A stretch of DNA of 64,000 bases. Origin: Mobula hypostoma. Its lineage: Eukaryota. A program made the translations under genes and the position numbers. The stretch is taken from contig NC_086097.1 of the NCBI RefSeq assembly GCF_963921235.1, positions 146,260,001-146,324,000 on the forward strand. Direction: 5' to 3'. Positions 1 to 64,000 of the stretch are shown here, piece after piece. The notes under the pieces were generated by a model. That model saw only the letters and a program-made list of their open reading frames with translations, ran no database searches and had not been told where the DNA came from. Every line of letters begins with the position of its first letter. The first letter of the stretch is position 1.

Positions 1-1003
1 TATTCTCCCCTCATGGAGCTCAGTAACTTACACTTTCAACCTATACGGATCTCTTTTAATTAGCGAAACCAGTACTTTCTCATGCCACTACCTTAGATTT
101 GTGCAGTTGGGTTAAAAGCAACTGCAGATGCACTAGATATCAATTAAGAACCATATTTCCTCAATTATTATTTTATATAGAGATTATTTTGAATGTCTTT
201 GCTAGATTTCACCCACTCTTCTATACATAAATGATTTTAACTCATTTAACATACTAGATACATTACAACTAAATTACTACATACAAGTCTGACCACTGAA
301 AGAATGTGATGTTACAAGAGGGGGCTTAGAGAAGATTTGCGGATTTTTGACTGAATAAGTTTAGTTACAATAAAAATATATGAAACTGAGGGAAATTGTG
401 AGAGAACTGGATAGGCCCAAGAGAAAGGAATTATTCCCCAATGTAGAGAGCATAATATCTAGGAGACGCAGACCTAAGTTCACAGAAGGATTAGAAGAGA
501 AAAGATAATTTCACAAAGGAGTGGCGAAAGATCGCACTCTCTGGAGCAAAAATTTCAATACATTTATAAGCTATCAAATAAGCACCCAAAACCTACAAAT
601 GGCAAAGCTACAGTCTGAGAGTGAAGAAGCAGGATTGACATTAATAGCCGGCTTTCAGCCAGCATTGAGAGAATGAACCAAGTTATACATTGCTTGGATT
701 CTATGAGTGCTTCTGTTAGTTTCCAGCCTCGCATTCTATTGTACTCATGATAAATCAATAAAACTATTAAGCTGGATGGTTTCAAAGTCATGGATTACAT
801 TGCCCAAATAGTCTGGAAACAGAGCCAGTAATACTTTTTTAAAGGAATCAAAGGAAGCAGTTGTGTGACTTTGGGAAAAGACAGAGTGAGTGGAACACGG
901 TTCATTTCAATAGACAGCAGAGGAATGGTGTAAATGACAGGACCATCCTGGATACATATGATGGGATCCTGACTGCTCCATCACTCATTTACTTCACTCC
1001 TAC

Positions 1004-1215
1004 CTTCCGGAAAAGTCAGTATGAGGAGGCATGTAACACCACCAAGCAACAGGAAACATCCTTGACATTTTTTCCGACCAAATCTCGCCAAGAACCAGAT
1101 GCAAGAAACACGGAGGATTTCCATTAATCCAAAGATGAAGTTTGTTAGGTAAATGTTCTTGCCAAAACTTCCAACACTGAAGCATAATCCATAATACACA
1201 AAGCTGTTTACAGAC
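1004..1215 (-). pseudogene. SLC22A13: SLC22A13-like exon 7 (212 nt)
   Basis: CACAG|G, SVNSFVYYGLCFSVGSFGKNIYLTNFIFGLMEILRVSCIWFLARFGRKKCQGCFLLLGGVTCLLILTFPE, donor G|GTAGGA. Confidence 0.9.
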
Positions 1216-2670
1216 CTGTGATACCAAGAAAGAAATGTGATCATTTTGTAACTTATAGTGATTTTTTAATGTCTTTGTATTGTATTGCTACTGCAATAAA
1301 ACAAATCACATAATATGCAAATCAGCAATGAAATCCTGGATCTGTTTCCTTACTGCAGCTCACTTTCCGTATTGATAAAACTATACACATATATACAAAA
1401 ATAACAACATTTTGGTCCCATTGTTTAAGAAAGGATTTTTCTGAACCATTGGAGGCCAGAAGGAATTCACTAGGCTAATTCCTAGGGTGAGAACAATCTC
1501 CTATCATGAATGGTTTGAAAACAAGTTACACTTGTTTGGAGTTTAGAAGAATGAGAGATGAAATTTTTGAAACATCAGAAACTAGGGGGACATGATGACA
1601 GAGTAGATATTGAGATGTTGGATACTTGACATGAAGCAAATGCTATAAGGGGGCAGTCATTTAAAACTTATGTCTAAAGGAATTTCTTGCTACAGAAATT
1701 GATAAAACTCTGGAGTTCTTTGGCTTTGAGAACTCTGAAGGATAGTTCACCGGAGATGGTTAAAAGAGGGGTAGGTAATGTTTTGAATGACTATGCCTAC
1801 TTTCTTCTGTGCGTTGACAGTTTTGCACTTTAAAAGGAAGGAATAAGCATTCTTCTTAAGCTGAGGAAGGAAGGGATATGGCAGGTTTCTTGTGACGATA
1901 AGAGGCAGGAGGAAGAAATTGGTCTTCTGCAGTGTGGTGTTACAATGGAGAGGACTAGCCCAGTAATCATATTGGGATTTGGGGGAAAGTTCAGCTTAGC
2001 CTTGTGTTGGGTAAAATGGGGGTGGGGGAGAGAGAAATTGATGGTCTTTTACCATTGGGGGAGGGTTAAAGCACATTCTGAGAGGAGAAGATCGAAAGTG
2101 GCGTTTGATGTGAGGGTAGGAGGGTGGAAGAGGGAGTGGCAGCATGTGAAAGAGTTAGGGGATCACACATCAAGTTTGAGTGCTGGTCAGAGATCCTAAA
2201 GAAGTGGATCTGATGAGATGAGGATTTTCCAAAGATATTACCAAACTATTTAACCTACCTTAATTAAAATCATTGTTGTTCCAAACTACTCAACAAAAAA
2301 CCTTCAGACACTCACACAATGTAATCCAAATTTTCTTGTGATGGCCCAAAAAGAGCATTGCACACAAATGGCTTTATTATGAAAATAATGTTGGGGTTGC
2401 AAGGGTGACCCACAATGGACAGTAACTGGTCAATTTTCATGACAGGTGCAATGAGACCTGGTAAAAGGTCAGAAACACCATATACACTGGATTAAATTCA
2501 TTTTCAGTTTTGGGGACATTTAAAAAATGTTTTACCAATTTTCCAAATATTTTGGGTTATAAACCATAGTCTTTGTTTGTAACTTCCCCAAATAACTGCA
2601 CAGGATGGGGACATTTCTGTTACCCAGCATTATGAAATATAAAGTTTATTAATTAAAAATCCAATATTAC

Positions 2671-2762
2671 CAAATGAAGGTCAAAACTAATGTAACTCTT
2701 CTCAGACTTGATATCCTGAAAGGATCCCAGAACATGACCTGCATGATTTCTTTCACAATGAC
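2671..2762 (-). pseudogene. SLC22A13: SLC22A13-like exon 6 (92 nt)
   Basis: TTCAAG|GTC, VIVKEIMQVMFWDPFRISSLRRVTLVLTFI(W), donor TG|GTAATA; resembles the DLFR..LR..TL...W motif; phases fit exons 5 and 7. Confidence 0.8.
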
Positions 2763-2869
2763 CTTGAATGTAAATGTAGAAGTATTAGGTAAACAGAATC
2801 AGTGAATTCAAAATACCTGGCATGCCGGCGTTGAAACAAATACATCTACTCCAATTGGAAATCAAAAAT

Positions 2870-3240
2870 AGTAGGAGTACATTTAAGAAGGGAATCAAGA
2901 GGGCATAAAGAGAGCAATGAAATGGATCTGGCAAATAAGTTTAAGGAAAATCCATACAGATGCTATAGATATATTGAGTAAAAGGACATCCAGGGAGAGA
3001 GTACCTCCCTTAAAGGTCATTCTGTCTATGTATGGAGCCACTGGAGATGTGTGATAATACTACTGAATATTTTTCATCAGTTTTTATTCAGGAGAAAATC
3101 ATGGAAGCTAAGATACTGAGGTAAATTACGTTTGTAGTTGACCATAGATTCGTACTGGCAGATTAAGGAGGATAAATTCCCAGAACCTGACCAGGAAAAT
3201 AATTGTGGAAATTCTTGCAGAAATATTTGCATCATCTATA
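2870..3240 (+). mobile_element. Degenerate CR1 LINE ORF2 fragment
   Basis: Decayed KENPK.FY.YI..KR and DKSPGPD-like segments, similar to the copy at 58150-59345. Confidence 0.6.
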
Positions 3241-3406
3241 GGCATACAGATAACCTTAAGGCTGCTGTCAAATCTGTTTGATAATGTTCACGTAAACCAT
3301 TAGAGATACTGTAATATGTTAACAATTCTGAATTTATTTTGAGAGCTATTTAGTGATGCAGGGTATAGTAATAATGGTTTCACCTTCTTCCTTAATCTCA
3401 TATTTA

Positions 3407-4755
3407 GAATCAGAATCAGGCTTAATATCACCGGTATTTGTCGTGAAATTTCTTAACTTAGCAGCGGTAGTACAATGCAATGCATGATAATATAGGGAAA
3501 ATATGTAAATCAATTACAGTAAGTATACTGTACAAATGCATATTAAATAGTTAAATTTAAAATAGTGCAAAAACAGAAATAATAGAAGTGAAGTAGTGTT
3601 TATGGATTCAGTGGCCATTTAGGAATTGGATGACAGAGGGGAAGCAGCTGTTCCTAAGTTGCTGAGTGTGTGCCTTCAGGCTTCTGTACCTCCTTCCTGA
3701 TGGTAACAGTGACAAGAGGGCATGTCCTTACTGATGAGGGCCCTTAATGATGGACACCGCCTTTCTGAGGCACCGCACTTTGAAAATATCTTGGATACTA
3801 CAGAGGCCAGTACCCATGATGGAGCTGGCTAATTTTACAACTTTCTGTAGCTTCTTTCAATCCTGTGCAGTAGCCCCCCACCACCACATCAGAGAATAAT
3901 GCAGCCTGTCAGAAGTCTGTGGAAGTTGAGTGTTTAGGTAACAAACCAAATCTTTTCAAGTTCCTAATGAGATATAGCCATTGTCTGCCTTCTTTATAGC
4001 TGCATCGATACGTTGGGAACAGGTTGGATCCTCAGAGATCTTGATACCCAGAAACTTGAGGTTACTCACTCTGTCCACTTCTGATTTCTCTGAGGATTGG
4101 TTCATGTTCACTCATCTTACCCTTCCTGAAGTCCACAGTCAGCTCTCTGGTCTTACTGACGTTGAGTGCCAGGTTGTTGCTATGACATCACTCAACTAAC
4201 TGGTATATCTCACTCCTGTACGTCCTCTAGTCTCCATCTGAGATTCTTCCAACAATGGTTGTATCATCAGCAAATTTATAGATAGCATTTGAGCTATGCT
4301 AAGTCACAAAGTCATGGGTATAGGGTCAAGCAGAGCAGTGGGCTAAGCACACATCCCTGAGGTATGCCAGAGTTGATCATTAGTGAGGAGGTGATATTAT
4401 TACCAATCCGCACAGATTGTGGTCTTCCAGTTAGGAAGTCGAGGATCCAATTGCAGAGGGAGGTATAGCGGCCCAGGTTCTGTAGCTTATCGATCAGGAC
4501 TGTAGGAATGATGGTGTTAAAATGCTGTGCTTTAGTCAACGAACAGCATCCTGACATAGGTGTTTTAATTGTCCAGGTGATCTAATCTAAAGAAGTGTGA
4601 AGAGCTTTTGAGATTGCGTCTGCCGTAAACCTATTATGGCAAACTGCAACGGGTCCTGCTGAGGCAGGAGTTGATTCTGGTCATGAACAACCTCTCAGAG
4701 AATTTCATCCCCATAGATGTGAGTGCTACTGGACAACAGTCATTAAGGCAGCTTA
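3407..4755 (-). mobile_element. REX1/Babar-type LINE, 5'-truncated
   Basis: RT remnant [30 protein letters not shown]...[10 protein letters not shown] (ORF 4312-4557); short tandem 3' tail (GATTCT)n at ~3407-3420. Confidence 0.8.
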
Positions 4756-5287
4756 TTTTTATGTTCCAGTGCTAACAGTGCATTTTATAAAATGGTTAAC
4801 ATGTTAACTTAAGATCGTGCCTTTTACTTGCTGTCAATGGCTGCACAGTCAGCTTGCAAATCATAATCACTGAATGCCAGAAAATACCCCATCAGCGAGT
4901 TACTCATTGGCATGAAACTGAAGTTGCTGAACCTGTGTGAATAGTGCTGCTGGCACAGAGAGAGAGAGCAAGTGATCGTCTTAGTCACTTTTCTTACGAT
5001 TGCAGGAACTTATTGTACATTGTTAACAAGGTATGCTCAAGTCTGATTCACTGATTTATTGGCGGATGGTGGGGGCTCTACGTGGTCGTAAACTCATCCA
5101 TGCTGATAGAGGCCTATCTAAGCTAGTCTCAGCTGCCGCATTTGGCCCTCAACCCTGTAAAGCAGGGGTTCTCAACCTGGGCTCCTCAGACCCCTTGCTT
5201 AATGGTATTGGTCCATGGCATAAAAATGGTTGGAAACCTCTCCCATCTATGTGCCAATCTAAATATTGCTTAAATGTTAATGTAAAT

Positions 5288-5597
5288 ACGAGGAATTCTG
5301 CAGATGCTGGAATTTCAAGCAACACACATCAAAGTTGTTGGTGAATGCAGCAGGCCAGGCAGCATCTCTAGGAAGAGGTACAGTCAACGTTTCGGGCCGA
5401 GACCCTTCGTCAGGACTAACTGAAGGAAGAGTTAGTAAGAGATTTGAAAGTGGGAGGGGGAGGAGGAGATCCAAAATGATAGGAGAAGACAGGAGGGGGA
5501 AGGATGGAGCCAAGAGTTGTAGGGTGATTGGCAAAAGGGATATGAGAGGATCATGGGACAGGAGGCCCAGGGAGAAGGAAAAAGAGGGGGGGGGAAC
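5288..5597 (-). mobile_element. Penelope-like element terminal repeat (pLTR) fragment
   Basis: Reverse complement of the 7560-7810 copy; contains a hammerhead motif; same family as the GIY-YIG-bearing copy at 47900. Confidence 0.8.
5382..5417 (-). ncRNA. Minimal type I hammerhead ribozyme motif (intact core)
   Basis: AGUC-CUGACGA-aGGGucucggCCC-GAAA-C-GUU-GACU: stem I AGUC/GACU, CUGANGA and GAAA boxes, stem II, NUH triplet. Confidence 0.75.
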
Positions 5598-5599
5598 TT

Positions 5600-6250
5600 A
5601 AATGTTATTTTAACTTATTCTACCTCTTCCTCTAGCAGTTCCATCCATAAATCCACCACCCTCTACATGAGGAAGTTGCCCTTGGGTCCCTTTTAAATCT
5701 TTCCCCTCACCTCAAACTATGTTGTCTAGTTTTTGATCCCTTTCCCTGGGAAAATAATTGTGTGCATTCATCCTATTTATTGATGCTCTTTGTACCCCTC
5801 TACAAGGTCACTCCTCAGTCTCTTACCTCCTACAGTCCAAGGAATAAAGTCTGAGCCTACCCAACCTCTCCCTATAACTCAGACCCTCAAATCTTCGCAA
5901 TATTCTTGTAAATTTTCTTTTCACTCTGTACATAGATGACATCTTTCCTGTAACAGGGTGACCAAAGCTGTACATAATACTCCAAATGTGGCCTTACCAA
6001 TGCCTTGTACAAGTGAAACACAATTTCCCAACTACTATACTCAGTTCCCTGACTGTTTAAGGCCAACATGCCAAACACTTTCTTCACCACCCTGTCTATC
6101 TGTAATTCTACTTACAGCTAACCATGTAGCTGTACTCCTAGGCTCCTGTGTTCTACAACATTCCGCAAGGCCCTATCATTCACTGTGATAGTCCCACACC
6201 AGTTGGACTTCCCAAAATATAACACCTTGTATTTATCTGAATTGAACAGA
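5600..6250 (-). mobile_element. CR1 LINE 3' fragment
   Basis: LYKALVRPHLEYYVQLWSP (ORF 5887-6090). Confidence 0.8.
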
Positions 6251-6912
6251 CCAACTACCTACTGTAACTGATCAAAATCAGCCTAAAATTTTTGATATCC
6301 TTGTCTATAATAGCATCTATTTTAATGTCATTTGAAATCCTCCTAACCAAGCCTTGTATATTCACATTTATTAATTTAAATGTTAAACAAGAATGGTTCC
6401 AACACAAATTCCTGGAACAAATTTGACACCAGGCTTAAAGTTACACTATGCCTGAAGAATGTATTTCAATGAAGAAAAGGATTCTAAAGGGTATAAGTTC
6501 TATTGAGAAAATTGCAGAGTTTGGGCCATGGTACCTGAAGAATCAAAAGCTGGCCCATTAATGCCTGATACATAAAAAGCTTAAGATCTGAAGCAAATCT
6601 TTCTCAGAGGGTCATAGGGTTGGGGGAGATTGCAGAGGTAGGTAGAGATGAGATTATAAAGGCATTTTCAGACCAAGGTAAGAATTTTAATATTCAGGCC
6701 TATTTGGAGAGCAATATCAATATAATGTTTTAATATCTTTGCTTTAAGCTTTGATTTGCCATTCATACTATATAGATGAAAAATTGTGCTTATGTTGTAT
6801 GATGCAATGAAAAGCATGTTTATTTATTATATTGCTTAATATTAGCTTTCAATTGAGCATTATCTTCACAACTCAAAGAAGTTATTTATCTTTACACTCC
6901 CATGACATTTAC

Positions 6913-7033
6913 CTTGTCAATTAATGATTCATTTATTGCCCTTCTGTTCATTATTGCTGCTCTCCGAAGATACCCATTGGCTGCTTCTTTTTGTCCTTTC
7001 ATTATAAGCCATCTTGCAGACTCTGGAAGCAAC
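6913..7033 (-). pseudogene. SLC22A13: SLC22A13-like exon 5 (121 nt)
   Basis: CCTTAG|G, LLPESARWLIMKGQKEAANGYLRRAAIMNRRAINESLIDK, donor AAG|GTAAAT; PESARWL is the SLC22/MFS signature. Confidence 0.9.
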
Positions 7034-7354
7034 CTAAGGGGACATCATTAAATTTAAGTGATTGAGTGGCAAACAGTACATATTTGTTAAGTACTGTATA
7101 AGCCTATTTTAAGCTTAAATGACCAACATTGTAAACATTCTTAAAAAAAATACATATTGACATTGGTTTAAGAGTACGAGTTCATGAGGCGATGCATGAT
7201 GACTAGTTAAGACAGAAATAGGGTTTCCTACAAAGAATATTCTGTAACAGATTAGTGTTTAAACCTTGCAGAAAATGAACATTTGCCCACAAACTTACAT
7301 TGTGTTAAACAGGAATCAGACAGATAATGTACAGAACAAATACATTGCACCTAC

Positions 7355-7812
7355 CAGACTGGGAGATCATTTCGCTGAACACCTACGCTCTGTCCGCCAT
7401 TGACTTCTCAAACCTCCGCTAATGCCCCATCTCCCCCTCGTACCCCATCCGTTATTTATTTATATACACACATTCTTTTTCTTTCTCTCCTTTTTCTCCC
7501 TCTGTCCTTCTCACTGTACCCCTTGATCATCCTCTGGGCTTTTTCTCCCCCTCCCCATTTTCTTTCTCCCTAGGCTTCCTGTCCCATGATCCTCTCATAT
7601 CCCTTTTGCCAATTAACTATACAGCTCTTGGCTCCATCCCTCCCCCTCCTGTCTTCTCCTATCATTTTGGATCTCCCCTTCCCCTCCCACTTTCAAATCT
7701 CTTACTAGCTCTTCTTTCAGTTAGTCCTGATGAAGGGTCTCGGCCCTAAACGTCGACTGTACCTCTTCCAATAGATGCTGCCTGGCCTGCTGCGTTCATC
7801 AGCAACTTTTAT
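7355..7812 (+). mobile_element. Penelope-like element 3' fragment with pLTR
   Basis: RLGDHFAEHLRSV-type GIY-YIG tail remnant, pyrimidine-rich tract, hammerhead motif at 7723-7758 with GAAA>TAAA. Confidence 0.8.
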
Positions 7813-8997
7813 CAATGAAGGTTGTGGGGTTAAAGTAGAGATTACTGCAATCTGCCAATATGACCAAGACAATAAGTACTGAGGTATCGACTAAGTAACC
7901 TCTGAACCTAGAGGAAGCAGTCTTTAGATTTTACTTTGAAAGCCTGGTGAAATATTTTTGCTCTTTTAAGGAAAGCTATTTTTTAAACTTGGTTTTGATT
8001 ACCTTGCACGCTTCCCAATAATCTTAACTATGACTTAAAACTCTATGAAGATCCCTGGTAATACCATTGTCTCTTCATTCTCCACTCCAAAAAAAGAAAA
8101 CTATTATTTACCTCTACTTTCAGCCTTTAAGTAAAATTGCTGTCTATGCTACAGTTGACCCTTCAATATCCCTGTTCTCACTTTTGCTCATCATTCTTCA
8201 TTTTGAAATTTTATCAAAAGGGCTTCTGAAAGTTCATGTAAATGACACCACCTACATTGCTTTAATTAGCCTCCTCTGATTTCTTTTGTTAAGGTAACCA
8301 TTGTGTCAAGCACAATTTGTCTTTAACAATGCTGAAACTTAGAGAGTACAGGGGTCAGATAAGATGGAACAGAATGATGTATTTTTCTATAGGTAAGTGA
8401 AAAACTGATAGAGACATTTAAAAATATGGGATGGGAGTGGGGAGGAGAAGAAACAAAGTTATCATTTCAGGCTGATGACCTTCCATCAGAACTACGATAA
8501 GTTAGAAATCAAACATATTTTAAGTTGAAGGGAAGGAGAGTTGTAGAGAATATCTGTGAAAGGGTGGAGACCAAAAGAGATGGAACAACACCATTGGTAA
8601 TGGAATAGATAGATTTAAAGACAAAGACAACTGAAAACTGAGAATACCACACAGAATTGATCAAGGGTGGCCTGCAAAACAATGATATGGACCAAGTTTG
8701 TTTCTTAATGTGAATACCACATCAAGCATACTGAATGGGTACAGAATATTAGAAATAGGTGACTAGCTGATTCACATACAAGGTATTTGGACGTTAGGAA
8801 GGGAAGAGGTGAAAGCAAGTGTTATATCTGCTGCAGTTCCATGGGAAGATGTATTGAGAAGGGGAATAGGTGTTGATAGAGATGAAAGGTTGAACCAGGG
8901 AGTCACAAGGGGACTGTTAGGTAATCCTGCACAAGGGCTCCCAAGTGCCTTTGCACTTCAATTTTTTGTATTTTCTCTCAATTTAAATTTCTTCTAT

Positions 8998-9878
8998 CAA
9001 AGTGCAGGACCATACACTTCCAAACACTGTATTCTATCTGCCATTTCTTTACTCATTCTCCTAATCTGCATAAATCCTTCTGTAGCCTCTCCATTTCTTC
9101 AAAACTACCTGCCCCTCCACCTATCTTCATATTGTCTGCAAACTTTGCAACAAAGCCATCAATTCCATCATCCAAATCATTGACATATAATATAAAAAGA
9201 ATTGGTCCCTACACAGACCCCTGTGGAACACCACTAGTCCCTGACAGCCAGCCTGAACAGGGTCCTTTATTTCCACTCTTTGCCTCCTGCCAATCAGCCA
9301 CTGCATTATCCATGCTGGAATATTTCCCATAATACCACGTGCTCGTAGCTTGTTAAGCAGCCTCATGTGTGACACCTTGTCAAAGGCCTTCTGAAAATCC
9401 AAGCACACAACATCAACTGATCCTTCTTTGTCTATCCTGCTTGTTATTTCTTCAAAGAGTTCCAACAGCTTTGTCAGGCAAGATCTTTCCTTGAGCAAAC
9501 TATGCTGACTATGGCCTACTTTATCATGTATCTCCAAATATCCTGAGTAATTAATAACCCTTAATAATTGACTCCAACATCTTCCCAACCACTGAGGCCA
9601 AACTAACTGGCCTATAATTTCCTTTCTGCTGCCTCTCTCCTTTCTTGAAGACTGGAGACGTTTTCAATTTTCCAGAATCTAGTGATTCTTGGGAGATCAT
9701 TACTAATGCCTCCATAATCTCTTCAGCCGCCTCTTTCAGAACTCTGATGTGTACACCATCTGATCCAGGTGACCTATCTACCTTTAGACATTTCAGTTTC
9801 CCAAGAACCTTCTCTCTAGTAATGGTAACTTTACACACTTCATGCCCCCAGCACCTGGAACTTGCACCATACTGCTAG
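8998..9878 (-). mobile_element. CR1 LINE RT fragment, truncated at both ends
   Basis: SPGSDG, GNYRPVSLASVVGKMLE, DVVCLDFQKAFDKV (ORFs 9551-9838, 9127-9588). Confidence 0.88.
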
Positions 9879-9905
9879 AAAGAGTAATAACAATTTCATT
9901 CCTAC

Positions 9906-10060
9906 CAAAAACGACTGTGTTCGTCATTATGCCAGACACTGAAGTACCAAGAACAAACTGCAAAACAATGAATAAGCTGATGTTTGGTACAAATGCTGCT
10001 CCTACTCCTGTGATAAGCTGAAGAAGCAGTGAGACTAAAATACTTCTTTGTCGACCAAAC
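9906..10060 (-). pseudogene. SLC22A13: SLC22A13-like exon 3 (155 nt)
   Basis: TATAG|G acceptor, (R)FGRQRSILVSLLLQLITGVGAAFVPNISLFIVLQFVLGTSVSGIMTNTVVF, donor G|GTAGG. Confidence 0.9.
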
Positions 10061-10909
10061 CTATAAGAGAAATGGCAACAAGTCATTGAGTGCAAATTGA
10101 AAATGCTGGAGTTACTCACCTGCAGAGAGTGAAATGGTGTTAGTATTTCAGGTCAATGACCCTCCATCAGAGCTCATTCTGTTCTGGGACATTGATTCTG
10201 ATCCTCTATCTATAAATACATCGACACTGAGAATCACCCTGCATTTTGGCTCTAATTTCAGGTTTCCTGTAGCATAACGATTTTCTAAGTATTGAATGTG
10301 TTGTCCATTGGCTGACATCTCAAGAGGTTTCACCTCTCAAGGAGCATAGTAGATTGCAGTAACTTCCTCAAAAAACATTTGGGCTGAATTCTAGTATCAA
10401 ATTCAACCAAGCTGCTCGATTATCGGGTGGGAGTTACTAGTGACAGTGATGGTAAACAGAATGCTTGGGATTCGTAACGGGAGAACAGTAGTGTTAATAA
10501 ACTCAGTCAGGTCCTAGTTGGTTGGAATGGAATGATTAAAAACATATCCTGGTCACTAATCACAAAGATTAAGCGGGAGAATTAGATTTAAGACAGGACA
10601 CTGATAAGTGTTTTGTTAGTCTACCTAAGAGTAGTTCTTTTAAAGTTAAATAAATAATTCTGCAAAGTTTTTAATAAAGTGCTTAAACATGTAGATTAGG
10701 ATACTCTCAAATTTTAGTTATGGCTTGTCCTTTACTATTTGGGGCAACAGTAAGGATGAAATTATTTTACCCTCTAACTTTTTGGGTTGAATTTGAATAA
10801 ATTTCATCTCAATAGAGTAGTCTGAAAATAGAAGGATAATTATATAATCTTAATTTCTTGTCAGATTAAGATGCTAAAAACTACAGCCACTGAGAAAGTC
10901 AGTGGAAAT

Positions 10910-12940
10910 GACTGATATTGGTTTATTATGGACAAGCATACAGTGAAAAACTCATCTTGTTCATACAGATCAAATAGTTACCCTGTGCATTAAGGTAGAG
11001 CAAGGTAAAACAATGACAATGCAGAATAAAGTGTAAAAATGACAGAGAAAGTGCACTGCAGGTAAACAATGAAGTGCAAGATCATAACAAGGAAGACTAT
11101 AAGGTTAAGAGTCCATCATATTGTACTAGACAACCATTTGTGTCTTGGAACAGCAGGGTAGAAGCTGTCCTTGAACTTGGCATTGTATGCTTTCATCTTC
11201 TTCTGACCAATGGAAGAGAATAAGAGGTAATGTCCAGAGTGATTGTGGTCTTTGATTATGTTGGCTTTATTACTAAGGCATCATTTTGATACTCAATTGC
11301 CCTTTCTGAAAGCATTCGTAGTATGAAAATTGCGTTCCTTGTTCCTCTATCCTCAATAAATACATATTGCAGTTTAGAAGTTTCTGACCTTAACTTGTTT
11401 ATAATTCGACTCAGAACAATTCTCAACAAAATCTTTATTATGTGACTCATAAGATTGGTTGTTCTATAATTTTTGCAGTCAATAGTTCCAGGAATTTTTG
11501 GCAGAGTTATAAATACTGATTTCAAGAGATCATCAGGCAATACACCAGACTCATATATGCCATTAAACAGTTCAAAAAGAATATCTATGCCCAGGTCTTC
11601 TAGGGTTTGTATCATTTCCACTGAAATTCCATCAGGTCCAGTGGCTTTACCATGTTTCATGCTTTTCATTGCTTTAGTTATTTCCTCTCTGGTAATAGGT
11701 GGGCCAGAATTAGGGTCTTTAATATCTGGGGGATCCCCTTTTATCTCCAAAAAGCTGCTCTATATACTGAATCCACCTTTCACATACTTTATCTGGGTCC
11801 GTTAGTATGGATCCGTCTGCTGATCTTATGTATCCTGTAGAGGAGGTTTTCTTAATTCCAGTAACTTCCTTAATTTTCTTGTGATTTTCAACAATTGCTT
11901 CAAAATTTATATTGGAATCAAATGGCAGTGGTAAAAATTGATGATAATATAAGCAGTTGGACTAAAGTTCAAAGAGAAGTTAGACAGGGATGTGTTGCCT
12001 CACCGGAATTATTTAATATCTATGGTGAAATGATTCTCAGGGAAATAGAAGACCTAGATGGGATAAAAATTGGAGGTGTTAACATCAACAATATAAGATA
12101 TGCAGACGATACCACCCTAATAGCAAGTGCTGCAGAAGACCTACAAATCCTCCTAGACAAAGTAGTACAAACAAGTGCAGATTTTGGTCTAACCATCAAC
12201 TGCAAAAAAAAAACAAATGTATGGTAATGTCAAAACCGCAGGATACTTCCAACTGCCAATTGTACATCGGTAACCAAGAGATTGAACAAAAGACCAGCTT
12301 TAATTACCTTGGAAGCTTTATATCATAAGATGCTAGAAGTAAAGTAGAAATAAAAAGAAGAATTGCCATTGCTAAAACCAAGTTCCAAAAAATGAAACCC
12401 GTTTTTACCAACAGACACATTTTATGACAACAAGGCTTAGGCTACTAAAATGTTACATCTAGTCAATCTTGCTGTATGCATCCAAAACATGGACCATAAC
12501 ACCAGAACTCCAAAGAAACTTAGAAGCAACAGAAATGTGGTTTCTTAGAAGAATGCTGAAAATATCATATAGAGATAGGGTAACTAATGAGACAGTACTC
12601 CAACATGCCCATATGAAAAGATCTTTAATGAGAACATTAAATGAGAGGAAACTTAAATTCCTGGGCCATGTCATCAGAAAGGCAGAAATAGAATGCCTTA
12701 CATTACAAGGCAGTATGCCAGGGAAACATGGTAGAGGAAGGCAAAGAAGAAAATATATGGACACTGAAAAAACTAACAGATTTAAGTGTGCGAGATGCTG
12801 CGAGGGATTGTTCGATGTGGAGTGCCATGATCGCCCAAGTGTGCAATGCGCAAGGCACATGAAGAGAGAGGGATTACTGAGGCAGGGAGAAGTATAGAAC
12901 TGAGAGGGGAGTCTACCCTCTGTGATTTGCTGTGCTTCAA
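10910..12940 (-). mobile_element. Old REX1/L2-like 3' fragment, split by the RTE insertion
   Basis: Similar to the repeat at 52440-52730; host sequence resumes across the RTE at the duplicated ATTACT(A/G)AGGCA. Confidence 0.6.
11281..12872 (+). mobile_element. RTE-clade LINE, 5'-truncated with inverted 5' segment (11281-~11892 minus, ~11893-12872 plus), 12-bp TSD
   Basis: Minus ORF GKATGPDGI...RGTRNAIFILRMLSERAIE; plus ORF LQNLYWNQ...RQGCVASPELFNIY...NIRYADDT; LYASKTW...EMWFLRRML; GA-rich tail; TSD 11269-11280 / 12873-12884. Confidence 0.92.
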
Positions 12941-13584
12941 GTAAGTTGAAAAATGCTGGAAGAAACCCATATGAGAGGATTGAAATGCACTATTAACATA
13001 GACCCACTTTCGTTGACCTGTTCATTAAGGACCACCTTGTTAAACTATTAGTACCTCTGCATTGTAACTAATTTCAATAGTGATCAGTAGCAATTCAAGT
13101 AGCAATTCCAGAACCTGCATTGTCAAAGACAAGGAAATTATGGCTTCTGGAAATGATGGGACTGAATGTCATGGTGAATCACAATAATTACAAGTATTAA
13201 TGGTGAAAGCACAGGAGAGCGTGTTCTTTTTGATGGCTGCATGGAGTAAATGGAAAGAATGATTAATGCAAGTATCCACAGGGGCTCAAGGACCAAGTAC
13301 AGGATACAGGCAGGGATAACTCAGTAGATGAATGCCTGGGGCCAGGCACAAATGAAATGTATGCAATGTTGCATACTGCCAGTGAGTTCACTTACTGGCA
13401 TGGGCATGGACTGACTGGCATTTTCAATGATCCTACTGAATTGACTGTTTTATTAATATGAATCCTCTCTCACAATATTATAGCCTGGAGCTATTTGTAC
13501 AAGGAACCCGACATGCACAGGTGGGTACAAGTACAGCACATGGAAGGAAATCAGACAGGCCATGTCACATACGCAAAGGTTCCC

Positions 13585-13770
13585 AACACACACAAAATGC
13601 TGGAGGAACTCAGCAGGCCAGGCAGCATCAATGGAAAAAGTACAGTCGATGTTTCAGGCTGAGACCCTTCAGCAGGCCTGGGAAAAAGAAAGCTGAGTAG
13701 TAGATTTGAAAGGTGGGGGAGGGGAGAGTGAAACGCCAGGTGATAGGTGAAACTTGGAGGGGGAGGGATA
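13585..13770 (-). mobile_element. Penelope-like pLTR fragment with decayed hammerhead motif
   Basis: cacaaaatgctggaggaactcagcagg...gatgtttcaggctgagacccttcagcagg. Confidence 0.7.
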
Positions 13771-14009
13771 AAGCAAATTTAATCAAAATGCCAGATTGCA
13801 GCATCTGCAGTCTCTTAATCAAAGGCCTTGCAAGGTTCAAAGTGGATGAGTTCTGCGCAACAACAAGCAATACCATATACCAAGCACAAAAAACTTAAAA
13901 AATCTACACTGAAACAAAAGTAGGGTGAAGCATATCTCTGAGTTAAGCAACTATTCCATCCAATTACAAGTGGCCAATTTACAGATACATATAAATTGTT
14001 GGTTCTTAC

Positions 14010-14114
14010 CTGTCTGGTAGAGGGCTGAACAACAAGGCTCCAGCAAACAGGTCAGCCATAGTACTAGTGTGTGAGAATTGACTTAGCCAGCGGGTGATCA
14101 CAAACCAAATTAAA
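14010..14114 (-). pseudogene. SLC22A13: SLC22A13-like exon 2 (105 nt; +1 frameshift)
   Basis: CTCCAG|TTTAATTTGGTTTGTGAT = FNLVCDH, extra C in CACCCG, then RWLSQFSHTSTMADLFAGALLFSPLPDR; donor AG|GTAAGA. Confidence 0.88.
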
Positions 14115-15449
14115 CTGGAGGGACAAAAATAATCACATCAAGGATGAGTCATTAGAGTTAAACTCTGGAGAATCTTAGTACTAAGTGTGTTTAAAAATAT
14201 TAAATTATATGAGTAAGATTGAATCATGTGAGCTTTTAATGGGCTTTGGAAGGAAGTATAGAAGTAAATCAAACTTCAAAATAAATTTATTATCAATGTA
14301 CTGTATATGTCACCAAATACTAACCTGAGATTCATTTTATTGCAAGCATTTATAATACAATCAATGAAAAACTACATGCAAGGTCTATTGAGCAGCCAAT
14401 ATGCAAAAGAAGATGAACTCTACTAATACAACAAAATCAAATAATAATATTAATAATAATTAAGTAAATAAATGACATATGGCCACTAGCACAAAATTTG
14501 AGCAAGGGCAAAGTATGAACAAATCTCCTATTAATAGACAAAGGAGAGTGCTTGGATGTGCCCAGGGCAGATATTTGTTTTAATCCTCTCCTGATCTGTA
14601 ATTTACAGAAACACAGAAGTATGACCTTAAAAACAAACCAGGCAGGGGAATTATTTTAGCAATAATCAGTTTGGCAAATGTTGTATTCACACTGGTGTGG
14701 ATAGTGTACCAAGACAAGAGACAGTCAATAGACCTTGTAAGTATTAGCTACCATTTGTTTTGATGCAATGACCAGAAACCCAGGGACCTACCCACATACA
14801 GGCCATCGCCAGGTGTCGGCAGGTGTCTGTTTCTGTGAACTGTTCATAACTCAAAACACGTTTGCAAGTCAGAAACTCAATCACAAACCGAGTTCCCCCA
14901 TTGACAGAATTTGCTGCAGTCCTGCAAATCCATCCTGCCATTCCCCAGAAGCTGAGTGACATGTATGGGCAAACCACCAGGTATTTCCTGCTGGGGTGAA
15001 GGTAGCAGAACTAACCCATAAACATCATGTGGAAATAAGGACTGATCCTGGCATTCTCTTCCTTTTCCTTTCCTCCTCTTGAACTTTGTTCTGCTCTCTA
15101 TGTCTTGCTCAATCTCTCAGTCATATTATATTCCAAGAATGCTTGTTAATGTCTTTGGATTTGTGCTGAAACCCCAAGTTCAAATCAGAACCACATTTCC
15201 TCTTAGTAAACTCAATGATTAAAAAAACTCCAGTCAAACACTTGTAGAAACATACTATCTGAAATGGGCTGATAATTCTTTTAAATAGAAGTAGTGGCAG
15301 GATCTGTCCGGCTGCTAGAAGTGTGCTCGGCAATGCAAGGATGAGAGACAGCAATAAGGGAACAGCTGCGCTCCATGTTTGCAGCCACCTGATTCACTAT
15401 GTTAGGGTCTTTATGGAAGTGATTTGCCATTTATAGTAACCATATGTAT

Positions 15450-16050
15450 AGGATTAGAATATAAAAGCAAGCATGTAATGCTGAAGTTTTATAAGGCATT
15501 GTTCAGATTGCACTTTGAAGTATTGTGAGCAATTTTGGAACCTTATCTAAGGAAGGATGTGCTGGCATTGTAAAGGGTCCAGAGAAGAATGATCCCAGGA
15601 AGGAAAGGGTTAACATATGAGGGGTGTTTGATGGCTCTGGGCCTGTAATCACTAGAATTTATAATAATGAGGGGGGCATCTCATTAAAAACGATTGAATA
15701 TTGAAATACCTTGATAGAGTGAATGTGGAGAGTGTGTTTCCTATAGTGGGGGAGTCAAGGACCAGAGGGCACATCCTCAGAATAGAAGGACATCCCTTTA
15801 GGATGGAAATGAGGAGGATTTTCTTTAGCCAGAGGATGGCGAATCTGTGGAGTTCATTGCCATGGATGGCTGTGGAGGCCAAGTTATTGGGTACACTTAA
15901 AGCAGAGGTTGATAGATTCTTGATTAGGAAGGCTATGAGGACACAGCAGGAGAATTGGGTTGAGAGGGATAATGAATCAGCCATGATTGAATAGCAGAGC
16001 AGACTCAATGGACTGAATGCCCTAATTCTGTTCTTATGTCTTATGGTCTT
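15450..16050 (+). mobile_element. CR1 LINE 3' fragment
   Basis: SRTRGHILRIEG..FRMEMRR.FFSQR..NLWSSLP; 3' end tcttatgtcttatggtct. Confidence 0.85.
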
Positions 16051-17067
16051 GTACTTTGAATGCTACAGTGCTCAATTCTATGGAGACATCCTGAAATCTC
16101 GGGAATTTTAGAAAACTCTTATATCAACACATCAACTTACTATTTCTTTTTACACCTTGGGATTCATAAGGGTACAAGTTTTTGCAATACCATTCTCCTC
16201 AGTTGCTTCCAATTCCCAATTTACAGCTATTCCAAGATGTTACACATATAGTCGAGAGTGAAGATACATGAAAATATATTTATTGTAATTCATCTGCCAT
16301 CTCCTTGTTTTCTATTTTAATTTCTCTGCCTTACTTTCCACACTTTATTTGCTTCTTTTTTAATTGTTTATAGAAATTTTACTATATGATTAATACCTCT
16401 GGCTCGGTTTATCTTGTACTAATTTTCTTTCATTGTTAATTTTACAATTATTGCTTGTAGTTTTCTGCATTCTGCTCAACTTTCAAATGTACAAAGGTAA
16501 TACATTTTTTATTAAATTAACTAGTAGATTTTTCAGTTCAAAGACTTTTATTCAGAAGTGGAACAGAGAGAAAAAATATTTTTAATTTGCAGGGAGAATA
16601 AGGAGAGGTCTGGGTGGGCTAAAGAGACAGGACAAAGGGAAGATTAGAAAAGAACACCTGAAATTTTAACTTCCTTCTTTCTACTGACCTGCAGAGTATT
16701 TTCATCATTTTCTGTTTTGCATCTAGCCTGTGTATTCTGAAAGAAAGATCCCCATAAATATCTGTTATTCACCTTGACCAGTCAACCCCCTCAACTCAGT
16801 TCAGTTCAGCTAGCCTAACTTTTATACTTTCATAATTTCCCCTGTATAATTTTATAGCCTTGGCCTTAGACCCATTCTTCTCTCCCTCGAGCTGAATGTA
16901 AGATTGGCGTTTCATCATCACAAAATATAATTCAAACTTTGGTTGGCTCTAGAAAGTGTTGTATACTATTATAAATCTCAAACACTGGGAGTTCCTTATA
17001 TGGGCTACTTCATACAATCTAATTTTCCAGTCTATATGTAAATTAGATCCCCTATAATTATAGCTAT

Positions 17068-17869
17068 TGTTACATACCCCGTAACTGGGTTGCTAAACCA
17101 GCAGAAATAGACCACTCGTTGGAGTCTGGATTACTAGGAACTAATAAAGTTTTATTAAAGAAATAAGTAACACAGTACTCTAATCGTAAGTATATAAATG
17201 CAACAGGTTAGCAATGATAATAGACACATGTACACAGAACTAGGTTAATAGGAATCAAACCAAGCTCTATTGCAGTCTAGAGGTAAAATGATCAGTCATA
17301 AGTGATGCAGAGTTCAGTTCAGCTTAGTACAGTTCGCAGTAATCGCTGTTGTGCCGTTGGAGAGAAGGGGGGGATGCAGTTTGTTTCAGGCAGACCTTCG
17401 ATGTCTTCTATCCCGCTGTGCTCACCGACTGTGACCCCTTCGTTCCGGATATGACCGTTCTTCCGCGGTGAACCCGGCACCCAGGCAAGGGCGGACACAC
17501 ACACCAGGTTCCCACCGATCGTACCTTTACACCTTGTGATTCTATGGTCAGTTCCCGCGAACCGGACCTCCAAACACTCACCAACTTGTGGGGGCACACC
17601 GCTCTTTGCAGGGTCTCTTTATCTCGTGGTGTCGTGGTGTGTCACGTGCCTAGCGAACCTGCTCTTTTTATCCCCCTGCTGGGGTATCGCCTGTCCATCA
17701 AACTTCAAACAGTTCAGGTTCAAAGCAACAGGTCTGTCAATATTCTGAATTGTGTTTCTTTTCCGTTAATCTCTCTCTCCTCTCTCATTAGCATTTTGGA
17801 CGTTTCTCCATTGTCTCTCTTATCTTTCCCATTAGCATCAATCGCCCAATAACTTGGTTTGGCGTCACA
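17068..17869 (-). mobile_element. Solo LTR (802 bp), Gypsy-like, 4-bp TSD CTAT
   Basis: TGT...ACA termini (TGTTAC/GTCACA), flanked by CTAT at 17064-17067 and 17870-17873; minus-strand ATAAAAA at ~17665-17671 and AATAAA at 17151-17156; CpG-rich. Confidence 0.85.
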
Positions 17870-18109
17870 CTATACTTCTATGATAAACTGCCAATACTTC
17901 TTTCTTTGTGCTCTGGTCTATTTAACAGGGGGCTTTAAACCACTCCATTATTATTTATTCCTCTCCAAGTCACTTTTATATTTTCACTTCCTGAGCTTGA
18001 GCTGCTCACCAAGACAATCATTAATTAGCAGATCCACTCCCCAACCTTTTCCAACTTTCTTGTCCTTCCTAAACTCTGCATGCCACAGTTTCCTAGAAGA
18101 CCTTGGATT

Positions 18110-19520
18110 GTGCGTAGCGGGAGAGAGATTTCAAAAGAAGCAAGCAGTGGCAGTCTTTCTTCCTTTTCTTGCTTCTTATTCCATGGTTAGAGCAATAGGA
18201 TACCAGACAGGATAGGAGAAGGCTCCTCTTGTGGGATCTGGAAAGGCAGGGAGACCTCCAAAGTTCCCGACGACTACACCTGCAAGAAGTGCATCCAGCT
18301 TCAGGTGCCTGCAGAATGTGTTAAGGAATTGGACACAGGTAACTGGGTGACCATCAGGAGGGGAAAGGGAATGGGCAGACAGTGCAGAGTACCCCTGTGG
18401 ACATCCCCCTCACTAACCGATAAACTGCTTTGGATACTGTTGGGAGGGGATGACCTAGCCACCATGGTCAGGTCTCCAGCACTGAGTCTGGCTCTGTAGC
18501 TCAGAAGGGAAAGGGAAAGAAGAGACAAGCTCTAGTGACAGGGCATTCAGCGGTTAGGGGAACAGACAGGAGGTTCTGTGGAGAAGAATGTGTTTCTCGG
18601 ATGGTACTATGTTGCCTCCCAGGTGCCAGGGTCAGGGACGTTTCATTCAAGTTGACAGTACTCTTTAGTGGGAGGGTGAGAAAACAGAGATCATGGTCCA
18701 AATTGGTAGCAATTATATGGGTAGAAAGGCTGATGAGGATCTGCAAAGTGAGTTCAGAAAGTTAAGAACTACATTAAAGGACAGGACCTCCAAGGCTTGC
18801 TCTCAGGATTACTACCCATGCCAGGTGCCAACAAGGCCAGAAATAGGAACTTCCTACTGTTTTACATGTGGTTGAGGAGATGTTGCAGCAGGGAGGGCTT
18901 CATTGGCCTCCTTTCCAGAGAAGGTGGGATCTGTACCTGAATTGGAGGAGACTAATATCCTGTGGGAAGGGTTGCCAGTGCTGCACAGGGGTAGGGAGGG
19001 TGGTGGATATTTAAACTTGAGTAGGCAAATGGAAACCTCAGGGAAGAAATCAATAAGATTGAAAGAGTGCAGAGAAAATTTATAAGGATGTTGCCAGGAC
19101 TTGAGGACCTGAGTTATAGGGAAAGGTTGAACAGATTCGGACTTTATTCCCTAGAGCGTAGGCGAATGAGGGGAGATCTGATAGAGGTATACAAAATTAT
19201 GAGGGCTAAACGTAAGCAGGCATTTTCAAATGAGGTTGGATGAGACTTGAACTAGAGGTCATGGGTTAAGGGTGAAAGTTGAAATGTTTAAGGGTAACAT
19301 GAGGGGAAACTTCTTCACTCAAAGTGTGTTGAGAGTGTGGAATGAGCTGCCAGTGGAAGTGGTGAATGCAGGTTTATTTTCAACATTTAAGAGAAATTTG
19401 GATTGGTACATGCATGGAAGTTGTATGGAAGTCTGTAATTTGGTTGCAGATCTCGGCAGATTAATGGTTTGGCATGTCCTAGATAGGCTGAAGGTCCTGT
19501 TTCTGTGTTGCAGCATACTA
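18110..19520 (+). mobile_element. CR1 LINE with ORF1 remnant fused to the 3' end (most of ORF2 deleted)
   Basis: DYTCKKCIQLQ and SGNH-type VRGTDRRFCG...CLPGARVRDV, then abrupt switch at ~19050 to CR1 3' sequence (RGNFFTQ.V.RVWNELP). Confidence 0.8.
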
Positions 19521-19624
19521 AGACTCCAAATGTCATGTATTATTCAATATTTAGGTTCCAAATCTATGTCATCCTTTAGCATGTCTCTGTAACGGAATTC
19601 AGATCAGACTTACTTCTATTTGCA

Positions 19625-19760
19625 AACAAGAGAAAATCTGTGGATGCTGGAAATGAAAGTAATGCACACAAATGCTGGAGGAACCTCATCAGGTCTGTGT
19701 TACTCTTTTCCGTAGATGCTGCCTGGCCTGCTGAGTTCCTCCAGAATTTTGTATTTGCTC
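19625..19760. mobile_element. Head-to-head Penelope-like pLTR fragments forming an inverted repeat
   Basis: Arms 19668-19693 and 19727-19752 are near reverse complements. Confidence 0.65.
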
Positions 19761-21146
19761 TCACAGTTCATTGTTTTATTGAAAATGTTAAGCCTTTAAT
19801 TCCATTTTTTCATTATTTTGCAACTGCTAGCCTTATTTACTTACTCTTCAATGGATGTTCTCTCTTCCTTCCTGTTATCATGTTCCATTTAGTAGTACTT
19901 TACAAAATAGCCTAGTCTTTCTTTGATTTACTACATCTTGACAACTTAGTCCCTCAGCCTCACTATTTAGTTTAAAATTTCCTCTGCTTTTCTAGTAGTA
20001 CTGCTATCTGCGCCCCTTTAACCAATTCTCACTTCTATCACACCATTGCTAGGTACCTGGTGAATACTTCTTTTGAAGCTGTCTAGATCAAAAATACTAT
20101 TTATCTATCTCAAGTTCAAGTTTAATTGCCATTCAACCATACATAAACACCCACGAATACAGCCAAAACACAGCACCAACAGTCATACACAGCACAAGGC
20201 ACATGCAGCACATATACTGCAAGATAGCAGTAAAGATACAGTCACACGAAAAAAAATATAATATATCCCAAATCTCTTGAATGTCATTGGCAAGAACAAG
20301 TGTGTAGATGAACGCAATACAGATTGTCTTCCACCGAGCACACACTGGAGAGCAGCAGCACAGGTGGGACCAGCACCCAATTCAGCATGGACACTGCGCC
20401 ACACTGCCCTCAGTGTCACCTCCCCTGGGCGGCTGCAATAGGCGACACTGCAGCATGTGGCCTAGTCCGTGCTACAACCGACATTACCAACGTCTAACAG
20501 AGCCTTGCGATCACAAGAAAAACGTTCAAGACAATCACTCGCTGTTAGACTGCCTCCGCGCACTGACTCCGATTCCTTTCTGTAGTAGGCAAACAGTCCA
20601 TATCAAGTCCAGCTCCCCCACTAACGAGCAACTCATTGATGAGGTCGACCTGCAGTACTTGAAGTTCTTAATGTCTCTTGCGATCATTACAAAATGTTTA
20701 AAGAAGACACTAACACCTTTGTTTGGCCCATAGAGACCACTGTATCCAAGCTTGCCGCCATCTTACCAGAAGTTAAGGTATCTCCATATTTTGTTACAAG
20801 AGTGGAAACTATTGACAGGAACTGTTGTCAATATTTATTTTTCCATTTTCAGGTAGGTGTTTTGTGTTGAAGTATTGTGTATTCTAATAATTATATCAAT
20901 GTAGCAGATACTTTTGCATCATGCCTTTGCCTTCACATGTTCTAGTCCAACTCCCTTACAACTCACTACCAGATTTTTAGTATTCTTCTGCTTCAAAATA
21001 TCATAATTACATTTTAAAGCATTTAACTCACTTCAAAAATACTGTGAAAGGAAAAAGGGTGCAGCTAATGGCAACACTTCCAGTGATATAAATGTACAAA
21101 TATTTTTGCAGACTAAATGTTGTATGTTATAATTAAAAACACAAAC

Positions 21147-21525
21147 CTCTGTAACTATGGTCGGTGGATGTTCCGACAAGTCGTTAAGCTCATCCTTCTT
21201 CACATGCTATTGTAGATTTGTTTCCATGAAACAAAATCCAGTTGATGTCTTTATCTGGGTGAGGCGTGTACATTTTACACTTTTGGTAAGACCCGTCTTG
21301 TTCCTTCGAGGTAGTAAGGAACAATTATTCTTCTTTGCTCAACCCATCCATGATACTTAGTATCCAGTTGGCCTGACAGTGATGTTGAACAGTCGCTCCA
21401 GTAAAAACCTGTGCAAGTAAGTGGAATCCTGTAAATAAGTATGGGATACATATCAATACCAGTAAATGTATTTGAAATGCTCCAAATTCTCCCACGTCGT
21501 TAAGAATTTCACCAAACTCGCTCAT
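21147..21525 (-). pseudogene. SLC22A13: SLC22A13-like exon 1 (379 nt; two nonsense codons and a +1 frameshift)
   Basis: MSEFGEILNDVGEFGAFQ...LSKEE*LFLTTSKEQDGSYQKCKMYTPHPDKDINWILFHGNKSTIACEEG*A, then shifted frame (Y)DLSEHPPTIVTE; donor GAG|GTTTGT. Confidence 0.9.
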
Positions 21526-22844
21526 TTTTTCTTTGGCAATTTGTCTTTTCTAAACAATGCAAACTGCAAAGATTGAACCGCAGCAGAGTGACTGGATTAA
21601 TGCTCAGTCACAGTCGTCTACAATTAATCAGCGTTTGAGTACAATTAATCTTTGCAATAATGTGTAGAGGTGAAAATCGCCATCTCAGGGAACAATTCAA
21701 AATTTTTTGGGCAATGTAACGAGTTAATGACACATCTGAACTACTTAAAGCAAACAAGGGAAAAGAATATGGACCTGGAAATTTCAAAGATATTGCAGAT
21801 TAAATTCAACTGTTAAATAGTATTTTGTTTCAATCTTAAATTCATATTAAGGGAACAGTTGCATGGTTTGAATCAGATTTAACTTTAAAATCTCAAGTTT
21901 ATTTTTAAATCACTCATGGGACAAACACATTTATAGCTAGATCAGTATGCATTAACTATTTGCAACAAACGGTAAGACAACAATGATGATCTGCTACCAT
22001 AAGCCACCGCGTTCTTTGTGGTGAACGTACAGTCACAGTGGATGCACATTCAACATCTGTGAGGAAACTGCACAGCAAGTTAGATGTGCGATTTGGAGGT
22101 AAATTTACAGTTGAAAGAAAATTCCTTTGTCTCTGCCACATTTATCCTTGGACGACAAGGTCTGCGAGATACTGCAGGGAAGTACACTATTGCTGTCTGT
22201 ATTGTAAATGGTACATAATGTAGCCACATCATGCTGGGGTGAAGGAATTAATATTAGGGTTGGTGGACTGGAATGCATTAAAGTGAGTTACCTTGACAAT
22301 GAGCTTCATGAGCGATATTTGAGCTACATTATGCAGGCAAGAGATGAGCATTCAACATAATAACTTGCAAAATGTGATGGACTATAGAATTCTCAGAAGA
22401 CTGAAAGACTAAACATAATGTATAAAACTGCAGACTAATAAATTTGAGGAAGACGAATGAAGAGAGACCAAGTAATAAAAAGGGGACTATTCTATGGAGA
22501 GTGCAGGAAAAATTGTACAGGATGTATGAATCTTTGAAATAAACAGATAGACCGAGAAAGCAATTTAAAGAAAAAATTAAGAGAATGCTGGTTTTCATAA
22601 GTGTAGAATAAAGAAATCTGAATGCAATTCTATTAAAACATCACTTAAACCAGAAGTATTGCATCCAATTCTGGTTACCACTTTGTGGATGTATGCAAAG
22701 GCTTTACAGAATGCTTTTAAAATATTTATTGCATCAGCTCCTGGAATGTGGGATGTGCATCACTTGTAGAAGCTAATGACTTTTTTAATTTGGAGGGCGT
22801 GTCAAAAAGGCTTTTAAAATAAGAGGCCAGTTAGGACAGATGGA

Positions 22845-24342
22845 AAACATAGAAACATAGAAAATAGGTGCAGGAGTAGGCCATTCGGCCCTTTGAGCCT
22901 GCACCACCATTCAGTATGATCATGGCTGATCATCCAACTCAGAACCCTGTACCTACCTTCTCTCCATACCCCGACCCCTTTATCCACAAGGGCCATATTT
23001 AACTCCCTCTTAAAGATAGCCAATGAATTGGCCTCAACTGTTTCCTGTGGCAGAGAATTCCACAGATTCACCACTCTCTGTGTGAAGAAGTTTTTCCTCA
23101 TCTCGGTCCTAAAAGGCTTCCCCTTTATCCTCAAACTGTGACCCATTGTTCTGGACTTCCCCAACATCGGGAACAATCTTCCTGCATCTAGCCTGTCCAA
23201 TCCCTTTAGAACTTTATGTGTTTCAATAAGATCTCACCTCAATCTTTTAAGTTCCAGAGAGTACAAGCCTAGTCGATCCAGTCTTTCATCATATGAAAGT
23301 CCTGCCATCCCAGGAATCAATCTGGAGAACCTTCTTTGTACTCCCTCTATAGCAAGAATGTCTTTCCTCAGATTAGGGGAGCAAAACTGCTTCCCAGGTG
23401 TGGTCTCACCAAGGCCTTGTACAACTGCAGTAGTACCTCCCTACTCCTGTACTCGAATCCTCTTGCTATGAATGCCAGCATACCATTCGCCTTTTTCACT
23501 GCCTGCTGTACCTGCATGCCCACTTTCAATGACTGGTGTTCAATGACACCCAGGTCTCCTTGCAGCTCCCCTTTTCCTAATCCGCCACCATTCAGATAAT
23601 AATCTGTTTTCCTGTTCTTGCCACCAAAGTGGATAACCTCACATTTACCCACGTTAAATTGCATCTGCCATGAATTTGCCCACTCACCTAACCTATCCAA
23701 GTCACCCTGAATCCTCTTAGTACCCTCCTCACAGCTAATACTGCCGCCCAGCTTCGTGTCATCCGCAAACTTGGAGATGCTGCATTTAATTCCCTCGTCT
23801 AAGTTATTAATATATATTGTAAACAACTGGGGTCCCAACACTGAGCCTTGTGGTACCCCACTAGTCACTGCCTGCCATTCTGAAAAGGTCCTGTTTATTC
23901 CCACTCCCACTCTTGGCTTCCTGTCTGCCAACCAATTCTCTATCCACATCAATACCATACCCCCAATACCGTGTGCTTTAAGTTTGCACACTAATCTCCT
24001 GTGTGGGACCTTGTCAAAAGCCTTTTGAAAATCCAAGTATACCACATCCACTGGTTCTCCCCTATCCACTCTACTAGTTACATCCTCAAAAAATTCTGAG
24101 ATTCGTCAGACATAATTTTCCTTTCACAAATTCATGCTGACTTTATCCAATGATTTCACCGCTTTCCAAATGTGCTGTTATCACATCTTTGATAACTGAC
24201 TCTAGCATTTTCCCCACCACCAATGTCAGGCTAACTGGTCTATAATTCCCCGGTTTCTCTCTCCCTCCTTTTTCAAAAAGCAGGGTTACATTAGCCACCC
24301 TCCAATCCTCAGGAACTATCCAGAATCTAAAGAGTTTTGAAA
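22845..24342 (-). mobile_element. Relatively young CR1 LINE, 5'-truncated, nested in an older CR1 remnant
   Basis: 233-aa RT ORF (YLDFQKAFDKV, GVPQGSVLGP, KFADDTKL); 3' octamer tail (CTATGTTT)n at ~22845-22862. Confidence 0.93.
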
Positions 24343-25106
24343 AAAGAAACTAATCCCATTGGTGAAGAGGTTGAGAACTGAGATCGAAGATCATTGATGA
24401 AAACAGGAAAGAACTGCAGCTTTCTTACTAAATGCAATTTACGGTGAGAAGTTAGAAAAACAATCCAAGAGTGTTGCAGGCAAAATCAACAGTGGTTTTC
24501 ATAAGTGAATTTAGTAAGTCCTTGAGAAAAAAGCTACAGGGAAAGGATGGGAGAGTGAAGCCTACTATATTGTCACTGCAGAGTCCTGATATGGACTCAA
24601 ATGACTGAATTGTATTCTTCTGAGCTGCCGTCTGTCTATGCTTCTACCTTTGTACAAATTCCAGTGGGTCAGAGCTTGGTGTAGGTACTCTTTTACATGT
24701 GTTTCATAACGGTTGTCAAATTTCTTTCCAAAATCACCCCAGTCCAAAATGGCAAAGCAATGCACAGGTGTAGAATTTTTCATGGTATAATGCCTTCACC
24801 ATGTTAGGCCACGACTCACCCTTCAGTGAAGCAGCTGGGAAAAAAGCCTGAATGCTGGTTTAGCCAACTGTTAATCTAGTCCAGGGCTAAGTGATTTTTA
24901 TGTCCCTGACATTATCCGGCATAGTGTGGACGTCCGATACAATTAAAACAAATCCACAAAGTAAAACAAAATATGCACAGGTTCAATAAACTTAACCGCT
25001 AAGAGTTCCAACAATTCACACTTCATTGTGAATTGTCTGATGTTGATGCACTTGGTAAACTTTGGCTGAGAGTTTGAGATTTCCGCATTCATGATAATTA
25101 TACTTA

Positions 25107-26080
25107 GGCTACGTCTACACTACGCCGGATAATTTTGAAAACGAAGCTTTTTCTCTTCATTTTGACCCTCCGTCCACACTAAAGCAGTGTTTTCATCCCC
25201 TGAAAATGGAGCTTTTCTAAAACACTCTGAGTGTGTAAATTCAAAAACAATTGTTGCGTGTTGTAGTGTGGATGGGGTAAACAGAGAGATTTAAAAACGC
25301 TGTCATGATAACACCACAACAACAATGCTTTTTCTGCTTCTGCTTGGTACTGCGCAATCACTGCCGGACGGCTGTTATAACGCGCAGTCGGTGTGAACGG
25401 TGTAAGAGTTAAATTGTAAAGTGAGCTTTTTTGACTATTTAAAAACGCTGTCATGACGTGCCGGAACAGATGGCCGCAGCGCGGCATTTCGTTGTTTTCT
25501 TGAACGCAACCCCCCACATAACCTAACAATTTCAGAACAGACGGAAACGAGACTGAAGCCAGAAGAGTTAGAAATGTACTCACCAAATACTTTGACCCAT
25601 AGCTTACTGAATAAATAAGTATACTCACTTTGCCCTGTTTTCTGTCCTTGCTTGTATGAAGGTGGTTTACTTATTTATGCAAGTACTTCTATGAGAATAG
25701 ATGGGTAACAGCCTAATGTAACATTGTATGGAAATACAAGATAACACTGATGCAGACATGTTTTATGCATTTAACAAGGTGCTTTATTAATGCAACAGAG
25801 TTAGTCAGTTTTTCAATGTTCGTCGTCAGCCGGGTCATACTGTCTGTGAACTTCCTGTCGGTTATCTCCATACCATTTGTTTTTTTTTAGTTTTAAGTCC
25901 TCCTGCGCGAGAGTCAAGAGCAATTCCTTTGAAGTTTTTCCACTCTGTAACTGGACAAATGCGCACTAAGTATACCGTTTCCTCATCACTTGTTTTCTGT
26001 GTGTCCTGCACGTGCCCAGTAGAGGAGATTCACCCAAATAGCCATGTTAGTGTGGACAGAGGTATTTTGAAAAACGCTGA
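25107..26080. mobile_element. Non-autonomous PIF/Harbinger DNA transposon, right terminus missing
   Basis: TTA|GGCTACGTCTACACTACGCCGGATAAT left TIR, subterminal GTCCACACTA / TAGTGTGGA motifs, minus-strand coding remnant ELLLTLAQEDLKLKK...DSMTRLTTNIEKLTNS. Confidence 0.7.
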
Positions 26081-26371
26081 AAGCTAGTACTTTACCATCT
26101 ACTAGCCTTTTCAGACGTACAGAATTAGTATACTTCTAATGCTAGAGAGGTTCCTAAGTAATAGTTTCTGTCTGTTGTTCCAATATAAATTGACACAAAT
26201 CATGAAGAAAAAGTGGCACACTAGTGTAGATAAAAGAGCCGTGTCTCCAACTCTAATCACCCAGGTCAACTTTGATTTCCAGTGCCATCTATGTGAAATT
26301 AGCATCTTCCGGTGGCTGCATGTTTCCTATGAGTGGTTTGGCTTCCTCTCAATTTTCAAAAGTGTGTTGTA

Positions 26372-29300
26372 GAGTCATATGCTCTTCGGTCCATCTAGTC
26401 TGTGCTGAACCATTAATATGCCTAGTCCTATTGATCTGTACCTAGACCATAGCCCTCCATATCTATCCCATCCATATACCCATCCAAATTTCTCTTAAAA
26501 GTTGAAATCAACACTGCATCTACTATTTACACTGGCAGCTTGTTCCACACTCTCACCATCCACTAAAAGAAGTTCCCCTAAAACCTTTCACCCTTAACCC
26601 ATGACTTCTAGTTGTAGTCTCACCCAACCTCAGTGGAAAAAGCTTGCTCACATTTACCCTATCTATACTCCTTATGATTTTGTATACATCTATGAAATCT
26701 CCCCTCAATTTTCTACATTCTATGAAATAAAGTCCTAAGCTAATCAATCTTTCCTGGTAACTCAGGTCCTCAAATCCTGGCAAATTCCTTGGAAATTTTC
26801 ACTACACTCTTTCAATCTTGTTACATCTTTCCTGTACGTGGGTAACCAAAGCTGCACAGAATACTCAGAATTAGGCCTCACTAATGCCTTATCCAACCAC
26901 AACATAACATCCCAACTCCTGTACTCAGTACTTTGATTTATGAAGGCCAATTGCCAAAAGCTTTCTTTACAACCTTATCTAACTGTGACACCACTTTTAA
27001 AGAATTATGGATCTGTATTCCCAGATCTCTTTGTTTTACCACACTCCTCAGTGCCCTGCCACTCTCTGTGAAAGACCTATCCTAGTTGGTCCTCCCAAAG
27101 AGCAACACCTCTCACTGGTCTGCATTCAATTCTAATTGCCATTTTCAACCCATTTTTCCAGCTGGTCCAATCCCACAGGGAGCTTTGAGAGTCTTCCTTG
27201 CTGTCCACTACACTCCCAGTCTTGGTGCCACCCACAAATTTGCTGGTTCAGTTTACCACATTATCATCCCTATCAAACAACAACAGACCCGGCACCAATC
27301 CCTGCGACGCATCACTAGTCACAGGCCTCCAGTCAGAGAGGCAACCACCTACTACGACTTTATGACTTCTCCTGCAAAGCCAATGTCCAATCCAATTTAT
27401 TACCTCATCACAAATGCCGAGTGACTGAACCTCCTCGACTAACCTCCCATTTGGGATTTTGTCAAATGCCTTACTGAAGTCCACGTATACAATATCCACT
27501 ACCTTGCCTTCATCCACTTTCCTGGTAACGTCCTCAAAAAACTATACAAGATTGGTTAGACCTGACCTACCACACACGAAGACATGCTGACTTACATAAT
27601 CAGCCTATAGTTTCCCGGTACATTTTTAGAGCCTTTCTTGACCAGTGGAACAGCATTGGCTATCCTCCAAACCTCTGGCACTTCACCTGTTCCTGAGGAT
27701 GATTTAAATATCTCAGCTAGGGTCTCAGTGATTTCTGCACTGCCTCCCATAGGGTCTGAGGGAACAACTTGTCAGGCCCTGGGGATTTATCCACCCTAAT
27801 TTGCCTCAGGACTGCAAACACCTCCTCCTCCATAAACTGTACAGGGTCAGTGAGGTTGATGCTGCTTTGCTTCACTTCTATAGACTCTGTGTCCATCTCC
27901 TGAGTAAATACAGATGCAAAGAATATATTTACAATCTCCCCCATCTCTTTTGGCTGCACATATGGATTACTATTCGAATCTTCCAGTGGATCAATTATGT
28001 CCCTTGCTATCAGTTTGCTCTTAATATATCAGTAGATGGCCTTAGGATTCTCCTTTACCTTGTCTGCTAGAGCAACCTCACATCTTCTTTTAGCCCTCCT
28101 GATTTCCTTCATAACTGTTTGCTTGCATTTCATATACCAAGTACCTCATTTGTTCTTGTCTGCCTATACCTGCTATTCACCTCCTCCTTCTTCTTAACCA
28201 CAGCCTCAAAAACCAAGGTTCTCTAAAGCTGTTATCCTTGCCTTTCATTCTGACAGGAACATACAAACTCTGTACTCTTAAAATTTCACTTTCGAAGGTC
28301 TACCACCTACCAAATACACCTTTGCCAGCAAACAACCTGTCCCAATCCACACTTGCCAGATCCTTTCTGATACCATGAAATTTGGCCTTTCTCCAATTTA
28401 GAATCTTAAACTGAGGGTCAGACCTATCCTTTTCCATAAATACCTTGAAACTAATAGCATTATGATTACTAGATTTAATGTTCACCTACACAAACCTCTG
28501 TCACCTGTCCTATCTCATACCCTAATAGGATATCAATGATCTAATTGCAACTTCTATGTACTGTTTAAGGAAACTTTCCTGAACAATTTCCCATCCAGCC
28601 CTTACAGTATGGAAGTATCAGTCAGTATATGGAAAGGTAAAATTACCTACTATCACAACCTTATGTTTTTTTTGCAACAGATTTGCTCTACAAATTTGCT
28701 CTTCTAAATCCTGTGGACTGTTGGGTGGTTGAAATATAATCCCATTAACATGGTTGTACCTTTTTTATTCCTCAGTTCTACCCATAAATCCTCAGTAGGT
28801 GAGCTCTCCAGACTATCCTGACCGACCACTGCTGTGACATTTTCCCTCACTAGTAATGCCACCCCTCCTTGAACCCCTCCCACTCTATCATGTCTAAAAC
28901 AACGGAACCCCAGAACATTGAGCTGCCAGTCCTGCCCCTCCTGCAGCCAAGTCTCACTAATGGCTGCAATGTCATAATTCCAGGTGCTGTTCCATGCTCT
29001 GAACTCATGTGCCTTTCCTACAATACTCCTTGCATTGAAATATACGCAGTGCAGAGCATCAGCCCCACCATGCTCACCCTTTTGTTTTCTGACTTTGTAT
29101 GTAGGCTTAGCAATATCTGTCTCCACAAGCCCACCACTATCTGTTCTGGCACTGGTTCCCACCCCCTGCAACTCCTCCCCATGCAGCACTAGCAAACCTA
29201 TTAGACCCCTTCTAGTTCAGGTCCACCTTCCCTGGAAAAAAGTAGAATGATCCAAAACTCTGAAGCCCGCCCTCCTGTGCCATCTCCTTAGGCACTTGTA

Positions 29301-30300
29301 TGATCTTCCTATTTTTGACCTCACTAGCACGTGGCATAGGTAGCAATCCTGAGATTATAACCCTGGAGGTCCTGACCTTTAAGTTAGCACCTAACTCCAT
29401 GAACTCACTTTGCAGGACCTTGTCTCCCCTCCTACCCATGTCATTGATACCGACATGGACCACAACCTCTGGTTGCTCACTCTCCCAATTAAGAAAGCTG
29501 TGGACTTGATCCAAGCTATCCCTGACCCTGGGCACTTGGGAGGCATCTTGTTCTCATCCACAGAACATTCTTTCTGTTGCTCTAACCAAGGAATCCCCTA
29601 TCACTACAGCTCAATTCTTCCCCCTGCTTCCCTTTTGAGCCATGTGGTAAGTCAGACTCAGTGCCAGAGACCTGACCACTTGGCTTTCCTCTGCTAAGTC
29701 ATCTCCACCCCTCCCCCAACAGCTTCAAAGTGGTATACCTGTTGTTGAAGGGATCGGTCGCAGGGGTACTCTGCACTGGTTGCCTATCCCCTTTCCCTAA
29801 GTCACCCAGTTATGCGTGTTGCACTTGGGTGTGACTACTTCCCTGTCTGTCCTGTCAATCAACCACTCAGCCTTCCGAATGACTGGGAGTTCATCCAGTT
29901 CCAACTCCAACTCATTAATATGGTCTGTTTGAAGCTGTAGCTGGATGCATTTTTTGCATGTGTAGTCCTCACACTGGAGGTCTCCCTGCCTTCCCACATC
30001 TCACAAGAGGAGCGTTGCATTATCTTGTCTGGCATCCCCACTGCTCTAAATGAAAGGAAGAAAGGAAGAAAAAGTAACAAAAAAAAATCTGCCTACAGCT
30101 TGCGTCTCTGCTCGCCAAAGCCTCAACTCCCAACTCTAACACTTGCCCACTCACACAATGACCAGTCCGTGTAAACCTGACTTTTTATTAGACTCTGCCA
30201 AGTACCTAATTATGTGCAATCCGATAGCTCCTCAGGAACTGCGGTTCATAAGAATGTGTGAATGCCCCTATTCACTTCTTTTAAACACTATGTAATCCGA
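26372..30300 (-). mobile_element. Near full-length degenerate CR1 LINE (5'UTR, ORF1 zinc-finger/SGNH esterase, ORF2 APE+RT)
   Basis: DYTCKKCIQLQL..INELELELDEL; VVVHVGINDMG...VIISGLLP; YFNARSI...ISETWL (APE); DFSKAFDK; LVRPNSEYSVQLW. Confidence 0.9.
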
Positions 30301-30899
30301 TGTCTCCTTTAGTTACAGTGCTGTGAAAAATGTGCCGACCGTCCATTTGGGTAGGTTAATTGGTGGTTTATGAGAATGTGAGGACAGATTACAAGAATAA
30401 TTAGTGGTAGAAGAATGAAATTGTTGCCAGTTAGCAGAGACTTGGAGAGGCCAAATGGCACCTTCCTACAACACTGCAATGGAATTTTCTCAGGTCAGCA
30501 CAAAAATATTTCAAGTTCTGATTTAGTGATTTTTGGAGTTTATAATGAAGATTGTATTAGTTGTGCTGTATTTCAGTGTCAGTGTATATCAATAGCTTTG
30601 TCATTACAGTTGGAAATACGGTCTGTTTTCCTTGAGATATTGGAATTGGTCTTTTATTTTTTAAAAAATCACCATTCTCATATTCACTTGTGTCTTCATC
30701 TAATATATACCTTGCCCTTTGTATTTTCCATTCTTAGTTTACTCACCCACAATAGCTAGCTTGCTCCCCCTCTCATTCTTAATAAATGTGCTTCTTTTGA
30801 ATGAGAATTAATTCCATTTTAAAGTTTTCTGGTTTTTGTCTTTGTTACCCCCACCATTACTTTCCCTTTTGAAATGCCTTTTCCAAATCCACAATCAGC

Positions 30900-31400
30900 A
30901 GTTGAGAGTCAGCAAATTTTAAGTTCCTGGGACCTGCACACAAATGTAATTTTCAGGAAAGCGCTCTAGCATCTCCAGGGACTTATGAGGTTTGGCTTGT
31001 CATTGAATACTCCACAGACTTCTACAGATGTACTGTTAAAAGTACCTTGATTGGTTACATCATAGTAAGTACAGCAAATTAAATGTGTCAGTAGTTGCAG
31101 AGTGGTGGACTCTGAAAGTACATCCTGGGCATACAACTCCCCACCACTAGTATCGTGAGGCTCTGCTTCAAGGCAGCAACATCTTTCATCAAAAAACTTC
31201 ACCATCCAGGCTATGCCATCTTCTCACAGCTATAATTGGGCAGAAGGTACAGAAACCTCGAGTCCCACAACACCAGGTTTCAGAACAGCTACTTTCCTTC
31301 AACCATTCAGTTATTGAAACAGCCAGCAAAAACTCAGTCACGACAGTTTAGAAAAAACATGAAACTCTGATCACATTAAAATGGGCCATTTCTGTTCTAA
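30900..31400 (+). mobile_element. REX1-type LINE 3' fragment
   Basis: Similar to the 33205-33710 and 45910-46850 copies. Confidence 0.6.
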
Positions 31401-31411
31401 TTGTGTTCTTT

Positions 31412-32182
31412 CAGGTAAAATGGTCATGCACTTTGGTAGTAGAAATAAATGTGTGGACTATTTTCTAAACAGGGAGAAAATCCAGGAATCTGAGATGCAG
31501 AGGGACTTGGGAGTCCTTGTGCAGAACATACTGAAGGTTAACTTGCAGGTTGAGTCGGTGGTGAAGGCGGCAAATGCCATGTTGGCACTCATTTCAAGAA
31601 GTCTGGAATACAAAAGCAAGGATATGATGCTGAGGCTTTATAAGACTTTGGTGAGGTCTCACCTTGAGTATTGAGTTTTGGGCCCCTCATCTTAGAAAAG
31701 ATGTGCTGGCATTGGGGAGGGTCCAGAGGAGGTGCACAAGGCCAATTCCAGGAATGAAATGGTGATATGAGTCTGTACTCGCTGGAATTCAGAAGGATGA
31801 GGAGGGATCTCATTGAGGCCACATGTTGAAAGGCCTAGACAGTAGATATGGAAATGATATTTCCCATGCTGGAAGCCTCAGAAAAGAGCGCACATCCTCA
31901 GGACAGCAGGGTGCCCTTTCAAAACAGAGATGTGGAAAAATTTCTTTAGCCAAAGGGTGGTGAATTTGTGGCCACACGCAGCTGTGGAAGCCAAGTCATT
32001 GAGTGTATTTAAGGCAGAGATTGATAGGTTCTTGATTGGACATGGCATCAAAGGTTATGGGGAAAAGGCCAGGAACTGGGGTTGAGGAGGAGATTAAAAA
32101 TAAAGGATCAGCCATGATTGAATGCTGGAGCAGACTCAATGGGCCAGATGGCCTAATTCTGCTCCTATGTCTTATGGTCTAA
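31412..32182 (+). mobile_element. CR1 LINE 3' fragment
   Basis: MHFGSRN...QRDLGVLV...LYKTLVRSHLEY; 3' end tcctatgtcttatggtct. Confidence 0.88.
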
Positions 32183-33204
32183 AAATTGTGAAATAATTTG
32201 TTTTTGTGAATGAAGCTCATGCGTTTTGTGCCTCTGATGCTGGTGGAAGTTCTTCATTGCACCTGTGCATAATATACTTATGCACATGACAATAGATTCA
32301 ACTTTACTTTGTTAATTTTGTCATCTTCAATCTTTACTTTGTCTGCAACTTCACTTGTTTTCTTGCCATTTGTGTTAACCTTCTGTTCCTTTTGCTGATT
32401 ACTTTCCTGATTATAATAACTGCCCCCTCCTGATGTTAATCAATTAGACTTTAAAACCCTAGCCTCCCCTTTCACTGACATTTTATAACAGAATATTACA
32501 GCATAGGAGCAGACCCTTCAATCCACAATGGTCTGTCAAAATAAATTAATCATCAAATGGCCAACTCATCTAATCCTTTCTGCATATACAATGTCCAGAT
32601 CCTTCCATTTTCCTGACAAGAGTGTGATCCTAGGACATCAGATGCAGCCCATTCCAATAGCAGTTTCTCAGTATCGCATGAATAAATGCTCACTGTATTG
32701 ACTTCCCTAACCTGTGCCCAAAAAACAAGTTGGCAAAACTCTTGATCTCTGTATTTCTTTGACAGGCCTTCTTTTCTAGTTATTCAGATGTGAAAATAGG
32801 ATGTAAATCTCCATCCTTTTCATTCTAGAACCTCACCCTACACCACTTAAACCAAATATCCCTCAGAAATAAAAAAAATCTGACCTGAAATATTAAATAG
32901 TTCCACCCCACCAAACAAAATCATTTCAACTACTCACAATTGTTTATTGTTATATGTAATTGCAATAATGTCCATCAGTTGATTGAAATTGGTGTTCAGG
33001 AGGCTTCGCATTATCAAACTGGTATAGTTAAGGCGGCCAGGTTTCCTTGGATACTAAGAGTACTAGCCCTAAAAGAAAATTATAGATTTTGAGTTTAAAA
33101 ACTGAACTAAGATTGACAAGAGACGTCTCACAGAAGTTTCCATCAGATGATAACCTTCTTACAAAGAAAGATCTAAGAAATAACGAATGGAAATAGATTC
33201 AAAA

Positions 33205-33710
33205 TGCATCTTCAGAAAGGATTTAAAGAAAATTCAGAACGAGTCATCAGAGTACAATAAATTTCTATAAATGTATAATGGAAAACATTGACAGGTTATG
33301 TCACAGCCTGGTATGGAAACACCAAAGCACAGATATCCAAGAGGCCGGAGAATGGTGGCCTCAGCCAGTTTCTTCAGATACAACTCTTCTCACAAATCAG
33401 AACATCTGTAAGAGGTGATGTCTCAGGAAGGCAACATTTATCTTAAGACCCTCACGATTCCAGCCATGATCAATCAGAAAGGAGGTATGGGAGCCTCAAG
33501 ACCCTCACCTCAAGGCTTATCAACAGCTTCTTCCCCACTATCATCAAGTTCTTGAATCATGCCAAACAACCCTAATATTACCTCCAATTTCTTCTCTCTT
33601 TCAAACTTAGTTTTGTTAGTTTGCACATGCACATGTATAATTTATGTTAACTGAAGTTTGTTGACATTGTCATCCTCTCGCATTGTGCTGCTAACACTTA
33701 TGAAAATAAA
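33205..33710 (+). mobile_element. REX1-type LINE 3' fragment
   Basis: Decayed NFY.C.ME..LTGYVTAWYGN motif. Confidence 0.6.
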
Positions 33711-34395
33711 CTTCATCATTAACCCAAAAGAAAACATTCATTTTTGTTTACCCAAGAGTGGGATTAGTGAACCTTTTGGAATGATTTCAATTCACACGGC
33801 AAAAGTGCCTGTGAAACCATATTTTAAAAGCTTAGACATAGATGGGTAACGTCAAAAAATTAAGAACATCATGAAAAAGGATTTAGTGCTTTCCTGGCAT
33901 ATATGAAAATTAAACCCTTCTTGGGCTTCGAGCCATACCCCAACATCATCCCTGGAGAAGATGGCAGTTTGTCATTGAAAAGTTGGTTATAATTGATACC
34001 TGCACCCAGCTGGAAACCAGAGAAGAGTTTATTCGTAAGAGTATCATGGTTTAAGACTAATGCAATTTTCTTGATGATTTCTTCCTTTGTATCTTTTGCT
34101 ACATTCAAGAGTGTACTACAGGAGAAAATAATTGTACTTTCTTGGAAGGAAGGAGAGGCATGTCCAGTAGTAGACACAGAAATCCAAGATATTGTTTGCT
34201 CTTGACTATTTCAGATATTGCTTCTTACTCTGATCAAATAGATACCCAAAGTGGAAAATGATTTTGAACATACTAAAGAGCTTGATTAAAAAAAACTCAA
34301 GATCATACAAAGACTATTTTTATTTTGCTCCAGAAATAAATTTCTAGCAATAGTCAAATTCTAGACTTAATTCAAGAATGTCATACAAAAATTAC

Positions 34396-34630
34396 AGCAG
34401 TGTGGCACTTAGCATAACACTTTTAGCCAGCGATCAGATTAGGGTTCAATTCCCACTACTGTGTTTGAGGGGTTTGTATGTTCTTCCCATTACCTCTGGG
34501 TGCTCCGGTTTCCCAATACATTGCAAAAAATGTTTGCATAAAGGTTAGTAAGTTGCAGCACGCTATCCTGGCGCTGGATACATGATGACACTTGTAAACC
34601 ACCCTCAGCACATCCTCGGACCGTTTGTCA
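34396..34630 (+). mobile_element. tRNA-derived SINE
   Basis: B-box-like GGGTTCAATTCCC followed by tttgtatgttcttccc...gggtgctccggtttccc core; reverse copies at ~43700-43910, 45590-45900 and 51190-51550. Confidence 0.65.
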
Positions 34631-34999
34631 CATGTACATCAAAACATAGTGAAATATGTCAAAGTTAATCTTTTCTATTTCTCCATTTCTGGAAGTAGGT
34701 GTTGACAAGCTTATATCTTTATCAAGCCTTGTGCTATGTTCGGCTCTGCATGGGTAATAAATAACATGTTGATGCCAGAACGTATGACGACACTTGTGGG
34801 CTGCTGCTAACATATCCTCAGACTATGTTGGTTATAAATGCAAATAACACATTTCACTGCATGTTTTGATATACACTTAGTGGCTACTTTATTAAGTACC
34901 TCCTTTACCTAATAAAATGGCCATCGATCTTTGTCTGCTGCTGCTGTAGCCCATTCATTTCAAGGTTCAATATGCTGTGCTTAAAGATGCTCTTCCATT

Positions 35000-36680
35000 G
35001 TTTAAAAAAAGGCTCGAAACATAAACCAGGAAATTATAGGCTAGTGAGTCTGACATCAATTGTGGGAAAGTTATTGTAAGATATTCTAAGGGATCGGATA
35101 TATAAGTAAATTTGGATAGACATGATTAAGGATAGTCAGAATGGACATGTGTGTGTCTAACCAATCAGAGTTTTTTGAGGAAGTTACCAAGAAAGTGGAT
35201 GAAGGAAGGCAGTGGATGTTGTCTACATCGACATTAGCAAGGCAGTTGACAAAGTCCAACATGGGCAGCTGGTCAAAAAGGTTCAGTCGCTTGGCATTCA
35301 AGAGGAGGTAACAAACTGGATTCAACATTGGCTTCGCGGGAGAAGCCAGAAAGTGGTAGCAGAGGGTTTTTTCTCTAACTGGAGGCCTGTGACTAGTGGT
35401 ATGCCACAGGGATCGGTGCTGGGTGTTGTGTCTGTTGTTGTTTATCATCTGTATCAATGATCTGAATGATAATGTGGTGAAATGGATCAGCAAATTTGCA
35501 GATGACACTGAGATGACAATGTAATGAACAGCAAAGGCGGCTATCACGGCTTACAAATGAAATTTAAAGCAGACAAGTATGAGATATTGCACTTTGGTAG
35601 GACCAACCAGGATAAGTCTTACACAGTGAATGGTAGGGCACACTAGTGCAGTACTGTGGAAATATCTACACCACTCTCTTTTATGGATGAATATTAAACC
35701 AAGGTCTCATTTTACTCTCTTAGGTGAAAGCAAAAGATCTCATGGCAAAAATCAGAGTGGGGTGCAAATCTGGTATTCACTATAACACTAAAGATAATTG
35801 CATTTATATTTATGTAAGCTTGCTGCATATAAACTGGCTACTGTATTTACTAATAATAACTAACTACAAGTCAAAAGTACTCCAATGGGCTACACAAAAA
35901 CTTGAGACATAGACGTGAGGTGTTGCAAGACAGTACACTGGTAAGGGCACAGTCCTTAAGTGTTGCTGAGCAGAGAGATTTTGGGATCCAAGGTCATAGT
36001 TCTTTGAAAGTGTCTACAGTGGTTGATAAGGTGATTCAGAAGCTTTTTGGAATGCTTGTTTTTATTGGTCAAGGTATTGAGTTCAAAAGTCAGCAGTTAT
36101 ATTGCAACTTTATAAAATCGGTTAGGACACACCTGGATTATTACATACAGTTTTTGTTGTCTCACTTTAAGGATGTTGAGGCTTTGGAGAGGGTGCAGAA
36201 AAGGTTTAGCAGGATGCTGCCTGGTTTCGAGGGCATGTGCTATCAGGAAAGGCTGGATAAACTTGGGTTGTCTTCTCTGGAGTGTCAGAAGTGGGAGGGG
36301 GGGGGTCCGTGTGGAATCCAATGGATGTTTACAAGATAATGAGAGGCATAAATAGAGTGAATAGCAGTATCTGTTTCCCAGGGTTGAAATGTGTAATACC
36401 AAAGGGCATGCATTGAAGGTGAGAGGGGGTAGGTCCAGAGGGATATTGGGTACAAGTTTGTGTTTTTTTTAAAAACGCAGTTGTGGATGCCTAGAATATG
36501 CTGCCTGGTATGGTGGTAGAGGCAAATAAATTAGAGGCTTTTAAGAGATGTTTGGATAGGCACATAGATGTAAGGAAGATGGAGGGATATGGACATGGTG
36601 CAGGTAGGAGGGATTAATGTTTGGGCATTTTTGATTTGCTTTTTTTTTTTAAGATGGTTCAGTACAACACTGTGGGCCGA
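35000..36680 (+). mobile_element. CR1 LINE fragments (35000-35640 and 35910-36680)
   Basis: DVVYIDISKAVDKV, SGMPQGSVLG, VRTHLDYYIQF...LERVQKRF. Confidence 0.82.
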
Positions 36681-36949
36681 ATGACATTCTACACAACATT
36701 AATGACTTGGATATGTTGCACATTTAATTCAGATGCAGAACTACAATGGAGTCTGAGTTGCAGTGAACATGAAAAAAAATGAAGACAATTTAAGTGTGCA
36801 ACTTGCACCTAAATGTATAATTCATAATTTGACACAATATACTCAAAGGTGCAGGGCAAAATATTTTTTTTTTTAAATGTTATAGAGAGACACATTGGTG
36901 TGCTTTGTCATGACTTGCAAATAAACACAAGTACAGTAAACAATTTCTC

Positions 36950-37170
36950 TTCCGAGGATGGAATTAGAAATGAAGGGAGGTCTGAGGAGACTGGCCAGTC
37001 TGGTTCCAGCTGGCTGGAAGGCAACAGTAACTCAACGAAATATACTTTACAACAGTGGTGTGCAGAAGAGCATCACTGAATATACAACACATCAAACTTT
37101 GAAGTGGATGGGTTACAAGCAGAAGACTATGAAATATACTCATCAACCACTTTATCAGGTATAGGGGATA
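36950..37170 (+). mobile_element. Tc1/mariner-like transposon remnant
   Basis: RRLASLV.A..KATVTQ...YNSGVQKSITE.TT..TLKWMGY resembles the Tc1 transposase N-terminal region; related terminal motif cact.agtgg.cactttatta.gtac also at ~34874-34925. Confidence 0.6.
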
Positions 37171-37709
37171 CCTAATTTTGACTGCATTGAGTAAAAGAAC
37201 TTGCATTTATTGTGAACCACAAAGCTCTGGCATATCCAAAATCACTTTTGAGGTATACCTGATTATTGTAATGTAGCTGCCAATTTGTAGGAAGCAATCC
37301 TTCACAACCAGCAAGGAGGTCATGACCAGATAACTTGCTTTGACAATACAAGTCGGGGGATATTTGCTAGCTAAGATGCCACTAGTCTCATTTGATGATT
37401 CTTCAAAGAAATGATATTCATGATATTTATTAAATTGGGTCAAGAGAAAATGGGTCTTAAATTCAAATGTGGCTTCATCAACCAAGCTACATTTTATGAA
37501 CGTTGGAAAGAAGTGCCATTCTTCATCTTGTGCTGTATTCTGTTGTGTCAAATTTTAACAAATAAATGATAGCTAAGATATCATGCAAAATAAATATCAT
37601 TGTGATTGGAATGCAGGACCCAAATCCATTAAATTGTTTTTAAACACGTTTTCTTGTACACAATTATTTTGTTACCAGGTATTAGATAGTTGAAGTCTCA
37701 ACTTTAAGC

Positions 37710-40430
37710 ACACAAAAGATATTTTGCTGTTTATTGATTAAAAGGAGTTAGCAAAACCATGCAAAAAAATCCAAAACAATCATGTTGAAGAAAAGTGATC
37801 ACAATATTTTACACCTTGTGTTACAATCAGTATACACCGATTTGTGAGTTAGCCTTAGCAACAGCAGTCCTCAGTCCCAATTAATAGGCAAATATTAATA
37901 AAATAACCAATGCTAGGTCTATACAAACTTAGAAAAAAGCTGTTAGAAATCATGTAGCTGGGTCACATGAAAGATCCTATAATTCCCATGTGATGGAAGA
38001 CAAATCAAAAGCTTTCCTGTCAAAGCCAAAATATTCATATCCGTAAAATATTCAAAAACCAGTAGGTCCAAGAATGAAGGACTCAGTGATTTTAAAATAA
38101 TTCTAAAAACAATTTTTTCTTATTTACAGTTCAAATAATTCAATCAAATTCAATAATGTCAAAATGTACGTGTCTCTTTCAAAAAGCTCTTTCCACTATT
38201 TAGCCAAATGCTTTTAAACAATATTTTAAAAGCACCAGTCAAACAAACTATGCAATTATGTGGCTCCAGTTACTCCTCCACAAATCTTTCCTTAAATGAG
38301 GATTTTTAATTTGGTTACACAAGGTTGACTGACTTGTGCTAACTGGAGGGCAGCTGTATCATACCCAATGGATAATGCCTTTATTCTCTCGTTCTAGTTT
38401 TTCAGTTAGGAAAGAAAGATGACTTTTTAGTAACAATTCAAATGGATGAAGAAAATAAATGATTGTCTGGAATGCTGCTTAATTTAAATTTCAAGACTTG
38501 GATAGAGGCACATATCAGATCAGTAAATCAGGATCGGGAAGGAATTCTTCAGTGTGACCAACAATTAGAAAATACTGCCAGACATAGTAGTTAATAACTT
38601 AGAGTTAGTTGAGGCAATATGATGCAGCAAAAAAAAAAAGTAGGGGAAACTGTAGGATCTTTTTAGATGGATAAAATAAGTTAAAGGCTTCCCTCAGCCT
38701 TACCAAACTTTTTCAATACAAACATTTTTGCCTAATGGTAGCATTGGTCTGAAAACTGATACACACATTGGAGAAATCAGGATAGAAACTTCTTAGGATT
38801 TGTAAAAATCTGCTGAGGTAGGGTGGGGGACAAACACAACTGTGGCACACAAACAGCTGCAGTCTTAACCACCACCATCTATGGCTGTTCAAAACCAGGC
38901 AGCCAATTTCCATCAACACCTTGATCAGGGTAACACATCCATCCCACTTGAACCCTTATTACCACTGGTTGTTGCTGCATGTAATCTGTATTGAATTTCC
39001 TATGTAACTAGTACTGCAAAGACAATTAGTTGCACGCAGTACTCTGTTGTCACTACAAGTGAAGGATGGCATGACGAACTCTCAAATTATGCCAAAAAAA
39101 ACAGCAGTTCATCTTAATGCTGTTCAGACACCATCTGCAAAGTTTTATGCAGCTAACAAGCATCAGGAGTACATATTGCATACATCTCAGTGATGGCTAT
39201 AATGGACCAGATTTGGAGAAACAAATTAGGTTCATACCAAAGTATTAGTGCAAATTTTAAGTGTAAAGGCTTACGTGTGATCTTTACAGCATGATAGTAC
39301 CTATATATTGTGTAAGCCCCAATCACATTAATACGGAATGCAGCACATAGTGTATTACTTTCATTATGTGACCCCAACTGAGTAACAAGTTCAACAAATC
39401 ACTCAAAACTACCATAGTTTGAACCCAATCATGCTTTCAACTTTCAAGAGAATCTGATACAATTTCAATATTCACAGGTAAAACTTAAATCCTTTGAGCT
39501 AAAAGATCAGACAATTTGAAGGAAAATGCTCAAAACCAAATTCTCCCATTGCACCAGGAATGCGTTAATAAAGAAAAAAAGCTGACTGGAGAGTTTTAAA
39601 TTTACACTATTATAAAGGCGGGATGCAGATTGCGCAATAACAATTTATATTAGATAAATGGAAAAAAGAATTAATCTTCATTAACATTTATATTTAAATT
39701 CTGTCTTACTTTTACCACACAAACAAAAAGAAAATCTACTTTCAAATCACATCAAAGGCAGTTAATGACGTGCCTGGCAGCCTGAGTGCATAATAAATGC
39801 AAACTCAAAAATACTTGCTGCCCATCAATTTGGGCTGCAGCCCTTTGGAAAGAAAATCTCAGATGAACTGTATTCTTAATTGCAATCTATACTTGTTTTC
39901 ATCTTTGTTATGTTTTATTTTTAAGAGAAAGGCTAATCAACAAGGACTAGTTACTGAAACCACACAATTTCTCAATCTGATGCACTAGATCTCTTCAAGA
40001 ACTGTGGGGAAGTCCCCTCTCTGCTTACTGATCAGTAAAGCACTGTCAAAAATAAGGCAATTTTGAAAAGAAACCAGGGTAGTGGGGTTATTTGAGATGG
40101 GAAAACATAGAAGAGGAAAAACAGTAGATGAGAACTGGCAATTTTAGCTTGCCCTCATCAGGCACCCAGCTTCAGATGGGGGAAATCTGCAAGCTGAAAT
40201 CTTGTAGAAAGCTCTCGATGGCATCTATTTCGTTCTTGTGTAGTGAAAGCAAATACTCAGTTCACTTCTATTTGTACATTCCTCATTACAGGGGAGAGGC
40301 AGGGCAAATGTTGCGAGTCCTACAGGCAAAGATCATCACTCTTTGGCAGTACAAGTTTCCTCCGGCCAACACCAGTGAGATACCTATTCACAGATGGGGT
40401 CAGCAAGTTTATATTCTGTTGTAGTGTGGT
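37710..40430 (-). other. OXSR1: Probable OXSR1 3'UTR (~2.7 kb)
   Basis: AT-rich stretch after the stop with no recognisable interspersed repeats, ending near AATAAA (37730-37735) followed by U/GU-rich sequence; end point inferred. Confidence 0.6.
37730..37735 (-). terminator. Candidate polyadenylation signal AATAAA for OXSR1
   Basis: Minus strand AATAAAcagcaaaatatcttttgtgtgctt; other AATAAA candidates at 38380-38385 and 37206-37211. Confidence 0.5.
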
Positions 40431-40505
40431 TTAACTAATGGTAAGTTGTGCAAATCCTATGAGCTTAACATCATCAGGAATATCAGATTCTTCAACTCCA
40501 GAAGC
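40431..40505 (-). CDS. OXSR1: OXSR1 last coding exon to stop codon
   Basis: TGCAG|ASGVEESDIPDDVKLIGFAQLTIS-TAA; matches the OSR1 C-terminus. Confidence 0.97.
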   Translation of the reverse strand, partial: ASGVEESDIPDDVKLIGFAQLTIS

Positions 40506-40620
40506 CTGCAGGGAAAATAAAAAAATGTTTTAGCATAATAATAATATTTTATGTCTGCATAAATTTAATTGAACAGGAAAAAATATATGCCTCATTTTCA
40601 GTACAGAAGTCCATACTCAC

Positions 40621-40685
40621 CAATTTGAAAGTGACAGATCTATTTGTAGCTGGCTCATCCACTATCTTCTGTAGGTTTGCAGCAA
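40621..40685 (-). CDS. OXSR1: OXSR1 coding exon (65 nt), CCT domain
   Basis: ATTAG|(V)AANLQKIVDEPATNRSVTFKL|GTGAGT. Confidence 0.97.
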
Positions 40686-41531
40686 CTAATTTTAGAAAAG
40701 AAATACACATTAAATATCTGTGCATTTTATTTTCGCTTTTTAAATCCAAATCAGAAAATTTAAACTCTTACTGTATACCCAATTTGAATCAATTCTTGTT
40801 TTTATTTACTGAGGACATAAACGCATTGCACTTGTGGAAAATATCAAGCAGCATCAAAAATAATTAAACTGTCTCAAAAAAAAACCTTTTTTCCTTTGAG
40901 TAACTGCCAACAATGTCTCAAGTACAAATTAAATGGCTAAGCTTCTTTGAAGAGAAACATTGGTTGAAAGAAATAGCTTTTATCCATTGCTGATCTCCAT
41001 TACAAAGAATAGGAATACTATTACTTCCAAGGTGCTCTTCCGACTTTGTGACATTTTCAGCACCATTGTTAAAATTCTGGAATTCCTTATTCAACACCGC
41101 CCCGGAATCATTACTAGCACAAAGACAGAAGCCATTTAAAGAAAACCCATCACCACCACCTTGTCAGGGAAACTAATGATGAGCATGTCAATGAACTCAG
41201 TGTGGCAGGAGAATTGCTTCATCTTACTCATGTTACTGAGCATACCACTACTCAGAAGAATCTATATATACACATTCAAGAGATTAGAAAATTATTTTGA
41301 AGTTCAATTTTGGAATATGGCCTTTGCTGTCAAAGCCAGCACTTATTACACGTCCTTTAAGTGGTGGGCTTTCACCATAATCCAAGTTAAAAAAAAACAC
41401 AAATACAATTTTTAAAAGACAGGGTGGCACAGGACATGCTCTTGACACTACTCAGTATAGTATCTGAGATATTCAAGTGTAGTAAGATGTCAAATTCCAA
41501 AATCACACAGCATAATCCAAGCAATAGTTAC

Positions 41532-41600
41532 CTATTACTACATCTCTTCCATCAACCAGACCCGCAGAGACAAGTTCTTGGGAAACACCATCTGCTGTAT
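41532..41600 (-). CDS. OXSR1: OXSR1 coding exon (69 nt), CCT domain
   Basis: GACAG|(D)TADGVSQELVSAGLVDGRDVVI|GTAACT. Confidence 0.97.
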
Positions 41601-43336
41601 CTGTCAAAATAAATATATGCACTCATATTAAACATTAATTGCAAACCAAACAATATTTAACTTATCCAACAAAACTGCAAAATTCTTCTTCAATCTGAGC
41701 TACTTTGTATTTTCTTTAAATGAAAGTAACATACGATCTCTTTCAAAGGCCCTACTCAAAGCAGATGATGGACTAGTTACAAACACCCCAAATTTAATTC
41801 AAAAATGGGTCAAACAACTTGCACAAGGTGGCAATCAGAAGCTACATCAAAGGAGGCAAGAACTCATTAATATTTCTTGCTCCTATCTAACAATGTTTGC
41901 CAGGAAATGCTGGTCAGGCAAGGACAGAAATACACAAAGCTTTGCTGTCCTGAGCAGTCAACTAACCCGCTGTTTAAATAAATAATGAACGATCAGTTGG
42001 TGTAACACTGGAGAATATTTCATGAATGATTTTGAGAAAACATAGACCTGGATTTGTTTGAGGGGGTGAAGAGCAGATGAAAGTGTTCTAACTAGGATTC
42101 ATAAGGCCAGTGATGTTGTGGGGATGGAAATGGACTCTGACGGTGGTGTCTGAAAAGAGGATGCTGTCCAAGTTGCATGCCATCTTGGACAATGTCTCCC
42201 ATCTACTACATAATGGACTGGTTGGGCACAGGAGTACATTCAGGCAGAGACTCATTCCGCCGAGATGCAGCACAGAGTGTCAAAGGAAGTCATTCCTGCC
42301 TATGGTCATCAAACTTTACAACTCCTCCCTTGGAGGGTCAGACACCCTGAGCCAATAGGCTGGTCCTGGACTCATTTCCTGGCATAATTTACATATTACT
42401 ATTTAAGTATTTATGGTTTTATTACTATTTAATAATTTATGGTGCAACTGTAACGAAAACCAATTTCCCCTGGATCAATAAAGTATGACTATTCTTAAAA
42501 ATGGTATTAAAACTAAGCATTACCTCATCCACAAAATTGGATTGAGTGGAAATTAAAGACAAAGTAATGATTCATCCTTTTCCCAAACACAGGATTCTGA
42601 AGGTAGATCCTTTACAACCAAAAGTATAAATTGTTCAAAAGGTCAGCGTGTACTGGCTTGCTTCAGCTACTAGTTAAGTCCATTAATTCAACCATAAACT
42701 GGGTTAACTTTTTACAGAGAAAAACTGAAAGGATTTGGAAGCTGATTAAACATATTTTGCAAAGTCGTAATAAACCTGAGTGATTCTTCAGTTAACTTTT
42801 CTTCACACAAGAATACCAAATCTCTTCAACATTAAGAATCATGCACAGGTCAAACACACCAGTGTAACTTCAATAGTTACACACAATTCAGTTTCCACTT
42901 GTAACCACGGAGGTGTTGAACAAAAACAGATTCTGCCAAGGTACTTTAACCTGCAAATTTAATGCTCAGCTGTACAATGGCATTTATGGAGGTTCAGTGG
43001 CAGACGAACAGTGCATTAACTTTAATAATCCAAGATGATTAGAAAATGAAAATAAAATAGTGCATACCGATTATTCATTTTTAGATTAGCACTTCAGGGA
43101 CAACACAAACTTGTGCACTATTTAACACAAACTTATAGCTACAAACAGCTCACATGGTATAGGATCTGAAAAAAAAACTTAAGAGCAATGTACTTGTTTA
43201 TGTCTGGATTGAAGACTCCATAGTGAGTTTTACTCTATATTTGACTGCTGTAGCAGATCCACAAAAAACTTGAGAGGCAGCTGGTTCCATGCTCCAGCTA
43301 GAACAGGAAAAATAAAAACGTAAAAGAACATCTTAC

Positions 43337-43389
43337 CTCTACCTGGAGTAAATTCAAATCTTATGTCATTCAGCTCCTTCTTTAAGTTC
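43337..43389 (-). CDS. OXSR1: OXSR1 coding exon (53 nt), CCT domain
   Basis: TACAG|(R)NLKKELNDIRFEFTPGR|GTAAGA. Confidence 0.97.
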
Positions 43390-45068
43390 CTGTAGGTGGA
43401 AGGGAGAGTGGGGGCAGTGGTAAACAAAAGCACCTTTCAGCTATGGTTCAAATGCTGAGTTGTGGTTTGGTTGATATATATTAGATGGAAGGTGTACGTA
43501 ATTTAACGCTGGATTCAGAAAAGACTACTTGTTCTCTCTAGAGTATAGTTAATTCATTTTGCATGTAAAGTATGTAATATCACTCATTTCACAGAATGGA
43601 GACTTAGTATTTAATATGTGTCATGTAAAACTGATGACAGATCTGAGCTCCACCCTTTACGCCTGGAGGCACTTGCAGTGCTTTTTAAAATTCTAATTTT
43701 AAATTTGTGATATCACAGTCACAGGCCCTTCTGGTCCAACGAGCCTGCACTGCCCAATTATACCCATGTGACCAATTAACCTCCTAACCTGTATGTTTTT
43801 TGTAATGTGGGAGGAATCTGGGACACCTGGAGGAACGTACAGACAATGGCAATATTGAACATGGGTCGCTGACATTGCAACTATGTAACAACAACTGCCA
43901 TGTCGCCACATCACCCCAAGGGTTATGAAGAATTTTTCCACCCAGCAAAGACATCAAAATGATTTAATTCTCCATATTCCAACAAAGCAGAATGCACACT
44001 TATCAATATGGGGCAGACAGCATGTCTCAATGGTTTCTTTGCATTAAATATCAGGAATCTTCGCAGTGTGTTGCAGTAATGCATAGTTTTCCAAATGTTT
44101 ACTAATCACTCACATTCCCATGTTCCATCAACTATCCAAGTATAGTTTTACAATAATGTATAGATTATAAGTGAAGTGTGGTTGTCTTAAAACAGTTGTG
44201 GTTGTGCTAAAAAAAAAACTAACGTAGTATCACTTTCAACATCTAGACTAGTACTAAGAGAATTACTAATTTTCTTTAATAAAAATGTCTCAGTTGTGAT
44301 TTTAAAGATGGAATCAAGAAAAAAAAAATTACCTAGAGTTAGAGACATTTAGATGACAGAGACTGCTTTATCTAAATGGTTAGACCCAAAGAATAAAGAG
44401 AAAAATGCAATGAAATTCATGCAAGTAGCCATCGATCAGTTTGTATCAGGATGTACAGGACAACATGCAAAAGGAGTTGACAGCATATTCACCATGATCA
44501 AATGATATCAATGCTCAGTTATCATTCGATTGGAGCTTTTAAAAACCTACTTTAACACTCTTTTTACCACTTCTTGGCTTTAAACAAAACTTCCCAAAGT
44601 ATTTTAATTAATTTAGATAAGATTATTAAAAACTACTTCAAAAAAATCAACACTTGTCCAGATAACGGTCTATTTATTTTGGAATTGGGGATGAAGGTTC
44701 TTTCTCAATTTGGTCAGAAACACAGGGTCAAAAGGGATGCTGCAGTCTGGAAGCAAGTTAGCAGAGTTGAGATGTACACATACTTAAAGAGAGTAATAGA
44801 CAACATACTGGACAGAGGAGCTCCGGAATAGTTAATTATCAAATGGACTGAGGTAAGGATGGGCAATGGGAACTACAGAGTTGGAAATCTTGATGATGGT
44901 GAAGACATGCATTCAGCTCATCACAATTGATATTGAAAAAGGAATCTTCAGAAAATATTCTGAAATTTTTAAAAAGCACTAATGCAGAACCTTTTGGACA
45001 CCTTATTGTACTTTTTGAACTTATAATAGCTCTAGGTACTACATTAGCCAATATAAGATTTCACTTAC

Positions 45069-45133
45069 CGCAATCTTAACACAAGGCTAATGGGTGTTTG
45101 GTGCGTATCTGCAGCAGTGGAACCAGGAGCCAG
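45069..45133 (-). CDS. OXSR1: OXSR1 coding exon (65 nt), start of CCT domain
   Basis: TTTCAG|LAPGSTAADTHQTPISLVLRL(R)|GTAAGT. Confidence 0.95.
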
Positions 45134-45909
45134 CTGAAAACAAAACAATGGAAAAGGAAAAAAAAAAATCAGTATTTGTCTTTTAAATGATTACAAGATG
45201 TGGGTATTTCTGTTAATTATGACAATGACTGCATTCTAATTGCTCTGAACTGAGGAGGCAGTCTGGCAGTGAAGTCACAAATAGGCCATACTGGGCAAGA
45301 ACAGCAGATTTCCTTACGAGAAACACATTAGCAACGCAGGTGTGCCTTTTATGCCAATCTAGCAGTTTTGTGACCATTACTGAGAACATTAAAACAAAAA
45401 TAGATTTAATTGTTGAAACACTCCAAGTGCCATGTGAAATCTGAATTTACATCTATGGAGTTATGCTCCAATAACTTAAAGTGCCACACTAGAATCTCTC
45501 TTGGAAACTTCACAAGAGCAATACACATCTATGGCTTATGTTCAAAGAGAGGGTGAACACATTCCAGAACCAAGCAATTTTAAAGATTTATAGATTAGCC
45601 TTCTGTTACATCTATATCGAAACATTAAAGCATACAATGAAATGCATAATTTGCATCAATAACCAATACAATCCTAGGATTATGCTAAGGAGCAGTTTGC
45701 AAGTGTTGTTATGCTCTTAGTGCCAACAGAACATGCCCATAACTTCCTAACTTTTACATCTTTTGGAATATGTGAGGAAACTGGACCACCCGGAGGAAAC
45801 TATCGCAGTCACGGGGAGAACATACAAACTCCTTACAGACAGCAGGGGGAATTGAACCCTGATCGTTAATACCGCAAAGCATTGTGCTAGCTGCTACACA
45901 CTTTATATT

Positions 45910-46850
45910 TAAAGTTCAAAATTTATTATTAAAGTACCATGTACAACACCAAGATCTAATTTTTGCAGACATACTCAATAAATCCATAATAGAATAACAA
46001 CCATAGCAGAATCAATGAAAAGCTGCACCAACTTTGGTGTTCAGTGTGCAAATGATACCAAACTGTGCAAATACAAACAGAAACAATAATAATAAATAAG
46101 CAATAAATATCGAGAACATGAGTTGAAAGCTAGTCCATAGGTTGAGTGAACATTTCAATCATGAGCAAGTGAAGTTATTACCTGAGGTTCAAGAGCCCGA
46201 TGGTTGAGGGGTAATAACTGCTCCTGAACCTGGTAGTGAGAGTCCTGAGGCTCCTGTACATTCTCCTTGATGGTAGCACCAAGAAGAGAGCATGACCTGG
46301 GTGGTGGCGGCCCTGATGATGGATGCTGCGTTCCCATGACAACGTTTCATGTAGGTATGCTCAATGCTGGGGAGGGCTTTCCCCTGATTAACTGGACCCC
46401 ATCCACTACTTTCTGTGGGATTTTCCACTCAAGGTGTTTACATTCTAGGCTGTCAATATACTCTCCACCATACATCTATAGAAGGTGTCAAAGTTTTAGA
46501 TGGCATGCCGAATCTTCACAAAATCCTAAGTAGAGGCATTACTGTGCTTCCTTCATAATTCCACTTAAGTGCTGGGCCCAGGACAGGTCCTCCAAAATTA
46601 CAACAAAGAATTTAAAGTTGCTGACCCTCTCCATCTCTGATCCTTTGATGAGGACTATTTTCTCAAGTCAATAATCAGCTCCTTGCTCTTGCTGACATTG
46701 AGTAACAAGTTGTTGTTATGGAGCCACGCAGACAAATTTTCACTTATCTCCTATAATGCTGATTCGTCACCACCTTTGCTGATGACACTACTGTCACTGG
46801 CCGAATCAAACTTGAATATGGCATTGGAGCTATGTTTAGCCACACATCAT
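45910..46850 (-). mobile_element. REX1-type LINE 3' fragment
   Basis: LPSIEHTYMKRC...AASII (ORF 46189-46428); A-rich plus-strand tail region. Confidence 0.7.
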
Positions 46851-47904
46851 GCTGCCCCACACCATCTTTAATAAACAGCTGATATTTCACATACAATCAA
46901 CCTCATCCAACCATTCAATTAGATTATGGGTGATCATCAATCCATTTAACTGCTTTTTCTCTTTGGCTCAATGAAACTACAGTTATTAATTTGTTGGTTA
47001 TAATTAATCCAGTATGCATATCCTTTTGTATGAACAAATAACAGATTTTCCAATTCATTCACTCCTGACAGATTTTAATTTAAGATTATACGAGGGGCAT
47101 CATTAAAAGTGCAATGAAATTATACAGCAAAGGCTATGTCCATCAATCAGCAAGCAAACAGTAAACAGTTCAACAAATTAAAGAGACCATTTTACGCACT
47201 GCCTACAATCTCAAACATAATTCATTTACTGGACAAGGAGGGTGGGGAAAAAAAAATCAACCCACCCATAACCACATGCCACAGCTGAAGAGCAAAGAAT
47301 CATTATCTAGATATGCAAAGCATGGCTGGTTTGCTAAAGACCAAATACAAGAGGTAGAGGTGGTCTCAAAAAGAATAAGAAGTTGTACAAAATATTTTGG
47401 TATGTGTTTGCAGTATTAGCGAAAATTCAATTCCAAGAGAAAGTGAATCAGTTCTTCAACTTGTATATTCCTCAACGTAGAATCAGAGAATCTAAACTAC
47501 ACCAAGTTCAACATGAGACCTACTTAACAAACTGCTTTTGTTGCTCAAACACCATTTAAATATATTTTGCCACTAATGTACAACTTAAAATGTGAAGTCT
47601 GAAGAATTATTTATATATATCTCTATGAAAGTTCAGCGAGAAAGACACCAAATTGAAATAAAGTTCAAAAGTTGGAGATAGCAACAAGAGGCAAATCTCA
47701 TGAGACAAACCATATCCCATCCATTGAGAGCAGTCGTCTACCATTTGCCATTATAATTTTTAAAAAACTGTACAACTTTCCTGTAATGATTGTTTTAAAT
47801 TACAGTTAGGAATTCCTTAAACATTGAAAAATGTTATTTGGGAATTATTAGACAAGAAATAATCAAATATCGTTTACTTTCAAGCTTATAAAGCAAAGAT
47901 GAAA

Positions 47905-48602
47905 AATGCTGCTGGGGTCATCTACCCTATCCAGTGCTCCCGGTGTGGCCTCCTGTACATTGGTGAGACCCGGCATAGATTGGGAGACTGCTTTGCCATG
48001 TACCTTTGCTCCATCCACACAAAGAGCGTGATCTCCTGGTGGTCACCCATTTCAATTCTACTTCCTGTTCCCATTCTGACATGCCAGTACATGGTCTCCT
48101 CTACTGCCACGATGAGGTCACACTCAAGATAAGAGGAGGTAGCCTCCAGCCTGATGGCATGAACATTGATTTCTCGAACTTCCGTTAACTGTGTGCCCCC
48201 CTCTCACCCTCCCTCACCACCCCCATTTTCCTGTTTCCTTCTCTCATGTTATCTCCTTTTCTGCCTATCACTTCCCTCTGATGCTCCTCCCCTTTCCTTA
48301 CTTCCATGATCTTGTCTTCTCCTATCAGGTTCCCTTTTCTCCAGCTCTCTTACTAAAAAACATCCCAGCTCTTTACGTCACCCCCCTCCCAGTTTCACCT
48401 ATCACCTGCCACTTTGTATTCCTTCCTCCCCTCCCCCCACCTTCTTACTCTGACTTCTCCCCTTCCTTTCCAGTTTTGATGAAGGGTCTCGGCCCAAAAT
48501 GTTGACTGTGCACCCTTTTGCACAGATGCTGACTGGCCTGCTGAGATCCTCAAGCATTTCGAGTGTAGCATTGGACTTCCAGCATCTGCAGATTTTCTCA
48601 TG
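47905..48602 (+). mobile_element. Penelope-like element 3' part: GIY-YIG endonuclease remnant plus pLTR
   Basis: GVIYPIQCSRCGLLYIGETRHRLGD (GIY-YIG with CxxC), LQPDGMNIDF, decayed hammerhead motif at ~48472-48508. Confidence 0.88.
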
Positions 48603-48645
48603 TCTATGAAAAATGTTGTCACCCTTTTCTAAAAATGTAGCATAC

Positions 48646-48849
48646 CTGAGATGCCGGTAGTTGATGCTGAGCTGGAGCTTGCTGAGTCGGGTCTGGTTTT
48701 GCCACAGGTGTTGGGGCTGCTAACGCTGAAGGCTGGCCAGCAGGCACCAGATTGGCATCGGGTACTTTTGGTGTTGGCTGAGGTAGCACCTGTGGGGTTT
48801 GGAAAGGGACTTGAACATTTGAGCTTGGTGCTTCTGCTGACGTGAAAAG
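48646..48849 (-). CDS. OXSR1: OXSR1 Pro/Ala/Gln-rich linker exon (204 nt)
   Basis: Pyrimidine tract+TAG|LFTSAEAPSSNVQVPFQTPQVLPQPTPKVPDANLVPAGQPSALAAPTPVAKPDPTQQAPAQHQLPASQ|GTATGC; phase 0-0, open. Confidence 0.85.
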
Positions 48850-51077
48850 CTACCATTAGGGAAAAAAAAAACACAAGAATCATTCTCATATTACTTTATA
48901 TTCACTTTAGTAAGCCATTAATATATTCACTAAGCCACAAATCTCACTGATTTGAAATGTCCTCTAGGTGGTGTTGATAGCACAAATGGCATTTTGAAAT
49001 CATCATCAGCAAACAGGAGGCTATCATTGTGGCCATCACGCCAGCTCCAACAATTTGGTAGAGCTATCCAATCAATCAGACCTCTTATTTATAATAGTCC
49101 TGTAAATTGTGGTCATTTGATCCAATTCCTTTACTTGTTACCAATGAATGAGCTGACACTATCCTTTATTACATCCCTTCCTGCCTTGAGGTATAAAAGT
49201 GGGGGTTTCAACTAAAACTTTAGGTACTGGTTTGGCTATTCCTGGAAAGAGCTTCTCTTGATTTGAGTTATGACACAAACAGAATCTTGGATAACACTTA
49301 ATGTACAAAGGAAGACAATCAAGACCTCTACCAAATCTATATTTACTTGTTCTGCTCCTTCAGTCTTTCCATTTAGCAACGTTTTCTATCCTTGTTACTA
49401 AACTGATGCATCTCTGAAAATCCTTTCTCCAAGGTGATGCTCAACAAAGGTTTAAAAGATGCTTAATGTATCTTCCCTACTTTTGCTCTCAGTACAGCCA
49501 AGGCTGTTTGCTGCTTTTAGCTCCAATGAAATCTCCCTTTGCAAATTGCCTGATGACTGGTAAGAATGTGTACACTACACTCAAGTTACATTGATTCTGA
49601 AATTGCCTCTTTTTCCCTGCCAACTTATCAGCTTATTAACTGATTTTCCTCGATCCCCCTAGTCAGTTACTATACTGCTAATAAAATGTCAAAATTATAT
49701 AAGCATTGACACTTGCAAAGTTTGAAACTATGTCTTGTACAACTGGCAATGTCATTTCTTAAACAGTCTAATAAAGACATTTACCACTCTATCCTTATCA
49801 ACAATACTCATCACATTAAAAAATTTATGTAGCGATGCATGATTTGCTCTTAACAAATCAGTGCCAACATTTCATTTATCAGTCCAAAGTTTTCCATTTC
49901 TCCTTGATTAATGGTTGAGTACTTCTTGTAACTTGACTTGCTGGGTCTGCATTTGTGTGGAGTAGATCTTCTAGCAAAGTCTCCAACATCATCAATTCAA
50001 ATCTAGTGACTTTTGTGCTTGAACACTGCAAACGTTTTAAGTACTTTGCTAATACCCCCCCCCCCCCATATCTAATGGTTGGTAAAACCTCCTATTTTAT
50101 TGATAAAGAGTGGCTACAGTTAAATGCAGAAAATGAAACCATCTTCAATCTTTGGTTTTATTTTTTTGGCATTCTAGATTTACCATTTTTCACTCTTCTC
50201 TACCTTGATCAGTTTTCCCTTGTACTTTTCTCCCCGCAAGCTGAACCTAAAGTTTGCACTATTTTCTCAGTCATAGTCTAACCCGCACATGCTGCCTTGT
50301 GACAATTTTCAGGACTGTCATCCCAACTTCAGTAACTCTTGTGCATTGATAACCAAACACTGACACAGAACTCAAGGCATAGACTAGCCTGAGAACTACA
50401 GTATGTACCTCATCACTAAACCTCTCAACTTGCATATTGGCGATTAAGCATAATACCATGGTAGTTGGACAATAATTTTGCTAATTGCTGTTCCAAAATT
50501 AATGTTCAGTTTTAAGCAAAAATCCTTTATAAAATAAATACATATAACATTAAAATGAGTTCTATAACATTACAAAAGCTAGTTAGAAAAATAATTTCAC
50601 TGCATGATATTAACAAGGTGGTGATAGCTCCTCAATGATTAATCAATAACCTCAAGTCATCTACTTCAAATCTTTTGTTGATAAAAGGAATACAAATCCA
50701 TTGCACTGTTTGATTTGTGGGAGGTTTGAGGGACACACTCAATATTTTCTAGGTATAGTGGGCCAAATTATCATCTGAGTCCTAGGTTGAACTCAGTCAC
50801 CGGTACTGCAACCACTTCTCTCAATCAGGTACATGGAAAGTAATGCCCAGAAAAAAACCGCAATAGCAGCAAGGTGTCACATAGCTATCATAATCTTCAA
50901 CACTTCGTTTAATTATGCTGTGCTATAACAGACATTCATTGACCATCCTTTTCCATCAATAGAATTCAGTAGAACTGCAACATTAAAAATCAAGTAGCAG
51001 TTTTTCAGGTAATTAGTGATTCACTTCGGAAATTACACAAATCTCATGATTTAAAAGGAGAAAACACTCAGAATCAC

Positions 51078-51113
51078 CTCTTGGCCCGGTGGAGACTCCT
51101 TCACTCTGGGAGA
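51078..51113 (-). CDS. OXSR1: OXSR1 36-nt coding exon
   Basis: AACAG|SPRVKESPPGQE|GTGATT; SPRVKES matches OSR1. Confidence 0.9.
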
Positions 51114-51899
51114 CTGTTGAAGGAAAAATAGCAAACAATCATTGTAAAGTACCATTTTAATGTCTGCAACATAACTATAAAATTGCAGAAATCGAATCAG
51201 AAACATACAGCATGAAAGGAAGCCCATTGTGCCAAATCTCCACAGACCATCAAGTATCCATTAACATTATTCATACAACAATCCCATTTCAAGTGACCAC
51301 ACCCCACCATAGTCATATCAACTCCCTCCAAATTCTGTCAGTCACCTGCATACCAAGACCAATTTACAAAAGCCAGTTAACCTACCAAGCTGTATGCTCT
51401 TGGGATGTGGTAGGAAACCAAAGCACATGGAGGAAATGGCACATAGTAACGAGGACATGAAATTCCAAATAGACAGCAGTGAACGTCAGATTAAACCTGG
51501 GTTTTCAGACCAGTATACGGCAGCAGCTCCAGAGTTGTGGCACTCTGCTGTCAAAAATTTAAAAAAAAAGACACTATGAAGTTTAAGATTTAGTGTCAAT
51601 CATCCCAGAAGGGGTTGCGATAATGGGGTGGGTATATTAGTCCTCAAGACATACACCCATTATCTATCATGTTTGTTTCTAATAAATGTGTTATTTTTAG
51701 AGAATCAAAAAATTGATAACTCCTGAAAAAATGGTCAATTGATGTGTAGTCAAATTTATCAAGGTACAGTGAAAAACATGTCTTGTATACTGTCCATATA
51801 GATATCATGCACAGTAGCAAAGTGGTTAGCACAAAGCTTTACTGTACCAGTGACCTGGGCTCATTTCCTGCTGCTGTCTGCAAGGAGTTTGTAGGTTAC

Positions 51900-52268
51900 T
51901 GAATCTCGAAAAGACTTAGATAAGGTGAATGTGAAGAGGATGTTTCCTATGGTGGGCATATTCGGAACTAGAGGGCATGGCCTCACAATTGAGGGGCGAC
52001 CCTTTAGAACAGAGGTAAGGAGGATTTTTTTTTTTAGCCAGAGAGTAGGGAACCTGCGGAATGCTCTGCTACAGACTGCGGTGGAGGCCAAGTCCATGGG
52101 TATATTTAAGGCGGAAGTTGATGGTTTCCTGATCGGCCAGGGCATCAAAGGATATGGCGAGATGGCAGGTGTAGGAGTTAAGTGGGATCCGGGATCAGCC
52201 ACGATGGAATGGCAGAGCAGACTCGATAGACTGAAAGGCCTAATTCTGCTATGTGTTATGGTCTTATG
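51900..52268 (+). mobile_element. CR1 3' fragment inserted into a tRNA-SINE (SINE halves ~51810-51895 and ~52270-52430)
   Basis: RGHGLTIEGRPFRTEVRR.FFSQRV; SINE text aaggagtttgta|...|tgttctct resumes after the CR1 tail. Confidence 0.75.
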
Positions 52269-53879
52269 TTCTCTACCCTCTGAGTGCTCCAGTTTTCTTC
52301 TACAATCCAAAGACGTACCGACTAATAGGCTGGTTGGTCAACGTAAATTGTCCTGTAATTAGGCAAGAGTTAAATCAGGGATTGCTGGATGGCATGGCTT
52401 GAAGGGCCGATTCCACACTTTCTCAATAATAAGAAAAATTAAAAAGCAGTGCATGAGGTAGTACAAAATAATAAAGGAGAGCAGAATAAAAAGAGTTGTA
52501 AAAAATGCAGCACAGCAAAATAATAAGACGCAAGATCAAAATAAGGTAGATTGTAAGGTCAAGAGTCCATATTATTCTACTAGGGAACAATTTAATAGTC
52601 TCATAACAGCATGATAGAACTTGTCCTTGAGCCTGGTGATAAGTGTTTTCAGGCTTTTGAGATTTTGCCTGACAGGGTGGGTGGGGAGAAGAGAGAATGT
52701 CTGGTGTAAGCAGGGTCTTTGACTATGAAAGTAGGGGAATATGATAGCAATCTTTACTAACCTAGTGCTACTCCACACTAAAATTCTAAGTAACCTCTAG
52801 CCCTTCACTACATTAGGAAGCCCGAAAAATATTTTAAGCCAACTCTTCCCTCCTAGTCCTCTTATCCTCATCACCTACAAATACATACCTGAGCAGAAGG
52901 CAACCACTTGGCATATATTCTGTCATTTAATATTATGGTTGATCCCATGGTAACCCCAACTTTGCAAGTCTATAAATTTAAGGTAACTTTTCATCCATTG
53001 CACATCAAATATGTCTTCCCTTAAAAATGTTCACTGAAGCTCAACAACTTTTATATTCAATTGCCCAGCAACACATGATAATTTAAAAAACCATTCTGTT
53101 AGCCTTAATTACTTGCAATCTCTTTACACCAGCCATCTGTGAATCATATACTAGGACATACCCATCTCAAAGTTTAGTATCTCTCATTATTTAGGTAATG
53201 TCTTTAAATTGGTACTCGACAAAGTGGACAATTTTACATTTTTTTTTTAAAACAGGATACTTCACTTGCCAGATCTTTGCACACTTACTTCAGTTACTGA
53301 TAACCCTTTATAGCATCAGCTTCAGTTACTTTCCCAACCATTTGTGTGTAATCAAAATTTGGCAATAATACTTACTCAAACTGTAAAAAGTTGATATCTG
53401 AGCACCAGTCCATATAGCACACCACTGCATACAGACATCCAACTTGCAAAAAGACTCATTTATATCTAATAGCTATAATTCATCCAATGTCTCCCCTTTA
53501 TCCTTAACATATGTTACCTGTTCAAAGAATTTCAATAATTTGGTTCCATAAATAACCTAATTTTCTTCCCCCCCCCCCCCCAAATTAGCTTCCACATTCC
53601 CTTCATTAAGAATTTCAGAACAGCTTCTGACATTTTCCACATGATAAACATTATGCTTCTTGGTCTGTTGGTTATGTTTTCTGCATCTTATAATTTTGAA
53701 GAAAGTTATATTTGTTAATTTTCAACTTAATGGAGGGTTCCCAAAATAAAATAATTTTTGGAAAATTAAAACCAATGTTTCAATTATCTCATTGATCACT
53801 TCTTTTAAGTCTCAAGGATAAAAACATCAGGAATCTGAAATTTGCAACAGGTCCACCAATTTACTCAATAACACTGTAA

Positions 53880-56560
53880 ACTTAAGGTGGCTCTGTTGGT
53901 AAAAAATGAAATCAATCCTTAGAAAGATGACATAGGATCAGAAGATGTAGAATCCTTGTGGGTAGAGTTAAGAAACTGCAATGGTTTTAAAAAATTTGAT
54001 GAGAGTTACATACAGACCTCCAAACTATAGCTAGGATGGGGGTTACAAATTACAATGGGAGATAGAAAAGGCAAGTGAAAAGGGCAATATTATGAAAGTC
54101 ATGCAAGATTTTAATATTTAAGATTGTTTAATGTCATTTCCAGTACACAAATATAAAGGAGAACAAAATACTTGTTACTCCACATCTGATGAAGCATAAA
54201 AAGCACAGTAAAATAAAGAACTCAATATTAATAAAAACAATATAAGTACATACAGAGATTGACTGCATGTCCATAAAATGAAGCTAGGTACAGTAGTGTC
54301 TATACATAAGGTGGCTGACAGGAACTGATAAAGTAGTGGTGGTTGGGGGTGTGAAGGGATAGGTTAGTGGGTGGAAATTTTGATCAGTCTTACTGCTTGG
54401 GGAAAGTAACTGGGTCTGGTAGTCCTAGCGTGCATGTAATGTAGACTCCCTCTTGATGGGAGTGGGACAAACATTAGCACTGTGGGTGGGATCCTTCATA
54501 ATGTCACTGGCCCTTTTCTGTATATACTTCCTTGATGACGGATAGATTGCAAGTAGATGCTGGATCCCAAGAGGGAATTTGTAGAATGCCAACAAGATGG
54601 CCTTTTTAAAGAGCAGCTTGTAGCTCAGCACACTAGGGGAAAGGCAATTCTGGATTGGGTGCTGTGTAATGAACGAGATTTGATTAGGGAGCTTAAGGCA
54701 AGGATACCCTAAGGAGGCAGAGATCAAAATATGACCTAATTCACCATGCAGTTTGAGAAGATAAAATCAGTATAAGAATGGACTAAAGGGGATGACAAAG
54801 ACACAAGATCTGAACTGGTCAAAGTTCACTGGAAGGGGCCACTAGCAGAAAGATAGAAGTTTGGGAAGCTTTTAAAAACCAACAGAACGCAACAAAAAAT
54901 GCACAAGGTTGAAAAGATAAAATATGAAGGTAAGCTAGCCAATACTATAAAACAGGATTCAAAAACTATTTTCAGATATAGGAGTAAAGAGAGGTGAGAG
55001 TGGATATTGGACCACTGGAAAGTGACTCTGGAGAGAAAGTAACAGGTGACAAAGAAATGGCAGATGAACGCAATAAATATTTTGAGTCAGTCTTCACTGT
55101 GGAAGACACTAATAAATTGCCAGAAATTTGAGTGTCAGGAGGCAGGAGTATAATGTCTATTACTAAAAAGATGCTTGGGAAGCTGTAAGGCCTGAAGGTA
55201 GACAAGTCACCTGGATCAGATGGACCACACGTCAGGGTTCTAAAAGAGGTAGCTGAAGAGATTGTGGAGGCATTTCTCCCGAGAATCATGACACTGTTAA
55301 AAAAGGGAGGGCCAGTTAGCCTGACCTCAGTGGTTGAGAAGATGTTGGGAGTCCATTATTAAGGTTTTGGGGTACTTGGAGGGAGATAAGTGATAAAAAT
55401 CTGCCAAAGTTAGCATGGTTTCCTCTAGGGGAAATCTTGCCTGACAAATCTGTTGTAATTCTTTGTGGAAATAACAAGCAGGATAGACAAAGGAGAGTCA
55501 GTGGATGTTGTTTATTTGGTTTTCAGTAGGTCTTCGACAAGGTGCTGCACATGAGACTGCTGAACAAGCCCATGGTTTTACAGGAAAGATACTAGCATGA
55601 ATAGAAAAGTGGCTGACCGTCCAGAAGTAAAGAGTTAGAATAAAGGGAACTTTTTTTGATTGGCTGCTGGTGACTAGTAGTGTTCTACAGAGATTGGTTT
55701 TAGGATCACCTCCTTTCACTTTATATGTTTATGATTTGGATGATGGAATTAATGGCTTTGTGGCCAAGTTTGAGGATGACATGAAAAAACAGGTGGAGGG
55801 GAAGTTAGTGCTGAGAAAGGAGGGGGTCTGCAGAAAGGCAGATTGGGAGAATATGCGAAGAAGTGGCAGATGGAATATTGCACAGAGAAGTGCATAGTCA
55901 TGTAGTTTGGTAAAAGGAATAAAGGTGTAGACTATTTTCTAAACTGGAACAAAATTCAAAACTCAGAAGGTGTAAAGGGACTAGAAAATTAAACCAAGGA
56001 TGTAAGGCTGAGGATTTATAAGACATTGATCAGACAGCACCTGGCCAATTGTGAGTAGTTGTGGGCCCCTTTCATACAAAAAGATATGCTGGCATTGGTG
56101 AGTAGCCAGAGGAGACTCATAAGAAAGATCAGGGTTAATGCACAAGGAGCATTTGATGGTTCTGGGCATGAACTTGCTGGAGTTTATAAGAATGAGTGAG
56201 GTTGTCATTGAAACCTACTGAATACTGAAAGGTATAGACAAAGTGCATGTGGAGAGGATGTTTCTAATAATGAGAGTGCCTGGCGCCTGAGGGTAATGCC
56301 TCAGAATAGAAAGGCGTCCCTTTAGGACATGGATGTGGAGGAATTTCTTTAGCCAGAGAGTGGTGAATTGATTGCATGGACAGCTGGGAAGGCCAAGTCA
56401 TTGGGTATATTTAAAACGGAGGTTGAAAGGTTCTTGATTAGTGACAGCATCAAAGGTTACGGGCAGAAGGCAGATAAATTGGATTGACAAGGAAAATAAA
56501 TCAGCCGTGATTGAATGGTGGAAGAGACTCAATGGGCCAAGTGGCTCAATTCTTATAAGA
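53880..56560 (+). mobile_element. Degenerate CR1 LINE (APE to 3' end) interrupted by a REX1-like fragment (~54110-54550, minus)
   Basis: ESLWVELRN, KSPGSDG.H.RVLKEVAEEIVEA, VAKFEDDMK, FFSQRVVN. Confidence 0.8.
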
Positions 56561-58149
56561 AACAGTACAGATGTTGTAAATGTGAAGCAACACAAAATGC
56601 TGGAGGAACTCAGCAGGTCCAGCAGCATCTATGGAGGGAAATAAACAGCTGACATTTTGGGGCAAGACCCTTCATGATTACTGGAAAAAGAGAGGGCTGA
56701 AGACTGAAACTGTACAATCTGTGCTGATCCTCTATTAGAAAGAAACACATACATCAGTACAAATATTTGACACTCATTTCTGGCATTAATTTCACTCTCA
56801 ATGCTCTCTTCACTAACCACCTCTCCATTTTCTCTGCCGTCAATTTACAGCTATGTAAAATGAACATTTTATTTTTGTAGCTCATGTACGGGCAAATTGA
56901 AATTTACTTATAATACATTCAAAAATATGAAGCTGCCCATTTTGGCATGAAAAATAAGAAATAATGATGCGTACCTGTAATCGTAATCAAATGTCAGAAT
57001 TTTCATTGACTTAAATGAAAGGTTTTGTTATGTGGCAGTGGTACAGTGCAAAGAGAATATTACTATAAATGACTAAAATAAATAGTGCAAAAAAAAAGGA
57101 ATAACAAGGTAGTGTGTATGGACTGTTCAGACATCTGATAAGGGGAAGAAGCTACTCCTGAGTCAATGGCTATGGAACTTCAGACTCCTGTAATTTTACA
57201 CTCAATGGTAGTAATGAGAAGAAGGCATATCCCAGATGTTAAGGTCCTGAGTGATAGACGTCATCTTCCTGAAATACTGCACATTAATGGTGGGGAGAAT
57301 TTGCAGAAGTCTTGTATAGACGTACAGTAATTAGTAAAGGTAGATCATATACAACAAGGGAATATTTAACGAGCAAGATTTTGCTTCACATTTGAATTAG
57401 GTGTACAATAATGGTCTTTCTAAAAGAAGGATGTTAAATCATTGAAAACTGGAATCTGGAATAATAGATTGCACTACAAGGAAAGCTGGGATAAGTTAGG
57501 CTCATATTCGATAGAGTTTAGAAGACTGAAAGTGTATGCAACTGAAACACGAGATCCTGAGGGATCAGGACAGGATGGTTGTGAAGAATCAAGAACAAAG
57601 GTCATTGTTCAGAAATAAGAGAGGAATGAGGCAAACAAAGTTTCAAATGGTTATAATACTTTGGACTTGTGGTCATTTGATTTTTGACTTCTTAATGAGC
57701 AGTGGAGGTCTTTGAATATTTTTATGAGCACAAGTAGGTTACATTTTGTTAAGTAAGGGGGTGAACCACTCTCAGTTAGTCAGGAGTACAGAATTATGGT
57801 CAAATATGCCATAACCTCGCTGAATGGCAGGAGAAAAAAGGGCTGAGTAGCCTCTTTTAGCACATGGTTAATAATGTTGTATGACAAGGAACTGAAAGCG
57901 TTTGTCACAAAAAAAATATACAGCTGTGTTTTGGTTCTCACATTACAGAAAACATAACACAGCTGATATAAACTAGTCTTAACACTAGACTTAACTAAAA
58001 GCTTGCTCAATGTTTCAGTGATATTATATAATATTTCTGTGGAAGAAATAGCAGCTCCTTTGGAATTGGATGTTGCATAGTTTGTGAGCTAGTAGCAAAG
58101 TAACCAATATACATTGAAGCTTTGTGTCACGATATTGCAAGATAATTTC

Positions 58150-59345
58150 AAAAGTGAAGTTGAGAGTACAGAACTTAATGTGCCTGTAAGAATAAAAGGT
58201 AAAGGTAACTTAGGTTTTAAAGGGATTTTGAAGTCCTGGCTAAGAAAAAATGAGATGCATAGCAAGTTTAACTAGTGAGAAACAAACAAGGTACTCGAAG
58301 AGTACAGGAGATCGGGAGGGCTAAAAGGCGGCATGAGGTTGCCCTAGCAACCAATCCTAAAGGATTCTACAGGTATGTTAAGAGTAAAAGGATTGCAAGG
58401 GACAAAATTGATCCTCTGGAAGATCAGAATGGTAACCTATGCATAGAGCTTAAAGAGATGGGGAAGATCTTTAATGGATTTTTTGCATATGCATTCACTC
58501 AGGGGAATGGAGATAGTCTATAGAAGGGAGGCAAAGCAGAAGTGAGGGCATGGGCCCTACAGAGATTACAGGAGGAGGTGGTGCTTGCTATCTTGAGGCA
58601 AGATAGGGAGGATAAATCCCCAGGGCCTGACGAGGTGTTCTCTTGGACCCCGTGGGAGGAATATGCAGAAATTGCAGGGGCTCCGAGCAGAGATATTTGA
58701 ATGATCCTTAGTGACAGGTGAGGTACTGGAAGAATGGATAAAAGCTACTGTTGTTGCACTGTTTAAGAAGGGCTATAAAAATAAATCAGGAGATTATAGG
58801 TGAGTGAGCCTGGCATCAGTAGTGGGAAAGTTATTAGAAGGTATTCTAAGGGACTGATACATGAGTATTTGGATAGATATGGATTAATTAGGGATAGTCA
58901 GCATGGGTCTGTGCACTGCAGTTTGTGTCCAAGCAATCTTATGGAGTTTTTTGAGGAAGTTACCAGGAAAATCGATGAAGGCAAGGTAGTGGATGTTATC
59001 TACAAGGACTTTGCAAGGCATTTCACAAGGTGCCATATGAGAGGTTGGTCAAGCAGGTTCAGTTGCTTGACCTTCAAGATGAGGTGGTAAATTGGATTAG
59101 ACATTGGCTTTATGGAAGAAGCCAGAGAGTGGTAGCACATGGTGCCTCTCTGACTGGAGACTTGTGACTAGTTGAGTGCCGCAGGGATCAGTGCAAATGC
59201 TAGCAGGCTTTTTCCAGAGGTCATGGGTTAAGGGTGAAAGGTGAAAAGGTTAAGGGGAACATGAGGGGAAACTTCTTCACTTAGAGGGTTGTGAGAGTGT
59301 GGAATGAGCAGCCAGTGCAAGTGGTGCATGTAAGCTCAATTTCAA
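58150..59345 (+). mobile_element. CR1 LINE fragment with internal deletion near 59195
   Basis: NPKGFYRYVKSKR, SNLMEFFEEVT..IDEGKVVDV, VPQGSV, then jump to 3' end. Confidence 0.82.
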
Positions 59346-59387
59346 TGTTTACGTATTCTTTTTTGTCTCCTGAATTAAAAAACCTAC

Positions 59388-59510
59388 CCGCAACTGAGAA
59401 ACTGCAGCCTTTCCTTCTTCACTCTCTACATCCAATTCATCATCACTCCATTCCCAGCCACCATCTTCTGTTTTGTGTAATCGACCACTGGAGCCTGGAA
59501 CCCTTCTCAC
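59388..59510 (-). CDS. OXSR1: OXSR1 coding exon (123 nt): S-motif and WEW motif
   Basis: [52 protein letters not shown]; hallmark OSR1/SPAK sequence (WNK-phosphorylated S-motif, MO25-binding WEW). Confidence 0.97.
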
Positions 59511-59757
59511 CTATTCAACACAAAGCTATGTACATTCAGAGAAAAGTAATTATGCAATTGTAATCATCTCATTCTCTCTATTTTACTTGAGCTTTAACAG
59601 TAAAATAGATTCAGATGCATACCAGTGTAAATTTTAAAAAAAAGTGCAACTCCTTCCAAGACTTCCCACATCCTCTGGACTCCTCACTCCATTTTGTCCC
59701 CTGTAGGACTGCACTTAAAGTGCATTTTGTAGGAGAATAAAAATGAATAAAGTTTAC

Positions 59758-59823
59758 CTTTTTTGATCTTTCTGCCATAGTAGGTGCTCGAGCTAGCAAT
59801 TTTTCTTCAAGATATTCCTTGTT
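59758..59823 (-). CDS. OXSR1: OXSR1 coding exon (66 nt), just after the kinase domain
   Basis: TTCAG|NKEYLEEKLLARAPTMAERSKK|GTAAAC. Confidence 0.93.
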
Positions 59824-62800
59824 CTGAAAATAATTAAAGAGTTGAAATTAATACATTTACAAACTACTATTCAAATTGAAAGTGTAGAGATTATCTGCCA
59901 ATCAAATTGGGTTAACTATGTGCTTTGTTAATTCCATCTCTATAGTTACTTGATCAATGTTTCTCATTGAATATTTAATTGAGAAGCATCAAGCTCTATT
60001 TATAGCTAATAGCAAGCTTTGAAGATAATTGTCCTGAAAAATGAATATTAAGACCCAAGCTAGTTTGGTGTAATCAAAAATATACCTATGGAAGTTACTA
60101 AAGCAGGACCTTCAATCCAATGAAAGCACAAGAAAAATCAAGTCAAATTTAATATTTGCATGTCATATTTGGAGAAACAAGAGCTGTGATATTCATAGCA
60201 AATATTTAGTTTTTGACATGTAATTTGGAAATCACTTGAATTATTAAATGGAAAGATAGTATAAAAATAATTAAATTACCACCTGCACCACCAGGTTCAG
60301 GACAGTTATTACCTCAAGCATAAAGCTCTTGATGGGGATAATGTCGCTCTCTCCATCATTCAACTGTTCCCACAACTTACGGACTCACTTTCAAGGACTC
60401 CATCTCATGTTCTCAATATTTATTCCTTATTTATTTATTATTATTATTATTCTTTTTTTGTTTTTGCAGTTTGTTGACTTTTGCACAGTGGTTGTACACC
60501 CTGTTGGTGTGGTCTTTCATCGAATCTATTAAGGTTATTTACTGAGTATGCTCACAATAAAGTGAATCTCAGGACTACTTTAGGTGTTCCAGGAACAGCT
60601 TCTTCCCCTCCGCTATATAATTTCAAGTTTTTTTTCTTTATTTATCATGTATGGCATTGTACTGCTGCCACAAAGTTAACAAATTCCATAACATATGCCG
60701 CTGACATTAAACCTGATTCTGAATATGGTGACATATGTACTTTGATAACACCTTTCATTGAACCTTCAAACTTTTCTAATGCATTCGGGGAAGTGCAAAA
60801 AGTTAACAAAGATTAGAGTATATTAGTCAAAAAAAAGTATATAAAAGAGGATATAACAACTTGAAGTATAAATGTACTTTTTGCTCTTGACTTTGATGTT
60901 CTATATTCCTGTCAATAAAGGAAAGTTCTTTTCACTATATTAGCTATCTTATCTGTCCCTACTCCATGGTCCTTCCACTATTTAAATGCAATCTTCCCTA
61001 GTTAAATTGTTCTGATGACTCTAGTTTCAAATCTTTTCTCCCTTCATATGCCACTCCATCTGTTCAGATCTAGAATTCTTTCATAAATTCCTTCTCTTTC
61101 TCATTTTTGTTTTAAGTCTTTTCTTAATAATTCAAAATAATTTTCTATACTGATCAATTATATCTCTGCAGTATCCTAAAATGGACCTTCATGATAAAGG
61201 CCATACCTACAGAAGTGCAATTTTCAGTTCTAGATTTCATTAGTGGATTGTTGACCAAGAATACAAAACAAAATTCTAGGGACATGAGCAACACTAACAA
61301 ACTCAAATTGTCTATCCCTGTTTTAGCCAAAACAAAAAGGCCATTGAAAGAGGTGACCCTTATTGAACTGCTGCAGTATGACAAAGGTACCTCCAACAAT
61401 GTTAGGTGGTGACCTCAGGAGCTTCACCCAATGACCACAGGTTCCCTTCAGATGTATGTACTTTAACGGGATTTTTTAAAATGATTCTTCCTTTCCTTTG
61501 AAATGAAAATCCTCAAACTTCAATCTCGTCGTCTTCTTCTTAAGCACAATCACCCCTTCTGGGACATAGGCTAGTCTCTCAGTCTTTCAAGGTGTAGCCC
61601 ATCTAGGATCCTTCCTTTCTAAGTGATGAGATCTTTGGAGTTTCTGTAGCGCTGGATTTTGCACAGGATGGAGTTGCTATCCCCATAGCCAACCCTTGTT
61701 TCGCAGCAGGGTTTGGGACCACCTGTGGAGAAGCTGAATATCTAGTCTGCTGCCTCTTTTTTAAAAAAAATCCAAATGGGGAAACAAGGTGCTTTGTACA
61801 TAACAACTTATAGGGCAGACTGATACAATGTGTTCTTTTGTTTGGAACTCAGTAACAGAGTCCTCATGTATTGCCCATTTTTAAAGCAGGTGGCCAGAGT
61901 GTCAGTGCCCCACTTAGATTTTTATAAGCTGTCCATGGCCCTTGAGTGAAGCTGAACCAATACTTCAACTCTGGACGTGTTTCACAGTTCCTTCCAAGTA
62001 GACAGCAGCTTTGTACCCAAAACATGGATACTAGCCATTTTTCCCCAGAACGCGTGTCATGTCTTTATGAACTGGGAGGTTGGTGTTGCTCGTGATCCTT
62101 TTACCATCATGCATAAAACATTGGAATTGTGGCAAATAGTAGATAGGGCAAAGTGGGCCAGCAACAATAGCCACTTGAGAATAAGTAGTTCTTGCTACTC
62201 ATCTGCAGTTGCATTTTAATGAACTTTGTGTGGCAGCTACAGAAACACAAGGCACAATTACATTTGCAGAAGTAGTCGAGGACTAGTGCAGTATGGAGTT
62301 TCTAACTACGTTCTCTTATGACATTTCTGAAAGCTTTGTTAGTAGAGTCCTCCTCAGCACAACACCACTACTTATGTCAAGCCTCATCTGAAACTTTTCT
62401 GTAGAAACGTATCAAGCTTTACTTCATTTTGCTCAGGTGAAACACTGACCTAAGTTGCTGGATCTGGATTAAGCTGGAGGCACAAGGCCCAGAAATAACA
62501 TTCCTGTAAGTGAAAGTAACTTGTGAATGTTCTGTCTGTATTCCCTAGTGATTATGCTTCTGCTGGCAGTGCAATGTCAATGAATTAAATTAATTTCCAA
62601 GAATTTGTGCAAGACTCTTTGCAAAAACTGAAAAGGGCTGATGCACTGAGGCAGGTCATTGAGTTGTTGAAATTGGCTGAGCACAAAGTGCAGGCTATTC
62701 AGACCCTTGTATCTACTCCAGCATTAAGTCTTTTACCTCGGCACCACTTGCACTAACCCCATATTTTGCAATTCCTTTAATACACAAACATATAAATATA

Positions 62801-62906
62801 TTCAGCAACTGAGTCTCTATAGCAGTTTACGATAGAAAATCTCAAAGGTTCACCACTTTAAGTAATTTTTAAAAATGCTGTATGTTAAGACCAAAGTTGA
62901 TGCACT

Positions 62907-64000
62907 CATTATGGCTGACTGTATCAAAGGCTTTATCAGGTCAATGCATGGTGTGTATAGTCCCATGTTCTGACCACGACACCTCTCCTGTACCTGGCGC
63001 AAGAAAAAGATCATGCTAGATGTGCCTCTGTTCACTCTGAAACCGCACTGACTTTGAGGTTGCCTTTGGCAATGGTAGGGATGATTCTATCCAAGAGAAT
63101 ACTGGTGAGGTCTTTCTGGTGGTGGACAGCAGGGTCCTCTGGTGTTTGAAAAATCCGATTTCTCCCTGTTGTTCTTGATTATCACTGGAAGATTCTATTG
63201 AAGCTTGGCTGTCCCTGAAATTCCTCACCATCCTGCAGCAGTTCCATTAAGGCCAAAGTGGTCAGGTTAAACACAACGGCGATCTGTCTGACCCATTCCC
63301 CATCAGAACCAGCATGACTGTGTTTGGGCGCCAACGCTCTTTGTCATCTTTTTCAGCATGATGCTATGAGAAGCGAAAGAGATCACCTCCAGGAGTATCT
63401 ACATCCTTTCTGCACTGACAAAGATATCTTCAACCTCTGCCACCTTCTTGCCCAAACAAAAACCATGTAAGAGCCTATTCTCGAGCTATTTTATGCAGAC
63501 GACTGTGCTGTTCTCACACACACACTTGACGTGCTATAGGCTGTAGTCACTTAGCTCACCAAGGCTGTAAGGGCATTCAGGTTAACTGTCAGTCTGGACA
63601 AAAACAATAATCCTCCATCAGAAGCCCCGTCGTGGCATTTATTACCCACCTTGGACCACCACTGACGACCACCTTCTCACCACGGTTGAGCAGTTCACCT
63701 ACCTGGGAAGCATCATCTCTAACGACACTATGATAGTAAGGTAAGTTGACAATCGACTCGCTGGAGCCATCAATACTTTTGGGCGCCTCCAGAAACGTGT
63801 ATGGAAGAACCATCAGCTGTGTCTGTCCCCAAAAATCCAGGTGTACAGGGCTGCAGTCGTTACAACATTGCCGTATGGCTCCGAAGCCTGGGATTTGCAC
63901 AAGAACACCTGGTTGCTTGAGTGCTTCCATCAGTGCTGCCTCTGCTCCACCATGAGTATCAGCTGACAGGATCATGTCTCCAATAGCGGAGGTCCCGGAG
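62907..64000 (+). mobile_element. RTE (BovB-like) LINE with inverted 5' segment (62907-~63185 minus, ~63186 onward plus); 3' end beyond window
   Basis: Minus: SQCGFRVNRGT..MIFFLRQVQERC...IDL.KAFDTVSH; plus: WKILLKLGCP.KFLTILQQFH...APTLF.IFFSMML...LFYADDC...VEQFTYLGS (with frameshifts). Confidence 0.85.

Follow-up and report, generated by a model that had tools for sequence, protein, structure and literature searches.

A single, well-formed, 5'-inverted copy of an RTE-type LINE lies at positions 11281-12872, between 12-bp direct repeats, in the 64-kb window (the whole stretch of DNA that was analysed), and the observation made in the original prediction is confirmed. The element is ~1.6 kb long, is nested in an older repeat and has its front ~609 bp reversed, with ~100 bases missing at the flip. 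Twin priming during one retrotransposition of an RTE-clade LINE is the best explanation and probably the correct one, because one step accounts for the two pieces, ~980 nt forward and 609 nt inverted, as well as for the ~100-nt loss. For the present locus the twin-priming reading of the original prediction was upheld by one duplication, an inverted end adjoining it, a short gap, a normal 3' end, one family for both pieces and a probably empty orthologue. For its wider claim, that twin priming is a property of the RTE machinery in this lineage, the present locus supplies one copy.

Four of 23 sequencing runs (X1, X5, X20 and X10) were compared with the window, small-share rows being left out. 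In the unique flanks these runs differ from the window by 0%, 1.3%, 4.8% and 9.2%, respectively, and X1 is possibly the assembly's own sample. The insertion starts with the 5' copy of the target-site duplication (11269..11280, plus strand), which bears the single mismatch between the two copies. It is followed by the inverted piece of the RTE ORF (11281..11889, minus strand), which comprises the pre-RT region and the start of the RT domain and was delimited by tblastn of 38 homologues, its inner end being placed to within ~2 nt from other copies. The element-3' end of this piece adjoins the duplication, and the piece contains one frameshift near 11740 as well as in-frame stops. The forward piece (11890..12862, plus strand) begins with the second half of the RT domain, which includes the YADD region, and in the homologue alignment reaches the stop codon at 12860-12862; it has frameshifts near 12206 and 12422. 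A short (AG)n-type tail of 10 nt without poly(A) (12863..12872, plus strand) is found in the sequence immediately 3' of the stop codon, and the 3' copy of the duplication (12873..12884, plus strand) completes the insertion; the match of an X10 contig starts exactly at 12873. The element's 3' end is normal and intact, with forward orientation, stop codon, tail and duplication. A structured RNA 3' end gave no signal in folding (z = +0.67). Given the three frameshifts and several stops, the copy is dead.

The two 12-mers lie at the boundaries given in the original prediction (11269-11280 and 12873-12884) and are identical at 11 of 12 positions; the duplication is not perfect. They are the sole matches at one mismatch or fewer on both strands of the whole window, and the chance of such a pair was roughly estimated as 5e-6 for a fixed pair and 6e-4 with 5 nt of slack per end. 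No extension of the duplication beyond 12 bp was observed on either side. The single duplication encloses both pieces of the element, and no second copy of the RTE family was found within the window.

The insertion interrupts an older high-copy repeat, which we take to be a Rex/Babar-like LINE. Its left part (10890..11268, minus strand) is the 3' end of another LINE and was recognized by high depth and by paralogues at 3615-3772 and 52449-52727; its right part (12885..12930, minus strand) contains a decayed reading frame and was delimited by depth and contigs, the right end being approximate. When the run contigs were placed on the window, depth was high from ~10890 to 11280 and again up to ~12930. 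The left flank aligns to the paralogue at 3615-3772 with a score of 56 (shuffled maximum 30), and gap-free extension of this paralogue shows one motif copy at 3761-3772, in register with the 5' copy of the duplication. At the DNA level, the right flank gave no alignment to the in-window paralogue above the shuffles (score 22; null maximum 31). Translated from the minus strand, the decayed frame of the host repeat encodes the same four residues at each of the two motif copies and reads on across one of them. Because paralogues of the host repeat have the motif once, the duplication is genuine. In X1 and X5, contigs link 11266 and 11263, respectively, to 12877 via only 5 and 8 letters; these joins are one letter short of a perfect empty site, have no second motif copy and probably represent paralogues of the host repeat. 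The empty-site check proposed in the original prediction was answered in part: the paralogues with one motif and the X10 match starting at 12873 agree with it, whereas the orthologous joint in X10 is deduced from the start of a contig.

When the 38 RT homologues were compared with the window using tblastn, minus-strand homology was found from 11883/11889 down to 11280 (~609 bp), in agreement with the ~610 bp first described as inverted, and plus-strand homology was found from 11892. Between the outer inverted end and the forward start, the gap is exactly 34 residues in 33 of the homologues, and the remaining five are without one of the two gap flanks. This spacing bears out the claim that the outer inverted end is the region just upstream of the forward start. 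The element sequence absent between the pieces, 34 codons or ~100 nt, carries the C-x-I-D-Y-x-K-A-F-D motif of the homologues, so the reported loss of the DxxKAFD block was also correct.

The forward piece is matched by family members from elsewhere, starting at 11889 in X20 and at 11891 in X10, and agreement with the window resumes at 11886-11889 in an X20 loose end that lies at 11883; together these place the inner junction at 11889-11891. With the inverted piece extending to ~11889 and the forward piece starting at 11889-11891, as judged from single other copies, the junction would have a microhomology of 0-1 shared bases. The original prediction had put the junction at ~11892 on the palindrome CAATTG, and this had to be revised, as CAATTG (11892-11897) belongs to the forward piece, close to its inner edge. 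There are 21 six-base palindromes in the element, and CAATTG is uninformative because 15% of the element positions are at most 3 nt from one of them; a palindrome as the cause of the inversion was rejected on these two grounds. Fold-back of the first cDNA was rejected as well, since no inverted duplication was found inside the element, which excludes it.

The two ends flanking the lost block are alike when read in the element sense (11283-11299 and 11892-11906), with 12 matched bases and two gaps, and both start with CAATTG. This similarity was spotted post hoc, and 425 of 20,000 random 30-nt pairs score equally high. At the 5' end, the last base of the duplication fits a conserved Asp codon, which permits a microhomology of at least 1 nt and is no proof of it. 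No sequence of the same family spanning the 5' junction was obtained from protein searches (best matches 59% and 62% identity) or from 17 metagenome loci (~64-73% DNA identity over longer matches), and an exact 22-mer search gave 0 matches in viral and prokaryote genome contigs. The 17 metagenome loci, mostly fragments, have no inversion relative to P0018.

The assignment to the RTE clade is well supported and rests on architecture rather than on a formal tree. Close homologues of the element have endonuclease and RT domains. Four near-complete metagenome relatives (L001-L004, 52-54% identity to P0018) each have a single stop-to-stop frame of 1016-1104 codons, and short repeats follow closely on its stop codon; the single-ORF architecture is seen in these relatives since the copy itself is without its 5' part. 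One homologue is labelled 'Craniofacial development protein 2', a label typical of RTE endonucleases. The 3' UTR is very short, consisting of the 10 nt of (AG)n after the stop codon, a microsatellite and not poly(A). In the RT tree, which has long branches and no named RTE references, the piece falls among relatives of 50-62% identity and far from the CR1-like RT of the window. RTE tail types are tabulated in the accessible portion of PMC6007223 (table 2). The 12-bp duplication is within the range given for RTE target-site duplications in passages of PMC6007223 and PMC4245944 (7-15 bp, with a peak at 10-12), and it begins with A after T-rich sequence, a pattern that the same passages describe for RTE. 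The element resembles the RTE-clade LINEs BovB and Expander in the EN+RT ORF of ~1000 aa (seen in the relatives), the stop codon beside a microsatellite tail and the 12-bp duplication. Unlike the present copy, BovB and Expander are not described with 5' inversions in the accessible portions of PMC6007223 and PMC3381678.

The data fit an origin of both pieces from one high-copy family, at the family and not the subfamily level. Both have the same amplification pattern across the four runs. Other copies differ from the window by 10.7-14.0% in the inverted piece vs 9.7-13.2% in the forward piece (18 selected, non-independent pieces), and the inverted piece is slightly more divergent in all three comparable runs. 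Clearly different divergence of the halves had been named as a point against a single insertion; the shared depth pattern and the similar divergence favour one insertion, and the slightly higher values of the inverted piece in three runs do not. Depth rises along the 5'-to-3' axis of the element, with rho values of 0.98 (X1), 0.89 (X10), 0.93 (X20) and 0.25 (X5). Within the inverted piece alone the gradient is clear only in X1 (0.89), the values in the other runs being -0.03, 0.43 and 0.37.

In X1, X5 and X20, the contigs of the right flank reach 32-44 nt into the tail of the element and end there, so the 3' junction is present in three organisms. In X10, the right-flank contig matches from exactly 12873 with 111 unaligned letters ahead of it, and this more distant organism probably has no insertion at the orthologous site. 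Summed depth of the element relative to the flank, which is not copy number, is ~900-2000x in X1, X5 and X20 and ~90-180x in X10; RTE depth relative to the flanks is thus roughly tenfold lower in X10. These values suggest a lineage-specific burst of the RTE family. From the 3' junction and the high depth in X1, X5 and X20 and not in X10, we infer that the family expanded and the insertion occurred once organism D had diverged (flanks ~9% different) but before organism G did (~5%). Contigs back the 3' junction and both unique flanks. Among the 32 pieces listed (a further 39,596 pieces exist), no contig bridges 11280 or 11890, and the inversion therefore rests on the assembly.

Under twin priming, the order of events would be as follows, with the timing and the annealing step taken from the L1 model and with a single RNA as the presumed template. 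The endonuclease would have made staggered cuts 12 nt apart in the older LINE remnant, as the duplication indicates. The bottom-strand end would have primed on the (AG)n tail and been extended by ~980 nt, of which the product is seen. Before this first cDNA was complete, the 12-nt top-strand overhang would have primed the same RNA internally, ~100 nt upstream of the end of the first cDNA. The second cDNA would then have been extended by ~609 nt toward the 5' end of the RNA, in accordance with the geometry seen. Finally, the two cDNAs would have been joined with at most ~1 shared base, with loss of the intervening ~100 nt and of all sequence 5' of the second cDNA. Such a copy would have been dead on arrival and would have decayed since.

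Four other explanations were weighed against twin priming. The source element might already have been inverted, so that the present copy is an ordinary 5'-truncated one and the gap is partly the truncation point. This main rival is unlikely, because the listed contigs near the junction (one of X10 and two of X20, including the loose end at 11883) stop matching there and continue otherwise, as unrearranged copies would, and because nothing would explain a truncation ~100 nt from the forward start except the copying of almost all of the inverted block. A normal 5'-truncated copy might instead have been inserted first, with later repair flipping its 5' part and deleting ~100 bp. Microhomology-mediated repair is known in general to yield small inversions with deletions, and the left-junction structure is unseen in the related organisms, which leaves room for an uninverted allele. 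A later inversion is nevertheless very unlikely, as its breakpoint must hit the edge of the duplication within 1-2 bases and leave the duplication whole, protein homology extends up to 11280 and no fitting inverted repeat was found.

Even less probable is that the inverted piece was copied from another RTE RNA at the same break, or represents a separate antisense insertion into the first copy. The slightly higher divergence of the inverted piece from other copies would agree with it, and twin priming on two different RNAs is known from snRNA-L1 chimeras (excerpts of PMC4476161), but the inverted piece has no tail or duplication of its own, and an independent template would fall within 100 nt of the end of the first cDNA in ~6% of cases (for a 3.3-kb element, a typical RTE length being assumed). 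An assembly artefact at the repeat is the least probable of the four, and we consider it very remote: the left and inner junctions are unbridged among the listed contigs, but a misjoin would hardly place the target duplication at the inverted end or produce a clean 34-codon gap, and the contig support for the 3' junction and both unique flanks also speaks against it.

Twin priming, the reading preferred here, reportedly goes back to Ostertag and Kazazian (2001), who are said to have proposed it as a model for 5'-inverted L1 insertions. According to passages of several sources, PMC2912911 among them, inversion affects 18-31% of the L1 insertions that arose recently in humans and chimpanzees. 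The present copy resembles twin-primed human and chimpanzee L1 as portrayed in such passages, in that the internally primed end adjoins the 5' duplication, a gap is found at the inversion, the 3' end is intact and the duplication falls within 10-20 bp. The lengths of the pieces are alike as well, with 609 and ~980 nt here vs median lengths of 751 and 571 nt for germline inverted L1 pieces in excerpts of PMC12016303. The same excerpts give 132 of 287 L1 inversions (only 46%) with both cDNA ends at most 20 bp apart, so that wider offsets, like the present one of ~100 nt, are common. The strongest L1 hallmark in the accessible part of PMC2912911 is 5' microhomology, which is reported for 577 of 605 inverted L1s and is absent in 28. 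The present copy differs from L1 in being of RTE type, with one ORF and microsatellite tails in the relatives, in having no poly(A) and in its non-mammalian host, which its repeats suggest to be a cartilaginous fish, probably a ray.

In the accessible sections of PMC4245944, a cell-culture comparison found inversions only with L1 in human cells, save one Nimb-2 insert. The conclusion drawn there was that 5' inversion is dependent on the type of LINE and on the host, and short (~5 nt) overhangs were proposed to be unable to prime the second reverse transcription. The Nimb-2_DR insert, from chicken DT40 cells, shares with the present copy a 5' inversion made by a non-L1 LINE and a duplication peak near 12 bp. 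It is, however, a single case of an I-group element in a culture assay, whereas the present copy is a germline RTE insertion common to related organisms. No description of 5' inversion of RTE elements was found in a full-text literature search, whose coverage stops short of the key papers of 2001 and 2008 (Ichiyanagi and Okada 2008), and term look-ups in the accessible text of PMC8090852, PMC10018349, PMC3381678, PMC1291365, PMC5389967, PMC11371274 and PMC8232201 yielded nothing on non-L1 LINEs with 5' inversions. The absence of RTE inversion from print is not established by this. Most likely, the present copy extends a known mechanism to a clade for which no report was found. As a control within the window, ~13 CR1-like clusters were inspected, and none has abutting opposite-strand pieces; these are old copies on a coarse map.

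Whether twin priming is routine for RTE-clade LINEs in this genome, with a frequency close to that of mammalian L1, although they lack poly(A) and probably an ORF1 protein, we regard as evenly balanced. If they do, 5' inversion would depend on a target overhang of ~10 nt or more and not on specifics of L1 or of mammalian cells, and the mechanism would work without a poly(A) tail and probably without an ORF1 protein. A genome that harbours both RTE, with duplications of 10-12 bp, and CR1/L2, with duplications of 3-5 bp, would be a natural test of this overhang rule, which predicts that inversions are common in RTE and rare in clades with short duplications; one locus is an example only. The element itself is a single dead copy with no sign of function.

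Several other features were observed in the window. On the minus strand, an exon-like stretch at 9916-10071, presumably SLC22-like, has a weak match to MFS_1 (E 2.7e-4, below the Pfam cut-off), and the RTE insertion may lie inside an intron of the gene to which this stretch belongs. A pair of SINE-like repeats (5328-5593 and 7547-7812) is arranged in inverted orientation ~2 kb apart, with 90.6% identity. The RT match of a CR1-like copy at 58639-59350 skips to the 3' end, which suggests an internal deletion. Another RT fragment, at 63685-63984 on the plus strand, is ~32% identical to P0018 and P0034 and belongs to a family other than that of the inverted RTE.
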